Assembly: GCA_902588615.1 (NCBI GenBank)
Contig: CACIPV010000001.1
Span: forward strand, 90,682-154,681
Origin: an uncultured Alphaproteobacteria bacterium
GTDB taxonomy: Bacteria > Pseudomonadota > Alphaproteobacteria > HIMB59
Reading direction: 5' to 3'
Length of the DNA: 64,000 nucleotides
Shown here: positions 1 to 64,000 of the stretch, piece after piece
Layout: each line of letters opens with the position of its first letter
Numbering within the stretch: the first letter of the stretch is position 1
Translations under genes and position numbers: made by a program
The notes under the pieces: model-generated
Databases searched by the model: none
What the model was told of the DNA's origin: nothing
What the model saw: only the letters and a program-made list of their open reading frames with translations

Positions 1-50
1 GGGGAAAAAAGTTATAGATTTAAATGTCGTTGATTTAAAGATACACGAAA

Positions 51-1040
51 ATGCTAACTGATAATTTTAAAAGAAAAATTGATTACTTGAGAATATCTGT
101 CACTGATAGATGTGATTTAAGGTGCACTTATTGTATGGCTGAGGATGTAACCTTCTTGCCTAGACAAGAAGTTTTATCAATTGAAGAAATTATTAAACTT
201 ACAAATATATTTAATGAGTTAGGTGTAAAAAAATTTCGATTAACAGGGGGTGAGCCACTTGTAAGAAAAAACATTGTTTCAATTATAGAACATTTAAATA
301 ACCTAAAAATTCAGGGTAAAATTTCAGAGCATACTTTAACTACTAATGGAACGAATTTATCAAGATATGCATCTATTCTTAAAAAGAATGGTGTTGAAAG
401 AATAAATGTTTCTCTTGATAGCTTAAATAGTGAGAGTTTTAGGAAAATAACTAAATGGGGAGATCTTAGTAAAGTTTTAAATGGTATAGAAGCAGCTAAA
501 CAAGAAGGTATAAAGATAAAAATAAATACTGTTTTGACTCAAAATTTCAATGATAAAGAAATATTTGATATTTTAGATTGGTGTAAAAAAAATCATTTTG
601 ATATTTCGTTAATTGAAATAATGCCAATAGGTGATATTGGAGAAAAGCGATTTAATCAATATTTATCAATGAAGAAATTTGAAGAGGATTTGGTAAATAA
701 ATTAAATTTGATTCCCTCTAAACACAGAACTAATGGTCCCTCTAGATACTATGATTATTCAAATCATAAATCAAAAATTGGTATTATATCTGCTATTTCT
801 CATAACTTTTGCGATACTTGTAATAGGGTAAGACTTACATGTACTGGTAAGTTATATATGTGTTTAGGACAAAATGATTTTGTAGATTTAAAATTTGCCC
901 TAAGAAATCAAACAAAAAATGATATTATTGCTTTAATAGAATATGCCATGTCAATTAAACCAAAAGCACATAACTTTGAAATTCAAAAAGATAATTTTGA
1001 GGGATATGTTAATCGTTATATGAATGAGACTGGAGGTTAA
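51..1040 (+). CDS. moaA: GTP 3',8-cyclase (molybdenum cofactor biosynthesis)
   Basis: YLRISVTDRCDLRCTYC radical-SAM motif, RLTGGEP, CDTCNRVRLT and C-terminal GG. Confidence 0.97.
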   Translation: MLTDNFKRKIDYLRISVTDRCDLRCTYCMAEDVTFLPRQEVLSIEEIIKLTNIFNELGVKKFRLTGGEPLVRKNIVSIIEHLNNLKIQGKISEHTLTTNGTNLSRYASILKKNGVERINVSLDSLNSESFRKITKWGDLSKVLNGIEAAKQEGIKIKINTVLTQNFNDKEIFDILDWCKKNHFDISLIEIMPIGDIGEKRFNQYLSMKKFEEDLVNKLNLIPSKHRTNGPSRYYDYSNHKSKIGIISAISHNFCDTCNRVRLTCTGKLYMCLGQNDFVDLKFALRNQTKNDIIALIEYAMSIKPKAHNFEIQKDNFEGYVNRYMNETGG

Positions 1041-1043
1041 TAA

Positions 1044-1805
1044 ATGAAAATATGTTTTGTTTCTTTTCCTCTTGAAAAAAATATTGAAGCTCAAGAGAAA
1101 CTTATAAAAAAATACGGTAATTACGAGCCTGAAGAGGCAGATTTCATTGTAGCACTTGGAGGTGATGGTTTTATATTAAAGTCACTTCATAATTATATGA
1201 AGCTTAACAAGCCAATTTACGGTATGAATTTTGGATCTGTCGGATTCTTGATGAATGATTACAAACTTGATGGGCTAGAGGAAAGGTTAAATAATGCTCA
1301 ATTAACAAAATTAAGACCTTTAGTCATGAAAACTTTAAATCCTACAGGTCAAGAAATTAAAGCTATTGCAATTAATGAGATCAGTATTCGTAGAGAAAAA
1401 TATCAGGCTGCAAAAATTCAAATTATGATTGATAATGAAGTAAGAATAGAAGAGCTTGTTTGCGATGGTGTAATATTATCAACAGCAGCAGGAAGCACAG
1501 GGTATAATTACTCTGCCTCTGGACCGATTATCCCACTTGGAAGTAATGTTGTAGCTCTAACCGCTGTAAGTGCCTATAGTCCCAGACATTGGCGTGGAGG
1601 TCTACTAAAAGATAATGCAAAGATTAAGATTATTAATAATAATCCATCTAAAAGACCGATAGTAGTCCATGCAGATCATATTGAAGCTAAAGACGTTATT
1701 TCTGTTGAAATAGAGATGTCTGAGGGTATGGAAATACCTTTACTATTTGATAATGATCATAAAATTGAAGAACGTGTTTATAAAGAGATGTTTAAATCCC
1801 ACTAA
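1044..1805 (+). CDS. nadK: NAD kinase
   Basis: LGGDGF, GMNFGSVGFL, NE and DG...STAAGSTGY motifs. Confidence 0.95.
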   Translation: MKICFVSFPLEKNIEAQEKLIKKYGNYEPEEADFIVALGGDGFILKSLHNYMKLNKPIYGMNFGSVGFLMNDYKLDGLEERLNNAQLTKLRPLVMKTLNPTGQEIKAIAINEISIRREKYQAAKIQIMIDNEVRIEELVCDGVILSTAAGSTGYNYSASGPIIPLGSNVVALTAVSAYSPRHWRGGLLKDNAKIKIINNNPSKRPIVVHADHIEAKDVISVEIEMSEGMEIPLLFDNDHKIEERVYKEMFKSH

Positions 1806-1809
1806 TTAA

Positions 1810-2913
1810 GTGAAATTTCTTAGTAATTCAAAAGTCCTTTTAACTTTTTTTTGCTTATGTATTTTTCAAAAAAATTCTTTTGCAAATGAATGTTTGATAA
1901 AAAAAGATTTGAATATCGGGCTTATCAACAATAATTACATAGATTATAAATATTATTTATATTACGCACTAGGTGAGTACTCTTTAAAAAATAATATAGA
2001 ATTTACAATTAGCGAAGTTAATCAAAATGCAAATGAATTCGATATTATATTTGGAGAATTTAGAGATTTAGCTAAATTGAGTTTAAATCAAACTCAGATA
2101 CCTGATAAAGTTTTAAAATTTTATAATGAAAATGAAGTTGAAGTTAAGGAAAATTTATTCCCCCTTGATTTAGACACATTTATATTATTAAGCCAGGATG
2201 ATTATGAAAAAATAACTTTTGAGGAATTTTCAGAATTATATAATCCAATTAAATATACTCTGGGAATGAGCTTTAAAACTAAAGAGGATATAATTAATTT
2301 AATTTTATATCATTTAGAAAAACCATCTATTAATTTCAATAGTTTATCATTTGAATTAACATCGGATTTATTTTCAAAAACATATGAAAATCTTAACAAA
2401 AATATCGTTAACAATAATTTTTTAGAAGTTTTCAATTCTTATGAAAACTCAGAGAATGTTTATACGTTATTTAGTGATGGGATTTTACTGAATAAAAATA
2501 TTGACTATAGAAGTTTTCAGCTTTTTCCAAAGAGTAAATATATTTGGGATAGTGAAGAGGGAGTTTTTAAAGAAAGTTTTGAGAGTAAGCCTTTATCTTT
2601 TTATGGTTTTAGCGCCTATTTGAACAACTCACAAGGTTCAGGACTTCTATGCCATCTAATTGATGAAGAAGTAAGATTAAAGGCCTTTAGAGACTTTAAC
2701 ATCCAGCTAAGTCCGTTGTCAATTAATGAAATAAGAAGTATTGAGGATGATTTATCTGATGATTACAAAAAAATTTTAGAAAATAAAAATAAAAATATAC
2801 TCAAACCAAATTATTCTTTAGAGAACAAAAAATATGATTTATTTACAGGACTGATTTTTGGTAAATATAACTATGATGATATTATGGATAATCAAAACTA
2901 CTTGAATAAATAA
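1810..2913 (+). CDS. Exported hypothetical protein, possibly a degenerate ABC solute-binding protein
   Basis: 367-aa ORF with GTG start and signal peptide (..NSFA/NE); only weak resemblance to SBP layout. Confidence 0.55.
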   Translation: MKFLSNSKVLLTFFCLCIFQKNSFANECLIKKDLNIGLINNNYIDYKYYLYYALGEYSLKNNIEFTISEVNQNANEFDIIFGEFRDLAKLSLNQTQIPDKVLKFYNENEVEVKENLFPLDLDTFILLSQDDYEKITFEEFSELYNPIKYTLGMSFKTKEDIINLILYHLEKPSINFNSLSFELTSDLFSKTYENLNKNIVNNNFLEVFNSYENSENVYTLFSDGILLNKNIDYRSFQLFPKSKYIWDSEEGVFKESFESKPLSFYGFSAYLNNSQGSGLLCHLIDEEVRLKAFRDFNIQLSPLSINEIRSIEDDLSDDYKKILENKNKNILKPNYSLENKKYDLFTGLIFGKYNYDDIMDNQNYLNK

Positions 2914-2932
2914 AAGAAGATAAATTAAATTA

Positions 2933-3286
2933 TCATTTTGAACATTTAAACCAAGCTTGTAAGTTTTCTCTTGGATAATCCCAGACAATATTAATTATTT
3001 CATTTAAAGGAAGAAAAATAATTAATCGGATATCTTGGTCATATAAATAACTTATTACTTCATCATTTTTTTGTATGAGGTTTAATTCTTCTGTTTTACC
3101 ATCAAGAAAGTTGATAGTAAGTTTACCTTTAGAACCTGATATTTTTAAAACATGAGAGCCTAAACTTTCGACGTAATCACTCATATAAAAAAATTCATCA
3201 TCTAATGGTTCACAATTATATTTTTTTCCAAAAAATCCCCAACTTAGATTTGGGACCAATAATAATAAGATTAAGAAAATTTTCAT
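2933..3286 (-). CDS. Small secreted hypothetical protein
   Basis: Signal peptide MKIFLILLLLVPNLSWG; AGGAG Shine-Dalgarno just upstream on minus strand; Cys near each end. Confidence 0.75.
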   Translation of the reverse strand: MKIFLILLLLVPNLSWGFFGKKYNCEPLDDEFFYMSDYVESLGSHVLKISGSKGKLTINFLDGKTEELNLIQKNDEVISYLYDQDIRLIIFLPLNEIINIVWDYPRENLQAWFKCSK

Positions 3287-3436
3287 GACTCCTAAATTTA
3301 AATATTAACATATATATTTATTAGTTTAGAAACGTTATTTATCGTTATCTAGATTTAGACTTTAAAAAAACTGATTGAAAGAGTTTTTAAATAATATACT
3401 AAATACGTTGGGTTTACTGACCTTTTTGATAAAGAA

Positions 3437-3497
3437 AAGGAGAAACACGAAGATGGCCTCGTGCTGGAATTGGTAGACAGTCTGGACTTAAAATCCA
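3437..3497 (+). repeat. attL-like direct repeat: leader plus 5' half of tRNA-Leu(TAA)
   Basis: 60/61 identical to 5925..5985 (45 bp exact at 3453..3497); weaker homology extends back to about 3390. Confidence 0.95.
3455..3497 (+). pseudogene. tRNA-Leu(TAA) 5' fragment
   Basis: GGCCTCGTGCTGGAATTGGTAGACAGTCTGGACTTAAAATCCA then diverges; no variable arm, T arm or CCA. Confidence 0.92.
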
Positions 3498-3580
3498 ATT
3501 TAAAATTTCAATTTATTTACTCACAATCAGCTAATTTAAATACTCTTTTTAAGTTTTTTAAATTACTTAAGTGTAAGATA

Positions 3581-3621
3581 TCGTAATTTAATCGCAATAA
3601 TTGACTATTGTTGGTCGTAAT
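3581..3621 (+). repeat. Putative integrase arm-type sites, left set
   Basis: TCGTAAT 3581, TCGCAAT 3592, TCGTAAT 3615. Confidence 0.65.
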
Positions 3622-3730
3622 TTATTTATGAAATATATATTTCAAATCTTGGGGATAATATTTAGAAATTTCCACAATAAATTTTTTATGAATACTAAAA
3701 AAGATATTACTTAAATGTTATTGTTAATTA

Positions 3731-4351
3731 ATGAATCAAAATTTTGATATTAATAAAACACCTCTTCTTTTTCAGGATTATGATAGCATTAATTCAGTAA
3801 GAAATATGAGTAGTCTCTACTTCATCAATTATTACAAAGAACCATACTATCATAAGCAGGCGGGTATAATCACCCAAATGTGTATTCCAACTTTTGTCCA
3901 TCCTGAGCAGTGTTTTGTAGGTTGGAACTATGACGAAAGAGAGAACAGCGAAGAAGATGCAAAGTATCTAGCCAATAAGATGCATTTTTCTCAGTGTGAC
4001 TTTAACTTTGTAAGGTCAAATAATAGCTCACTTAATGTTGGCTATTGCACCGCTAATAAAGGTGAATACAAACATAAAGATGATTTACATGTTTTAAGTT
4101 ATTTAAGCTGCGATACATTTGATGCATGGATAAAAGCAATTCACTCCTCTAGAAAAAATTCTTTTAGATTTGGCTTTAAGATTGAATTTAATCAATATGC
4201 GAGAGATGTTTTTTTAGGTCAATTGATAATGAATCATATTGGCGACCTGGATGAGAAAGAATATCTTGACTTTAATATAAAAAATATTGAAATACAATTT
4301 AGCACATATGAGAATTACTCTGGATTTCAATTATCTCCTCAATCAGCTTAA
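3731..4351 (+). CDS. Hypothetical protein (island cargo)
   Basis: 206-aa open frame in AT-rich DNA; no recognisable motif. Confidence 0.7.
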   Translation: MNQNFDINKTPLLFQDYDSINSVRNMSSLYFINYYKEPYYHKQAGIITQMCIPTFVHPEQCFVGWNYDERENSEEDAKYLANKMHFSQCDFNFVRSNNSSLNVGYCTANKGEYKHKDDLHVLSYLSCDTFDAWIKAIHSSRKNSFRFGFKIEFNQYARDVFLGQLIMNHIGDLDEKEYLDFNIKNIEIQFSTYENYSGFQLSPQSA

Positions 4352-4646
4352 ATTCGTATTTTTATTTGTTCTTTGGTCTTATTGTGCTTTGAGGATATTT
4401 GATAATACCTTTACTACTACTTTGGTATCATTAACACAGGGTTTTTACCACCCTCACGGGCTTACTAAATGGTGGTATTATATACAAATGATGCCTGGTT
4501 GGTGGATAATGCACCTATTCGTAATAGCTTTCATCCCCCTCATGTTAAATAAAAAATTTAGCTCACAATTACAAAAAAGTAATCTTAAAAAAGTTAATTA
4601 CTTTTTTTGGTTTATATTTGGACCATTATTGATAATTTTATTTTAA
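4308..4646 (+). CDS. Hypothetical membrane protein (island cargo)
   Basis: About three hydrophobic Trp/Phe-rich segments; ATG at 4308 preferred over TTG at 4287. Confidence 0.6.
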   Translation: MRITLDFNYLLNQLKFVFLFVLWSYCALRIFDNTFTTTLVSLTQGFYHPHGLTKWWYYIQMMPGWWIMHLFVIAFIPLMLNKKFSSQLQKSNLKKVNYFFWFIFGPLLIILF

Positions 4647-5218
4647 TCAAACAAATTTAAAATAGCTCCCATCAAAGCTTTTACTAAAGTTATAATAATA
4701 TCCAGAGTAATCCCAACAATATTCAAGATAAAGCCATACCAATCAGCGGCATAGAAAATACTCACCACAGGCAATAAGGCAAATATGAGCCCCTTAAAAC
4801 CAAACCAAAAACTAGTATCCATACTCAGAGATAAAAACCATTTTGGAATTGAAAGCAAATATGTAAATCCTTGAAGGTATAAATAACAAATCAATAAAAT
4901 CTCAAAATTTGATTTCGTTTCACCATATCTATTAAACTTATAGGAACTAGGCCTGTCTTTATTTTTTTTATCGTATTTTAATTTTCTAATCTTTCTAGAA
5001 GTTCCGATGGGCTGTTTGTTAATAAAATCGTCAATATCGTCTCTAATTGAAACTAAATAAGTAGTGTCATAATCTTTACCGTTAAAATTAGCTCTATAAA
5101 AACCAGTCTCATCCTCTTTGAAAATTTCAATTCCTTTATAGATTTCAAATAATTTCTTATCATAAGATAAATTTGCATTTTTTTGTGGAGGGTCTTTGTA
5201 TAAATCTTCTTCAGTCAT
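4643..5218 (-). CDS. Hypothetical membrane protein (island cargo)
   Basis: Charged N-terminal half, hydrophobic C-terminal half with 2-3 TM segments. Confidence 0.7.
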   Translation of the reverse strand: MTEEDLYKDPPQKNANLSYDKKLFEIYKGIEIFKEDETGFYRANFNGKDYDTTYLVSIRDDIDDFINKQPIGTSRKIRKLKYDKKNKDRPSSYKFNRYGETKSNFEILLICYLYLQGFTYLLSIPKWFLSLSMDTSFWFGFKGLIFALLPVVSIFYAADWYGFILNIVGITLDIIITLVKALMGAILNLFD

Positions 5219-5227
5219 TTATTAAAT

Positions 5228-5731
5228 TTAAAAGAAAAACCATTTCTTTTTTAATTTCTTATCAAATTCTTCTTGAAACTCCAGAAATCTCACCCAAGCA
5301 TACTCATCATTATATTCTTCACTTCCATTTAAAATATTTCTCATAGCCTCTCTGCCCATATCATATGCCTTATGGGCAATGTCTTTAATGATTTTTGCAT
5401 CGTCATCTTTCATTTCATCTATTTTTGAAACACCAATAAAACCACTAACAATAGTTTCCATTAACTCTGGGTTTTCATAATGGCTTTCAAAAAAATAAAT
5501 TCTTGCTTGCTTTTGATTAGAAATATCAAAGTAATTACATGTAGCAGAAACAGCTCCGGCTTGAAAACAAGCCTTTAAAGAGAATCTAGTTTGAGACTCA
5601 GATTCGTTTAAATCCTCATCAGACTTATATTTTTTAGTTAAAATATTTTTTAAATTAAAAGATTGATTTTGAAGTTTTTCAAATCTCTTAACAGTTTTTG
5701 CCAATTCCTCTAATTTTTCATTTAAAGACAT
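5228..5731 (-). CDS. Hypothetical protein (island cargo)
   Basis: 167-aa helical ORF ending KKKWFFF. Confidence 0.7.
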   Translation of the reverse strand: MSLNEKLEELAKTVKRFEKLQNQSFNLKNILTKKYKSDEDLNESESQTRFSLKACFQAGAVSATCNYFDISNQKQARIYFFESHYENPELMETIVSGFIGVSKIDEMKDDDAKIIKDIAHKAYDMGREAMRNILNGSEEYNDEYAWVRFLEFQEEFDKKLKKKWFFF

Positions 5732-5797
5732 TTTAAATATAATTTAATTCAAAATTATTAATGTACAAGTTGCACTGGATTTTATATTAGAAAATTG

Positions 5798-5837
5798 TCG
5801 TAATCTGGTCGCAATAAAAATCTATATTTATCGTCAG
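5798..5837 (+). repeat. Putative integrase arm-type sites, right set
   Basis: TCGTAAT 5798, TCGCAAT 5809, TCGTCAG 5831; spacing matches the left set. Confidence 0.65.
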
Positions 5838-5942
5838 GGAATATTTTATAAAATTATGTGGTTGCAAGATTCAAGAAATGATATACTCATTACGATTGAG
5901 TTTACTGGCCTTTTAAGCGATTTGAAGGAGAAACACGAACAT

Positions 5943-6030
5943 GGCCTCGTGCTGGAATTGGTAGACAGTCTGGACTTAAAATCCAGTGGGATTTATTCCC
6001 GTGGCGGTTCGAGTCCGCCCGAGGCTACCA
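5943..6030 (+). tRNA. tRNA-Leu(TAA)
   Basis: GGCCTCG/CGAGGCT acceptor stem, CTGGA-CTTAAAA-TCCAG anticodon arm, long variable arm, GGTTCGAGTCC, encoded CCA. Confidence 0.98.
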
Positions 6031-6041
6031 TTTTATTAAAC

Positions 6042-6359
6042 ATGATCATTGTTGAAGTAACTTTTAAAATAGACCCCTCCTTAACAAAGGAAATGTTAAC
6101 AGAAAAATTTTTAGAAACTGCTCCGATTTACAGAACCACACCTGGTTTGATAAAAAAAAACTATATATCAGATCTTAAAAATAATATTGCAGGTGGCATA
6201 TACTGTTTTGATAATATGTTAAATGCAAAAAGATGGTTCGATGATGAAAGAATTGAATGGATTACAAATAGATACTCGAAACCTAAGATAAAATTCTATG
6301 AAAATTTTGTAGTAGTTGACAATGAGTCTAAGAAAATTATATCTGATGACAAATTGTAA
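6042..6359 (+). CDS. YdhR-like putative monooxygenase (dimeric alpha/beta barrel)
   Basis: PGLIKKNY and AGGIYCF motifs; true start taken as ATG 6042, after the tRNA. Confidence 0.75.
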   Translation: MIIVEVTFKIDPSLTKEMLTEKFLETAPIYRTTPGLIKKNYISDLKNNIAGGIYCFDNMLNAKRWFDDERIEWITNRYSKPKIKFYENFVVVDNESKKIISDDKL

Positions 6360-6379
6360 ATATGTATTACTGTTAAATA

Positions 6380-6494
6380 AATAGGCGGCGTCCTACTCTC
6401 CCAAGCCTTAAGACTAAGTACCATCGGCGCTGGAGGCCTTCACGACCGAGTTCGAAATGGGATCGGGTTTTTTCACTCCGCTATGACCGCCACA
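6380..6494 (-). rRNA. rrf: 5S rRNA
   Basis: Reverse complement has CCCGATCCCATTTCGAACTCGG, GCCGATGGTACT, GGGAGAGTAGG; ends approximate. Confidence 0.95.
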
Positions 6495-6537
6495 AACTTT
6501 TTATAACATTACAGTTAAAACTTTTCGCTGTGTATTG

Positions 6538-9255
<2,718 letters not shown>

Positions 9256-9391
9256 TTAACACACAGTGAAAAGTTTGTAGTTAATAACTTTTTGTAGTTA
9301 TTTGTTGTTATATTAGTTGTTTAATTGACGAATAACTCGTGCAAGTCATTCGTCTGTGTTATCAGCTTACATATTTACGATTTTAAAAAGT

Positions 9392-9467
9392 TGGTGGAGG
9401 ATAGCGGGATCGAACCGCTGACCTCCTGAATGCAAATCAGGCGCTCTCCCAGCTGAGCTAATCCCCC
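9392..9467 (-). tRNA. tRNA-Ala(TGC)
   Basis: GGGGGATTAGCTCAG...TTTGCAT...TCCTCCACCA in the 16S-23S spacer. Confidence 0.98.
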
Positions 9468-9475
9468 AACATTGT

Positions 9476-9552
9476 TGGTGGGCGAGGGAGGACTTGAACC
9501 TCCGACCTCACGCTTATCAAGCGCGCGCTCTAACCAACTGAGCTACACGCCC
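9476..9552 (-). tRNA. tRNA-Ile(GAT)
   Basis: GGGCGTGTAGCTCAG...TTGATAA...CGCCCACCA in the spacer. Confidence 0.98.
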
Positions 9553-9645
9553 AATCAATGCTCTTTATCAACACATGTTGAAAAAAGCAAAACAAATAGA
9601 CGGTGGTTACTTCGAACGTACACTTAGTTCAAAGTTTTTTTTCCT

Positions 9646-11143
<1,498 letters not shown>

Positions 11144-11285
11144 AATTACCTACTCATAAAAAACAAAGTTTTAAATTGACGTAGGTTAGACGCCAAAATA
11201 ACGAGCTGTCATTTGTCTCAAATGAAAGCTTGATCGAAATTTGACGTTATAAACCCACCGTCTATTCATTTCATATTTACAAAAA

Positions 11286-11295
11286 ATAAAGAGCA
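11286..11295 (-). promoter_or_regulatory. rrn leader boxA-like antitermination element
   Basis: TGCTCTTTAT on the transcribed strand about 145 nt before 16S. Confidence 0.6.
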
Positions 11296-11348
11296 AGAAT
11301 CACTAATGCACAATAAATGGCCTAGTGAATCGAATAAAAAGTAGAATA

Positions 11349-11376
11349 TATCTACACTTTATGGGGACATTGTCAA
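11349..11376 (-). promoter_or_regulatory. Putative sigma70 promoter of the rRNA operon
   Basis: TTGACA-N16-TAGATA upstream of boxA. Confidence 0.45.
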
Positions 11377-11436
11377 ATGCATTTCATTAAAAAAAATAAA
11401 AAAAAACTATTGAAAAGAAAGTGTTTTTTAGGGAGT

Positions 11437-11513
<77 letters not shown>

Positions 11514-11564
11514 ATCAGAAAACGAAAGATATGTCAAAATATCAACAATTACAATGATTATTCT

Positions 11565-11641
11565 TGGTAGCGGAGGAGGGATTTGAACCCCCGACACATG
11601 GATTATGATTCCACCGCTCTAACCAACTGAGCTACTCCGCC
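11565..11641 (-). tRNA. tRNA-Met(CAT), elongator
   Basis: GGCGGAGTAGCTCAG...ATCATAAT...TCCGCTACCA; Ile2 identity not fully excluded. Confidence 0.9.
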
Positions 11642-11678
11642 ATAAAGAAATATTGTTTTATATTATATTAGCCTAATC

Positions 11679-12422
11679 TTAAATGATTTTGTTTATTTCT
11701 CTCAATATGAATTTTTTCGCATCACTAACACCAAGTTTATTCACTTGAGAGTTTATAACAATCTCTACGCCCTTCGGTTTTCCATCAAAAATTGGATAGC
11801 TACCTATAGAAACATTTTTATATTTTCTCTCAGCTTGAACAAGTAGATGGGCTATTTTACTCTCAAAAAGTTTTGTAGATATTGTGGTTGAATAAAATTT
11901 ATTTTTAATTTTTATCATTTTTTTAAATTCTTTCATCATCGCTTGTACTATTGAGGGTATGCCAGCAAAAACATAAATATTTTCAATTTTAAAACCTGGT
12001 GCTCCACTAACTTTATTTAAAATTAACTTAGAGCCTTCCGGCATGTACGCCATTTTAATTCTAGCATCAGTTAATTCAGATTTAATTTTCCTGTAATATT
12101 TTTTTAATTCTTTATATGCGCCATTATGTAATTTATATTTTTTTTTTACTGCCAAACTAATTGACTCAGATGTAATGTCATCGTGAGTTGGACCTATACC
12201 ACCAGTAGTGATAATAAAATCATATTGATTTTTTAATTTTCTTATTTGAGAAATAATTATTTTTTTTTGGTCAGGAATCACAACCACTAACTGCAGAGAT
12301 ATTCCACAAATGAACAATTCTTTAGCTATATAATTTATATTTTTATCTTGAGTCCTACCTGATAATATCTCATTGCCAATGATCACAAGACAAGCTGAAT
12401 TGATTTTTTTAGTAGTTACCAT
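11679..12422 (-). CDS. CinA-like / molybdopterin-binding domain protein
   Basis: IIGNEILSGRTQDKN and TGGIGPTHDDIT. Confidence 0.9.
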   Translation of the reverse strand: MVTTKKINSACLVIIGNEILSGRTQDKNINYIAKELFICGISLQLVVVIPDQKKIIISQIRKLKNQYDFIITTGGIGPTHDDITSESISLAVKKKYKLHNGAYKELKKYYRKIKSELTDARIKMAYMPEGSKLILNKVSGAPGFKIENIYVFAGIPSIVQAMMKEFKKMIKIKNKFYSTTISTKLFESKIAHLLVQAERKYKNVSIGSYPIFDGKPKGVEIVINSQVNKLGVSDAKKFILREINKII

Positions 12423-12424
12423 AA

Positions 12425-13120
12425 ATGAAGTATAAAGAGGAAATCTTAGAGGGTTTTTTTATAAAACGCTATAAGCGATTTTTTGTCGATTTAAAGATTG
12501 ATAATGTAGTTGTCACAGCTTACTGCCCAAATACAGGGTCACTTTTAGGTTTATTGAAAGAGGGTTCTAAAGTATTAGTTGCAAAAGTTGAAAACCCAAA
12601 TGCAAAATTAAAATATAGATTGGAGGCAATTAAATACCTCAAAACTTTTGTAGGTGTGAACACATCTCTACCAAATGACATAATTTTTAACGCAATGAGG
12701 GGAAAAAAAATTTTACAGGAAATTAAAGGTGATTTCAAAAAAGAGGTAAAATATGGAAAAAATTCTAGAATTGATATCTTTGCTAGCCACCCTAATGGAA
12801 ATACTTACATTGAGGTCAAATCAGTTACTTTATCAAGGAAAAAGAATTTAGCAGAATTTCCAGATGCAATTACTTCAAGGGGATCTAAACACCTAATTGA
12901 GTTAAGTAATATGTCCAAAAAAGGAAGTAAATGTTTTTTAATATATCTAATTCAACGAAATGATGTAGATAGATTTTCTATAGCTAAAGATTTGGATAAT
13001 GAGTATTATGAAAACTCTCTAATAGCAAAAAAAAGTGGCGTACAATTTAGAGCTTTTAAATGTGACGTATCATATAAAGGTATAAATATTACTGGTGAGA
13101 TAAATATTGATGAAAATTAA
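12425..13120 (+). CDS. sfsA: DNA/RNA nuclease SfsA
   Basis: RYKRF, CPNTGS, EVKSVTL, FPDAITSRGSKHL. Confidence 0.95.
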   Translation: MKYKEEILEGFFIKRYKRFFVDLKIDNVVVTAYCPNTGSLLGLLKEGSKVLVAKVENPNAKLKYRLEAIKYLKTFVGVNTSLPNDIIFNAMRGKKILQEIKGDFKKEVKYGKNSRIDIFASHPNGNTYIEVKSVTLSRKKNLAEFPDAITSRGSKHLIELSNMSKKGSKCFLIYLIQRNDVDRFSIAKDLDNEYYENSLIAKKSGVQFRAFKCDVSYKGINITGEINIDEN

Positions 13121-13886
13121 ATCGTACAAAAGTGATGAAGTAGAACCTTGTAGAGAGGCAAGTAAAATTACTGCAACTATTTTAGACGAACTAAATAATA
13201 TTATAAAAGAAGATGTCTCAACATCTGAGATTGATGATTATTGTTTAACAAGAATTCAAGAGCTAGGAGGCACACCTGCACCGTTGTTTTACAGAGGTTT
13301 TCCAAAGTCTACATGTACCTCATTAAATCATGTTATTTGTCATGGGATTCCAATCCATAATCGAAACCTTCAAAATGGGGATATTTTAAATGTAGATGTA
13401 ACGACAATAATTGATGGTTGGCATGGGGACTCATCAAGGATGTTTAAAGTAGGAGACATTTCAATTAAAGCAAGTAATCTATGCAAGGTTACCCACGATT
13501 GTTTGATAGAGAGTATTGGCGAGATAAAAGTTGGTGAGCCTATCAGTAGAATAGGAAAAAAAATTGAAGATATAGCAACTGCAAACAACTTTAGTGTTGT
13601 TAGAGATTTTTGTGGACATGGAGTTGGATTAAAGTTTCACGAGAATCCTAGTATTTTACACTATTACGATAGTGAGTATGATAAGGTAAAATTTGTAGAC
13701 GGAATGATTTTTACAATTGAACCCATGATCAATGTTGGTAAATATCAATCTAAAATACTTAAAGATGGTTGGACTGCAGTGACTAAAGATAAAACACTTA
13801 GCGCTCAGTACGAACATACGATATACATTAATGGTGATATTATTGAGATTCTAACAGAGTCACCAAGTAAGGCTTTTTATAATTGA
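13110..13886 (+). CDS. map: Methionine aminopeptidase type I
   Basis: CHGIP, DVT...GDSSRMF, GHGVG..FHE, FTIEPMIN, AQYEHT. Confidence 0.97.
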   Translation: MKIKSYKSDEVEPCREASKITATILDELNNIIKEDVSTSEIDDYCLTRIQELGGTPAPLFYRGFPKSTCTSLNHVICHGIPIHNRNLQNGDILNVDVTTIIDGWHGDSSRMFKVGDISIKASNLCKVTHDCLIESIGEIKVGEPISRIGKKIEDIATANNFSVVRDFCGHGVGLKFHENPSILHYYDSEYDKVKFVDGMIFTIEPMINVGKYQSKILKDGWTAVTKDKTLSAQYEHTIYINGDIIEILTESPSKAFYN

Positions 13887-15172
13887 TACCAAGATACTCT
13901 AGAAAAATTCTTAAAGAAATCTGGGAAGATAGTAATAAATTTCAAATATGGCTTGACCTTGAAATTCTCGCTTGTGAGGCAATGGAAAAATTGGGTCAGA
14001 TACCTAAAGGGACCTCAAACAAAATCAAAAAAAAAGCAAAGTTTACAGTAAAAGAAATAGAAAAAATTGAAGAAAAAACAAAGCACGATGTAATTGCTTT
14101 TTTAACAAATGTAGCAAAGTATGTAGGACCTGAGTCTAGGTATATTCATAAGGGACTAACTTCTAGTGATATTTTAGATACTTCTTTCTCCATACAACTT
14201 AACCAATCAAGTAATATAATTCTTGAAGGTTTAAAAACTATGAGTAAATCTCTTTTAAATATTGCAAAAAAACATAAGTACACATTATGTATCGGTAGAA
14301 GTCATGGTATTCACGCCGAAACGACTACTTTTGGATTAAAAATATTAGGATATCTAGCCGAAAACAAAAGAAACATAGATCGTCTTAAAAATTCGATAAA
14401 ACAAATTCAAACAATTCAAATGTCTGGTCCTGTAGGGACATATTCAAATATTGACACAAGGGTAGAGCAAATGATTGCTAAAAAATTAAAATTTTCAATC
14501 GAACCTGTCTCCACGCAGATAATTCCAAGAGACAGGCATGCGAACCTTTTTTGCTCTTTTGCTATTATTGCAAGCTCCATAGAACGTCTATCAACTGAAA
14601 TTAGACACTTACAAAGAACAGAAGTTTTAGAAGTTGAGGAAGGTTTTGGAAAAGGCCAAAAGGGTAGCTCGGCAATGCCTCATAAAAAAAATCCAATTTT
14701 ATCAGAAAATTTAACAGGACTAGCAAGAGTGATTAGATCGTTAACCATTCCTGCTTTGGAGAATATAACTTCATGGCATGAAAGAGATATAAGTCACTCC
14801 AGTGTTGAGAGAATAAACGCTCCCAATGCCACCATAACGCTCGACTTTGCAGTTCAAAGAATGATCAACGTTTTAAATAATTTAAATATAAATAAAAAAA
14901 ATATGATGAAAAATTTAAATCTTTTAAAAGGTCTACCCTATTCTCAAAATGTCCTGATTTTTCTTATTGAAAATAAAGTTTTAAGAGAAGATGCCTATAA
15001 GATTGTTCAAGATTGTGCTTTGAAAACTTGGAAAGGTAATATGTCTTTTAAAGATAATCTTTTGAGTCATCCTCGTTTAGCCAAATTAAAAATATCAAGT
15101 AAAGTTAATAATATCTTCAATAATAAAAATCTTTTTAAAAATGTTGATAAAATATTTAAAAGGATTAATTAA
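13883..15172 (+). CDS. purB: Adenylosuccinate lyase
   Basis: HDVIAF, GRSHGIHAE, GSSAMPHKKNP. Confidence 0.97.
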   Translation: MIPRYSRKILKEIWEDSNKFQIWLDLEILACEAMEKLGQIPKGTSNKIKKKAKFTVKEIEKIEEKTKHDVIAFLTNVAKYVGPESRYIHKGLTSSDILDTSFSIQLNQSSNIILEGLKTMSKSLLNIAKKHKYTLCIGRSHGIHAETTTFGLKILGYLAENKRNIDRLKNSIKQIQTIQMSGPVGTYSNIDTRVEQMIAKKLKFSIEPVSTQIIPRDRHANLFCSFAIIASSIERLSTEIRHLQRTEVLEVEEGFGKGQKGSSAMPHKKNPILSENLTGLARVIRSLTIPALENITSWHERDISHSSVERINAPNATITLDFAVQRMINVLNNLNINKKNMMKNLNLLKGLPYSQNVLIFLIENKVLREDAYKIVQDCALKTWKGNMSFKDNLLSHPRLAKLKISSKVNNIFNNKNLFKNVDKIFKRIN

Positions 15173-15888
15173 TGGCAGTAAAATTGAAAAAATTATATGA
15201 GGGAAAAGCAAAAATTATTTATGCCAAAACTAGTAAGGAGGTCATAGCTACCTATAAAAATGATGCTACAGCTTTTAATAATTTAAAAAAGGGCTCTATA
15301 AAGAATAAGGGTGCAATTAATAACGCTATATCGAGTTATTTATTTCAAATATTGAATCATTGTGATATTCCAACACACTTTATAAAGAAAATTGATAAAA
15401 AATCTCAGCTTTTAAAAAAAGTAGATATTATTCCAATTGAAGTTTTAGTTAGAAATTTCTTTGCTGGCTCTTTATCTAAAAAGTTTGGTGTAAAAGAAGG
15501 AACACAATTATCTGATACGTTAATTGAGTATTGTTTAAAATCGGATGAACTTGGAGATCCTCATATAAGTTCTGAACATATTCTTAATTTAGGTTTATGT
15601 GATTTTGATGAATTAGAGTTAATAGATGAATATTCTTTGAGAATAAATGACATATTAAGGTCAACGTTCTATTCTATAGGAATAAATCTAGTTGACTTTA
15701 AATTAGAATTTGGAATTTGTAAAAAAACTGATGAACTTGTTTTAGCAGATGAAATATCACCAGATACATGTCGTTTGTGGGATTTAAAAACAAATAAAAA
15801 ACTTGATAAAGATAGATTTCGTAGAGATTTAGGAAATATCGAAGAAGCATATGAAGAGGTGCTTAATAGGTTAAACTTGACAATTTAA
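15172..15888 (+). CDS. purC: SAICAR synthetase
   Basis: LYEGKAK, DFKLEFG, LADEISPDTCRLWD. Confidence 0.97.
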   Translation: MAVKLKKLYEGKAKIIYAKTSKEVIATYKNDATAFNNLKKGSIKNKGAINNAISSYLFQILNHCDIPTHFIKKIDKKSQLLKKVDIIPIEVLVRNFFAGSLSKKFGVKEGTQLSDTLIEYCLKSDELGDPHISSEHILNLGLCDFDELELIDEYSLRINDILRSTFYSIGINLVDFKLEFGICKKTDELVLADEISPDTCRLWDLKTNKKLDKDRFRRDLGNIEEAYEEVLNRLNLTI

Positions 15889-16127
15889 TGCGAATAAAAA
15901 TTTTAGTAAGACTTAAAGGCCAAATTTTAGAACCACAGGGAAAAGTAATTGAACAGTCACTTAATAGTTTAGGATTTACAGAATTTTCAAATATCCGACA
16001 GGGAAAACTCATTGAATTAGATTTACCCGATAATATAAGTAAAGAGGAAAAAGCACAAAAAATCGACTCTGCTTGCAAAAAACTTTTAGTCAACGATATT
16101 ATTGAAGAGTACGAAGTGCTTGGATGA
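15888..16127 (+). CDS. purS: FGAM synthase subunit PurS
   Basis: ILEPQG, RQGK, CKKLLVN.IIEEY; position between purC and purQ. Confidence 0.93.
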   Translation: MRIKILVRLKGQILEPQGKVIEQSLNSLGFTEFSNIRQGKLIELDLPDNISKEEKAQKIDSACKKLLVNDIIEEYEVLG

Positions 16128-16804
16128 GTTTTAAATCTGCTGTTATAACATTTCCTGGATCTAATTGTGACAGAGACGCATTATGCTACTTAAAAGATTT
16201 AACTAAAGGTGAGGTTCATAATATTTGGCATGAGGAGACATCATTACCAAAAGTTGATTTAGTAATTTTACCTGGAGGGTTTAGTTTTGGTGATTATTTA
16301 AGATCAGGAGCAATGGCATCAAAAAGTAAAATTATTGATGAGGTTGTAAAACATGCAAATGATAATAGATATTTATTAGGTATTTGTAATGGCTTTCAAA
16401 TTTTAACTGAAATTGGACTTCTTGAAGGAGCATTAATTCGAAATAAAAAACTTAAATTTTTAGGAAAAAATTGTTTTATTAAAAAAAAATTTAAAAATAA
16501 TTTTAATTTATCAATCAAAGATAACCAAATTCTTCAAATACCTGTAGCTCATAACGAGGGAAATTTTTATTGTGATACTGAGACTTTAAATTTATTAAAA
16601 AATAATGAACAAATTGCATTTGAATATTGCAAAGGTGAATTCTCAAACACTGAAGAAAATATAAATGGTTCAATAGAGGCTATTGCAGGTATTACAAATA
16701 AAAAAAAGAATGTTCTTGGAATGATGCCTCATCCCGAGAGAGCATATTCTGATTTTCATCAATCACAAGATGGAAGACTTATTATAGAGTCTTTAATTTC
16801 ATGA
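16124..16804 (+). CDS. purQ: FGAM synthase glutaminase subunit
   Basis: FPGSNCD, PGGFSFGDYLR, GICNGFQ, MMPHPER. Confidence 0.97.
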   Translation: MSFKSAVITFPGSNCDRDALCYLKDLTKGEVHNIWHEETSLPKVDLVILPGGFSFGDYLRSGAMASKSKIIDEVVKHANDNRYLLGICNGFQILTEIGLLEGALIRNKKLKFLGKNCFIKKKFKNNFNLSIKDNQILQIPVAHNEGNFYCDTETLNLLKNNEQIAFEYCKGEFSNTEENINGSIEAIAGITNKKKNVLGMMPHPERAYSDFHQSQDGRLIIESLIS

Positions 16805-18966
16805 ATGAAGAGTTAATACTTCAACACGGTTTAACTTTAGATGAATTTCATGTCATTAGGAAGTATCTAAACAGAGACTTAAGCATTGAGGAATTGGGTA
16901 TTTTTTCTGCTATGTGGAATGAACACTGTTGTTATAAAACTTCAAAAAAATGGCTTAAGAAACTCCCTACAGATAATGAAATTGTAATTCAGGGACCAGG
17001 AGAAAACGCTGGTGTAATTGATTTGCAAGATAACGATGGTATTGCGTTTAAAATAGAAAGCCACAATCATCCAAGTTACATAGAGCCTTTTAACGGTTCA
17101 GCAACAGGTGTTGGGGGTATACTACGAGATATATTTACAATGGGAGCAAGACCAATTGCTACTCTTGACTCAATTAGATTTGGTTTAATAGAAACTGAAA
17201 AGACAAAATACTTGTTAAATGGTGTGGTTCATGGAATCGGACACTATGGTAACTGTATTGGAATTCCTAATATTGGTGGTGAGTGTGAGTTTGAGTCAAC
17301 ATATGATTTTAATAATTTGGTTAATGCTATGGCTGTGGGACATGTTCAAAAAGATAAAATTTTTTACTCTAAACCAAAATCTATTGGTGGTCTTATTGTT
17401 TACATTGGATCTAAAACTGGAAAAGATGGAATTCATGGAGCAAGTATGGCCTCTGATGTTTTTTCAGAGGAAGATGAAGATGAAAAAAGACCCTCTGTAC
17501 AAGTTGGTGATCCCTTCATGGAAAAACTTTTAATGGAAGGGTGCTTAGAATTAATGTCTTCAGGATTAATAGAGTCTATGCAAGATATGGGAGCTGCAGG
17601 TATTACCTCCTCCAGTGTAGAAATGGCTTCAAAAGGAAATGTAGGTGTTTATATCAATCTTGATAAAGTTCCATTGAGGCAACCCCTGAGCGCCTATGAG
17701 ATACTTTTATCTGAAAGCCAAGAAAGAATGCTAGCTGTTATCGATAAAAAAAATAATCATAAAGTCAGAGAAATTCTTCAAAAATGGCAAATTGATTATG
17801 AAGTCATTGGAGAAATTACAGATACAAAAAGAGTTGTGTTTGAGTCAAATAATAAAAAAGTTGTCGATCTTCCTGTAGAAATAATTGTTGATGATGCTCC
17901 TGAATACGATAGAGAGTTTTACATCCCAAGAAAAAGAAAAAACAAAGATTTTGATTTTTCCAAAATTAAATTGGAAGATATGATAACTAACCTTCTTACA
18001 AATCTCAATTATTTAGATAAAAGTTGGGTTTTCGATCAATATGACTCTACTGTGATGGGAGATACTATTAGAGAACCAGGTCAATCATCAGGTATAGTAA
18101 AGATTCACGGAACACAAAAAGTTATTGGTGCATCTACAGACTGCAATCCATTGTACTTAAGAATCAATCCTTATGAAGGAATGAAATATACGGTTGCTGA
18201 ATCCTATAGAAACCTAATTGCTTGTAATATTAATCCTTTAGCGATTACAAATAACCTTAACTTTGCAAGTCCTTTAGATCCAAACATTATGGGAGAGTTG
18301 GTTTTATCTATTCATGGATTAAAAACTGCAGCTGTCAAATTCAATACACCTATTGTTTCAGGTAATGTATCTTTATATAACCAGACAAATGAAATACCAA
18401 TTAAACCTACACCTGTAATAGGAATGGTAGGTTCCAATATGGATTTAAATAAAATAAACACAAATAAGTTTTGTGAAATTGGTAATAAGATCCTTATTTT
18501 AGGAAAACAATTAAAAAAAAATTGTAGTCCTTACTTATTACAAGATCAAAAAATTGCTTTTAACATATGTGAATTTAATGACTTAGATGTATTAGATCTA
18601 GATTTTGAGAAAAAAATTGCAAATTGTGTTTTGGAATTATCAGATTTGAAATGCATTATGTCTTGCAATGATATTTCCAGGGGGGGTATCTTTTCGGCAT
18701 TATTAAAAATGCAATATAAGGATATGGGTTTTAGGGTCAAGGTCCCTGATCCTATTGATTTATTCTGCGAATATAGTGCTGGATATGTGATTGAAATCAG
18801 AAGTAAAGATTTTGAAGAAGTAACTTCATTTCTGACAAAAAAAGGTGCTGAATACCTCAAAATTGGGGAGATAGTTAAAGAAGGTATTGAGATAAACTCT
18901 AAAAAATTTGACTATTTTGATATTATGAATAAATATCGTAATGATTTTGAGAAGATAATTAGTTAG
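16801..18966 (+). CDS. purL: FGAM synthase subunit PurL
   Basis: GPGENAG, ESHNHPS, DMGAAG, LSESQERM, SGNVSLYN. Confidence 0.97.
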   Translation: MNEELILQHGLTLDEFHVIRKYLNRDLSIEELGIFSAMWNEHCCYKTSKKWLKKLPTDNEIVIQGPGENAGVIDLQDNDGIAFKIESHNHPSYIEPFNGSATGVGGILRDIFTMGARPIATLDSIRFGLIETEKTKYLLNGVVHGIGHYGNCIGIPNIGGECEFESTYDFNNLVNAMAVGHVQKDKIFYSKPKSIGGLIVYIGSKTGKDGIHGASMASDVFSEEDEDEKRPSVQVGDPFMEKLLMEGCLELMSSGLIESMQDMGAAGITSSSVEMASKGNVGVYINLDKVPLRQPLSAYEILLSESQERMLAVIDKKNNHKVREILQKWQIDYEVIGEITDTKRVVFESNNKKVVDLPVEIIVDDAPEYDREFYIPRKRKNKDFDFSKIKLEDMITNLLTNLNYLDKSWVFDQYDSTVMGDTIREPGQSSGIVKIHGTQKVIGASTDCNPLYLRINPYEGMKYTVAESYRNLIACNINPLAITNNLNFASPLDPNIMGELVLSIHGLKTAAVKFNTPIVSGNVSLYNQTNEIPIKPTPVIGMVGSNMDLNKINTNKFCEIGNKILILGKQLKKNCSPYLLQDQKIAFNICEFNDLDVLDLDFEKKIANCVLELSDLKCIMSCNDISRGGIFSALLKMQYKDMGFRVKVPDPIDLFCEYSAGYVIEIRSKDFEEVTSFLTKKGAEYLKIGEIVKEGIEINSKKFDYFDIMNKYRNDFEKIIS

Positions 18967-19200
18967 ATGCCTATTGAACAAAAAAAATTAGAAGGACTCC
19001 TTGAGATCAAATTTCCAAATTCAAAAATTGTAATTGAGGATCTTGCCGGTGATAACGATCATTATTCAGTTGAAATTGAAAGTGATATGTTTAACGGATT
19101 GTCACGTATACAACAACACCAATTAGTTTACAAATTACTAGATGGATTAATGGATAAAGAGCTTCATGCTATGCAATTAAAAACGAAAGGAACAAAATAA
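18967..19200 (+). CDS. bolA: BolA/IbaG family protein
   Basis: GDNDHY, QHQLVY, LHAMQL; adjacent to grxD. Confidence 0.92.
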   Translation: MPIEQKKLEGLLEIKFPNSKIVIEDLAGDNDHYSVEIESDMFNGLSRIQQHQLVYKLLDGLMDKELHAMQLKTKGTK

Positions 19201-19541
19201 TGGAATTAGAGAGTAGTACAAAAGAACAAATTGAAAAAATGATTGGAGATAATGAAGTTTTCCTATTTATGAAAGGTAACCCTGACTTTCCTATGTGTGG
19301 TTTCTCATCAGTCGCGAGCGCAATTTTAAAAAAAACTGGGGTTGAGTTTGGCCATTGTAATGTACTTGAAGATAACAACATTAGAGAAGGTATAAAAACT
19401 TACTCAAATTGGCCTACGATACCTCAACTTTACATAAAAAAAGAATTTGTAGGTGGTTGTGATATTATGAAAGAAATGGCTGAGTCTGGTGAACTTCTAG
19501 AATTACTAAACACAAAAGGCATCAAAACTGAAGTAAATTAA
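19200..19541 (+). CDS. grxD: Monothiol glutaredoxin Grx4
   Basis: FMKG...CGFS, WPTIPQLY, GGCD. Confidence 0.96.
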   Translation: MELESSTKEQIEKMIGDNEVFLFMKGNPDFPMCGFSSVASAILKKTGVEFGHCNVLEDNNIREGIKTYSNWPTIPQLYIKKEFVGGCDIMKEMAESGELLELLNTKGIKTEVN

Positions 19542-19564
19542 AAAAGGGGCATTTATTTTGCCCC
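19539..19564 (-). terminator. Intrinsic terminator between convergent grxD and TPR gene
   Basis: GGGGCA-N7-TGCCCC stem with a U-tract on the minus strand. Confidence 0.7.
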
Positions 19565-19569
19565 TCTCA

Positions 19570-20022
19570 TTAGTTATTTGAAATATAATTATTTAATTCT
19601 TTATAATAAGAATTATTTTCTCCAACTAGTTTTTTAAGTAAAGCTAAATTATTTAGGGCATTTTCTTTTTGACCAAGATCTACATACATCTCACCTTGGT
19701 ATTCGATAGCACCTAAGTGTTCTGGGTCTAATTCAAGAGCTTTTTTGTAATATTTTGCTGCATTATCAAAGTCTTCACTTTTTCTGTAAGCAAAACCTAA
19801 CTCATTGTAAACATCAGCTTTAGTAAAATCTGTTGAACTAGCAGTTATAAGAGTCTTCAGTTTTCTTATTGCCTTATCATAATCTTTGCTTCTTATTAAC
19901 TTTATTGCTGACTTATAATCTTTTCCATAATTAGTTTTAGCACTATCATTGGAGCTAGATCCAGCAGCGAAAAGGCTTGTAATAAAAAGAGAAAATATGA
20001 CTGTTAGTATTTTTATTTTCAT
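19570..20022 (-). CDS. Exported tetratricopeptide repeat protein
   Basis: Signal peptide; ADVYNELGFAYRK...YYKKALELDPEH TPR. Confidence 0.88.
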   Translation of the reverse strand: MKIKILTVIFSLFITSLFAAGSSSNDSAKTNYGKDYKSAIKLIRSKDYDKAIRKLKTLITASSTDFTKADVYNELGFAYRKSEDFDNAAKYYKKALELDPEHLGAIEYQGEMYVDLGQKENALNNLALLKKLVGENNSYYKELNNYISNN

Positions 20023-20081
20023 AAATATCTTTTCGAAATTTATGCGCTGTTAGATTAATTGAATAGATTATTAACTATTGA

Positions 20082-20699
20082 TTATCTAGAGTAGAATTCA
20101 ACGACTAAATTAGGCTCCATTTGAACAGGGTAAGGAACATCTGTCAATTGAGGTCCTCTAACAAATTTACCGAGACATTTTGATATTTCTAGTTGTAAAT
20201 ACTCAGGAACATCTCTTTCATTAGAGCTTAATGTTTGAATTATCATTGGAATATTCTGGCTAGTTTGTTGAAGGGATATTTCATCACCATCATTAACCTG
20301 ATAAGATTTTTTATTAACTACTTTACCGTTTACCAAAACATGCCCGTGATTTACTAGTTGTCTTGCGGAAAATACAGTTGGAGCAAACTTTAGTCTAAAC
20401 ACAACAGCATCTAATCTTCGCTCTAAAAGTTCAATTAGAATTTGACTAGTATCGCCTTTTTTTCTAGAGGCTGCTTGATAAATTTTTAGAAATTGTTTCT
20501 CAGTAATATCGCCATAATATTTTTTGAGCTTTTGTTTAGCTGCTAATTGAACTCCAAAATCAGAAGGTTTTCTTCTTCTTGCTTGACCATGTTGGCCAGG
20601 ACCATAGGGTCTTCTGTTAAAAGGACTTTTAGGTCTACCCCATAAATTTAGGCCTAGTCTTCTGTCAATTTTATGTTTTGACGATAGTCTTTTTGTCAT
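20082..20699 (-). CDS. rpsD: 30S ribosomal protein S4
   Basis: [34 protein letters not shown]. Confidence 0.98.
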
Positions 20700-20709
20700 G
20701 AATTGGTGA

Positions 20710-20737
20710 TTTATATAGATTTAGCCTTTTAAGTCAA
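20710..20737 (-). promoter_or_regulatory. Putative rpsD promoter
   Basis: TTGACT-N16-TATAAA ending 10 nt before the ATG. Confidence 0.5.
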
Positions 20738-20738
20738 T

Positions 20739-21428
20739 TTATTTTGTAATAAATTTTAAAATTCCATAGGCTGTTTTTATTTGTTTTTGGTCTATTTTTG
20801 ATGTTTTTAAAAAATTTCTTAAAGATATTTCTAAATTATCTCTTTTGGATGAGATTGATGTAAATTTTCTTTTTTCTAGTATTTTCATCAGAAATGATAA
20901 AAATTTTTCAATATCTTTTGAGCTTGCAGGAGAATTTTCAAAAGTTGGATTAATATTAGATAGAGATATTTGACTCAATTCATAAGCAATTAAAGCTACA
21001 GTATGAGATAAATTGAGCGAACTCTTGTTGTATGTAGGTAAAGACAATAAAAAATTAGCATGCGATATTTCTTTATTGGACAATCCATTATTTTCTTGAC
21101 CAAACAAAATTGATATTTTTTTCGATTTTAGTTTAGATATTTCATTTACTTTTATTGGAGGTATGTGAAAGTCTCTTTTCCTCACTGTCGTTGCAATTAA
21201 GATATCACTACCTTTCATAGCTTCTGGTATTGATTGATATACTTTAACTTTTTTAACTAAGGGTGAAAAATGCTTTGCAGATTTTATTCCCTTATCATTA
21301 GGCCAAATTTTTCTTGGACTTACTAAGGATAAGTTCTCAAAACCAAAACATCCTATTGATCTTAGAGACATACCAACATTTTCAGATAACTGTGGTTTGT
21401 TTAGTATAAATTGAATTGTTTTTTTCAA
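20739..21428 (-). CDS. trmJ: TrmJ/LasT family SPOUT RNA methyltransferase
   Basis: PQLSENVG, LFGQENNGLSN, SLNLSH. Confidence 0.85.
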   Translation of the reverse strand: MKKTIQFILNKPQLSENVGMSLRSIGCFGFENLSLVSPRKIWPNDKGIKSAKHFSPLVKKVKVYQSIPEAMKGSDILIATTVRKRDFHIPPIKVNEISKLKSKKISILFGQENNGLSNKEISHANFLLSLPTYNKSSLNLSHTVALIAYELSQISLSNINPTFENSPASSKDIEKFLSFLMKILEKRKFTSISSKRDNLEISLRNFLKTSKIDQKQIKTAYGILKFITK

Positions 21429-23017
21429 GAGGACTTAATTAATTTATAAATTAAGCTCTCTCTAAGGGCGTTATAAGACGCATCAATTATATTAGTAGAG
21501 ACACCTACTGTTGTCCAAATGGATCCTTTTTGATCCTTCGTCTCTATAAGAACACGAACTATTGCATCTGTTCCTTTTTCTGAGGATAAAATTCTTACCT
21601 TAAAATCAGTTAATTCTAAATCCTCTAAAGCAGGGTAAAAGCCCATTAATGATTTTCTTAAAGCTTTGTCCAAAGCATTTACTGGACCATTTCCTACTTC
21701 TACATTCATGTATTCTTTTTTTTCAACTTCTATCCTTACAGTTGCTTCAGACTCAGTTACTAATTCTCCTTTAGCATTCCATCTTCTATCATCAATAACT
21801 TTAAATCTTTTTAATTCAAAGTACTCTGGGATACCGAAAAGAGTTTGTCTAGCTAGTATCTCAAAACTCGCAATTGCCTGATCGTAAGCGTAACCCTTAA
21901 ATTCTCTCTCTTTTACTTTTTGGAGTAAAAAATCTAATTTATCTGAATGGTCATCTGGGTTAATACCAACAGTATTTAAAAGAGATATGATATTAGATCG
22001 GCCAGATTGATCAGAAATTACAACTTTTCTAGTGTTACCTACTATTTCTGGGTCTATATGCTCATATGTTTTAGGGTCTTTGTTAATTGCTGAAACATGC
22101 AAACCTCCTTTATGTGAAAAGGCATTTTCACCAACATATGCTTGTTGAGTATTTGGCATACGATTTAAAATTTCATCTAAAAGCAATGAGGTTTTCTTTA
22201 AGGCTGATAATTTTTCTTTAGGAATACTAGTTTCAAATTTTGTTTTCAAAATTATTGAAGGAATAAGAGATACTAAATTAGCATTTCCACACCTTTCTCC
22301 TAATCCATTAATTGTGCCTTGAATTTGTCTAACTCCTGCTCGCACAGCAGCCAGTGAGTTGGCAACTGCATTTTCTGTATCATTATGCGCATGGATGCCC
22401 AGTTTTTCACCTGGTATATATTTTGTTACTTCTTGAACAATTGTCTCTACTTCATTTGGCAGAGTTCCACCATTAGTATCACACAATACTATCCACCTAG
22501 CTCCATTATTTAAAGCCTCAGTTAAACAATCTAATGCAAATTTAGGATCTGATTTATATCCATCAAAAAAATGCTCAGCATCATACATTGCCTCTAAACC
22601 TTTTTTATTGATATGAGCGATACTTTCACCAATCATTTTTAGATTATCAGATTTTGAAATACCTAAAGCCTTTTCGACCTGATATGAAGATGATTTCCCA
22701 ACAATGCAAATATGTTTTACATTTGTATTAATTAAAGTATTTAGACCTGGATCGTTTAAAACACTTGTATTAGGTCTTCTAGTCATTCCAAAAGCAACCA
22801 AACTAGAATTATTAAAATTTATTCTAGAATTAAAAAAACTATCATCAGTTGGATTTGACCCTGGCCAACCACCCTCAATATAATCTAAACCTAATTCATC
22901 GAGAGCATTAGAGAATTTGATTTTATCATCTACAGTAAAATCAACACCGGTAGTTTGTTGACCATCTCTTAATGTAGTGTCAAAAAAATAAATTTTATTT
23001 TCTAGTTTTTCTTCCAT
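21425..23017 (-). CDS. cimA: Citramalate synthase (LeuA-related)
   Basis: DTTLRDGQQ, EGGWPGSNP, HAHND, HKGGLH. Confidence 0.92.
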   Translation of the reverse strand: MEEKLENKIYFFDTTLRDGQQTTGVDFTVDDKIKFSNALDELGLDYIEGGWPGSNPTDDSFFNSRINFNNSSLVAFGMTRRPNTSVLNDPGLNTLINTNVKHICIVGKSSSYQVEKALGISKSDNLKMIGESIAHINKKGLEAMYDAEHFFDGYKSDPKFALDCLTEALNNGARWIVLCDTNGGTLPNEVETIVQEVTKYIPGEKLGIHAHNDTENAVANSLAAVRAGVRQIQGTINGLGERCGNANLVSLIPSIILKTKFETSIPKEKLSALKKTSLLLDEILNRMPNTQQAYVGENAFSHKGGLHVSAINKDPKTYEHIDPEIVGNTRKVVISDQSGRSNIISLLNTVGINPDDHSDKLDFLLQKVKEREFKGYAYDQAIASFEILARQTLFGIPEYFELKRFKVIDDRRWNAKGELVTESEATVRIEVEKKEYMNVEVGNGPVNALDKALRKSLMGFYPALEDLELTDFKVRILSSEKGTDAIVRVLIETKDQKGSIWTTVGVSTNIIDASYNALRESLIYKLIKSS

Positions 23018-24336
23018 GTTGTGCCATTTATGGTGTCTTCTAAAACAATCCCTTGTTTCAATAACTCATCTCTAATTTTATCTGCTAGTTCAAAGTCTTT
23101 ATTTTTTTTAGCATCTTGTCGGCGGGATATCATATTTTCAATAAATTCTTTATCAAGGTTTAAATCTGTTTTATTAAAACTAGGATTTAATCCTAGTAAG
23201 CTTAAACCATTATTAAAATGAGCTAATAAATCATCATTATTCTTGTCTTTTTTAATGTTAGCTATTATTTGCTGTAATCTCATCAGTGCTTTTGGGGTAT
23301 TTAGGTCGTCTAAAAGTGCATTAACAAATTCTGAGTCTAATTCTTTGCTATCAACCTCTTTAATATGTTCTCTCCACTTGTTAATGATGTTTTCACTATA
23401 ACTTATAAGATTGTTTGAAAAATCAAGTGGTTGACGATAATGAGTAGTCAGTAGTGAATATTTGAGAACAGCAGGATCGTGTTTAGATAATAAATCATTA
23501 ACAATTGAGGTATTTCCTGAAGATTTTGACATTTTTTCACCCTTAAAATTTATAAATCCATTATGGAGCCAAAAGTTCGACATTTTTTTATCATGACAAC
23601 ATGTTGACTGAGCAATTTCATTCTCATGATGTGGAAAAATAAGATCAATACCGCCCGCATGGATATCAATGGTTTCTCCAAGTAATTCTGAAATCATAGC
23701 TGAACACTCTATGTGCCATCCAGGTCTGCCATTACCCCATGGGCTATCCCAATGAGGTTCATTTGTTTTTGATGGTTTCCAAAGGACAAAATCTTCAGGA
23801 TTTTTTTTGTAATCGGCAACTTCTACTCTTGCACCAGATATTATGTCTTTTAATGAGAACTTAGAGAGAGAACCATAACCCTTAAATTTCTTTGCTTCAA
23901 ATAAAACATGTCCTTCAGATACATAGGCATATTTTTTTTCAATAAGAGATGTGATCATCTCAATCATTTTTGAAATATAATCTGTGGCTTTTGGTTCATG
24001 TGTTGGAGATAATATTGATAAAGAACTTAGATTTTGTTGATATATTTTTTGAGTAGAATGTACCAACTCATCAGTTGATATTTTAAGTTCATTGGCTTTA
24101 TCTATAATTTTATCATCAATGTCTGTTATATTTCTGACGTAACGTACACTATCCTCTCCAAAAATTAGTCTTAGGACTCTAAATAAGATATCAAAAACTA
24201 TAATTGGTCTGAAGTTTCCTATATGAGGATTACTGTAAAGGGTGGGTCCACAAGCATACATCTTAACTGCAGATGAGTTAATAGGTATAAGTTTTTCTTT
24301 TTTTTTGGTTAAAGTGTTAAAAAGATTAATATTCAT
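23002..24336 (-). CDS. cysS: Cysteine--tRNA ligase
   Basis: CGPT..HIGN, GRPGWHIECSAM, FPHHENE, KMSKS. Confidence 0.97.
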   Translation of the reverse strand: MNINLFNTLTKKKEKLIPINSSAVKMYACGPTLYSNPHIGNFRPIIVFDILFRVLRLIFGEDSVRYVRNITDIDDKIIDKANELKISTDELVHSTQKIYQQNLSSLSILSPTHEPKATDYISKMIEMITSLIEKKYAYVSEGHVLFEAKKFKGYGSLSKFSLKDIISGARVEVADYKKNPEDFVLWKPSKTNEPHWDSPWGNGRPGWHIECSAMISELLGETIDIHAGGIDLIFPHHENEIAQSTCCHDKKMSNFWLHNGFINFKGEKMSKSSGNTSIVNDLLSKHDPAVLKYSLLTTHYRQPLDFSNNLISYSENIINKWREHIKEVDSKELDSEFVNALLDDLNTPKALMRLQQIIANIKKDKNNDDLLAHFNNGLSLLGLNPSFNKTDLNLDKEFIENMISRRQDAKKNKDFELADKIRDELLKQGIVLEDTINGTTWKKN

Positions 24337-25657
24337 TTAAAATTTTTTTTAAACCTTCATGGCCAAAATAATTATATAGGTCTTTAACAGATGGGCCATT
24401 TTGATTACCTGTAAGTATATAACGTGTATTAGTAAATATTTCTTTTTTTGATAGTGATTTATCAACGCTCATTAAGTAATTGACATATTCATCAAAACTA
24501 AAATTTGAAATACCATTCAAATTTTTAATCAAAAGTTTGATAAAGTCACCTGAGGGTTGAATTTTAATTTCTCTTCTATTAATAATATTCCATAAATTTC
24601 TTATATCTTCATATTTTTCAACATTTTCTTTAATAAGTTCCCACTCAGTTTCAGTTAAAGCTAACTCTTCTAGCTCAGGGAATTCATTATTTAAACCTTT
24701 TAAATTCATTGACCTTAATGAATTTTTTTGAAAAAAGTCAATTTTATGAATATCAATTTTTGGTAGGTTTTTAGAAATATCCTCTAAATTAAAATCTCTA
24801 AAATTATTCTCTAATATGGTTTCAAAATCATAATCTGAGTTTAAACCAAGTGAATACAAATAAGATAGAATACTGTTAACTGTATATCCACTGTTTCTAA
24901 ATTGCTTAAGTGAAATTGAGTCCAGATTTCTCTTACTTAGTTTTGTTCCATCCTCATTAAGCATTAATGGATTGTGACCTAATGAAGGTAAATCAGAATT
25001 TAAACATTTAAATAATTCTAAATGAATTGCTGAATTAGTTAAGTGGTCTTCGCCTCTAATAATGTGAGAAATTTTCATATCTATATCATCGACGACACTT
25101 GGAAAATGGTAGAGGTAGCTACCATCAGCCCTTCTTAAAACAGGATCTGATTGAGAAGCTAGATCTACTTCGGTCTCTCCTTTTACTAAATCATTCCATT
25201 TAATTTTAGTCTGTGAAAGCTTAAATCTCCAATAAGGCTGATTACCATTAATTATTTTTTTTTCAATTTCTTCTTTAGATAAATTTAATGAGGATCTATC
25301 ATAGATTGGAGGTTTTCCTGCTTTTAACTGCAACTTTTTTTTTATATCTAAATCCTCACTTGACTCAAAACATGGGTAAACAAATTTTAAAGAAATTAAT
25401 TGATCGAAAAGTTCATTATATCTCTCAATTCTTTTACTTTGATAAAAAGTTTCATCATATTTTATTTTTAACCAATCAAGATCAGATGCTATGGACTTTA
25501 CATATTCATCTTTGCTTCTCTCTTGGTCAGTGTCGTCATATCTAAGAATAAATTTACCATTATTTTTTTTCGAATATGCCCAATTTAAAAAGCAAGATCT
25601 TATATTTCCTAAGTGCAGGTGACCAGTTGGGCTCGGGGCAAAACGTGTAATTATCAT
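24326..25657 (-). CDS. gltX: Glutamate--tRNA ligase (cysS-linked paralog type)
   Basis: RFAPSPTG.LHLGN, RGEDH, KLSKR. Confidence 0.93.
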   Translation of the reverse strand: MIITRFAPSPTGHLHLGNIRSCFLNWAYSKKNNGKFILRYDDTDQERSKDEYVKSIASDLDWLKIKYDETFYQSKRIERYNELFDQLISLKFVYPCFESSEDLDIKKKLQLKAGKPPIYDRSSLNLSKEEIEKKIINGNQPYWRFKLSQTKIKWNDLVKGETEVDLASQSDPVLRRADGSYLYHFPSVVDDIDMKISHIIRGEDHLTNSAIHLELFKCLNSDLPSLGHNPLMLNEDGTKLSKRNLDSISLKQFRNSGYTVNSILSYLYSLGLNSDYDFETILENNFRDFNLEDISKNLPKIDIHKIDFFQKNSLRSMNLKGLNNEFPELEELALTETEWELIKENVEKYEDIRNLWNIINRREIKIQPSGDFIKLLIKNLNGISNFSFDEYVNYLMSVDKSLSKKEIFTNTRYILTGNQNGPSVKDLYNYFGHEGLKKILNEY

Positions 25658-26781
25658 TTAACTTTTTTTAAGAGGTATTCTCTTGAAACTTTTACTCTAG
25701 AAGAATTACCATATTTTATAATATCAGCAGTTGCATATGTTTCTGACCACTTTTCTGGTAGATAACTTCCAGTTCCTATGACATCTATTGGAGCTTTGGC
25801 TAAAGACATTGCCTTGCATTTCTCATTTGTAAATCCGCTAGATGCAATAATTTTTACTTTTTTAAAACCAAAATTATCAAGTTGTGCTCTCAAATACCAC
25901 AAAGATGCAGCAGAGACTCCAGGCCCAACTAAGTGTTTTAACTCTTTGTCAGATCTGTATTCTTTGATTGAACCGGGTGCGTGTTTTTCTAAGACCTCAT
26001 ATGATTTTGAGGTATCAAGATTCTCAATAAATCTTCCATTTGGGGTATCAAGTCTTATCATTACTTTTCCAGCTTTAGACAACTTATCGAAGTGGCTACA
26101 AACTTGAATAGAGTCAGTAATTTCCTTACCGAAATAATCAGGCAATACAACTAAATCATCTTTTGGAAATGTTTCATGAAACATTTTTACTGCCTCAAGA
26201 GTAGATCCTGCATATCCTATTAATGCATGTGGCATCGTTCCTAATGCTTTATTAGATTGAAAATAATGTGATGTTGCATCTATCGATGTTCCAATAAAGC
26301 CTTTAGCTTTTTTTCTTTTTGCTGATTTTGATCCTACTGATGCCGCATATGACATTAATTCAGACATCTCTGTACCTGCACAATGTCTTGCATCCATAGC
26401 TATAAAGAACGTTTTAGGCAAGTCTAAACACATTTGATATGCATTAGCTGCTGCTATACAAGCTGGACCAATTTTTTGTAAGAGTAAAGTTTCCAAATCG
26501 ACTATATGTTTAAAAGATCCCCTAATATAAAGAATTGGTTCTCCAGCACCAAAATGGTCACCCTCTTTGAATGGGCTAGAAGTTGATACTTTAATACCTC
26601 TGTCTTTTGAAATTTGTTTTATCCAATTTATTGCTAGTTTTAATGCTATAACACCTGGTCTACGAATAAAAACAGCATAAGTAACTTTTATGTCTCCATA
26701 CTTTTGGATAATTTTTTTTGTTTTTAAAAAATAATTATCAGTAAAATTATTAATTAAATTTGAATTTGTTTTTTTATTCAT
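25654..26781 (-). CDS. Nicotinate phosphoribosyltransferase family protein
   Basis: TDNYF, GTMPHALI, IRLDTP, IIASSGF, GTGS. Confidence 0.8.
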   Translation of the reverse strand: MNKKTNSNLINNFTDNYFLKTKKIIQKYGDIKVTYAVFIRRPGVIALKLAINWIKQISKDRGIKVSTSSPFKEGDHFGAGEPILYIRGSFKHIVDLETLLLQKIGPACIAAANAYQMCLDLPKTFFIAMDARHCAGTEMSELMSYAASVGSKSAKRKKAKGFIGTSIDATSHYFQSNKALGTMPHALIGYAGSTLEAVKMFHETFPKDDLVVLPDYFGKEITDSIQVCSHFDKLSKAGKVMIRLDTPNGRFIENLDTSKSYEVLEKHAPGSIKEYRSDKELKHLVGPGVSAASLWYLRAQLDNFGFKKVKIIASSGFTNEKCKAMSLAKAPIDVIGTGSYLPEKWSETYATADIIKYGNSSRVKVSREYLLKKVK

Positions 26782-26795
26782 TATGAATAAGAAAA

Positions 26796-28145
26796 CTAAT
26801 TCATTTCGCCATTAGATAATAAATCAGCCAGAAGAAAAGATAGCTCTAATGATTGATTAACATTTAGTCTTGGGTCACAAAACGTATGATACCTATCACC
26901 TAAATTTTCATCTTTAATATCATCAGGCCCACCGACACATTCAGTTACATCTACACCTGTTAATTCAAGGTGAACGCCTCCTGCGACTGAACCCTCTGAT
27001 TTATGAATTTCAAAAAAAGACTGAATTTCTTTAAAAATATTCTCAGTAGCTCTCGTTTTATAGCCAGATTTACTTGTAGATGTATTTCCATGCATAGGAT
27101 CACATATCCATGTAAGATTAAGACCGAGTTTATTAATTTCTTTCAATAAATCAGGGTATTTTGAATTAATTTTATCTGCTCCCATTCTAACAATAAGTGT
27201 AAGTCTTCCACCTTCATTTTCAGGATTCAGTATCTCAATATTTTTTTTTAAATCATCAATGGTTGTAGATGGTCCTACTTTAAGACCTAAAGGGTTTTTT
27301 ATACCACTTAAATAGTGTATGTGAGCACCATTAGGATCTCTAGTTCTATCACCAACCCACAAAAAATGAGAATTTACATTGTACCACTCACCTGTAGTGC
27401 TATCTATTCTGGTAAAAGCTTGTTCATAAGGTAAAAGAAGTGCTTCATGGCTTGTGTAAAAATCTGTCTCTCTTAGTTCTCTTGTATTTTTTTCATTTAC
27501 ACCACAAGCATTCATAAATTTTATACTTTCTGCAATTTTTTCAGATAATTCTTTAAATTTTTTTGTTGTATCAAAGTTATCTGCAAAATCTAAATTCCAT
27601 TTATTTAATTGTGTTAAACTAGCAAAACCTCCTTGAGCAAAAGCTCTTAATAAATTTAAAGTTGAAGCTGAATGGTTATAAGCTCTGATCATTCTTTTAG
27701 GGTCTGGTTCTCTAGAGGACTCGTTAAACTCAAATGAATTGATGATATCTCCTCTATAACTAGGTAGCTTTTGACCGTTTTTTTCTTCAAAGTCTGAGCT
27801 TCTTGGTTTAGCAAATTGTCCGCCCATTCTCCCTAGTTTAACGACTGGTTTATTAGTGGCAAAAGTCAAAACAACAGACATTTGCAATAGTAATTTAAAA
27901 TTATCTCGAATTGTATTGGGATTTAATTCCTGAAAGCTCTCAGCACAGTCACCCCCTTGTAAATAAAAGGACTCTCCTTTTTGAACTTGATAAATTTGTG
28001 ATTTTAGAGACCTAGTCTCACCAGCAAATATTAAAGGAGGCATAGAGGATAATTCTTCAATTACAGAGTCTAACTTACCTTGATCAGCGTAAGCAGGCAT
28101 TTGCTTTGCTTCAAAGTTCTTCCAACTATCTTTAGTCCATTTCAT
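26796..28145 (-). CDS. Class II DAHP synthase
   Basis: QGGDCAESF, GQFAKPRS, DPMHGNT, CDPRLN. Confidence 0.96.
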   Translation of the reverse strand: MKWTKDSWKNFEAKQMPAYADQGKLDSVIEELSSMPPLIFAGETRSLKSQIYQVQKGESFYLQGGDCAESFQELNPNTIRDNFKLLLQMSVVLTFATNKPVVKLGRMGGQFAKPRSSDFEEKNGQKLPSYRGDIINSFEFNESSREPDPKRMIRAYNHSASTLNLLRAFAQGGFASLTQLNKWNLDFADNFDTTKKFKELSEKIAESIKFMNACGVNEKNTRELRETDFYTSHEALLLPYEQAFTRIDSTTGEWYNVNSHFLWVGDRTRDPNGAHIHYLSGIKNPLGLKVGPSTTIDDLKKNIEILNPENEGGRLTLIVRMGADKINSKYPDLLKEINKLGLNLTWICDPMHGNTSTSKSGYKTRATENIFKEIQSFFEIHKSEGSVAGGVHLELTGVDVTECVGGPDDIKDENLGDRYHTFCDPRLNVNQSLELSFLLADLLSNGEMN

Positions 28146-28186
28146 GAGGCAAGGATTATATTGTTAAATGTATTAAATAAAAGAAA

Positions 28187-29464
28187 TTATTGGGTTTTAG
28201 ATTTAAAAGGCCAAATTTTGGGTAGCTTTAATTTAGGTAATGATGGCTCATAACCTGTAGCGTAAAAATTATCTATGCTGGATTGTTTATTATCTGAATA
28301 CTTTGAATCAATATCTTCATGATTGATAATTCCGATATTATCAACGATATCTACTGTGGTGATTAGGCCATGATTGTCTGTAATGTAATAGCATTTATCT
28401 AAATTTAAATAATCATATGAGCTTTTACTGATTTGATAAGAATTTTTATTAGAACCATCAGATAGAAAAATAAAATTTTTTATGTTTTTTATTCTATATT
28501 TGTTTGAAAGAATGTATGTATCGTCATCCTTGAGTATCTCATGAATATACTTTTTATTACTTAGTTTTAAATTAGGGAAAAAAGTTCCTTTTGATAAGTA
28601 ACTTGGATATTGATTGTCATCAATAATATTAGAGAAGAAATTATTTTGTTTGTTAAAATTATTATTAATTTCTAATACTTGATTAGAAAATATGTAAGAT
28701 TTATTAAACCTAAGTAAAAATTTAAATATGAATAAAGATATAAACTTAGGGAAAAAATTATAAAAATTAAAAAAAAGAATGTTAATATAGTAATTGTTAT
28801 TATTGCTAGAATTATACGTATTCTTAGTGTCTAAAGTATTTAAGCTTAACAGATTAACTATTTCAAAACATATTCCCAAATAAGATTTATTTTTGATTGT
28901 AATCTCTTTGGTATAATTATTTTTAGAGTAATAAATAGATAAACTAGTTGGGACTTTGATTTTAATAAGATCACTCTCTTGAATTTTTTTATTAGCAATT
29001 TTCTTAATATATTTTTTTAAAAGGGATATATTCTCAGAAAAAAAGTGTATTGTGCTGCTATTTGGAAAAACAATATTTATTTTTTTAAATTTTAAATTAG
29101 TAAAAATTGATGAGCAGTATTTGTGTTGAATCTCATTAATTTCAAATCTATAAATAGTTTTATAATCTGTTGTTTCGATTTTAATATCTGGATTATTATC
29201 TTTAATAGTGTAGCCATTATCATTAATTAAATAAGATATTTGTTCTCCTGTAATAGGTTCTCTTGTAAATAACTTAGATTTATTGATTATTCCATATGTG
29301 TCTAAAGGCACTGAATTAAATGTATTTGATTTCAATTTATCCTCAGGAAAAAAAATAGTTTGTTTAAAATTAGCTTTTTCAATATTTGAAGAAAGCTGTG
29401 GTTTGATACTAAACCGAGCGTCAATCACACTAGCTAAAATCTCATTATCAACTTCGATATTCAT
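28187..29464 (-). CDS. Hypothetical protein, N/K/I-rich
   Basis: 425-aa open frame co-oriented with glmS; faint resemblance to flavoprotein monooxygenase layout. Confidence 0.65.
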   Translation of the reverse strand: MNIEVDNEILASVIDARFSIKPQLSSNIEKANFKQTIFFPEDKLKSNTFNSVPLDTYGIINKSKLFTREPITGEQISYLINDNGYTIKDNNPDIKIETTDYKTIYRFEINEIQHKYCSSIFTNLKFKKINIVFPNSSTIHFFSENISLLKKYIKKIANKKIQESDLIKIKVPTSLSIYYSKNNYTKEITIKNKSYLGICFEIVNLLSLNTLDTKNTYNSSNNNNYYINILFFNFYNFFPKFISLFIFKFLLRFNKSYIFSNQVLEINNNFNKQNNFFSNIIDDNQYPSYLSKGTFFPNLKLSNKKYIHEILKDDDTYILSNKYRIKNIKNFIFLSDGSNKNSYQISKSSYDYLNLDKCYYITDNHGLITTVDIVDNIGIINHEDIDSKYSDNKQSSIDNFYATGYEPSLPKLKLPKIWPFKSKTQ

Positions 29465-29481
29465 ATTAAATAGTATTCAAT

Positions 29482-31278
29482 TTATTCAACGGTAACTGAT
29501 TTAGCGAGATTCCTTGGTTGATCAATATCAGTACCTTCATTAAGAGCAAAATAATATGAAATGAGTTGAAGAGGAATAGTATAAATGAGAGGTGTGTCAA
29601 TAAAGTTTTCTTTGGGTAGGCTTACATTATGTGTGTTTAATGATTTTCTGTGAATTTTAACACTCGATAAAATTATAACCTTACCATTTCTAGCAGCGAT
29701 TTCCTCAGCATTAGAAATAGATTTCTCATATAGTTCGTTGTTTGGCGATAAGCAAATTGTTAAAGATTTTTTATCGATCAATGCAATTGGGCCATGTTTC
29801 ATCTCTCCTCCAGGAAAGCCTTCGCTATGCATGTAAGATATCTCTTTTAATTTCAAGGACCCCTCTAATGCTATTGGGTATACAATATTCCTTCCAATAA
29901 AATAACAAGTATCAGATTGGCTTAATTTTTTTGCAATTTTTTTCGCCTCTGGTGTAAAATCTTTTATTAATTTTTTCAGCTTTATTGGTAATGACTTTAG
30001 AATTGCTAAATTCTTATTATAATCTTTTTTCGATATGGAATTTGTCATTTTACCAATTTCAATAGAAAGATTGGCTAAGCTCAATATTTGACAAGTAAAA
30101 GCTTTAGTTGAGGCTACACCAACTTCTTTATCAGCATAAGTAGGTATAGTTACATCAGCCTCCCTTACCATACTACTCTGTAAAGAATTAGTTATAACTA
30201 TAGAGGAATGTTTGTTTTTTTTGATATATTTTAAAGCCATCAAGGTATCCATGGTTTCACCAGATTGTGAAATAAAAATAAATAAAATTTTTTCGTCTTT
30301 ATTTATTTTTTTATATCTAAGCTCGGAAGCTAATTCTGACGAAGTATCTATATTTGTATATTTATTAAAGTAATACTCACCAACTAAACAGGCATGGTAA
30401 GCAGTACCACATCCAACAAATATTATTTTTTTGTTTAAAATTAAATTTTTAAATTTGCTTTCAAAATCATTAAAAAATTCTTGTACATAATTTTTTTGAG
30501 TATTTTTTATAACTTCAGGCTGCTCATGAATCTCTTTCAACATATAATGTTGATATTTTCCTTTATCATATGGGTTTTGTTTAATTTCATTTTTTTCAAA
30601 GAGTATTTTAGCTTTATTTAAACTAGATATTTTAGACTGCTGAATTTTAATAATATCACCATCTTTAAGATGATAAATCTTATCACTATAATCAGATAAA
30701 ATAGATGAATCTGAGCATATGTAAGAGGAGTTTCTATTATGTGATAAGGCGATTGGACTGCCATTTTTTAATAAGTAAAAACAATTATTTTTTTTTATAA
30801 ATATAACAAAGGCGTAGTTTCCTTTAATTACACTTTTAAATACTCTAATAGCTTCATCTGAATTTTTATATTTATTGACTAAATAGGTGAGAAAGTAAAA
30901 ACTGATTTCAGTATCTGATTGAATATTTTTAGGAATTTCTACAAATCGATTTTGAATTTTTCTATAGTTTTCAATTATACCATTACAAACTAAAGTAAGA
31001 TCATCATTTGCAAATGGATGAGCATTATTTTTGCTAACAACTCCATGTGTTGCCCATCTTGTATGACCTATCACACCATAAAAATTTTTATCTGATACAT
31101 TTTGAGCTTTATTTTTTAGTTCTGATATTTTGCCGACACTTTTAATGGTTTTTATTCGTTCTTTTGAAAACAAGGAAATGCCAGCAGAGTCATACCCTCT
31201 ATATTCCAGCTTTTTTAAAATATCTATAGAGTTATTCTTTAAATAAGACGAATTTAAGATACCAACTATACCGCACAT
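29482..31278 (-). CDS. glmS: Glutamine--fructose-6-phosphate aminotransferase
   Basis: MCGIVG, LEYRGYDSAG, GHTRWATHG, SQSGET, PRNLAKSVTVE. Confidence 0.97.
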   Translation of the reverse strand: MCGIVGILNSSYLKNNSIDILKKLEYRGYDSAGISLFSKERIKTIKSVGKISELKNKAQNVSDKNFYGVIGHTRWATHGVVSKNNAHPFANDDLTLVCNGIIENYRKIQNRFVEIPKNIQSDTEISFYFLTYLVNKYKNSDEAIRVFKSVIKGNYAFVIFIKKNNCFYLLKNGSPIALSHNRNSSYICSDSSILSDYSDKIYHLKDGDIIKIQQSKISSLNKAKILFEKNEIKQNPYDKGKYQHYMLKEIHEQPEVIKNTQKNYVQEFFNDFESKFKNLILNKKIIFVGCGTAYHACLVGEYYFNKYTNIDTSSELASELRYKKINKDEKILFIFISQSGETMDTLMALKYIKKNKHSSIVITNSLQSSMVREADVTIPTYADKEVGVASTKAFTCQILSLANLSIEIGKMTNSISKKDYNKNLAILKSLPIKLKKLIKDFTPEAKKIAKKLSQSDTCYFIGRNIVYPIALEGSLKLKEISYMHSEGFPGGEMKHGPIALIDKKSLTICLSPNNELYEKSISNAEEIAARNGKVIILSSVKIHRKSLNTHNVSLPKENFIDTPLIYTIPLQLISYYFALNEGTDIDQPRNLAKSVTVE

Positions 31279-32561
31279 TATTTTTTATTATTAATTTTAT
31301 TTTTCTGTTTTGATCTGGCTATTGAAAAATGATTATTTGGTATTGATTTAGTAATTACAGATCCTGCAGCTATGTATGCTTTATTGCCTATATTAACAGG
31401 TGCAATAATAGAAGAATTTGAGCCAATAAAGGTATTATTACCTATTTTGCATTTCAGCTTATTTTTTCCATCATAATTACAAGTAATAGTTCCAGCCCCA
31501 ATATTACTATTTGCTCCTATAGATGAGTCTCCGATATAACTTAAATGATTTACTTTTACTCCTTTTGATAATTTTGATTTTTTAATCTCAACAAAATTAC
31601 CAATTCTTACCTCATCTGCCATAATAACCTCAGGTCTTATTCTTGCATAAGGGCCGATGGAGCAGTTATTACCTATTGTGGAGTTTTCAATATAAGAAAA
31701 GGACTTAATAATAGAATTACTTTTGATGTTTACATTTTTTTTTATAACAACATGTGGCTCAATTACTACTCCCGGTGCGATACTAACATTACTCTCTATA
31801 TAAACCGTATCAGGTTGAATAATTCTAACACCACTATCTATTAATTTTTTCTTTATAAAATCTTGAGATAATCTTTCTAATTTATTAAGTTCATTTAAGG
31901 TGTTAGCACCTGATATCACTGTTGCTTTATTTAAAAAAGTAGTCATTTTAAGTTTTTTATTTAAACAGACATTTACTAAATCAGTAATGTAAAATTCATT
32001 CTTATTTTCATTTTTTTTTATTAATTTTAAATTTAATGCGGCTTTTTTTGAAATTAAAAATATGCCAGTATTTATCTCATTGATTAATTTCTCTTCGTTT
32101 GAACATTCATTTTCTTCAATAATACTAATTAATAAATTATTTTTTTTAATTATTCTTCCATATCCTTTTGGGTTTTTTACATTTTGTGTAAGAACTGATA
32201 AGTCATCATCATTCTTTACACCTTTTGAAACAAAATCAGAGAGTATTTTATAATCGAAAATAGGTGTATCTGCTAAGGTCAATAAAAAATAATCAAATTT
32301 ATTATTGTATTTATAAAATTGTTTAAAAGCTCCACCAGTACCGTCTATTGGATTTTGAATAAATACCTTTTCATGAATGAAATATTTTTTATTAGCTTTA
32401 CTTGAAATAATAAAAGTTTTTTTTACTTGTTTAATTTTATTTAGTGCATCTAAATTATACTGTATTAACTCTTTACCAGATATTTCATGAAGAAATTTTG
32501 GTTTAGATGATTTAAATCTTTTGCTCTTTCCAGCAGAAAGAATAATGGCGCATATATTCAT
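31278..32561 (-). CDS. glmU: UDP-GlcNAc pyrophosphorylase / GlcN-1-P acetyltransferase
   Basis: GYGRI, EFYITD, GPYARIRP, HLSYIGD, GAGTITCNYDG. Confidence 0.94.
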   Translation of the reverse strand: MNICAIILSAGKSKRFKSSKPKFLHEISGKELIQYNLDALNKIKQVKKTFIISSKANKKYFIHEKVFIQNPIDGTGGAFKQFYKYNNKFDYFLLTLADTPIFDYKILSDFVSKGVKNDDDLSVLTQNVKNPKGYGRIIKKNNLLISIIEENECSNEEKLINEINTGIFLISKKAALNLKLIKKNENKNEFYITDLVNVCLNKKLKMTTFLNKATVISGANTLNELNKLERLSQDFIKKKLIDSGVRIIQPDTVYIESNVSIAPGVVIEPHVVIKKNVNIKSNSIIKSFSYIENSTIGNNCSIGPYARIRPEVIMADEVRIGNFVEIKKSKLSKGVKVNHLSYIGDSSIGANSNIGAGTITCNYDGKNKLKCKIGNNTFIGSNSSIIAPVNIGNKAYIAAGSVITKSIPNNHFSIARSKQKNKINNKK

Positions 32562-32626
32562 AAAGTTGTAAAATAATATTAATTAATCTTAACTTAATAC
32601 TAAAAATATATCTAATTATGTAAATT

Positions 32627-33565
32627 ATGCCCATTATCGTTAAATCAAATTTATCAAAGCAACTTTCACGTTTCTTAAAGTCTAAACTATTAAAAGATGA
32701 ATTAGTAGTTTTGCCAACAGAAACTGTTTATGGGCTAGCTGGTTTAGGAACCAATATTAAAGCAGCAAAAAAAATTTTCTTATTAAAAAAAAGACCATTG
32801 AAAAAAAAACTAATATTTCATTGTTCAAGTTTAAAAATGGTAGATAAATTTTTTAATTTAGATAATGAAAATTTAATTTTAGCTAAAGAATTTTGGCCTG
32901 GGCCTCTTACTCTTGTTTTACAAAGGAAGTCTCTCGAAATACCCAAATCTCTTACATTAAATAATGAGTGTGCTGTAAGAGTTCCAAATAATAAATTTAC
33001 ATTAAATTTAATTAATAAAGTAGGAAAGCCCCTTGTAATGCCTTCAGCAAACAAGTTTAAACAACTAAGCCCAATCAACAGTGAAATGGTGTTTCAGCAA
33101 TTTATTGAGACAAATTTATTAATTGTAGATGATGGAAAATGTAAAGTTGGTATCGAGTCTACTTTAATTAAAATATCTGATAACAAATTGAATATAATAA
33201 GACCAGGGATGATATCATTAGAAAATGTAAAAAAAATACTACCCTATATGTTTATTAGTAAATATAACAAAAATTTAAGTTTTCCTGGAACTTCAAAAAA
33301 ACATTATTCTCCGAAGAAGAAAATATTTTTAAATGTCAAAAATGCTAAAAAAAAATCTGCATATATAAACTTTGGAGCAAATAAGAAAGATCAATTCAAA
33401 AATTTAAGTAAGAGTAGAAATTTAATTGAAGCTGCCAAAAATCTTTATCATTTTATTTTTTTAGCAGATAACGACAACCAATATAAAAATATAAGTATAG
33501 CACCTATTCCTTATAAGAAAATAGGAATCGCGATAAATGATAGATTACGAAGAGCGTCTAAATGA
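32627..33565 (+). CDS. tsaC: Threonylcarbamoyl-AMP synthase (Sua5 type)
   Basis: PTETVYGL, FWPGPLT, PSAN, GIEST, AINDRLRRAS. Confidence 0.93.
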   Translation: MPIIVKSNLSKQLSRFLKSKLLKDELVVLPTETVYGLAGLGTNIKAAKKIFLLKKRPLKKKLIFHCSSLKMVDKFFNLDNENLILAKEFWPGPLTLVLQRKSLEIPKSLTLNNECAVRVPNNKFTLNLINKVGKPLVMPSANKFKQLSPINSEMVFQQFIETNLLIVDDGKCKVGIESTLIKISDNKLNIIRPGMISLENVKKILPYMFISKYNKNLSFPGTSKKHYSPKKKIFLNVKNAKKKSAYINFGANKKDQFKNLSKSRNLIEAAKNLYHFIFLADNDNQYKNISIAPIPYKKIGIAINDRLRRASK

Positions 33566-34827
33566 AGTTTCCAATAAAAACTATAAGAAAAAGTGCCCAA
33601 ATAACTGCTTTCCCTAAAAATTCTTTGGAGGTATCTAAACTAGTTAAATTTTCTAACAAATATAAATTTCATATTTTACCTATTGGTGGAGAGACTAATA
33701 GAGTTGATGGCACAAAACCTCAATTTGAAAAAACTATCCTAATAGATTTTAAAAAAATGAATCGTATTGAAGAAGTTGATACTGATAATTTTATAATAAC
33801 AGCTCAAAGCGGAACATTGTTAAAAACTATTCAAAAAGCAGCAAATAATAAAAAACTTTTATTTCCAGTTAATATTGCGCCAAGTGACAAATGTACAATT
33901 GGGGGTAATATATCTACAAATGTTGGGGGTTTACAAACCTTGAGATATGGTAACATAGAGGATCATATAAATGGCCTTGAAGTAGTGCTTAGTGATGGAA
34001 CTATTTTAAATTTTTTAAATAAACTCAAAAAAGATAATTTTGGCCCAAAACTGTGGAAGTTATTTTGTGGTTCTGAGGGTGTTTTTGGAATAATTACAAG
34101 AGCAAGCTTAAAGTTAATCCCAAAAAAAAAATACAATTCTACATATTTAATACAAACAAATAGTTTAAATAAGTCAATTCAATTACTAAAATTTTTAAGA
34201 AACAAGTACTTCGATAATTTAACAAGTTTTGAAATAATATTTCCAATACCTAGCTCTTATTTATTTAATGAAAGTACACATCACTTCAATTTAATCATAG
34301 AGATACAATCTAATATTATTGGTAATTACAAAAAAGACTTAAAAAAATACTTTAATTTAAATGAATTTAAAATTGATAAAATAGAACATGATAAATCGAA
34401 ATCATGGATATGGAGCAAAAGAGAAGAGTTAGTATATAATCAGATAAAATATAATTTTACTGAAAAATTTGATATTTCTTTACCTATTGATAAGTGGTCT
34501 GTCTTTATTAAGAAAGTAAATACATTTGTAAAGGATAATAAAATCTTTACTCCTTATTTTTTTGGGCATTTGGGAGATGGTAATTTGCATTGCAATTTTA
34601 AAGTAAATCCTAATTCAAAAAAGAATTGTTCTTACCTATCTAAATTTATTTATGATTTGACTATTCAAAGCGAAGGTAGTGTTGCAGCAGAACACGGTCT
34701 TGGTTTGAAAAAAAATTATCTTTTAAAAAAATATAAACCTAGTGAAAATTACCTTTTTATTAAAAAATTAAAAAAACACTTAGATCCTAACTCTAGATTA
34801 GGCAAAAATAAGTTATTTCAGGCTTAA
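33562..34827 (+). CDS. FAD-linked oxidase, D-2-hydroxyacid dehydrogenase/GlcD family
   Basis: IGGNISTNVGG, GSEGVFGIIT, GHLGDGNLH, AEHGLG. Confidence 0.88.
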   Translation: MKFPIKTIRKSAQITAFPKNSLEVSKLVKFSNKYKFHILPIGGETNRVDGTKPQFEKTILIDFKKMNRIEEVDTDNFIITAQSGTLLKTIQKAANNKKLLFPVNIAPSDKCTIGGNISTNVGGLQTLRYGNIEDHINGLEVVLSDGTILNFLNKLKKDNFGPKLWKLFCGSEGVFGIITRASLKLIPKKKYNSTYLIQTNSLNKSIQLLKFLRNKYFDNLTSFEIIFPIPSSYLFNESTHHFNLIIEIQSNIIGNYKKDLKKYFNLNEFKIDKIEHDKSKSWIWSKREELVYNQIKYNFTEKFDISLPIDKWSVFIKKVNTFVKDNKIFTPYFFGHLGDGNLHCNFKVNPNSKKNCSYLSKFIYDLTIQSEGSVAAEHGLGLKKNYLLKKYKPSENYLFIKKLKKHLDPNSRLGKNKLFQA

Positions 34828-36120
34828 TTGATCTTTTAATTTAAAATAACTCATTGCTAAAACTAATAATGGCTTATCAATTACGCCAAAACCAGGAAAA
34901 TTTTTATGTCTAAACTTCTCAAATAATCTCAAATTATTGTTCTGATTAGTTATTGTTTCAGCAAGCATTTTTCCGACCATAGTTGTTATTGCTAAACCAT
35001 GTCCTGAATATCCTTGTGCAAAAAAAATATTATTATCAATACTGCCTATATGAGGGAATCTGTTTACAGTTATGGCAACGTGCCCACTCCAAGTACACCA
35101 AGCTTTGAACTTTTCTAAGCCAGGAAGTATCTTTTTTATACTTTTTTTTAAAGATAATTCCAAATTTATCGGATCTATATTAGAGTAACTTACACCTCCA
35201 CCAAAAATTAAATTATTATTAGAGTCCAGTCTAAAATAATTTAATACAAATAACATATCTCCCACTGTGATAGGTTTTCGAAAATATTTACTCAATTCTG
35301 TATTTGGAATTTCAGTAAATGCAGATACATAAGTTTTAACAGGCATTATTTTTTTTCTTAGACTTTTATTCAAATTATCAATATGTGCATTACAGCAGAT
35401 AATTAATTTATCAGATTTAACAGTTAAATTTTTTTCAGTTGTTATTGTTACTTTTTTTTGAGATTCATATGATATCACTCCTGTATCTTCAAATATTTTA
35501 CAATTTTGATTTTTTAATAATTCTCTTGCTAATCCTAGACAATAATTAAGTGGATGAATTTGACCACACTCTGAGTCATACATTGCAGATTTGTAATAAG
35601 GGCTATCAAAATACTGTTCCATTCTATTTTTTGGTAGATACGTCACTGATTCATAATCAAACTTTGTTTGAAGCCTGTCTACGTATTTTTTTAACTCATC
35701 ATCATGGGATTTACTTACTGCGGCTAAAACATAACCCTCGATTAAGTCACATTGTATATTTAAGTCTTTGATATTTTTTTTTACTTCTCTAACAGCGTCT
35801 AAAGTGAATTGCCATAATATCTTAATTTCCTCTTGAGTGTGTTTTTGGCTAGAGTAATTCTCTGAGGAAAAACCATGTAATAATTGCCCACCATTTCTTC
35901 CAGATGCGCCCCAACCTACTTTATTTTTCTCCAATATGACTATGTTTAAATCTGGATTTAATTTAGATAAATATAATGCTGATGAAATACCTGATAAACC
36001 TGCACCAATTATACAAACATCACATTGTAAGCTCTCATTTAATTTGTTAGTATTAAGGCTGAATGCTTTTGTTCTTACGTAATAATTATCTGAGTAATCC
36101 ATCAGATACATAAATATCAA
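34813..36120 (-). CDS. FAD-dependent oxidoreductase, PuuB-like (gamma-glutamylputrescine oxidase family)
   Basis: IGAGLSG, GASGRNGGQ, AQGYSGHG; start may be 36102 or 36111. Confidence 0.85.
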   Translation of the reverse strand: MIFMYLMDYSDNYYVRTKAFSLNTNKLNESLQCDVCIIGAGLSGISSALYLSKLNPDLNIVILEKNKVGWGASGRNGGQLLHGFSSENYSSQKHTQEEIKILWQFTLDAVREVKKNIKDLNIQCDLIEGYVLAAVSKSHDDELKKYVDRLQTKFDYESVTYLPKNRMEQYFDSPYYKSAMYDSECGQIHPLNYCLGLARELLKNQNCKIFEDTGVISYESQKKVTITTEKNLTVKSDKLIICCNAHIDNLNKSLRKKIMPVKTYVSAFTEIPNTELSKYFRKPITVGDMLFVLNYFRLDSNNNLIFGGGVSYSNIDPINLELSLKKSIKKILPGLEKFKAWCTWSGHVAITVNRFPHIGSIDNNIFFAQGYSGHGLAITTMVGKMLAETITNQNNNLRLFEKFRHKNFPGFGVIDKPLLVLAMSYFKLKDQLSLK

Positions 36121-36142
36121 ATTTTAAAGGTTAGTTATAGCT

Positions 36143-37495
36143 ATGAATGATTATGTCGATTGGTTAAAGAAAAATAAAATAACAGAGGTAGAATGTATGA
36201 TTCCTGATAATTCAGGTATACCAAGGGGAAAAATACTACCAACAAAAAAATTTTTAAACTCTATTGAGTCAGGTGGATTAAGATTACCTTTAGCACTATT
36301 CAAATTAGCAGTATCTAGAGATGTGACTTATTCAATAGATGATCAGATTTTAAATCCTACAGATGGTGATTTTATATTAAAGCCCGATTTTAATACTCTC
36401 AGAACTGTTCCATGGTATGAAGAACCAACCGCGCAGGTTATTTGTGATGCTGTTGATAACAATGATAATGTTATAGAGGTCCACTCTAGAGGTATTTTAA
36501 AAAAAGTAATTGGTCTTTATGAAAAAATAGGTCTTGAACCAGTAGTTGCTCCAGAAATTGAATTCTATTTAGTTAAGAAAAACAATGATCCAGATAATCC
36601 TTTAGAGACACCAAGTGGGCAATCTGGAAGAATTGAAAAAGGAAATCAGTCTTACGGTATTGACGCTGTTAATGAATTTGATCATATTTTTGAGGATCTA
36701 TATGACTACTGTGAAACTCAAGAATTAGAAGTTGAGAACATTAATCATGAGGATGGGCCAGCACAAATGGAAATTAACTTCAAGCATGGTAACCCTCTTG
36801 ACTTGGCTGATCAGGTTTTTTTATTTAAAAGAACTCTTAGACATACTGCATTGAAGCATAATTTGTATGCAACTTTTATGGCTAAACCGATGGAAGATAC
36901 TCCAGGAAACTCGATGCATATACATCAATCAATTTTAAAAAAAGGTAAACCAATATTTGTGGACAAAAATCTTAAAATTACAAAACATTTTGATAACTAT
37001 TTGGGTGGATTACAAAAATATTCAAAAGCTTTTTTACCCCTTTTTGCACCAAATGTTAATTCCTTTAAAAGGCTTAGAGGTTTTTGGGAGGAAGGTACAC
37101 CTTTTAACCTAAACTGGGGTTTTGAAAACCGTACCTGTGGTTTTAGAGTCCCAAATTTTAACTCTGCTAACCAAGCGAGAATTGAAAATAGACTTTGTGG
37201 ATCAGACGTAAATCCATACTTAGCTATAGCTGCAACTTTATCTGCGGGATATTTAGGTTTGAAGAAAAAATTAAAAGCAACCCCAGAGACCAAAAAAGCT
37301 GCTTATAACGTGAATGTTTCTTTGACAGAAAGCATCTATCAATCAATAGATACTTTTTCTAGATCTAAGGAGGCAAAAGAGATATTTGGTGAAACATTTA
37401 TAGAATTATTTTGTTCAATCAAAGACTTAGAGGTAAATGCTTATAATAAAATTATTACAGCATGGGAAAGAGAATATTTACTTCTTAATGTTTGA
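36143..37495 (+). CDS. Glutamine synthetase-like glutamate--polyamine ligase (PuuA-like)
   Basis: GIPRGK, APEIEFYL, ATFMAKP..PGNSMHIHQS, RIENR, WEREYLLLNV; polyamine context. Confidence 0.87.
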   Translation: MNDYVDWLKKNKITEVECMIPDNSGIPRGKILPTKKFLNSIESGGLRLPLALFKLAVSRDVTYSIDDQILNPTDGDFILKPDFNTLRTVPWYEEPTAQVICDAVDNNDNVIEVHSRGILKKVIGLYEKIGLEPVVAPEIEFYLVKKNNDPDNPLETPSGQSGRIEKGNQSYGIDAVNEFDHIFEDLYDYCETQELEVENINHEDGPAQMEINFKHGNPLDLADQVFLFKRTLRHTALKHNLYATFMAKPMEDTPGNSMHIHQSILKKGKPIFVDKNLKITKHFDNYLGGLQKYSKAFLPLFAPNVNSFKRLRGFWEEGTPFNLNWGFENRTCGFRVPNFNSANQARIENRLCGSDVNPYLAIAATLSAGYLGLKKKLKATPETKKAAYNVNVSLTESIYQSIDTFSRSKEAKEIFGETFIELFCSIKDLEVNAYNKIITAWEREYLLLNV

Positions 37496-38275
37496 TCTAT
37501 TAATTAAGTAAATACTAATTGCTGCTAATATAACAATTAGCATTATTATTGCGGAAAGAGCATTAACTTCTGGACTCAATCCCAATCTAACTTTAGAAAA
37601 AACCACTATTGGCAAAGTGTTAGCTCCCGGACCGGTAGTAAAACTAGCAACCACAAGATCGTCCAAAGAGAGTGTAAATGCAAGTAACCATCCTGATAAT
37701 ATTGCAGGTAATATTACAGGTGCAGTTATTTTCCAAAAAATCATATTTGGAATTGTCCCAAGATCTTGAGCGGCCTCTTCTATATTTTTATCGTAACTAC
37801 TCAACCTTGATTGGATAATGACTGCAACAAAAGCTACAGAGAAAGTTATATGCGATATTAAGACTGTTAATTGTCCTTTTGAGGAAGGAAAGCCAATAAT
37901 ATGGTTAGATGATATAAAGAATAACAACAAAGAAAGCCCTAAAATTATCTCAGGCATAACCAAAGGAGAAGAACTCAAGAAAATAAAGAAAGGCCTGGCT
38001 GGAATTTTTGATATTCTTGTTAATGAAAAACCAATCATTACACCCATGACTGTTGCAAATGTTGCTGAAAGAGAAGCAATTTTTAGACTAGTATAAAAAG
38101 CCTCTAAAATTTGTTCATTATGAAATAATTCCTTATACCATCTAAAAGAGAAACCCTTCCAAACCATAACTCTTTTATTATCATTAAAAGAATAAGCTAT
38201 AAGAGTTAAAATAGGAAAATATAAAAATGAAAATCCAATTGTTAAGGTAAAAATTTTAAAAAATAATTTATTCAT
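37478..38275 (-). CDS. potI: Polyamine ABC transporter permease
   Basis: FLYFP, EEAAQDLG, FTLSLDD, TLP...SPEVNA. Confidence 0.88.
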   Translation of the reverse strand: MNKLFFKIFTLTIGFSFLYFPILTLIAYSFNDNKRVMVWKGFSFRWYKELFHNEQILEAFYTSLKIASLSATFATVMGVMIGFSLTRISKIPARPFFIFLSSSPLVMPEIILGLSLLLFFISSNHIIGFPSSKGQLTVLISHITFSVAFVAVIIQSRLSSYDKNIEEAAQDLGTIPNMIFWKITAPVILPAILSGWLLAFTLSLDDLVVASFTTGPGANTLPIVVFSKVRLGLSPEVNALSAIIMLIVILAAISIYLINRSNIKK

Positions 38276-39161
38276 TTTTAAAATTATATTTTGCGTACAT
38301 TAATTGAAAAATAATTATTGGAAATACAAGAATTACAATACCAGACATAGCAAGTGCGCTAGCAATAGGCCAATCTCTATTTACAAAAAATTCATCCCAA
38401 ATTATTTTCCCAAAATAAAGCTTATCACTGCCACCTAACATTTCTGGAATTATATATTCTCCAACAACTGGTATAAAAACCAACATACTCCCCGCAACGA
38501 TTCCTGGTAAAGATAGAGGTAAGATAACTTTTACAAACGTGTTTATAGGCTTTGCACCTAAATCATTAGATGCATCAATCAAATTTAAATCAAATTTAAC
38601 CAAATATCCATAAAGCGGTAAAATCATAAATGGAAGGTAAGTATAAACAACTCCTAAAATTACGGCATAATGATTATGTAACATAGATATTGGTTCAGAA
38701 ATTAGCCCAATATGTATAAGAATTGAATTTATAATACCAGAGCCTTGTAGTAAGACTTTCCATGCATATACCCTTAGAAGAAAAGAACTCCAAAAAGGTA
38801 TGATAAGCATAATCAATAGTATGTTTCTTATACTTGGTTTGGATTTTGCAACGTAAAAAGCTATGGGATAACCAATTAGTAAACATAATAAAGTGGATGT
38901 AAAAGCTAATGAAAGTGAATTGAGGTATGATCTGATATAGAAAGGATCTGAAAAGATAAATAAATAATTTCCAAGAGTTGAATTAATCTCCAATCCATTT
39001 TCAGATAAAGAGAAAAGATCACGATAAGGTGGCATACCCCATTCAGACACAGATATAGATATTTTGAAAATTAAAGCTAATGGAACAAAAAAGAATAAAA
39101 CTAGCCATAAATATGGAGTAAATACAAACCACACATTTTGTTTTTTAAAATTTTTAATCAT
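38268..39161 (-). CDS. potH: Polyamine ABC transporter permease
   Basis: PFWSSFLLRVYAW, YLPFMILP, RDWPIASA. Confidence 0.88.
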   Translation of the reverse strand: MIKNFKKQNVWFVFTPYLWLVLFFFVPLALIFKISISVSEWGMPPYRDLFSLSENGLEINSTLGNYLFIFSDPFYIRSYLNSLSLAFTSTLLCLLIGYPIAFYVAKSKPSIRNILLIMLIIPFWSSFLLRVYAWKVLLQGSGIINSILIHIGLISEPISMLHNHYAVILGVVYTYLPFMILPLYGYLVKFDLNLIDASNDLGAKPINTFVKVILPLSLPGIVAGSMLVFIPVVGEYIIPEMLGGSDKLYFGKIIWDEFFVNRDWPIASALAMSGIVILVFPIIIFQLMYAKYNFKNE

Positions 39162-40212
39162 TAAAGAAATATATTGATGTTTCGTTAAAACTTATCTTAA
39201 CTTTGTCATCCCATCTTATTTGAAGGTTATCTGAAACTAAACTATTTTGCATAAAAGAATAAAATTCAAATCCATTAACCTCAATTAAATACTTAGTATA
39301 GCTTCCTAAATAAGCTACTTCTTTAACTACACCAATATTTAAATTATCAGATAGATTTTCTAGTTTTTTAACAGAAATTTTTTCAGGCCTAATTAAACAT
39401 TTAACATAGTTTTCTTTATTGTTAATATTTTTAACTTCATAATTTAATTCTTTAATGATGATTTGATTATTTTTATTAAGAACATTAAAGATATTAGCTG
39501 TGCCTATAAAATTAGCTATATATTTGTCCTTCGGTTTTTCATATATTTCAACAGGATTACCGACTTGGAGAATTTCTCCATTTTTCATAATTGCCATTCT
39601 ATCAGATAATGACATTGCTTCCTCTTGATCATGAGTAACAATAATAAAAGTGATACCTAACTTATATTGCAGATTAACTAACTCAAACTGTGTTTGTACT
39701 CTTAGCTGTTTATCTAATGCAGCAAGTGGTTCATCTAATAAAAGTAATTTTGGTTTTTTGACTAAACATCTTGCTAACGCTACACGCTGTTGTTGACCAC
39801 CAGATATCTCATTAATTTTTCTTTTCTCTAAACCATTCAGCTCCAGTAAATTTAAAATTTCATTAACACGATGATTGATTTCTTCTTTAGAAATTTTTTC
39901 TTCTTTGAGTCCAAACTGGATATTATTAGTGACATTTAAATGCGGAAATAGTGCATAATTTTGGAACATAATATTTAAAGGTCTTACATATGGTGGAAGT
40001 TTCGTGATATCCTTTCCCTCGAGTAATATTCTTCCTTCATCAGGCTTCTCGAAACCTGCTATAATTCTCAAAAGTGTTGACTTACCACATCCTGAAGATC
40101 CTAGGAGACTGAATATTTCAGATTTTGCTATTTTTAGATTAACTTTGTCTAAAGCAACAACATTATCAAACCTTTTTGATACATCTATGATTTGTAAAAA
40201 AGGTTCAGACAT
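39154..40212 (-). CDS. potG: Polyamine ABC transporter ATPase
   Basis: GSSGCGKST, ISGGQQQR, LLLDEP, VTHDQEEA. Confidence 0.88.
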   Translation of the reverse strand: MSEPFLQIIDVSKRFDNVVALDKVNLKIAKSEIFSLLGSSGCGKSTLLRIIAGFEKPDEGRILLEGKDITKLPPYVRPLNIMFQNYALFPHLNVTNNIQFGLKEEKISKEEINHRVNEILNLLELNGLEKRKINEISGGQQQRVALARCLVKKPKLLLLDEPLAALDKQLRVQTQFELVNLQYKLGITFIIVTHDQEEAMSLSDRMAIMKNGEILQVGNPVEIYEKPKDKYIANFIGTANIFNVLNKNNQIIIKELNYEVKNINNKENYVKCLIRPEKISVKKLENLSDNLNIGVVKEVAYLGSYTKYLIEVNGFEFYSFMQNSLVSDNLQIRWDDKVKISFNETSIYFFND

Positions 40213-40225
40213 AAAAAAGATTGTG

Positions 40226-40257
40226 AAAAGCGCAACTTAAGTAAAAGTTGCGCTTTT
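40226..40257. terminator. Intercistronic hairpin after potF (stabiliser or partial terminator)
   Basis: Perfect 13-bp stem AAAAGCGCAACTT-N6-AAGTTGCGCTTTT. Confidence 0.75.
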
Positions 40258-40263
40258 ATTAAA

Positions 40264-41331
40264 TTATTGAGAAGCTTTAAAACTATTAAAAACTCTCGAA
40301 GATATCCTAGACTTTTGAGGTGAGTCAGCTGTATCTGCAAAAAGTTTAGTTAATGTCTCTTCTGTTGGATAAATAGCTGGGTCTGAAAGAATATCAGGAT
40401 CTATCAAACCTTCAGTTGTGTTGGCTACTAAATTAGGATTTGAGTACCACACATAGTTAGTAATCTCTGCAACAACTTCTGGTCTCAAAATATAATCTAT
40501 AAATTTATGAGCATTTTCTACGTTTTTCGCGTCTGCTGGAATTCCCATCATATCAAACCAGATTACTGTTCCTTCATTTGGAATTGAATACCAGACCTCT
40601 TCGATTTCCTCGTATGCTGCTATAAATACATCACCTGACCAACCTATTGCTAGGCAAATCTCACCATTTGCTAAATCATCAATGTACTGAGAAGAGTCAA
40701 AATACTTTATGTAAGGTCTAATATTATTTAATAATTCTAGTGCCTCTTGATTAGCTTTAGTGTTTTCTGTATTTGGATCATGGCCAAGGTAATTTAATGC
40801 AATCTCAACAATTTCACTTGGTGCATCTAAGAAAGCCACACCACAATCTTCGTATTTAGAAATTTGATCTACATCAAATATTATGTCCCATGACTCAACA
40901 TCTCCACCTCTTTCCTCGACGGCAGCAACATTGTAACCAATTCCAGTTGTGCCATACATGTAATTAACAGAGTATTCCCCACCTGGATCATGAGCATCAG
41001 TTTTTTCTAAAACACTTGGATCTAAATTTTTCAGGTTTGGAATCATACTTTTATCAAGTTTTTGAAAAACACCAGCTTTAATTTGGTTTTCCATAAAGGA
41101 GCCTGATGGAACAACTAAGTCATAACCACTTCCTCCAGCTAAAAGCTTAGCCTCTAGTACTTCGTTTGAGTCAAACACATCGTATGTTACATCAATACCA
41201 GTTTCTTCCTCAAAATTTGCAATTGTATCTTCAGCTATGTAATCGGACCAATTGTATATAAATAACTCTTCTTTAGCGCTCAAACTCATAGGAAGTATTA
41301 GCACTAAAAGAGCTGTTAAAAATTTGTTCAT
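40264..41331 (-). CDS. potF: Polyamine ABC transporter substrate-binding protein
   Basis: Signal peptide; YNWSDYI, FDSNE, GWSGD, WFD; strong GAGGAGAGG SD. Confidence 0.92.
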   Translation of the reverse strand: MNKFLTALLVLILPMSLSAKEELFIYNWSDYIAEDTIANFEEETGIDVTYDVFDSNEVLEAKLLAGGSGYDLVVPSGSFMENQIKAGVFQKLDKSMIPNLKNLDPSVLEKTDAHDPGGEYSVNYMYGTTGIGYNVAAVEERGGDVESWDIIFDVDQISKYEDCGVAFLDAPSEIVEIALNYLGHDPNTENTKANQEALELLNNIRPYIKYFDSSQYIDDLANGEICLAIGWSGDVFIAAYEEIEEVWYSIPNEGTVIWFDMMGIPADAKNVENAHKFIDYILRPEVVAEITNYVWYSNPNLVANTTEGLIDPDILSDPAIYPTEETLTKLFADTADSPQKSRISSRVFNSFKASQ

Positions 41332-41381
41332 ATTACCTCTCCTCTTAAATAAGTAGAATTTGAATAATATGATAATTTTTT

Positions 41382-42239
41382 TTAAAAATCACAAATTTTT
41401 TTATATAGATCTGGTCTACGATCTCTAAAATTTCCCCAAGATTGGCGGTATTTTGTTATTTCTGAAAAGTTGAAATTCTTAGATACAAAGCCCTCATTTT
41501 TTTTGTCCATTTCAATTTCAATATTACCCAAATGATTAGTGATAAAGGAACTTCCATAAAATGTAACAGATATTGAACCTTCATTTTCTGTACCAATTCT
41601 ATTAGAGGCAATGACTGGGATTTGATTTGCAGCTGCATGACCTTTCATTACGTTTTGCCAGTGATCTTTTGAGTCTAATAAAGGGTCTTGAGGCTCAGAA
41701 CCAATTGCTGTGGGATATAATAAAATATCTGCACCAGAAAGTGTCATAGATCTTGCACATTCAGGAAACCATTGATCCCAGCATATACCACAACCAAGAT
41801 TTCCAAATTTTGTGTTAAATACTTTGAAGCCAGTATCTCCAGGTTTAAAGTAAAACTTTTCGTTATAACCAGGACCCTCAGGAATATGCGATTTTCTATA
41901 TAAATCACTTAATTTACCATCAGCATTAATCACAACTAAGGAATTAAAAAAATTATTTTCTTTTTTTTCAAAAAAACTGATCGGCATAACCATATTATTT
42001 TTCTTACAAAAATTAGAAAAAATTTCAAATAATTTGTCATTAGGAAATTCAATTGCATAATTAAAAAACTTTGTATCTTGAGTTGAGCAAAAGTATTCAG
42101 TTTGAAATAACTCCTGTAGGAGGAAAATATTTACATTTTCCTTAGATGCTTGTTGAGCAATATCTATAGCCTTATTTATATTTAAATCTTTTTTTTCTTT
42201 TATTGATTTAAATTGCGAAGCAGCTACTTTAACTGACAT
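41382..42239 (-). CDS. aguB: N-carbamoylputrescine amidase
   Basis: Nitrilase triad QELF, YRKSHIP, ICWDQWFPE; YPTAIGSEP; start MSVKVAA preferred. Confidence 0.93.
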   Translation of the reverse strand: MSVKVAASQFKSIKEKKDLNINKAIDIAQQASKENVNIFLLQELFQTEYFCSTQDTKFFNYAIEFPNDKLFEIFSNFCKKNNMVMPISFFEKKENNFFNSLVVINADGKLSDLYRKSHIPEGPGYNEKFYFKPGDTGFKVFNTKFGNLGCGICWDQWFPECARSMTLSGADILLYPTAIGSEPQDPLLDSKDHWQNVMKGHAAANQIPVIASNRIGTENEGSISVTFYGSSFITNHLGNIEIEMDKKNEGFVSKNFNFSEITKYRQSWGNFRDRRPDLYKKICDF

Positions 42240-43218
42240 TTTTTGGCACATTCATAGTAACACAATGGATATTACCTCCACCATAATTTATATGTGAAGT
42301 TTCAATCATCTCAATTTTTTTATCTTTAAAAATATCTTTAAAAATATCATAAACCATTTCATCTTCTTTAACATTAAATTTTGGGACAAAGATTTTATGC
42401 TTTGAAAAATAAAAATTTATATACGAGGCAATAAGCTTTTTATCATTAACAACTATTTTTGAAGGAAGGGGTATATCAATTAATTCTATATTACTGTCAG
42501 TGCTGGAGAGATTACTTAGGATTATGGATTTACTCTTAGTTAAGTTTTTTGAATTTAAATCATCTAAATCATAACTTTTTGCTATTAAATATTTTCTATT
42601 TCCAATAGGACATAAAATATTGTCTATGTGCCCATCAGTATCGTCATCTTTTAAACCTTCAGGGATCCAAATTATTGAATTTAAATCAAATAAACTAGTC
42701 AGTATTTGCTCTATTTTTGCTTTTTCAGGATTATTTCTATTTTGGTTAAGCAATACACTTTCAGTGGTAAACAAGTTTCCGCATTCATCGTAAGTAATAG
42801 CACCACCTTCTAAAGTAAGGTTATTTAAATATGAAGTAATAGAAAATTGATTTGAGATATATTCACCTACTTTATTATCATTAAAATAATTTGGGTATTT
42901 TCCATAACCATTAAAATTAAAGTTAATACATTTAAGTTCATTGTTCTGTTTGATAAAGATTGGGGCAATATCTCTCATCCAAGAGTCATCTAGTTCTAAT
43001 TGAATAATATTTATTTTTTGATTATTAATATATTTTTTACACTCATTGTAATCCTCTTTATTACAATACATATAAACTGTTTCTTCATCCGAAATACAAT
43101 TAGCTAAATGCGCCATTTCTAATTTGGCATCTTTAATTATTTCTTTGTAAAGATTTTTATTACATGGCCAAGCCATTAGACATTTGTCATGTGCTTCCCA
43201 TTCTGGAATTAACTTCAT
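42229..43218 (-). CDS. aguA: Agmatine deiminase
   Basis: PEWEAH, DSWMRD, LEGG, DTDGHID, GGGNIHCVT. Confidence 0.93.
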   Translation of the reverse strand: MKLIPEWEAHDKCLMAWPCNKNLYKEIIKDAKLEMAHLANCISDEETVYMYCNKEDYNECKKYINNQKINIIQLELDDSWMRDIAPIFIKQNNELKCINFNFNGYGKYPNYFNDNKVGEYISNQFSITSYLNNLTLEGGAITYDECGNLFTTESVLLNQNRNNPEKAKIEQILTSLFDLNSIIWIPEGLKDDDTDGHIDNILCPIGNRKYLIAKSYDLDDLNSKNLTKSKSIILSNLSSTDSNIELIDIPLPSKIVVNDKKLIASYINFYFSKHKIFVPKFNVKEDEMVYDIFKDIFKDKKIEMIETSHINYGGGNIHCVTMNVPKNVS

Positions 43219-43247
43219 AAGATTATAGTATATATTTTTTTTTAATT

Positions 43248-43799
43248 ATGAATATTTGTATGCTCTCAGATAAGGCCAAAAAAGAAAAAAGATTGCCCTT
43301 GATACCAGATGATATTATTAAGCTAAAAAACATATCAACCAAATTCAACTTTTATATTGAAAAATTTACTGACAGAATAATTGACGAGAAAGAATATATT
43401 TCAGTTGGGTGTAAGTACTATACAAATCAAAAAATAGATTTATTCTTATCAATGCAAGGTTTGAAACAAAGTCAAATAAAGTCAAATCAAAATTACTTAG
43501 TCTTATTCGATGTTGTAGAGTATGTTGAGCAAAATAAAGCTTTGTTGAATAAAATTTTAAAAAATAATTGTTCTCTGTTATTTTATGATTTATTGAGTGG
43601 TAAACACTCAATCAAAATTTTAAAATCTGCTAATAAAGAGCATTTGCTTAAATCAACTATTTATATAAGTAAAAAATTAAAAGTAAAATTACCAGTATTT
43701 TGTAATTCCTTAAAAAGAGATAGTATTGAAAAATTTTATCTATCCAAAAAAGGATATATTAATTTTCGTTATTTAAATTTGCTTGAAAAATTAGTTTAA
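43248..43799 (+). CDS. Truncated AlaDH/saccharopine-dehydrogenase-like N-terminal domain protein
   Basis: EKRLPLIP, R.IDEKEY..VG, LL.KILKNN.SLL.YDLL match the family N-domain; no Rossmann fold. Confidence 0.65.
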   Translation: MNICMLSDKAKKEKRLPLIPDDIIKLKNISTKFNFYIEKFTDRIIDEKEYISVGCKYYTNQKIDLFLSMQGLKQSQIKSNQNYLVLFDVVEYVEQNKALLNKILKNNCSLLFYDLLSGKHSIKILKSANKEHLLKSTIYISKKLKVKLPVFCNSLKRDSIEKFYLSKKGYINFRYLNLLEKLV

Positions 43800-44390
43800 T
43801 ATTAAATAAATTCCCGTAGATACTAATAACAATGCAAAGAAATATTCAAAACTTCTTTTTAGTTTAGGGTTAGATACTAAATTTTTAATCAAACTTCCAA
43901 AAAGTGCCCATAAACTTATACATGGAAAGCTTACCAATGATGACATCAACCCAGTGAAAATAACAGCTATCCAAAGCTTTTCTTCTAGAGGCATAAAACC
44001 AGATGCGACTGTAATAGCAATCGTCCATGCCTTAGGGTTTATCCATTGAAAAAGAGCAGCTTCGAATATATTTAAAGGTCTACCTGTATCTTTCTTGTAA
44101 TCCTTTAGAGACCCAATCATTTGATAAGCTAAATAAATGAGATAGAAAAAACAAAGCCATTTTAGTATCATTTGAAATTCTGGTTTATTGATCAAAATTA
44201 AACCTAAACCTGTACAAATTAATGAAACTTGAAGTGCATGACCCAAAGAAATACCGGTAATATGTGGTAAAGACCTTTTAAAACCAAATTTTAACCCTGA
44301 AATCGTTAACATAGCATTGTTGGGCCCAGGTGTAATAAACATTACAGTGTAATATGATACGATTGCTATAATTAAAGCTATATCTATCAA
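43791..44390 (-). CDS. LysE/RhtB family translocator
   Basis: ITPGPNN, FQWINPKAW, about six TM segments. Confidence 0.92.
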   Translation of the reverse strand: MIDIALIIAIVSYYTVMFITPGPNNAMLTISGLKFGFKRSLPHITGISLGHALQVSLICTGLGLILINKPEFQMILKWLCFFYLIYLAYQMIGSLKDYKKDTGRPLNIFEAALFQWINPKAWTIAITVASGFMPLEEKLWIAVIFTGLMSSLVSFPCISLWALFGSLIKNLVSNPKLKRSFEYFFALLLVSTGIYLILN

Positions 44391-44394
44391 TTAA

Positions 44395-45018
44395 TTAATC
44401 TTTAATACTAAATTTATTATCTTTTAAGATAACGTGTATTGGAACACCAGTTGAGAGTTCAACAGAATTAATATTATTTGGTTCATAAATATTCATAACA
44501 ATCAAAAGCGCTCTTAGAGAATTCCCATGTGCTGCTATTAAAATATTATCATTTTCATTACTTTGAATAGCAGGTTTAATTACTTCATCAAAATATTTTG
44601 TAACTCTTCTGACTACGTCCTCAAGACTTTCACCGTTAGGGGGTTGATCAGAATAACCTCTTCTCCACTTATGAACTTGTTCTTCTCCAAATTTTTCAGC
44701 AGTTTCCTTTTTGTTTAAACCCGTGAGATCACCATAATCTCTTTCATTTAAATTAATGTTTGAGATTATTTTTCCTTCATTATTTAAAAAATCCCACTGA
44801 TCGAGGTTTTGAAGAATTATTTTAGCGGTTTCTTGAGCTCTTTTTAATTCGCTTGTAAATACAATATTGAATTTTATATCTAAATTTTTGAAGTTTTGCC
44901 CAGCTTTATTCGCCTCCTCAATGCCTTGTTCAGATAATTCAATATTTTTAAAACCGGTAAAAAGATTTAATTTATTCCACTCGCTTTGACCATGGCGAAT
45001 TAATAAAATATTTTTCAT
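44395..45018 (-). CDS. gpmA: 2,3-BPG-dependent phosphoglycerate mutase
   Basis: RHGQSEWN..NLFTG, LNERDYG.L.G, AHGNSLRAL. Confidence 0.95.
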   Translation of the reverse strand: MKNILLIRHGQSEWNKLNLFTGFKNIELSEQGIEEANKAGQNFKNLDIKFNIVFTSELKRAQETAKIILQNLDQWDFLNNEGKIISNINLNERDYGDLTGLNKKETAEKFGEEQVHKWRRGYSDQPPNGESLEDVVRRVTKYFDEVIKPAIQSNENDNILIAAHGNSLRALLIVMNIYEPNNINSVELSTGVPIHVILKDNKFSIKD

Positions 45019-45046
45019 TGAATTTGATATATATTATTAATTAGTC

Positions 45047-46435
45047 ATGGTCAAATTTCGCATTGAAAAAGATAGCTTAGGTGACATTAAAGTTGAAAGC
45101 ACAAAACTTTGGGGAGCACAAACTCAAAGATCAATAGAAAACTTTCAAATAGGTATTGGGAAATTTCATTTTCAAAATATTTTTATAGAGGCTCTTGCCT
45201 TACAAAAAAAATCATGTGCTTTTGCAAATGCAGAATTAAAATTATTACCGAAAAATCACACAAAAATTATTGGTAAAGTTTGTGATTTAATTATATCTGG
45301 AAAATTAAACGGTCACTTTCCTCTTGTTGTATGGCAAACAGGATCAGGGACTCAAATCAATATGAATCTTAATGAAGTCATTGCAAATAAAAGTAATCAG
45401 TTGTTAGGAAGAAGGCTCCCGACAAATACCCCACTTCATCCTAATGATCATATTAATAGGTCTCAATCATCAAATGATAGTATTCCTACTGCTATGCATA
45501 TAGCTACTGTACTATCGATAAAAAAAAATTTACTTCCTGAGATAGCTTTTTTCAAAAAATCTTTAAAAAAGAAAATTTCTGAGTTTACAGGAATAATTAA
45601 GATTGGAAGAACCCACACTCAAGATGCAACACCAATAAAAATTTCAAATGAATTTTTAGCATTTTATGATCAAATTTCTTATGCAGAGAATGTTATTAAA
45701 AAAAGTTTAAATAAGCTTTATGAATTGGCTCAAGGAGGAACTGCAGTTGGTTCTGGAGTAAATGCGCCAAAAAGTTTTTCTAAAATATTTATTAAATACT
45801 TAAAAAAGGAAACAGGACTTCCGTTTAAATCTGCCCCAAATAAGTATGAGTCGCTTGCTTCCCATGATGTATTTATTGAAGTCATGTCAGGTATCGAAAT
45901 TTTAACTAGTACTTTATTTAAAATGGCTAATGATATTAGGGTATTAGCCTCTGGGCCAAGAAGTGGAATTTCTGAGTTAATTCTTCCAGCCAATGAACCT
46001 GGCTCATCAATTATGCCAGGAAAAATAAATCCTACACAGTGTGAAGCACTATCAATGGTGTGCGCACATGTGATTGGTCTTAGAAATTCTATTGCCTTTG
46101 CTTGCACTCAAGGCCATTTCCAATTAAATGTATATAATCCACTAATCATACATAATACTCTTGATGCTATAAGTTTAATAAGTGAGGCAATGGCTTCATT
46201 TAATAAAAACTGTTTAAAAGGATTGAAAGTTAACAAAAAAAGAGTAAGTGAACTTTTAAATCGCTCTTTAATGCTTGTTACACCATTAACTAAAGTAATT
46301 GGTTACGATCTAGCCTCTAAAGTGGCACTAAATGCTTATAATAAAAACATTTCATTAAAAGAGTCCTGCATGGAACTAACTAATTTATCTGAGGAAGAAT
46401 TTAATAAATATACTGATCCAAAAAAGATGGTTTAA
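45047..46435 (+). CDS. fumC: Fumarate hydratase class II
   Basis: WGAQTQRS, QTGSGT, GRTH.QDATP, GSSIMPGK.NP. Confidence 0.96.
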   Translation: MVKFRIEKDSLGDIKVESTKLWGAQTQRSIENFQIGIGKFHFQNIFIEALALQKKSCAFANAELKLLPKNHTKIIGKVCDLIISGKLNGHFPLVVWQTGSGTQINMNLNEVIANKSNQLLGRRLPTNTPLHPNDHINRSQSSNDSIPTAMHIATVLSIKKNLLPEIAFFKKSLKKKISEFTGIIKIGRTHTQDATPIKISNEFLAFYDQISYAENVIKKSLNKLYELAQGGTAVGSGVNAPKSFSKIFIKYLKKETGLPFKSAPNKYESLASHDVFIEVMSGIEILTSTLFKMANDIRVLASGPRSGISELILPANEPGSSIMPGKINPTQCEALSMVCAHVIGLRNSIAFACTQGHFQLNVYNPLIIHNTLDAISLISEAMASFNKNCLKGLKVNKKRVSELLNRSLMLVTPLTKVIGYDLASKVALNAYNKNISLKESCMELTNLSEEEFNKYTDPKKMV

Positions 46436-47289
46436 TTAATATTGTGTATCTTATAGTTATCTTTTGATTTGAATAATGCTTTTAGCAAATTATTTGTAAT
46501 GAAGTGACCTGTTTTAAAACCCTTATAAGTTCCAATAATAGGATAACCAGATAAATAAAGATCGCCAACCACATCCAAAACTTTATGGCGCATTAATTCG
46601 TTATCATACCTTAATCCATCTTTATTAAGTGGTTTTTTGTCTTTGATAACAATGGCATTATCTAGCGAGCCTCCTTTAATTAAGTTTTGTGACTTGAGGT
46701 ATTCTATTTCTTGAAAAAAGCCAAAAGTTCTTGCTTTAGATATAGACTCTACATAGTTGCCGTTTAAGTTTGTAATTTTAATATTTTGATCTTCATACTT
46801 TCCTTCAAAACTGGATTCTAAATTTATGTTTAAACCTTCGTCTTTTGGCGGGTTGGGAGTTAATTCGGCATATCCATAATCACATGAAAATTTTACAGGC
46901 TTAACAATTTCTAAAATCTTTTGTTCTGAGTCTTGCTCTTTTATTCCTTTTTTTAAAATACTTTCAACAAATACATTAGAACTACCATCAAGAATAGGTA
47001 CTTCAACATTGTCAATTATAATTTCACAATTATTAATATGTAGACCTGCAAGAGCGCTCAATATGTGTTCAACAGTTTTAACTTCAACTCCATTTAAAGC
47101 TATGTTGGTTGAAAATTTTGTTGATATTACATTGTTCCATTTAGCAGGAATAATTATTGATTTATCAGTTCTATTAAAATAGATGCCAGACTTTAGAGGT
47201 GCAGGATTAAGAGTAACGTTGGCTTTAACTCCAGTGTGTAATCCAATCCCATATATATTTATAGGCTCATTGAGAGTAAAGCTTTTCAT
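46432..47289 (-). CDS. lpxC: UDP-3-O-acyl-GlcNAc deacetylase
   Basis: GIGLHTG, TVEH, ARTFGF, HKVLD.VGDL. Confidence 0.96.
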   Translation of the reverse strand: MKSFTLNEPINIYGIGLHTGVKANVTLNPAPLKSGIYFNRTDKSIIIPAKWNNVISTKFSTNIALNGVEVKTVEHILSALAGLHINNCEIIIDNVEVPILDGSSNVFVESILKKGIKEQDSEQKILEIVKPVKFSCDYGYAELTPNPPKDEGLNINLESSFEGKYEDQNIKITNLNGNYVESISKARTFGFFQEIEYLKSQNLIKGGSLDNAIVIKDKKPLNKDGLRYDNELMRHKVLDVVGDLYLSGYPIIGTYKGFKTGHFITNNLLKALFKSKDNYKIHNIN

Positions 47290-47358
47290 CTAGAGTAATA
47301 ATATGAGAATACCCAAAAAGTATAACTTTATATTTGTAAAACTTTGTATTTATTGAAC

Positions 47359-48885
47359 TTATTGATTAGACCCTTTGCGAAGATATGAAGGGGTATCTAT
47401 ATCTTCTATTGTCTCATTTTCATCGCTAAGATCTGAAATATCCGAAACTTCTGATATTTGATCACTATCTTTGATTTGATTAGTTTTTTCGGTATCTTCC
47501 TCTACAACATCACTAAATAAAAAAAGATTTGGATCTGTTTTTGTTTTCTTTATTTTTTGCTTTTTTTCAGGAATTTCAACACTTTCTTCTGTAATTTTTC
47601 TATCAGAAGTCATCAAATTAGAGAGCATACTAAAAAAGCTTTTTTTCTTTTTTTCTTCAGAGTTTTCAAGATTATCAGAGTTTTCAGTAATTTTATCAAT
47701 TAATTGATCATTATCGACTTTGGTACTTTCCTGCTCGTTAGTTAGATTAAATTCTTCTTTTTCAGAGTGAGATTGTTTATTTTCAACTACGCCCGAAATA
47801 TCCTCATAAGTTTTCGAATCTGAGCTATCATAAGAGAGGGTCCCATCAATTTTATTCTGAATAGAGCTAAATCCTGAGTCATTTTCAGACTCTGGATAGT
47901 AAAGAATTTTTTTTCCTGAAGCCTCTATTCCAGTGGCAAATATACTGATTTTTAATTTACCTTGCAGACTTTCGTCTATTAAAGAGCCAAAGATTATATT
48001 TGCCTCAGGGTTAACACTCTGTCTTATTATATTCGCAGCGTGATCTACTTCTAATAAAGTCATATCACTTCCTCCGGAAATATTAACAATAACTCCTTTA
48101 GCAGTATTCATGTCAATATTTTCAATTAATGGATTAGTCAAAGCTAAATTTGATGCCTCTACTGCTTTATTGTCTCCTTCTGCTACAGCAGTGCCCATCA
48201 TCGCAAATCCCATTTCTTTTATAACAGTTCTTACGTCTGCAAAATCTAAGTTAATAAGACCAGGCTGTGTAATTAAATCAGTTAAACCTTTAACACCATC
48301 AAAAAGAACATTATCTGCTTTCTTAAAAGCCTCTGCAAAAGAGGTCTGCTCATTAGATACTTTAAACAAATTTTGATTAGGTATGATCAGTAAAGTGTCT
48401 ACATTGTTTTTAACATCTTCAAGACCTTGCAAGGCAAGATTCATCCTTTTAGTGCCTTCAAAGTTAAATGGGGTTGAAACAATAGCTACTGTTACTATAC
48501 CTAGTTTTTTTGCAATACTTGCTATGACAGGTAAAGCGCCTGTTCCTGTGCCCCCACCCAATCCAGCTGTTAAAAATAACATATTAGTGTTTCTTAATTC
48601 TTCGGATATTAAATCAATGCTTTCTTCAGCTGCTTCCTTTCCTATAATTGGATCTGCCCCTGCTCCCAAACCTTTTGTTTTTTCAAGTCCAAGTTGGATA
48701 CGATTGTAGCAAAGAGAGTTTTCAAGAGCTTGAGCATCCGTATTCGCTACAATAAAATCAACATTATTAAGATTAGATTGAATCATGTTATTTACAGCAT
48801 TGCTTCCTGCACCGCCAATACCCATGACTGTTAAAGATGGTTTTAAGTTTTTTTGATCAACTACTGGTTCTATATCTAGTGTCAT
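47359..48885 (-). CDS. ftsZ: Cell division protein FtsZ
   Basis: GGGTGTG, NLDFAD, acidic linker, DTPSYLRK tail. Confidence 0.98.
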   Translation of the reverse strand: MTLDIEPVVDQKNLKPSLTVMGIGGAGSNAVNNMIQSNLNNVDFIVANTDAQALENSLCYNRIQLGLEKTKGLGAGADPIIGKEAAEESIDLISEELRNTNMLFLTAGLGGGTGTGALPVIASIAKKLGIVTVAIVSTPFNFEGTKRMNLALQGLEDVKNNVDTLLIIPNQNLFKVSNEQTSFAEAFKKADNVLFDGVKGLTDLITQPGLINLDFADVRTVIKEMGFAMMGTAVAEGDNKAVEASNLALTNPLIENIDMNTAKGVIVNISGGSDMTLLEVDHAANIIRQSVNPEANIIFGSLIDESLQGKLKISIFATGIEASGKKILYYPESENDSGFSSIQNKIDGTLSYDSSDSKTYEDISGVVENKQSHSEKEEFNLTNEQESTKVDNDQLIDKITENSDNLENSEEKKKKSFFSMLSNLMTSDRKITEESVEIPEKKQKIKKTKTDPNLFLFSDVVEEDTEKTNQIKDSDQISEVSDISDLSDENETIEDIDTPSYLRKGSNQ

Positions 48886-48905
48886 TTTTTTCCCCGCAAA
48901 TCAAC

Positions 48906-50096
48906 CTATAGTAGGTCCACGAATCTTTTGTACCATATTTTGTTTGAAAAAGAATCAATTTTTTGAATAAAATTACCCTCTTCAGAGCTTTTATTTGTTA
49001 AAAGCCAAAAACTTGAATAAAGAGACATTATACTTCCATCATTTAAAACTTTAGGAATACCGCAGGACTTCGGTGGTTCTAAAAATTGGATATCATAACC
49101 AAATTTTGTTCTAAAATAGTTATAAAAATTTCTTATCTTTGCTCCGCCACCAGTAAAAACATATGAGTAAAAATTACTATCATTTGGTAGGGATTTTAAA
49201 ACTAATTCAAAAGTTTCATCTAGCCGATCTAACGTAATTTCTTTTAAATTATCGTGACCAACATTTTTTTTTTTATTATCTCCAAACTCTTCCCAGATTG
49301 GAATCTCAACTATTGAATTTCTAGTATCAGATAAATCAATTGTAGAATTTTTAAGTTTCTCAGCAAAGTCAAAACTAATATTATGAATATTAACTAAATC
49401 ATTTGATATTTTTTTACTACCTTGCGTGATTTTCTTTTGGAAATGTAATACCTTATTTTTTATTACTATAATATTTATATAATTGAAACCATAATCTATA
49501 AGGACTACATTTGTTTTAGTTTTACGTTTGTTTTTTAAATAAAAATAATAGCAAGTTGTAGAGTCTAAATAATTCAAGATTTTAATATGTAATTTTTGAA
49601 ATATATTATTAAAAAGATTTACTTGTTTGATATCAATCATTGAAACTAGGGAAACTAAAGATAATTTATCACAGTTTAATCCAATTGGATTATCTGTAAT
49701 TAACTTATCATCAATTTTATAGTGAGATGTATAAAAATTATAATGATAGTTTTCATTTTTATCAATTTTAATTTTAGAAATTTTCCTTAAATCGTTTTTT
49801 TCAACAATTGATCCATTTAACTTAAGATCCTTTTGTGTTTTCTTGATTTGAACACTTCTATTTGTAATAAGAATATAGGCATCTTTAATAATATAATTTG
49901 CTTGTTTTTCTGCCTGTACAATGGAGTTCTTAATGGACTCAATAAAATCATCAAAATTTTCAATTTCCTCTCCTGTATACCCTCTAGACCTTGTCTTACC
50001 TGTGCCTATAATTGAAAAATCTTTATTCAATTCAGAATAAATAATTGTCTTTATTGAGAAAGATCCTATTTCGATTATTGTTTTATAATTATCCAC
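48906..50096 (-). CDS. ftsA: Cell division protein FtsA (divergent)
   Basis: EIGS, NPIG, IDYG, FTGGGA; located between ftsQ and ftsZ. Confidence 0.85.
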   Translation of the reverse strand: MDNYKTIIEIGSFSIKTIIYSELNKDFSIIGTGKTRSRGYTGEEIENFDDFIESIKNSIVQAEKQANYIIKDAYILITNRSVQIKKTQKDLKLNGSIVEKNDLRKISKIKIDKNENYHYNFYTSHYKIDDKLITDNPIGLNCDKLSLVSLVSMIDIKQVNLFNNIFQKLHIKILNYLDSTTCYYFYLKNKRKTKTNVVLIDYGFNYINIIVIKNKVLHFQKKITQGSKKISNDLVNIHNISFDFAEKLKNSTIDLSDTRNSIVEIPIWEEFGDNKKKNVGHDNLKEITLDRLDETFELVLKSLPNDSNFYSYVFTGGGAKIRNFYNYFRTKFGYDIQFLEPPKSCGIPKVLNDGSIMSLYSSFWLLTNKSSEEGNFIQKIDSFSNKIWYKRFVDLL

Positions 50097-50744
50097 TTAT
50101 TTTAATCTTATCGTTTTATTGTGAAAATTCCTCAAATCTAAATACTTTGAATAATTTGTGCTTTTATCAATTAAATCAATGTTGTTTTTAATAAAGTACA
50201 ACAATTTGGAATCAACCACTTTTGGTAGCATGATTATTCTACCATTACTTAAAACTAAATTGTATCTCCTTTCCTCTATATATTCTATTTGATCAATATC
50301 AAATAGAGCAGACAATGATTGATAATATTCATTTAAATAATTGTTTATGTGAATACTATTTTGAGAAATATCAATGAGATTAATACCCTCTAAATAATTT
50401 AATTTAAAATAATTAGTAGGAGCTATAGTGTTATCTGTGAATATAACTTCATTAGTTAAATTATTAATTGCAAAAGGTTTTTTAATTTTCAATTGAATTA
50501 TAATTTCATTTTTATTTCTTTTTAATAAATAATTTTCAATAAATAAATAATCTTTCAAAAAATTATTTATATCTTCTAAATTATTTGCAATTTCTATTTC
50601 GAAATCTTCATGTATATTAGAGTCAATGAAGTTTATAATTACTGAGTCTTTATTGAATAAAAAATGCAAAGAAAAAGTAAAAGAAGCAAGAAGTAATATA
50701 ATTGATAGTAAATAAATTAATATTTCTTTTAATTTTAATTTCAT
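50097..50744 (-). CDS. ftsQ: FtsQ/DivIB-like protein (short, divergent)
   Basis: N-terminal TM, RRYNL, LP, YLDLR; located between ddl and ftsA. Confidence 0.75.
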   Translation of the reverse strand: MKLKLKEILIYLLSIILLLASFTFSLHFLFNKDSVIINFIDSNIHEDFEIEIANNLEDINNFLKDYLFIENYLLKRNKNEIIIQLKIKKPFAINNLTNEVIFTDNTIAPTNYFKLNYLEGINLIDISQNSIHINNYLNEYYQSLSALFDIDQIEYIEERRYNLVLSNGRIIMLPKVVDSKLLYFIKNNIDLIDKSTNYSKYLDLRNFHNKTIRLK

Positions 50745-51634
50745 AAAGAAGAATTAATTATTTGTTTTAATAAATATAGATAAGTAAGTCCTTGATAATT
50801 AGCTTGCTCAGGTGCAAGTGATAATTTAGTTAATCCAGGGTGGGTATTCATTTCTAAAAAAAATATTTTTTCGTTTTTTTTACTCATTATGAAATCTATT
50901 CTTGCAATTCCTTTACAATTACAAACACGAAATATTTCTTTTGAAATTTTTATCAAATATTTATATTTAGTTTTAGAAATACGTGCTGGTAAGTAATGAG
51001 AACTTTCATTTTTTCTATATTTTGCTTTGTAATCGTAATGCGTATTATTGAATTCAATTTCTGTAACACCTAGGGCCTGAATTTTCTTATTATTTTCGAT
51101 AACAGTAACTGTTAACTCTTTCCCATTAATAATTTCTTCGATTAAAAATATAGGATTATTAATTTTCTTTTTAAGCTCCTCTTTATTTTTTAAAAACTTG
51201 ATACCTTTTGAAGAGCCTCCCCAATTTGGCTTCAATATTACAGGAAATTTAATTTGATTTTCATAAATTATTTCTTTAGGTGATAGTAAATTAATCTCTT
51301 TTTTAAGAAATTTTTTTAATAAACGCTTGTTGAAACATAGAGCGGATGAAATAGCATCAGAGTGTGTAATAATAATATTATTTTTATTTGCTAGGGAATT
51401 TATTCCACCATCTTCTCCATATTCTCCGTGAAGAGAATTGAATATAATATCAGGCCTGTAAGACAAAATTTCCTCAATATTATTTTTTTTTAAATTAAAA
51501 AACTTTACGTTAAATTTATTTTTATGAAGGCAAGAATAAACATTTTTCCCTGACATAAGAGATATTTCTCTTTCGTCTGACCATCCACCAGCAACTACAA
51601 CAATTTTATAAAATTTATTTTTTTTATCTATCAA
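50741..51634 (-). CDS. ddl: D-alanine--D-alanine ligase
   Basis: GGWSDEREISL.SG, LHG..GEDG, YDYKAKY, EMNTHPG. Confidence 0.95.
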   Translation of the reverse strand: MIDKKNKFYKIVVVAGGWSDEREISLMSGKNVYSCLHKNKFNVKFFNLKKNNIEEILSYRPDIIFNSLHGEYGEDGGINSLANKNNIIITHSDAISSALCFNKRLLKKFLKKEINLLSPKEIIYENQIKFPVILKPNWGGSSKGIKFLKNKEELKKKINNPIFLIEEIINGKELTVTVIENNKKIQALGVTEIEFNNTHYDYKAKYRKNESSHYLPARISKTKYKYLIKISKEIFRVCNCKGIARIDFIMSKKNEKIFFLEMNTHPGLTKLSLAPEQANYQGLTYLYLLKQIINSSL

Positions 51635-52506
51635 TCTATAATTCTTAATTCTTTTTCAAGTAAAATATTATGTTTCTCTTTTACTCTTTTTTGGATTTTA
51701 GAAATAAATGAATTAATACTATCAGCGCTTATATTAGGATCATTTTCAAAAAAATTAGAGTGTGTTTTAGATAATTTTACTGGTCCATCATAGAAACTCT
51801 CATCTATAGATGACTTTATAAGTTTCCATGCTCTTTGATTTTTTGGATTTTTAAAAATACTACCACAGCAATTTACTTTCTGAGGTTGTGTTTTTTTTCT
51901 TATTATATCGTACTCTTGCATTAAACTTTTTATATGGTCTTGATCTTTATATGAAATTTTAAATTTTCCATATAAAATTATAGTATTATTTTTTTGAAAC
52001 CCCTTCCGGTAATCAAACTTTAAATCACCAATATTTTTTTCAAATATTTTGTTCTGATTTACGTCATAATAAATAACACTAATTAATTTATCTTTGATTT
52101 CCTGATTGTAACAACCTGCATTCATAAATATATTTCCTCCAATTGAGCCTGGAATTGTATATAAAAACTCATAACCAGCTATAGATTTTTGATAACAAAA
52201 TTTTGAAAAGTAAATATCTAAAACTGCAGCGCCGACTAACATGTGATCGGAATTTATTTGAATATCTGTAAAATCTCCTAAAAGTTTTATACCTATTCCA
52301 TTGAATCCATCGTCTTTAATTAGTGTATTTGATAAATTACCTATCACTAGAAATGATTTTGCTTTGATATCATTTTGATTAAATAGCTTATTTAATTCAA
52401 ATTTATTATGAACTTTATAAAGATGGCTAATATTTCCGCCAGATTTCAGCCATGAAAATTTAGCTGATGAATAATTGGTAACTAAGTTTTTATTTTTTAG
52501 ACTCAT
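51631..52506 (-). CDS. murB: UDP-N-acetylenolpyruvoylglucosamine reductase
   Basis: IPGSIGG..FMNAG, QP...CGSIFKNP, HSNF; start MSLKNK preferred. Confidence 0.92.
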   Translation of the reverse strand: MSLKNKNLVTNYSSAKFSWLKSGGNISHLYKVHNKFELNKLFNQNDIKAKSFLVIGNLSNTLIKDDGFNGIGIKLLGDFTDIQINSDHMLVGAAVLDIYFSKFCYQKSIAGYEFLYTIPGSIGGNIFMNAGCYNQEIKDKLISVIYYDVNQNKIFEKNIGDLKFDYRKGFQKNNTIILYGKFKISYKDQDHIKSLMQEYDIIRKKTQPQKVNCCGSIFKNPKNQRAWKLIKSSIDESFYDGPVKLSKTHSNFFENDPNISADSINSFISKIQKRVKEKHNILLEKELRIID

Positions 52507-53869
52507 AAAAAAAACGAATTTGGTTTGAAATTTCACCTGCTCCAGCAGAAATAATTATACTCTCTCTTTTATTTTTCACATATTGATCTAGCAAACTAAA
52601 TAAATCACTATAATTATCAATATATTTAGTTTTTTGATTATTTAAAACATTCAAATCATTGACTAAGTTTTTTGAATTTTTCATACCCTTTTTATAATTT
52701 TCTCCAGCCTCGTAAGTTTTTAATATTATTAAATTATTTATATTTTTTAATACGCTCAAATAATTGCTATATAAATCATTTAATCTTGAGTATCTATGTG
52801 GTTCTATAATCATACAAACATTCTTTTTTTTATACAAAGATACAACGTTAATTAGCTTTTCTATTTCAGTAGGATGATGTGCATAATCATCAATAAATAT
52901 TGTTTTTTTTATTTTACCAAGGATATTCATTCTTCTTTTTGTTCCTTTAAAACTCAGTATATGTGATTTTTTTATTTTGTACCCTAAGTCATCTATAATG
53001 GAAAGAACTGCAGTTAAATTTTGAACATTGTGCTCTCCTAATAGATTAGTGGATATATTTTTATATAAGATTTTTTTACCTATTAAAAAATTAAAATATG
53101 ATCTTTTATTAGTCAATCTTATCAATTTGTAATTATAATTTGCATCCGAATTTGAACCAAATGTTTTTATATTTCCAGAATATTTTTTTAATTGGGATAA
53201 AAAATAATCATCATTATTGATAAAAATTTTTGAGTCTTTTTGACTTTGTCTATAAATATATTTTTTAATTTTTGATTTAAAGTTTGTATATGATTTATAA
53301 AAATCTATATGCTCTCTATCAACATTTAAATATAAGAGATATTTTGGATTTAACTTAAATACTGTTCCATCACTCTCATCTGCTTCAACAACAACGTATT
53401 TACTATTAGTAAGGTAAATATTTTGACCAAAATTCTGCATAACTCCCCCGGAAATAACAGTTGGATTTAAACCAGCACAAACTAACAAATGACCTAAAAA
53501 AGAGGTGGTTGAAGTTTTTCCATGTGATCCAGATACTACAATTGTGAATTTATCTCTACAAATAAGCTGGAGAAGTTTAGATCTATTATAGCAAGGTATT
53601 TTATTTTTTTTTGCCTCTTTAATTTCAGGATTATTTTTAATTGCAGTGGAGTAAAATATTACTTCTCTATCTTTAATGTTTGAGATTTTGTGGCCAATAT
53701 AAACAGGAATTTTATATTTTTCTAAGTTAATAGTATTAGCGTTGTAAGTAATATCACTACCCGTGATGTCAACATTATTTTTTTTTAAGTAAATAGCTAG
53801 AGCACTCATGCCAATGCCATTTATACCAATAATATGTACTTTGATTGAAGATAGATCTGAAAATTTCAT
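52490..53869 (-). CDS. murC: UDP-MurNAc--L-alanine ligase
   Basis: GINGIGMS, GSHGKTST, EADESDG, DDYAHHPTE. Confidence 0.95.
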   Translation of the reverse strand: MKFSDLSSIKVHIIGINGIGMSALAIYLKKNNVDITGSDITYNANTINLEKYKIPVYIGHKISNIKDREVIFYSTAIKNNPEIKEAKKNKIPCYNRSKLLQLICRDKFTIVVSGSHGKTSTTSFLGHLLVCAGLNPTVISGGVMQNFGQNIYLTNSKYVVVEADESDGTVFKLNPKYLLYLNVDREHIDFYKSYTNFKSKIKKYIYRQSQKDSKIFINNDDYFLSQLKKYSGNIKTFGSNSDANYNYKLIRLTNKRSYFNFLIGKKILYKNISTNLLGEHNVQNLTAVLSIIDDLGYKIKKSHILSFKGTKRRMNILGKIKKTIFIDDYAHHPTEIEKLINVVSLYKKKNVCMIIEPHRYSRLNDLYSNYLSVLKNINNLIILKTYEAGENYKKGMKNSKNLVNDLNVLNNQKTKYIDNYSDLFSLLDQYVKNKRESIIISAGAGEISNQIRFFYESKK

Positions 53870-54867
53870 CTAGTAATATAACAAATGATTTTTTTGATAG
53901 AATGAGGATTGATAAGTGTATTGAAATAAAATCGACTAGTTAATTTTTTTTTATTTGGAATGTAAAAATTTTTTTGACTCATATCATGAGAGAGAAAATA
54001 ATCTAAATTAAATTTTTGATGTTGATCTCTTGATATTAAATGAGGAGTAAAATAAACATTATTACTATAATACAAGATTTCATTTACTGAACCTGAACCA
54101 GATCTTGAAAGTATTAAATCGTATTCCTGTGGATTCAAATCATCTTTAAAGGAAAAGAATTCACAATTATTTTCATCTAAAAGATCTAAATATTTTTTTT
54201 TTAAAACTTTGATATGAGAATCAGGTATTTGAATAAAGAATTTAATGTTTTTTAAATATGACCTGTTAATATTTGTTATTGCTTTTAGCATTATATTATT
54301 CAAATCTAATGAACCAGCACTTCCGCCCATTAGCAAAACATTTATAAAGTTATGATCGAGTTTTTCTCTAAATTTATTTCTATTAATAAAAAAATTACCA
54401 ACAAATATTTCTTTGCTACGTATATTATCTTTTGGAAATGAAATAAATGAATTATTGGCAATAAAATAGTTTATTTTATTTGCTAATCCATAGATTACAT
54501 TTTGTTCATGAATATAAATTTTATTAAATGATAAAAAAAAAATATTAAATAATTTTGAAATTATCAAAACAGGAGTTGTGATAAAGCCACCAAAGCCTAT
54601 CAAAATTATTCTTCTATTAGATAAAAATATAAAGGTTACTCTCAATAATAAATTTAGAATAAAAAAAAACTTATTTTTTGATTTTAAAATAATTTTATTT
54701 ATTTTGTTACTTTCAATTTTTCCTAAATATTTTTTTCCTATTTCATTCGTGATAAAAAGAATGTTATTTGGATCTTTTACAAGACTTAAGTTATTGATAC
54801 ACGCTAGAGCAGGTAAGATATGACCACCTGAAGATCCTGCTATCACAATAAATTTAATTTTTTTCAA
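53866..54867 (-). CDS. murG: MurG glycosyltransferase (divergent)
   Basis: GGHILPA, GFGGF, HEQN, GGSAGS, SRSG, DQHQ..N. Confidence 0.85.
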   Translation of the reverse strand: MKKIKFIVIAGSSGGHILPALACINNLSLVKDPNNILFITNEIGKKYLGKIESNKINKIILKSKNKFFFILNLLLRVTFIFLSNRRIILIGFGGFITTPVLIISKLFNIFFLSFNKIYIHEQNVIYGLANKINYFIANNSFISFPKDNIRSKEIFVGNFFINRNKFREKLDHNFINVLLMGGSAGSLDLNNIMLKAITNINRSYLKNIKFFIQIPDSHIKVLKKKYLDLLDENNCEFFSFKDDLNPQEYDLILSRSGSGSVNEILYYSNNVYFTPHLISRDQHQKFNLDYFLSHDMSQKNFYIPNKKKLTSRFYFNTLINPHSIKKIICYITR

Positions 54868-55129
54868 CGACTATCTCTTTCAAAACTTTATTTGTTTTAA
54901 TATCTATAATTTGAAATATTGCTTTATCATCCCAAATATATTTTTGCTGATATTGATTTTCATTGATTAAGAAAACATCATCTAATTCAATATTTTTATT
55001 AGTAATGTTTGTTGAATTATAGTTTTTACTCATTTTATAGAAAACGCCAAAAATAATTGCTATTATTCCTGCAATTAATAATAAACCTTGAATTATAACT
55101 AAACTAATTAGAAGTTTTTTTTTTAACAT
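54854..55129 (-). CDS. Small single-TM hypothetical protein
   Basis: One N-terminal TM helix; divergent from rluD and overlapping the murG start. Confidence 0.7.
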   Translation of the reverse strand: MLKKKLLISLVIIQGLLLIAGIIAIIFGVFYKMSKNYNSTNITNKNIELDDVFLINENQYQQKYIWDDKAIFQIIDIKTNKVLKEIVVEKN

Positions 55130-55136
55130 ATATCCA

Positions 55137-55886
55137 ATGATTAAATCTTACAATTATAAAGATTTTACAATAGAAATATTATATGAGGATAGTTATATAG
55201 CAATATTAAATAAACCTTCTGGGCTTTTAACACATAAAAAAAATGGATTAGATAATAGCCCTAACTTACAGGAAAGTCTTAAAGACCAATTTAAAATAGA
55301 CGATAACGAGTATTTAAAGGAGGGGATTGTTCATCGTCTTGATAAAGATACAACTGGCATTATAGTTATAACAAAAAATCGTAATTCAAAAAATAAATTT
55401 AAGGAAATGTTTAAAAATAGAAATATAAAAAAAAATTATCTTGCTTTTACATATGGTGTGCTTAATCAAAGGCAAGTTGAAATCAACAAAAATATATCCA
55501 GGAATAAAATTCAAAGGACAAAATTTAATGTATCAGATAATCTTGGAAAACAAGCAATCACAAAAGTTTCTAACATAAAAACTTTTCACGGTTCAATTAG
55601 TCTTCTAAATTGTGAAATTATAACTGGTAGAACTCATCAAATTAGAGTACATCTTTTGAGTTTAGGACTGCCAATTGTTGGTGATAAAGATTATAAGCTT
55701 AACAAAGAGGAAAAATTTCGATTAACCAATATGGCTACTAGTCAAAAGGATTATATTTTATTATTTCCACGACAAGCATTACACTCCCATAAAATAGAAT
55801 TTGATCATCCAATTATAGAAAAACATATTAAAATTACTTGTGATTTACCTGATGACATGAAAGATTTAAGCGCAAATTTGCAATGA
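55137..55886 (+). CDS. RluA/RluD family pseudouridine synthase lacking the S4 domain
   Basis: NKPSGL, VHRLDKDTTG, TGRTHQIRVH, RQALH; only 249 aa. Confidence 0.92.
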   Translation: MIKSYNYKDFTIEILYEDSYIAILNKPSGLLTHKKNGLDNSPNLQESLKDQFKIDDNEYLKEGIVHRLDKDTTGIIVITKNRNSKNKFKEMFKNRNIKKNYLAFTYGVLNQRQVEINKNISRNKIQRTKFNVSDNLGKQAITKVSNIKTFHGSISLLNCEIITGRTHQIRVHLLSLGLPIVGDKDYKLNKEEKFRLTNMATSQKDYILLFPRQALHSHKIEFDHPIIEKHIKITCDLPDDMKDLSANLQ

Positions 55887-56776
55887 ATATTGAAAATAAA
55901 AATTTACTACCTGTTATTACCTCTGAAAATGACATTTATCCCTATTTGAAAAAAATTAATCAGTTTCCTATTTTATCAGATGAAGAGGAAAAAAGGCTTG
56001 CAATAGATTGGCTTAAAAATGGAGATACAAGAGCTGCTCAAAAGCTTGTGACAAGTCATTTGAGATTAGTCGCAAAAATTGCTATGGGCTACAAAGGTTA
56101 TGGTTTACCGTTATTTGATTTAATTTCTGAGGGTAATTTAGGACTTATCCAAGCAATAAGAAAATTTGATCCTGAAAAAGGTTTTAGATTAGCTACTTAT
56201 GCAATATGGTGGATTAGAGCATCTATTCAGGAGTATGTCTTACATAGTTGGTCTCTTGTTAAAATAGGAACTACTGCAGCCCAAAAAAAACTTTTTTTTA
56301 ATCTTCGAAGACTTAGAAATCAACTAAAAAAATATGAAGATGGGTACCTAACTAACGATCAGATTAAGTCTATTTCTGATGATCTTGGAGTGACTGAAGA
56401 GGAAGTTAAGCAAATGGAAGGAAGGGTATTTAATCAAGATTTCTCATTAAACACCCCTTTAAATGATGAAAATGACTCAGAATGGATTGACCAAGTAGAA
56501 GATGAAACAATTGATACTGTTTCAAAAGTTGAACAAAGTGATGAATTAAAAAAAAGAAAAGCGCTTTATAATCAGGCTGTAACAAAACTTGAACCAAGGG
56601 AATTAGAAATTTTAACTGCAAGACGATTAGATGAAGAGCCTAAAACATTAGAAGACCTTAGCCAGAAATATTCAATAAGTAGAGAAAGAGTTAGGCAAAT
56701 AGAGAATAAAGCAATAAAAAAACTTCAAGAAGAAATCAAAATTATTACAGATCAGAAACTTTTAACTAAATCTTAA
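55883..56776 (+). CDS. rpoH: RNA polymerase sigma-32
   Basis: RpoH box QKKLFFNLR; WSLVKIGTT. Confidence 0.96.
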   Translation: MNIENKNLLPVITSENDIYPYLKKINQFPILSDEEEKRLAIDWLKNGDTRAAQKLVTSHLRLVAKIAMGYKGYGLPLFDLISEGNLGLIQAIRKFDPEKGFRLATYAIWWIRASIQEYVLHSWSLVKIGTTAAQKKLFFNLRRLRNQLKKYEDGYLTNDQIKSISDDLGVTEEEVKQMEGRVFNQDFSLNTPLNDENDSEWIDQVEDETIDTVSKVEQSDELKKRKALYNQAVTKLEPRELEILTARRLDEEPKTLEDLSQKYSISRERVRQIENKAIKKLQEEIKIITDQKLLTKS

Positions 56777-56777
56777 A

Positions 56778-58031
56778 TTACTTAATAATTGTTTGATTTC
56801 TTTCAGGCCCTAATGAAATAATTTTAATTGGAATACTTAAGTATTCCTCTATATATGAAATAAATTTTTTAAGATTTTCAGGTAAGTTTTCAAAATTACT
56901 CAAATCTTTAATTTCACCCCAACTTGAAAATAACTCAAAGTCATTATCGTCTAGAGACAACGACTCCAATATGCCACTATCACTAAAATTTACTTCCTCA
57001 TATTTTTTTGAATTATAGCTTTTGCATACTTTGATTTCTGAGAGATTATTTAATACATCAGCTTTAGTTATGCAAAGTTCATTAACACGATTTATTTCAC
57101 AGCTATACTTTAAAGAAACTAAATCAAGCCAACCACACCTTCTTTTTCTTTTTGTAACTGTGCCAATTTCGACACCTTTCTCAGCGATATAATCCCCAAC
57201 ATTATCAAATAATTCAGATGGGAATGGTCCATTGCCAACTCTAGTAGCGTACGCCTTAAATATTCCAATAGTTTTATAGTCAACTTGCATTGCTGAACCA
57301 ATAACAATATTAGATGAGACAGTGTTTGAGGAAGTTACAAAAGGATAAGAGCCATGATCTAAATCAAGAAGTGCCCCTTGAGCACCTTCAAATAATATTT
57401 TTTTATTTTTAAATTCTTTTTTGATAAAAGAATTATCAACAATTAATTCCTTAACTAAATCATAAAATCTCAATAATTCTTGGACTGTTTTATCAATATT
57501 AATTTTACTTTCATCAAAACTTTCAAGAATAGGGTCATAATACTTTTTAATTGTCTCTAATTTTTCTCCAATTATATTTTTAGATTTTAAATCATAAAGT
57601 TTAATACTCTTCCTTCCAACTTTATCTTGGTATGCAGGTCCAATACCTTTAGAAGTAGTTCCAATTTTTTTATCGTTTTTTAAAATTAACTCATTAATTT
57701 TATCTAATTGCTTATGATACTCTAAGATAAGAGATATATTTGAAGACAAAAAAATCTTAGGACTCTCAATCTTTTTAGTAATTTGATCATACTCATTATA
57801 AAAATGATAAGGATCTAGTACAACACCTTGACCCAAATAACAAACTTTTCCTCGAATTACGCCGGATGGAATAAGATTTAATTTATAAGTTGTGTCATCA
57901 ACAATAACAGTATGACCCGCGTTATTACCACCTTGATATCTTACAACCAAATCAAATTCTTCTGAAAGATAATCAACTATCTTACCCTTGCCCTCATCAC
58001 CCCATTGAAGTCCTATAACAGCTGTGTTCAT
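56778..58031 (-). CDS. purA: Adenylosuccinate synthetase
   Basis: QWGDEGKGK, GGNNAGHT, EGAQG, RRCGWLD. Confidence 0.97.
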   Translation of the reverse strand: MNTAVIGLQWGDEGKGKIVDYLSEEFDLVVRYQGGNNAGHTVIVDDTTYKLNLIPSGVIRGKVCYLGQGVVLDPYHFYNEYDQITKKIESPKIFLSSNISLILEYHKQLDKINELILKNDKKIGTTSKGIGPAYQDKVGRKSIKLYDLKSKNIIGEKLETIKKYYDPILESFDESKINIDKTVQELLRFYDLVKELIVDNSFIKKEFKNKKILFEGAQGALLDLDHGSYPFVTSSNTVSSNIVIGSAMQVDYKTIGIFKAYATRVGNGPFPSELFDNVGDYIAEKGVEIGTVTKRKRRCGWLDLVSLKYSCEINRVNELCITKADVLNNLSEIKVCKSYNSKKYEEVNFSDSGILESLSLDDNDFELFSSWGEIKDLSNFENLPENLKKFISYIEEYLSIPIKIISLGPERNQTIIK

Positions 58032-58738
58032 TTAATTAATTCAGCTATGTAGTCTACATTGCATGAAAAACCAAAACCTTCAATTTTTTTTTTGTTTTTT
58101 TCATATTTATAACCACCACCTTGAGCTAATATTTTTTTTGTGGAATTTGAATAAACGTAAAAAAAAATATCCTGATGATAGTCTTGAGAAAAAAAATCTT
58201 TTTCTAAATTTAATTCAAAAGGAGAGTCAATTTTTTTTTTAAAAATATTGATAAATTTATAAATATTATTTTTGTGACTAATACTATTTAAAAGATATCT
58301 TTTATTTTTTGATATTTTTGGATCAGTAAAAACATAAGTATAATTTTTTTTTATAATTTTTTTAAGAAACTTATCTAAGATCTGTAAGACTTCTTTGAAA
58401 GAGTCATTTTTAGATAAATTAATAATTTCAACACCATGTTGTCTAAACTGCTTAATATTATCACTGTTCATATTATCTTTTTTAAAAACATCTCCCATAT
58501 AATAAAGGAAGTGTTTAGATTTTGAGTCATGAGTTAAAATTGTGTTAATAACCTGACCTGTAATATCTGAACGAAGAGTTGCATCTGATAGTGATTTTAA
58601 AGATTTATCTTCAATAACAGATGTAAAAATTCTTGAAAATTTCTTATTCGCACTTACAGTTTTAGTAAATAAGTTATCCAAATTTTCATATTTTTTTGCT
58701 GTAAGCGAGTATTTTGTGTCAAAAGAATTAACAAGCAT
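58028..58738 (-). CDS. hisZ: HisZ-like ATP-PRT regulatory subunit (reduced)
   Basis: LRSDIT, YMGDVF, QFRQHGVE, GGGY, GFGFS; directly upstream of purA. Confidence 0.7.
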   Translation of the reverse strand: MLVNSFDTKYSLTAKKYENLDNLFTKTVSANKKFSRIFTSVIEDKSLKSLSDATLRSDITGQVINTILTHDSKSKHFLYYMGDVFKKDNMNSDNIKQFRQHGVEIINLSKNDSFKEVLQILDKFLKKIIKKNYTYVFTDPKISKNKRYLLNSISHKNNIYKFINIFKKKIDSPFELNLEKDFFSQDYHQDIFFYVYSNSTKKILAQGGGYKYEKNKKKIEGFGFSCNVDYIAELIK

Positions 58739-60080
58739 CTGAAACTACTTTTATTATTTGTTTTTTTAATTTATTAAGAGTAATTACTTTTATATTTCTT
58801 TTATGATATTGCAAGTTTACTCTTAATAGTGGCTCTGTTCCAGAGGGACGAACATTGTAATAAATATTTAAATTTTTTAATAGATTATTAAGTTTCTTAT
58901 AAATATTTTCTTGATTTAAGTAAAATCTTTCGCGATCTATTTTTTGATTTATATTTAATTCTTCAAGTAAATCTATACCATTTCTCAATACTGATAACTT
59001 TTTCTTCTCTTTAAGCATTAATGTGAGTAATCTAATAGCAGTTGCCATTCCATCTCCAATTAAAATGTCATCTTTAAATATAAAATGTCCTGATGGCTCG
59101 CCTCCAAAGAAATATTTATTATCTAGAATTTCCTTTAAAATATTTTTATCACCAACTTTTACACGTTTTAATTTAAGACCTAATTTCTTTAATGCTATAT
59201 CAAGACCATGATTTGCAATTTCGTTAGTAACTAACACAGAGCCTTTTTTTATCTTTTTTTTATATAAATAATATTTGGCAAAAATAAAAATTATTTCTTC
59301 TCCATTTAAAACATTACCTTTTTCATCAATAATAGTAACTCTATCGCCATCTCCATCTAAACAAATTCCGATATCACATCTTTTTTTTTTAACCAAATCT
59401 GATGCTTTATGAGGAAATAAAGAGCCACAGTTTTGATTAATATTTGTGCCAGAGGGATTATTACCAATGGTATGCAAGTCTAAACCTAATTCAAACAAAA
59501 CCTCTGGTGCTACCTTATAAGAAGCTCCATTTGCACAATCTAACGTTACTTTTAATTTACTATAATTAAGATTTCTATCTGCACTATGTTTAAGTGCTTC
59601 GGAATATCTTCCTAATGCGTTTTTAAGTCTTATAGCTTTGCCATAACTTGACTGTTTTATTTTAAAGTTATCAAAGTCGAAATTAAAAAATAAATCTTCA
59701 ATTTTATTTTCCTCCTCTAGAGAAATTTTTAAACCTTGATTGGAAAAGAATTTTAGTCCGTTATCTTTGTATGGATTATGAGAAGCCGTGATCATTACTG
59801 AAAAATCTGCTCTTAATGACTTACCTAAAACTGTCAGGGCCGGAGTGGGTAAAGGCCCTACTAAAATTACATCAATTCCCATTGATAAAAAACCTGATGT
59901 TAAAGCTGGTTCAAATATATATCCGGATAGTCGAGTATCTTTATTGATAACCACTCTTGAGATTGAATTTTTCTTTCTCAAAACAAGCGCCGAAGCTTTA
60001 GCCAGTTTAAGCACGTTTTCAGGTGTTAGAGGATACTTTCCTACCTCACCTCTGATCCCATCAGTACCAAAGAGCCTCAT
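58728..60080 (-). CDS. glmM: Phosphoglucosamine mutase
   Basis: FGTDGIRG, TASHNP, DGDGDR, GGEPSGH, RPSGTEP. Confidence 0.95.
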   Translation of the reverse strand: MRLFGTDGIRGEVGKYPLTPENVLKLAKASALVLRKKNSISRVVINKDTRLSGYIFEPALTSGFLSMGIDVILVGPLPTPALTVLGKSLRADFSVMITASHNPYKDNGLKFFSNQGLKISLEEENKIEDLFFNFDFDNFKIKQSSYGKAIRLKNALGRYSEALKHSADRNLNYSKLKVTLDCANGASYKVAPEVLFELGLDLHTIGNNPSGTNINQNCGSLFPHKASDLVKKKRCDIGICLDGDGDRVTIIDEKGNVLNGEEIIFIFAKYYLYKKKIKKGSVLVTNEIANHGLDIALKKLGLKLKRVKVGDKNILKEILDNKYFFGGEPSGHFIFKDDILIGDGMATAIRLLTLMLKEKKKLSVLRNGIDLLEELNINQKIDRERFYLNQENIYKKLNNLLKNLNIYYNVRPSGTEPLLRVNLQYHKRNIKVITLNKLKKQIIKVVSDAC

Positions 60081-60107
60081 TAAGGATATTTAATATTGGA
60101 CTTATCG

Positions 60108-62036
60108 TTAATTTGGAAGAGGAAAATCTTGATCTTTTGTAAAAGATGGTAAAGGACCTTTATTAACTTTCGCTTTTTGATTATCAGAGTCATCTGAGCT
60201 ATCAGATGTTAAATCATCATCCCTTTTCGGTTTAATACCCTTAATTAAATTTTTAATTTCTTCACCAGTCAGAGTTTCAAATTCTAAAAGTCCTTTAGCT
60301 ATAATATGAAGGTCTTTAATATTTTCCGTAAGTAACTTTCTAGCTTTTGACTCTGCATCCTCAACGAGGCGAATAACCTCTTGGTCAATTATTCTTGCAG
60401 TTTCCTCAGAAATATTTTTTGATTGCGTAACTGAGTGGCCCAAAAACACTTCCTCCTGATTACCAGTATATCTAACTCTTCCCAATTTATCGCTATAGCC
60501 CATTTGAGTTACCATAGCTCTGGCCAAGTTTGTGACCTGTTGAATATCACCAGCTGCTCCAGAACCTATTTTTTCTGGACCAAATATTAATTCTTCAGCA
60601 ATTCGTGCTGCAACAGTAACCACTAATTTGTCTAAATATTCATCTTTACGATGAATTACTTTGTCTTGCTCAGGTACACTCATAACAAAACCTAAAGCCC
60701 TACCCGTAGGAATAATTGATGATTTATATATTGGGTCTGCATGTTTACAATGTAAGTTTGCTAAAGCATGTCCAGCTTCATGGTAAGCTATTACTTCCTT
60801 CTCGCTATCTGAAATTATTTTTGATTTATTTTGTGTTCCAAGCATTACTTTATCTTTTGCATCTTCAAAATCATCCATAGTTACAATTTTCTTATTCTTT
60901 CTAGCTGCTATAAGTGCGGCTTCGTTAACAATATTAGCCAAATCAGCTCCAGAGAAACCAGGAGTTGACCTTGCAATAGCTATAGTTTTAACAGATTTAT
61001 CCATTTTAATTTTTCTTGTATGTACTTTTAAAATTTTATCTCTTCCAATAATATCAGGGGCAGGTACTACCACTTGTCTATCAAATCTTCCTGGTCTTAG
61101 TAATGCTGGGTCAAGAACATCTGGCCTATTAGTTGCTGCAACAATAATTACTCCCTCATTAGCTTCAAAACCATCCATTTCAACAAGGAGTTGATTAAGA
61201 GTTTGTTCTCTCTCGTCATTACCACCCCCTAATCCAGCACCTCTGTGCCTTCCAACAGCATCTATTTCATCAATAAATATAATACAAGGTGCGTTCTTCT
61301 TACCTTGTTCAAACATATCCCTAACTCTACTAGCTCCAACACCTACAAACATTTCCACAAAATCTGATCCAGAAATCGAGAAGAATGGCACCCCAGCTTC
61401 CCCAGCTATTGCTCGAGCAAGAAGTGTCTTTCCGGTACCGGGAGGTCCAACCAAAAGAGCACCTTTTGGTATTTTAGCTCCCAATCTTTGAAACTTTTGT
61501 GGGTCTTTTAAGAAAGAAACAACCTCTTCTAATTCTTGTTTGGCCTCATCGATACCCGCAACATCGTTAAAAGTAACTCTTTGTTTATTTTCATTGAGTA
61601 ACTTTGCTTTTGATCTACCAAAACCTAGCGCCCCTCCACCCTTACCTGATTGCATTTGACGCATAAAAAATATCCAAACGCCAATTAAAAGTAACATTGG
61701 AAACCAAGAGACAAATATACTTAGCAGAGGATGCATACCGTTTTGTTCGGGTTTTGCGTTAATGGCAACCTGATTTTCGTTAAGAGTTTCTATTAAATTA
61801 GGGTCCCTAGGGGCGTATGTTGAAAAGTCAACACCATCCATAGTTTGACCAAAAATATTGTTTCCCTGGATTTCAACAGATTTAATTTCACCATTATTAG
61901 CTTTATCTAACAGTGTTGAATATGTGTAAGTTACTGAGGAGTAATCTCTTTGAGAGTTTTTAAATACATTGAATAACCCAAGCAAAATAAGGCTTATTAT
62001 TATCCAGACAAAAATATTTTTTGAAAAATTTTTCAT
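60108..62036 (-). CDS. ftsH: ATP-dependent zinc metalloprotease FtsH
   Basis: Two TMs, [20 protein letters not shown]. Confidence 0.98.
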
Positions 62037-62073
62037 ATATCTAATATAGTTAGTGTTACTTACGTTTAAAGTA

Positions 62074-63027
62074 CTAAGTAAGATTTATACATGTTTTTTT
62101 ATTAAAGACACCAATTTTTCCTGAAAATACTGACATTTCTTTATTACTAATGAGGTGAGTTTTAAGTATTTTTAAAAAATTCTTGATGTTTTCATCTCTT
62201 ATTTGTTTTTTTAGTAAGTGACGATATTCGTAATAAAATGTCTGTACTATGATAAATTTAAGATCTTCATTTAGATAGTTGAACTTATTTGTGTCAATTT
62301 CAAAAATGTTATTTCTTTTTCTTTTAAAAAAATTTTTGTGTAGCTGATGCAAATGAAATATTTTAGAGAAATTTTGTCTTTCATTATTAATTTGATTAGA
62401 GAGTTTTTTTGAATACAAAAAATTTCTTATTTTGTTTCTTGTGTAATCTAACTCTAAGTTACTTCTATCATCAAACCATGTAAGTCTATTAAATAAGGCA
62501 TAAGTTTTGATTTGCTTTTTTGTATATTTCTTTAATGGTCGATGTAATTTGAGACTCTTATATTTATCTAAAAAAATATTTGATAATCCAGTAGCACTAG
62601 ATTGTTGGGTTTTTCTCAAGAAATAAGTTTCATTTAAGTCATCGAGATGGTGGCCCAAAAAAATGTGCTTTACATTTTTTTTTTTTGAAAATTTATATAA
62701 AAAATCATATCTGATAGATCTTGATTTATTTTGAAAACCTTTTGATTTATCCTTTAAAAACAATCTCTTAACGAAAAGATTTTTATTTGTAAGATTATAA
62801 ATGTTAATAAATTGTTTAATTTCATATTTTCCCTCAGATCTTATTTGGTGATCAAATATCATATAATAAATATTTTTTTTATTAAAATATTTTGATCTAA
62901 TTATTGCATCATATAGGACTGTACTATCCAAACCACAAGAAATTGAAATCAATATTTTGTCGTTAGCTTTAGTATTATTTTGAAGGTAATTCTTTACACT
63001 ATGAGAAAGTGATACTTCTTCAGTCAA
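62074..63027 (-). CDS. tilS: tRNA(Ile)-lysidine synthase
   Basis: SCGLDS PP-loop, DHQIR, GHHLDD..ET, RPL, D.SN...RNKIR. Confidence 0.92.
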
Positions 63028-64000
63028 TAATTAAACCACAATCTTTTTCTGATTGGAGAGATTTTGCAGACTCAATTACATCTTTGCTTTCTAAATAATC
63101 ATTTGAAAAAATAAGATCTTCCATTATTAAACATCCATTTTCTTGATCTCCAATACTAAAAAGAGACTTTCCAAGCCAAAAGTAATTTTCAGACTTAAAT
63201 CTAGAGAATGATGAGAAATCTCTGTGTCTTATTCCAAAATATTTTACTGCTTCAATGATTTCATTCTCCATAAAATAAGTCCTGCCAAGAAGATAATAAG
63301 TTTCAGCTAGATATTCATCTTGATCAGTATTTGAATTAATTATCAACAGTAAACTTTCAATTGCAGACTTGTTATCAAAACTTGCAAAGCTTGTTTTTGC
63401 ATTTTTTAACTCTAATTCAACGTCAATTATTGGCTTATTAAGCTCTATTTCTCTTTCTTCTATTAGCATTTCTAAATCATTAAGCATTGAGGTGTTCACT
63501 TCTGAGATAGATTTTATCTCTATTACATCTAATTCCTCCTTTTCAAGATCTAGTGAAGAAATTGCCTCATCAGACTCCTCATTTGGCATTTCTATCTTTT
63601 TTATTTCATCTCCATCAAGGTCAGACAGGCTGATTTGTCCTAATATTTGATCATCCTCTGAATTCTCTACAATATTTGAGGAGCTCTCTTCTATGTTTAA
63701 TTGATCAGATGCACTAGTAATTTTTTTTATGTCAGAGTCAGATGATGTATATAAAGAATAAAGATTTTTTACATCATCTTTAATATCTGAAATTTGTTCT
63801 TCTAATGAAATGATACTTTTTGAAATCTCATTGATTAATATTTTTAATTCATCTAAATTATTTTTTGCATCTGAGTTAACATTATTACTTAGTGATGACT
63901 CATTTTTATAAACAAACTTTTGAAGATCAATTATGTCATTTTTAATTCTGTCTATTTCTACAGATACTTGATTGTGATTTTCAGAATTAGATTGGTAGCT
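63020..64000 (-). CDS. Tol-Pal associated CpoB/YbgF-like TPR protein (5' end outside window)
   Basis: Frame is stop-free from 64000; coiled-coil N-region, C-terminal TPRs (YYLLGRTYF, FWLGKSL); sits upstream of tilS-ftsH. Confidence 0.75.
   Translation of the reverse strand, partial: SYQSNSENHNQVSVEIDRIKNDIIDLQKFVYKNESSLSNNVNSDAKNNLDELKILINEISKSIISLEEQISDIKDDVKNLYSLYTSSDSDIKKITSASDQLNIEESSSNIVENSEDDQILGQISLSDLDGDEIKKIEMPNEESDEAISSLDLEKEELDVIEIKSISEVNTSMLNDLEMLIEEREIELNKPIIDVELELKNAKTSFASFDNKSAIESLLLIINSNTDQDEYLAETYYLLGRTYFMENEIIEAVKYFGIRHRDFSSFSRFKSENYFWLGKSLFSIGDQENGCLIMEDLIFSNDYLESKDVIESAKSLQSEKDCGLIID

Follow-up and report, generated by a model that had tools for sequence, protein, structure and literature searches.

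The marine HIMB59 genome studied here contains a 2,488-bp cassette that encodes no integrase, sits in the anticodon arm of a tRNA-Leu(TAA) gene, and restores the 5' half of this gene. It was likely inserted by a borrowed tyrosine integrase, provided by a temperate phage or a small integrative element with the same tRNA target (probability roughly 0.6). The cassette lacks an integrase gene but carries predicted docking sites for such an enzyme, and thus likely borrows that of an element using the same tRNA. The analysed stretch of 64,000 nucleotides, in the following called the window, is part of a 973-kb assembly in 36 contigs that is 75% complete.

Structure and cargo of the cassette

Two direct repeats of 61 nt (3437-3497 and 5925-5985), identical at 60/61 positions (98%) and spaced by 2,488 bp, delimit the cassette. 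Each is composed of 18 bp of leader and 43 bp of tRNA, and their identity stops at ...TGGA-CTTAAAA-TCCA, one base before the end of the anticodon stem. The intact tRNA lies downstream, and no recombinase is encoded between the repeats. The repeats with their spacing, the downstream tRNA, and the missing recombinase had been described in an initial annotation and were confirmed. Beyond the repeat, a gapped similarity reaches upstream to about 3370 and 5856, respectively, with two related leaders as its source. Same-genus relatives have the same 88-nt tRNA-Leu(TAA) gene. The features of the region are as follows:

2933..3454 (gene 2933-3286 on the minus strand): 117-aa gene and leader L, outside the 2,488-bp element; among the 49 usable relatives (see below), the only counterpart to the window is in G009
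3437..3497, plus strand: left repeat (attL), 18 bp of leader and tRNA-Leu positions 1-43 (3455-3497); anticodon loop CTTAAAA at 3487-3493
3581..3621, plus strand: predicted integrase arm-type sites of the left arm, TCGTAAT at 3581, TCGCAAT at 3592 (11 bp apart), and TCGTAAT at 3615
3731..4351, plus strand: cargo A, 206 aa, the first gene in three integrase-less cassettes at three different tRNAs; no family match
4308..4646, plus strand: cargo B, hydrophobic protein of about 112 aa; start at 4287 according to the ORF finder, homologues align from the ATG at 4308
4643..5218, minus strand: cargo C, 191 aa, hydrophobic C-terminal half; no family match
5228..5731, minus strand: cargo D, 167 aa; only 2 near-identical homologues among 36 candidates
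5767..5942, plus strand: right arm and element-borne leader, common to the G089 cassette; pair TCGTAAT 5798 / TCGCAAT 5809, reverse site 5889-5895
5943..6030, plus strand: intact tRNA-Leu(TAA), corresponding to attR; element-side 5' half to 5985, loop 5975-5981, host 3' half
6039..6359, plus strand: ydhR-like gene (PF08803, E 1.3e-8) of the right host flank, following the tRNA in G009 and many relatives

The repeats enclose four intact ORFs of 206, approximately 112-119, 191, and 167 aa. Searches of Pfam, NCBIfam, PADLOC, and PHROGs matched them to neither a recombinase nor any family at cut-off, and an integrase profile search of the cassette was negative. Cargo A was found in 3 of 187 genomes, always together with cargo B, leading integrase-less cassettes on the strand of the tRNA. 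The cargo B homologues adjoining cargo A in G075 and G012 are 63-67% identical. In G075, the module belongs to a 2.0-kb 5'-type cassette at tRNA-Arg(ACG) with CCCGTAT pairs in both arms, and in G012 to a 1.7-kb 3'-type cassette at tRNA-Gly(GCC). For cargo A, a PDB sequence search gave no real match, the Atlas returned weak matches with recognition below threshold, no relatives were present in IMG/VR, and the AlphaFold model (pLDDT 47) is an unreliable fold prediction. Three 48-bp matches in the sister family were rejected for want of protein support.

Alleles at the locus and origin of the two leaders

The tRNA query matched 53 of 70 same-genus genomes, 49 of which were usable in that both the upstream anchor gene and a complete tRNA were present; G094 and G083 (other tRNAs) as well as G016 and G081 (contig ends) were left out of the allele count. 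In 45 of the 49, the locus is empty: the upstream gene and the tRNA are separated by 52-152 bp, with no gene inserted. A second tRNA copy occurs at a single usable locus, that of G089, where a different 3.7-kb integrase-less cassette is located at the same tRNA. The initial annotation had named as counter-evidence that all relatives carry the same four genes with neither empty nor alternative alleles; since both kinds of allele exist, its proposal of an inserted, integrase-less cassette stands. The window's own element was found in no other genome among the 187 of the order, two candidates being scored per genome.

The cassette of G089 has a tRNA fragment with the same end base, and the counterpart of our repeat comprises only 44 bp. 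Its cargo is unrelated: one gene is methyltransferase-like (645 aa) and one specificity-subunit-like (473 aa), both below NCBIfam cut-offs. That a second genome holds an exact half-tRNA duplicate stopping at this base is not due to chance.

G009 represents the exact pre-insertion allele: after removal of the element in silico, 903 of 992 columns match. Its flank agrees with that of the left copy at 157/168 positions and with the right leader at 107/171, whereas the right leader agrees with that of G089 at 137/169 and the right arm is 83% identical to G089 over 180 bp. As G009 resembles the left flank and not the right one, the left repeat copy is host-derived and the right leader came with the element. 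This comparison with G009 and G089 is in good agreement with the earlier view that attP supplies the 5' half of the tRNA.

Leader L matches leader R at 104 of 171 positions and is unlike the common leader type of 52-56 bp; together with the 117-aa gene, it is likely what remains of an older element from the same family. In G002, a foreign leader precedes the tRNA with no cargo. Leader L with the 117-aa gene in G009, as well as the leader of G002, suggest that earlier elements may have lost attL and left their leader behind. Inserts that contain no tRNA fragment were found at the same locus in G004 (5.6 kb) and G091 (1.5 kb).

In the mechanism that we propose, a circle with an attP composed of arm sites, promoter, tRNA 5' half, CTTAAAA loop, and arm sites would have crossed over within the 7-nt loop. 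On the left, this would have stranded the host's promoter and 5' half, facing cargo A-B, and the element's leader would now drive the tRNA. By way of the TCG(T/C)AAT pairs, a cognate integrase would work on the cassette in trans when a phage infects or a prophage is induced. If attL and cargo were lost later, the foreign leader would stay in front of the tRNA, a state to which G009 and G002 correspond. The right leader contains an extended -10-like TGATATACT at 5879-5887, and the motif TGnTATA(C/G)T is found in the right leader of the window, in G089, and in G002; a consensus promoter scan listed no site in the leader. Given the -10-like motif and an old promoter that is now 2.5 kb away, the element-borne leader presumably acts as promoter. 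UUA accounts for 17/31 and 8/22 of the Leu codons in two flanking genes.

Predicted arm-type sites and the search for a helper integrase

Tandem copies of TCG(T/C)AAT, 11 bp apart, are located at both ends of the cassette (3581/3592 and 5798/5809). These two tandems, both at the arms, are the only ones in the 64-kb window, and none exists elsewhere in the 973-kb assembly. Relative to the loop, the sites lie at +88/+99 and -177/-166 in the window and at +86/+97 and -177/-166 in G089. Predicted arm-type sites are described as pairs of 11-bp repeats flanking the core in the accessible part of PMC3203893. On the basis of motif and position, we regard the TCG(T/C)AAT pairs as putative tyrosine-integrase arm-type sites.

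Taken alone, the similarity of the left arm to G089 is weak: among 2,000 shuffles, 47 reach it, and so do 12 of 3,000 genome windows. When tRNA elements of the order were tested for a period-11 pair common to the two arms, 8 of 19 had one; the test was devised after the motif had been seen, and G089 does not reach its strict threshold. The positives include 5/10 integrase-less elements and 3/9 with integrase; as controls, 0/3,000 random pairs and 13/342 non-cognate pairs, 8 of the latter at the same tRNA, scored positive. The integrase-bearing tRNA elements of the order show the same arm architecture, each with its own motif. An integrase-less 1.1-kb tRNA-Gly cassette (G062) has TCCGACA arms in common with an integrase-bearing one (G110). 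Within 373 records (3.3 Mb, redundant), the tandem motif appeared in 10 distinct contexts, 6 of them beside the tRNA-Leu(TAA) loop; the remaining 4 are unrelated and were retrieved by the motif itself. A motif match in G058 was rejected as an arm site, as it lies inside coding sequence.

The source assembly contains two PF00589 genes, both best classified as XerC/XerD and below curated cut-offs, and the 99%-complete G061 likewise has only two. No integrase was found in 63 retrieved stretches, and no autonomous parent element in the other 186 genomes of the order. In the sister family, tRNA-Leu(TAA) was matched in 91 of 116 genomes, and G141, which was retrieved by its tRNA fragment and not by the arm motif, carries a 36.5-kb T7-like prophage at this tRNA. 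The prophage encodes a T7-like RNA polymerase, portal and capsid proteins, and a 413-aa integrase of the tyrosine type (PF00589), and one of its arms reads TCGCAAT-N4-TCGCAAT, the same motif as in the window's cassette. At its junctions, identity to the target is confined to CTTAAAA, and hence crossover took place within the 7-nt anticodon loop; anticodon-loop crossover, as assumed in the initial annotation, is the norm at tRNA-Leu(TAA) in this order.

G152 encodes an integrase 95% identical to that of G141, and in G048 both arms of an integrase-less element of about 2.3 kb are homologous to the G141 prophage arms. The prophage supplies the whole tRNA, not half of it. Its arm sites lie at -87/-76 and, in reverse, at +119/+131, compared to -177/-166 and +88/+99 in the cassette. 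Due to this difference in layout, the G141 integrase is probably not the cognate enzyme of the cassette; it had no match in the 70 genomes of the window's family (0/70) or in IMG/VR. The prophage illustrates the kind of helper, not the helper itself.

Viral scans gave 0 matches to the exact tRNA half, 0 to the arm motif, and 10 to the leader motif, all of the latter chance matches in coding sequence. A degenerate tRNA-Leu pattern was found in 120 of about 1,900 viral stretches, 119 of them with full tRNAs and none with a fragment beside an integrase; the arm motif was present at 0 of 4 loci checked, and BLAST to the arms gave no real match in any of the 120. Three matches in a metagenome motif scan were unrelated and due to chance.

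Seawater contigs from two studies (X1 and X2 from one, X3 from the other) contain near-identical cargo and arms (about 98-99%) and cover most of 3471-5958, e.g., 1,685 letters with 20 differences. Their host flanks have little or no cover where the cargo is covered, which was not counted as evidence. No public contig extends over the whole stretch, and none bridges a junction by a 31-base rule. A circle, excision junction, or attP was found in none of 7 distinct runs, whose contigs cannot prove absence. In run X5, one contig of 1,447 bp departs from the left arm at 3642, and another of 2,202 bp holds about 1.7 kb of other DNA ahead of 3637. The divergence point at about 3640 corresponds to the integrase position in autonomous elements of the order, and these contigs could represent a longer parent form.

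Alternative origins, related systems, and implications

Could the cassette be a decayed relic, i.e., a classical CIME whose integrase-bearing ancestor lost the integrase in place, and which is now fixed, or can move solely in cis or through homologous recombination between its flanks? We consider this the main rival, with a lower probability than a borrowed integrase. The route is defined in the accessible parts of PMC5704250 and PMC3146451, autonomous elements of 4.6-8.3 kb with the integrase just behind the arm pair exist in the order, and the X5 contigs continue into other DNA from about 3640. However, an integrase is missing from two cassettes with unrelated cargo, in both of which the arm sites hold fixed offsets, the four cargo ORFs are all intact, and the cargo A-B module resides in cassettes that lack an integrase and differ in att site, three such sites being represented.

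A gain driven by homology, in which DNA of a donor allele entered by RecA on one side and was joined within the tRNA on the other, would need no integrase at all. The accessible text of PMC10734472 ascribes HIMB59 phosphate islands to homologous recombination, and the tRNA-fragment-free inserts of G004 and G091 fit such a process; the same end base in two independent cassettes, the paired arm repeats, and the loop-only crossover of G141 make it improbable here. Insertion by the host XerC/D, similar to an IMEX, is still less probable, although the only two tyrosine recombinases of the assembly are Xer-like. An IMEX is defined by a dif-like site bound by XerC/XerD, and Xer enzymes use dif-like sites with no such distant arms. 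The distant tandem arm repeats, in contrast, vary by element and track the integrase-bearing elements, and the host integrase that the initial annotation had listed among possible helpers is therefore unlikely. A chimera from amplification or assembly might be suspected, as the assembly is incomplete (36 contigs) and no public contig covers the whole stretch, but with cargo contiguous with the arms in independent seawater runs (about 98-99%) and the same junction base in a second genome (G089), we give it hardly any weight.

According to the accessible parts of PMC5704250 and PMC3146451, CIMEs are att-bounded elements without integration genes, exemplified by the Dehalococcoides ssrA islands that lack an integration module. 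The cassette resembles them in that it has no integration or transfer genes, keeps attL and attR at the sequence level, and shares its target gene with an older remnant stacked beside it. It differs in displacing the 5' half, so that it must carry a leader, in its size of only 2.5 kb, in having no autonomous neighbour for movement in cis, and in arm sites that are conserved despite unrelated cargo and match a prophage arm motif. Islander, as far as PMC4383910 is accessible, assigns a 5' fragment to 159 of its 3,919 islands (4%), recognizes an anticodon-subsite crossover, and rejects islands without integrase. Like members of this 5'-fragment class, the cassette places its 5' fragment at least 2 kb ahead of an intact tRNA in the same orientation; it has no tyrosine integrase gene, and would be filtered out because Islander demands one.

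Pelagiphages have tRNA-Leu(TAA), tRNA-Cys, and tRNA-Arg as integration sites, and the 5' end is complemented by several of them; in HTVC109P, the phage part complements a split tRNA (10.1101/410191, accessible part). The HTVC019P-type pelagiphages HTVC105P and HTVC109P share the tRNA-Leu(TAA) target and an attP with the 5' half to ...CTTAAAATCC, and they differ as 40-kb phages of Pelagibacter with their own integrase, on the accessible evidence. No TCG(T/C)AAT tandem was found in the retrieved HTVC019P-type att regions. The unusual status that the initial annotation gave to 5'-half replacement was overstated, as it is published for Islander islands and pelagiphages and is common in the HIMB59 order.

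Tycheposons and additive flexible islands (10.1101/2020.12.28.424599, PMC4119200, PMC11796062, each accessible in part) are likewise marine tRNA-anchored cargo cassettes with partial tRNA repeats, and most island material is integrase-less. Tycheposons, in the same accessible text, carry their own integrase and often replication genes, whereas the cassette has neither; arm sites on integrase-less cassettes are not described there. SAR11 islands show partial tRNA repeats and almost no integrases (PMC11796062, accessible part). The accessible text of the HIMB59 island paper PMC10734472 does not mention integrases, and that of PMC12379486 and 10.64898/2026.08.25.747067 contains nothing on such cassettes. 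Our literature search, with most subscription papers beyond reach, retrieved no prior description of HIMB59 cassettes or arm sites.

Phage satellites of the PICI type have integrase, replication, and packaging-interference genes; the cassette has none of these, and none of the five proteins searched (0/5) matched a PHROG. Integron cassettes are defined by attC hairpin sites and the IntI integrase. The ends of our cassette are tRNA halves with direct-repeat arms, and the recombinases of the assembly are best classified as Xer. Judged by the genes that define tycheposons, satellites, and integrons, the cassette belongs to none of them. In its probable mode of action, it resembles a CIME or a non-autonomous integrative cassette of the rare 5'-replacing polarity. 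Each part has a precedent, namely 5'-replacing islands (Islander, pelagiphages) and integrase-less CIMEs; newly recognized here are the paired arm repeats.

Streamlined marine bacteria have large flexible gene pools and few integrases. As a tentative wider proposal, HIMB59 might possess an integron-like system without an integrase of its own. Cassettes of 0.6-3.7 kb would mimic the attP arms of temperate T7-like phages and small integrative elements, be excised and reinserted in trans by a passing helper, and exchange cargo modules across att specificities. Every insertion at tRNA-Leu would give an essential tRNA a new promoter and place the old one before the cargo. Island finders that require an integrase overlook such cassettes. 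The arm motif serves as a barcode that ties an integrase-less cassette to a helper clade, and mobilisation in trans is thereby testable with one integrase and a mini-att substrate. With the 5'-type geometry, foreign DNA can come to control an essential tRNA.

Inserts and a prophage at the tRNA-Leu(TAA) locus

Among the compared genomes of the HIMB59 order (G-numbers; L-numbers denote stretches taken from them), three carry inserts without a tRNA fragment between tRNA-Leu and its upstream neighbour, the anchor gene. These comprise 5.6 kb with genes of envelope or glycosylation appearance in G004 (L052), 1.5 kb of coding DNA of hydrophobic appearance in G091 (L082), and a gene for a 364-aa methyltransferase-like protein on the left side of attL, the left element end, in G089 (L065). 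In the sister family, 5'-type inserts, i.e., those duplicating the tRNA 5' half, occupy the same tRNA gene in G052 (L057, 1.5 kb) and G176 (L332, 5.7 kb). Their fragments are worn, no integrase was found in either insert, and both lack the TCG(T/C)AAT tandem, the predicted integrase arm-type motif of the main cassette.

A T7-like prophage that carries a complete tRNA-Leu of its own and encodes an integrase of 413 aa is integrated at this tRNA gene:

G141:C5:61652-98428 (L323-L325), 36.5-kb prophage in tRNA-Leu(TAA); also L326 (G152:C11)

A search of 50,697 phage records retrieved relatives of this integrase that are only about 25% identical. In G163 (L330) the tRNA-Leu site is empty, yet the anticodon arm bears the variant letters of the prophage, as if the host gene had retained phage tRNA sequence left behind.

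Variants of tRNA-Leu(TAA)

In four genomes the anticodon loop is interrupted by an insert of approximately 190 nt:

L329:1651-1823, split tRNA-Leu(TAA) of G095
L327 (G104), L328 (G115) and L091 (G048), split tRNA-Leu(TAA)

The G095 insert matches the group I intron family RF00028 of Rfam (61.3 bits, against a gathering score of 50), a match that was not returned by the fast gathering scan. In G048, G104, and G115 the split gene lies directly behind a phage-type attL and thus appears to be element-borne.

Contigs from the seawater runs X1-X3 are clipped at window positions 3470 and 5958-5959, by 3 and 9 letters. The tRNA-Leu D-loop has two T in the window versus one T fewer in a variant, and hosts have both forms; the clipping suggests that the seawater version of the main cassette bears the shorter one.

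Cassettes at other tRNA genes and 5'-type integration

The genome of the window, G000, harbors a second integrase-less cassette of the 5' type:

G000:C4:57227-57270 and 58915-58989 (L094:5228-6990), cassette at tRNA-Arg(TCG)

It comprises two genes, with a repeat offset of 1,688 bp. With 91% identity in its tRNA fragment and no paired arm motif detected, it is probably an older insertion.

At tRNA-Gly(GCC) of G144 (L130), G060 (L132), and G062 (L260), integrase-less cassettes of 0.6-1.3 kb are stacked between tRNA 3' halves, three of them with paired arm motifs. The arm motif TCCGACA recurs in the integrase-bearing element of G110.

Finally, 5' tRNA fragments adjoin integrase genes at six of the 20 integrase loci fetched:

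L123 (G078), L126 (G174), L127, L131, L133 and L134, integrase genes beside 5' fragments of tRNA Ala(GGC), Ser(GCT), Gln, Leu(CAA) and Arg(ACG)

Integration of the 5' type is therefore common among elements of this order.

What the first reader, a model, noticed from the sequence alone, without database searches (positions are those of the whole stretch)
3581..5837. Matched triplets of TCGYAAT repeats inside both ends of the element (arm-type sites)
Seen: left TCGTAAT 3581, TCGCAAT 3592, TCGTAAT 3615 (+11, +34); right TCGTAAT 5798, TCGCAAT 5809, TCGTCAG 5831 (+11, +33). All are in direct orientation and non-coding, in DNA where CG is scarce. On a circle they would flank the core on both sides. 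Known: lambda-family integrases bind tandem arm sites about one helical turn apart. Inference: the cis machinery is intact, so the element may still be mobile, and the motif can serve as a search handle. Near-IHF motifs (CTGATT 3371, AATCAG 3525) are weaker support.
Basis: partly seen in the sequence, partly recalled or inferred. Interest (0 to 1): 0.75.

Follow-up and report, generated by a model that had tools for sequence, protein, structure and literature searches.

The report
Integrase-less tRNA island with docking arms
The short repeats mark both ends of a 2.5-kb gene island that has no integrase and sits in a leucine tRNA gene of a marine bacterium; they are likely grip sites for a borrowed integrase, because islands with unrelated genes keep them at the same distances and phages that use the same tRNA site carry the same repeat unit beside their integrase.

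Summary
Observation confirmed: two exact pairs in the window against 0.08 expected. The repeats lie inside a 2,488-bp island between a displaced 5' half of tRNA-Leu(TAA) and the intact gene. The island has no integrase. Four complete islands at this tRNA carry unrelated cargo (unknown ORFs, type I R-M, MetY, one gene). All four keep the pair at +92 to +94 and -176 to -178 from the anticodon loop, while the left spacer is unconserved. Seven right ends without a matched left end lack the pair. A 36.7-kb T7-like prophage in a sister family crosses over in the same 7-base loop and has the same repeat unit beside its integrase, but its second arm is inverted, so it is not shown to be the helper. 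Arm-type sites are likely (about 0.9). Present mobility is open (about 0.55): no helper integrase in this genus, no circle seen. The bare motif is a poor search handle, and the IHF boxes are not conserved. Closest class: CIME-like island of the rare 5'-fragment type. This scan has noted similar integrase-less cassettes on other DNA.

The parts
2914..3454 (.). Older island remnant: 117-aa ORF (2933-3286, minus) plus a decayed right-end module; its own left end is gone
   Evidence: Same piece directly before the intact tRNA in G009; complete version with both ends in L158, ORF 82% identical; missing from most relatives
3455..3497 (+). Displaced 5' 43 nt of tRNA-Leu(TAA) (attL); anticodon-loop core CTTAAAA at 3487-3493
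   Evidence: Part of the 61-nt direct repeat 3437-3497 / 5925-5985; identity ends just after the anticodon stem
3581..3598 (+). Left arm pair, 11-nt period, +94 and +105 from the core
   Evidence: Same place (+92 to +94) in G089, L158, L159 over unconserved spacer
3615..3621 (+). Third left site (+128)
   Evidence: Kept as a variant at +128 in L158; not seen in G089 or L159
3731..4351 (+). Cargo ORF, 206 aa, no family
   Evidence: No Pfam, PHROG or NCBIfam hit; 9 unnamed homologues; 44% identical ORF in a different tRNA-Gly island of G012
4287..4646 (+). Cargo ORF, up to 119 aa, hydrophobic, no family above cut-off
   Evidence: 67% identical ORF next to the 206-aa homologue in G012
4643..5218 (-). 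Cargo ORF, 191 aa, no family
5228..5731 (-). Cargo ORF, 167 aa, no family above cut-off
5767..5942 (+). Conserved right-end module: arm sites plus an inferred promoter and leader for the rebuilt tRNA
   Evidence: 75-95% identical in G089, L156, L157, L158, L159 next to unrelated cargo; promoter inferred, not called by the consensus scan
5798..5815 (+). Right arm pair, 11-nt period, -177 and -166 from the core
   Evidence: Same place (-176 to -178) in G089, L158, L159
5831..5837 (+). Third right site (-144), degenerate; weaker look-alikes at 5770 and 5862
   Evidence: Kept in G089 and L159, weaker in L158
5943..6030 (+). Intact tRNA-Leu(TAA) (attR); core CTTAAAA at 5975-5981
   Evidence: ARAGORN, Rfam RF00005

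Best explanation
The repeats are likely arm-type binding sites for a tyrosine integrase, on a 2,488-bp island that has no integrase and would have to borrow one. Shown: the island lies between a 5' tRNA-Leu(TAA) fragment and the intact gene, has a direct 11-nt-period pair at a fixed distance inside each end, and shares these ends with three other islands of unrelated cargo. Inferred: a circle carrying promoter, leader and tRNA 5' half crossed over in the 7-base anticodon loop, rebuilt the tRNA behind its own promoter and left the old 5' half upstream. Inferred and untested: an integrase made by a visiting phage or satellite that uses the same loop grips the arm pairs with its N-terminal domain and can excise or insert the island, which is why arms persist in complete islands and decay once an end is lost. 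The helper is not identified; the two candidate kinds are small 310-345-aa integrases with direct-direct arms and a 413-aa integrase of T7-like temperate phages of the same host order.
For: Fixed geometry in 4 of 4 complete islands; left-arm identity 79-93% vs 23-55% in the spacer; two of the four (L158, L159) were found by a leader pattern that does not contain the motif. Pair score 25-28 bits in 4 of 4 complete right ends, under 7 bits in 7 of 7 unmatched right ends and below 0 in 9 of 9 empty sites (matrix built from the four, so their own score is circular). In the genus, 10 of 12 integrase genes have such a 10-12-nt tandem repeat within 170 nt upstream vs 2.75% of 400 ordinary ORFs; L163, L166 and L177 have the same pair in the same direction at the far end. 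G141 prophage: 7-base overlap CTTAAAA only, pair TGTCGCAAT/AGTCGCAAT next to the integrase end; same junction in G152; related free phages L262, L263 have TGTCGTC/TGTCGTA repeats at the same place. L196 family: GGTCGCA pairs in 5 of 7 loci, tRNA-Leu(TAA) next to two. Tested precedent: phage mv4 attP has one pair of direct 11-bp arm sites at the end of each arm and a 7-bp overlap (10.1101/2023.11.06.565760, passages). No integrase in any of the four islands.
Against: No integrase next to tRNA-Leu(TAA) in the genus: none among the 29 stretches fetched around non-Xer-looking PF00589 matches, and no relative of the G141 integrase in 70 genus genomes. T7-like phage geometry differs: -87/-76 direct, -53 inverted, +131/+143 inverted. 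G141 and L196 were found with patterns that hold both core and motif, so their match is partly selected; HTVC200P uses the same loop with different repeats. Only 2 of 71 genus genomes show the complete island. No binding or recombination was tested. A variant with 3.2 kb more DNA just inside the left arm exists and could be a parent with an integrase; its content could not be read. Core plus motif was not found in 400 other genomes of the class.
Confidence: 0.55

Rival explanations
1. The repeats are arm-type sites, but relics: each island came in with its own integrase, lost it recently, and now moves only as a passenger of a neighbour or not at all (a plain CIME).
For: Decay is common at this site: older layer 2914-3454, G009, G002, L156, L157, L160. 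A longer variant exists with a 6-base overlap at 3637-3642, as a deletion would leave. No excised form or helper seen. The class is defined in PMC5704250 (passages).
Against: Four complete islands and none with an integrase. Left spacers have diverged to 23-55% while the pairs stayed within 2 nt of one position, which needs either four recent independent losses or selection after loss. Cargo also turns over inside one island frame (560 other letters for 4510-5750 in run X7).
Confidence: 0.35
2. The repeats are sites for a host or cargo transcription factor that controls the tRNA promoter and the first cargo gene at each end.
For: Both clusters lie upstream of inward-pointing cargo genes in the window; one look-alike lies in the inferred promoter region.
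Against: Distances are fixed to the anticodon loop, not to gene starts, and cargo differs. The leader persists without the pair in 7 of 7 unmatched ends. No other pair in the laid genome.
Confidence: 0.05
3. Chance repeats in AT-rich DNA.
For: Single heptamers are common (141 in the genome); the sixth site is degenerate.
Against: 0 of 100 shuffles give two pairs; conserved place in independent islands.
Confidence: 0.01

Closest known systems
CIME, cis-mobilizable element (PMC5704250, passages read)
   Same: Integrated unit with attL and attR kept, no integration or transfer genes; stacked on an older decayed element at one tRNA.
   Different: Described there as decay products in Firmicutes that travel with a neighbouring ICE or IME. 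Here no such neighbour exists, several cargoes share one end frame, and the target is the tRNA 5' half.
attP/attL/attR of heterobivalent tyrosine integrases, e.g. phage mv4 (10.1101/2023.11.06.565760, passages), KplE1 IntS (PMC2951348, passages)
   Same: One pair of direct repeats with 11-nt period at the end of each arm, 7-bp overlap between short inverted repeats, tRNA target.
   Different: No integrase gene; the span of a circle junction would be about 310 bp against 215 bp (mv4) and about 240 bp (lambda) because promoter, leader and tRNA half lie between arm and core; binding untested.
HTVC019P-type temperate pelagiphages (bioRxiv 10.1101/410191, section 10 and passages) and the G141/G152/L262/L263 phages found here
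   Same: Marine alphaproteobacterial host, tRNA-Leu(TAA) target; some pelagiphages replace the tRNA 5' end; G141 has the integrase - whole tRNA - host 3' half junction described for HTVC011P, the same core and the same GTCGCAAT unit.
   Different: These are 37-42-kb phages with integrase; their second arm is inverted and distances differ; the G141 integrase has no close match among 50,697 GenBank phages (best about 25%); HTVC200P has other repeats.
Tycheposons and cryptic elements of Prochlorococcus (bioRxiv 10.1101/2020.12.28.424599, passages)
   Same: Small cargo elements at tRNAs of streamlined marine cells, partial tRNA copies, newer elements pushing older ones aside.
   Different: Tycheposons encode an integrase and often replication genes; this island has neither; other host phylum and tRNA.
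Islander tDNA islands, 5'-fragment, anticodon-loop type (PMC4383910, passages and Table 1)
   Same: Displaced 5' fragment upstream, intact gene downstream, crossover in the anticodon loop.
   Different: 5'-fragment islands are 159 of 3,919 there; Islander rejects islands without an integrase or under 2 kb, so this family would be filtered out.

Membership tests
Arm-type sites of a heterobivalent tyrosine integrase | Short tandem repeats on both sides of the core at fixed distance | tested here: met
   +92 to +94 and -176 to -178 in 4 of 4 complete islands
Arm-type sites of a heterobivalent tyrosine integrase | 7-bp overlap between inverted core-type repeats | tested here: met
   Anticodon loop CTTAAAA inside the CTGGA/TCCAG stem; identity ends after the stem; G141 prophage duplicates only these 7 bases
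Arm-type sites of a heterobivalent tyrosine integrase | Same unit at att sites of an integrase that uses this core | tested here: inconclusive
   Unit shared with G141 and L196 families, but hits were selected by the pattern and geometry differs
Arm-type sites of a heterobivalent tyrosine integrase | Bound by the integrase N-terminal domain | not testable with these tools
   Needs gel shift or footprint
Arm-type sites of a heterobivalent tyrosine integrase | IHF sites between core and arms (lambda type) | tested here: not met
   No conserved match with 1 mismatch or fewer in 8 island ends; the host has two HU/IHF-family genes
CIME | attL and attR retained | tested here: met
CIME | No integration or transfer genes | tested here: met
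   for the window's cargo ORFs
CIME | Derived by decay from an ICE or IME and mobilised in cis by a neighbour | tested here: inconclusive
   No parent or integrase-bearing neighbour found; longer variant of unknown content
Tycheposon / PICI-like satellite | Own site-specific integrase | tested here: not met
Tycheposon / PICI-like satellite | Replication or packaging genes | tested here: not met
   No family hit for any cargo ORF
HTVC019P-type prophage | T7-like phage genes with integrase upstream of RNA polymerase | tested here: not met
   Not in the window island; met by the G141 prophage

The most novel reading that the evidence does not exclude
These are non-autonomous mini-cassettes that ride on temperate T7-like phages: when a phage that targets the tRNA-Leu anticodon loop makes its integrase, the cassette is excised or inserted with it, swapping defence (type I R-M), sulfur (MetY) or unknown genes at one site and bringing its own promoter to rescue the tRNA. 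A phage integrase would then act as the shared recombinase of an integron-like cassette system in streamlined marine bacteria.
Probability: 0.2. Interest if true: 0.72.

Novelty: new variant of a known kind. Interest (0 to 1): 0.48.

Why it matters
Streamlined marine bacteria gain and swap single genes at tRNA islands, mostly with no visible mobility gene. Here the cis parts are mapped to the base (core, arm pairs, distances), four cargoes share them, and named candidate integrases from the same host order are in hand. That turns 'how do integrase-less islands move' into a direct binding and recombination test. It also shows that tandem repeats with an 11-nt period plus a tRNA core can pair orphan islands with integrase families, and that integrase-dependent island finders would miss this class.

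Tried and rejected
Bare 14-base motif in viral contigs: about 230 stretches estimated, 120 returned; 0 of 120 with a tRNA within 400 nt or the core within 220 nt, 1 of 120 with an integrase-like match more than 1.5 kb away, 47 of 120 one repeated context; 40 of the 120 loci held only short flanks. The 43-nt tRNA half: 0 viral hits. Leader pattern: 1 viral hit inside a coding region. Arm plus tRNA start: 12 viral hits, all G+C-rich and unrelated. One of the two core-plus-arm viral hits (L197) is chance. The third genus match of the pair (G028) is in a run of ORFs with no tRNA. Core plus arm in 400 other class genomes: 0. A conserved hairpin in the leader, suspected by eye: RNAalifold gave 0 pairs; Rfam found only the tRNA. 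Promoter scan did not call the inferred promoter. A hidden integrase among the cargo ORFs: no hit; Atlas look-alikes for the 206-aa ORF are weak, recognition 1902. Circle or empty-site joints in 7 seawater runs: none listed, but these are contigs that break at the 61-nt repeat, so the test has no power. In run X7, 0 of 7 listed differences in 3500-3642 fall in the 21 motif bases: about 1 in 3 by chance (hand estimate), not evidence. The start of the 3.2-kb extra DNA was not found in 187 genomes of the order. The broad integrase alignment A2 was too diverse for a locus scan. My notebook's '11 of 12' for the control is 10 of 12 at the fixed threshold, and the tRNA-Met islands noted as 5' type are 3' type. 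Earlier scan notes on look-alike DNA concern rRNA and do not bear.

Full report
Observation. The pair TCGYAAT-N4-TCGYAAT occurs twice in the window, both exact, against 0.08 expected from shuffles. Outside the island the laid genome (973 kb, 74.8% complete, 8,000 bases withheld) has no two exact heptamers within 60 nt. The pairs are the robust part. The third sites are weaker: left kept in 2 of 4 islands, right in 3 of 4.

Anatomy. A 61-nt direct repeat (3437-3497 and 5925-5985) holds 18 nt of leader and the first 43 nt of tRNA-Leu(TAA). The intact gene is at 5943-6030. The unit between the copies is 2,488 bp, so this is a 5'-fragment island, a type that makes up 159 of 3,919 islands in Islander (PMC4383910, Table 1). 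Identity ends just after the anticodon stem, which points to crossover in the loop CTTAAAA (3487 and 5975). Four cargo ORFs have no family above cut-off. The genome's two PF00589 genes score best with XerC/XerD models, below their cut-offs. G009 has the same left flank joined directly to the intact tRNA, the empty state for this island. Of 26 genus loci with this tRNA from that draw, 24 have another upstream sequence, mostly the native one right after the preceding gene, and 2 have the island-type leader. So 2914-3454 is an older layer and the leader is island-borne (inference). The promoter in that leader is inferred from need and conservation; the consensus scan did not call it. Records with the same leader are titled uncultured Alphaproteobacteria (not counted as further cases), and contigs from seawater runs cover the island (the best holder may be the source sample).

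Comparative test. I found three more complete islands at this tRNA: G089 (3.7 kb, type I R-M methylase and S subunit; found with the motif), L158 (0.77 kb, one ORF, native upstream sequence before the fragment) and L159 (2.9 kb, MetY-family enzyme); the last two were among 5 hits of a leader pattern without the motif. None shows an integrase among ORFs of 70 aa or more. In all four the left pair starts +92 to +94 and the right pair -176 to -178 from the loop. Left-arm identity is 79-93%, the 75-nt spacer 23-55% ungapped. A matrix from these 16 sites gives 25-28 bits for the four right ends (circular), under 7 bits for 7 of 7 right ends without a matched left end, and below 0 for 9 of 9 empty sites. 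Three of the seven are one old remnant, and for L157 the left end is off the fetched contig, so about four are independent. The leader persists where the pair has gone, which argues against a promoter role.

Positive control. Of 12 integrase loci fetched from the genus, 10 have a tandem repeat with 10-12-nt period within 170 nt upstream of the start, against 2.75% of 400 ordinary ORFs. Three of the 12 are close kin and two may be contaminating contigs. In L163, L166 and L177 the same pair recurs in the same direction at the far end, the window's layout. Their units (TGTCACAA, GTTGCCAA) differ by integrase. Phage mv4 gives a tested precedent: a pair of direct 11-bp arm sites at the end of each arm and a 7-bp overlap (10.1101/2023.11.06.565760, passages). 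That paper also notes that number, spacing and orientation of arm sites are specific to each integrase.

Looking for the integrase. No integrase lies at tRNA-Leu(TAA) in the 29 genus stretches checked. Core-plus-motif patterns found two families. First, G141 in the sister family (1 of 116) holds a 36.7-kb T7-like prophage (RNA polymerase, capsid, terminase, 413-aa tyrosine integrase) next to NAD kinase and moaA, the window's neighbours. It duplicates only CTTAAAA, carries its own tRNA-Leu, and has TGTCGCAAT/AGTCGCAAT at -87/-76. G152 has the same junction. Two free phage contigs with 55% and 48% identical integrases show TGTCGTC and TGTCGTA repeats at the same place. This layout matches the HTVC011P junction of Zhao et al. 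(bioRxiv 10.1101/410191, section 10 and passages; its supplementary att sequences were not seen and could bear on the comparison). Against it as helper: its far arm is inverted (+131/+143), distances differ, and it has no relative in 70 genus genomes. Second, viral contig L196 has the loop and the tRNA 3' half between two direct GGTCGCA pairs (-122/-111, +105/+116) beside a 343-aa integrase; 5 of 7 loci of that family keep the pair. Its direct-direct layout is closer to the island's, but the contigs are G+C-rich and the best relatives in the host order (25-33%) sit at other tRNAs. The two integrases are only 22% alike over 172 residues, and HTVC200P uses the same loop with other repeats, so the unit does not name the helper.

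Mobility. Contigs from 7 runs show no circle joint, but they break at the repeat. One 5,067-nt contig in run X7 has both ends, 3.2 kb of extra DNA at 3637-3642 with a 6-base overlap, and 560 other letters in place of 4510-5750; run X5 shows the same break. Cargo therefore turns over inside the frame, but the extra DNA could also hold a parent's integrase. The first two cargo ORFs recur (44%, 67%) in a 1.8-kb integrase-less island at tRNA-Gly in G012, with different end repeats.

Mechanism. Shown: structure, fixed arm geometry, lack of integrase, shared core and unit with integrase-bearing elements. Inferred: entry by crossover in the anticodon loop with promoter replacement. Untested: binding, and movement by a borrowed integrase. 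I put arm-type identity at about 0.9, split into 0.55 for a cassette kept usable by a helper and 0.35 for a relic.

Comparison and novelty. It works like the att region of a heterobivalent tyrosine integrase and fits the CIME definition on two of three features (PMC5704250, passages). It is not a tycheposon (bioRxiv 10.1101/2020.12.28.424599, passages) or a prophage. KplE1 (PMC2951348), PMC10484663, PMC12379486, PMC13626063 and PMC9897764 were seen as passages only. Nine literature searches (listings only for papers not named above) showed no description of this island family or its arm unit; the library lacks most subscription papers. This scan has noted integrase-less tRNA cassettes with arms in other genomes, including a SAR11-type case; I did not test those. 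New here are the 5'-fragment form with its own leader, the decay control, and candidate integrases at the same site. Verdict: real, a new variant of a known kind, interest 0.48.

Noticed in passing
G141:C5 about 61,683-98,375 (L251, L252, L239); G152:C11 (L250): Complete 36.7-kb T7-like prophage in a streamlined marine alphaproteobacterium, split tRNA-Leu(TAA), own replacement tRNA, 413-aa integrase with no close match in GenBank phages (about 25%); relatives L262, L263 as free phage contigs.
   Followed up: partly
L240 (G012:C30, about 4,650-6,490): 1.8-kb integrase-less island at the 3' half of tRNA-Gly(GCC) with GGTGTTAAA repeats at both ends and homologues of the window's first two cargo ORFs; similar repeats lie beside tRNA-Gly in L207.
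   Followed up: partly
L162-L178, L205-L223: Many small integrase-bearing islands at tRNA-Gly, Val, Met, Thr, Ala, Arg, Asp and Phe in this order, most with their own 11-12-nt tandem repeat just upstream of the integrase start; L163 and L177 duplicate the whole tRNA.
   Followed up: partly
L159 (reverse strand 400-466 and 740-850): Left tRNA copy runs 63 nt and then looks like a T-arm deletion; the MetY cargo has a leader that resembles a SAM riboswitch (recalled, not searched).
   Followed up: no
L156 (reverse strand 1427-1621): Degenerate near-full tRNA-Leu copy followed by a decayed right-end module, then 5 kb of glycosylation-type cargo and a second module before the intact tRNA.
   Followed up: partly
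L020 (G002), upstream of tRNA-Leu: Island-type leader sits directly after the host gene with no cargo: the native upstream sequence seems replaced by an island scar.
   Followed up: partly
L196 10062-10125: In this integrase family one arm pair lies inside the last codons of the integrase gene.
   Followed up: partly
window 3637-3642: Runs X5 and X7 have 3.2 kb more DNA here, bounded by a 6-base overlap; content unread.
   Followed up: partly
window 6380-11300: Linked 16S-tRNA(Ile, Ala)-23S-5S rRNA operon on the minus strand, 350 nt from the island's tRNA.
   Followed up: no
L192 4797-8184: Large phage contig with a cluster of 25 tRNA genes; a chance hit of the leader pattern.
   Followed up: no
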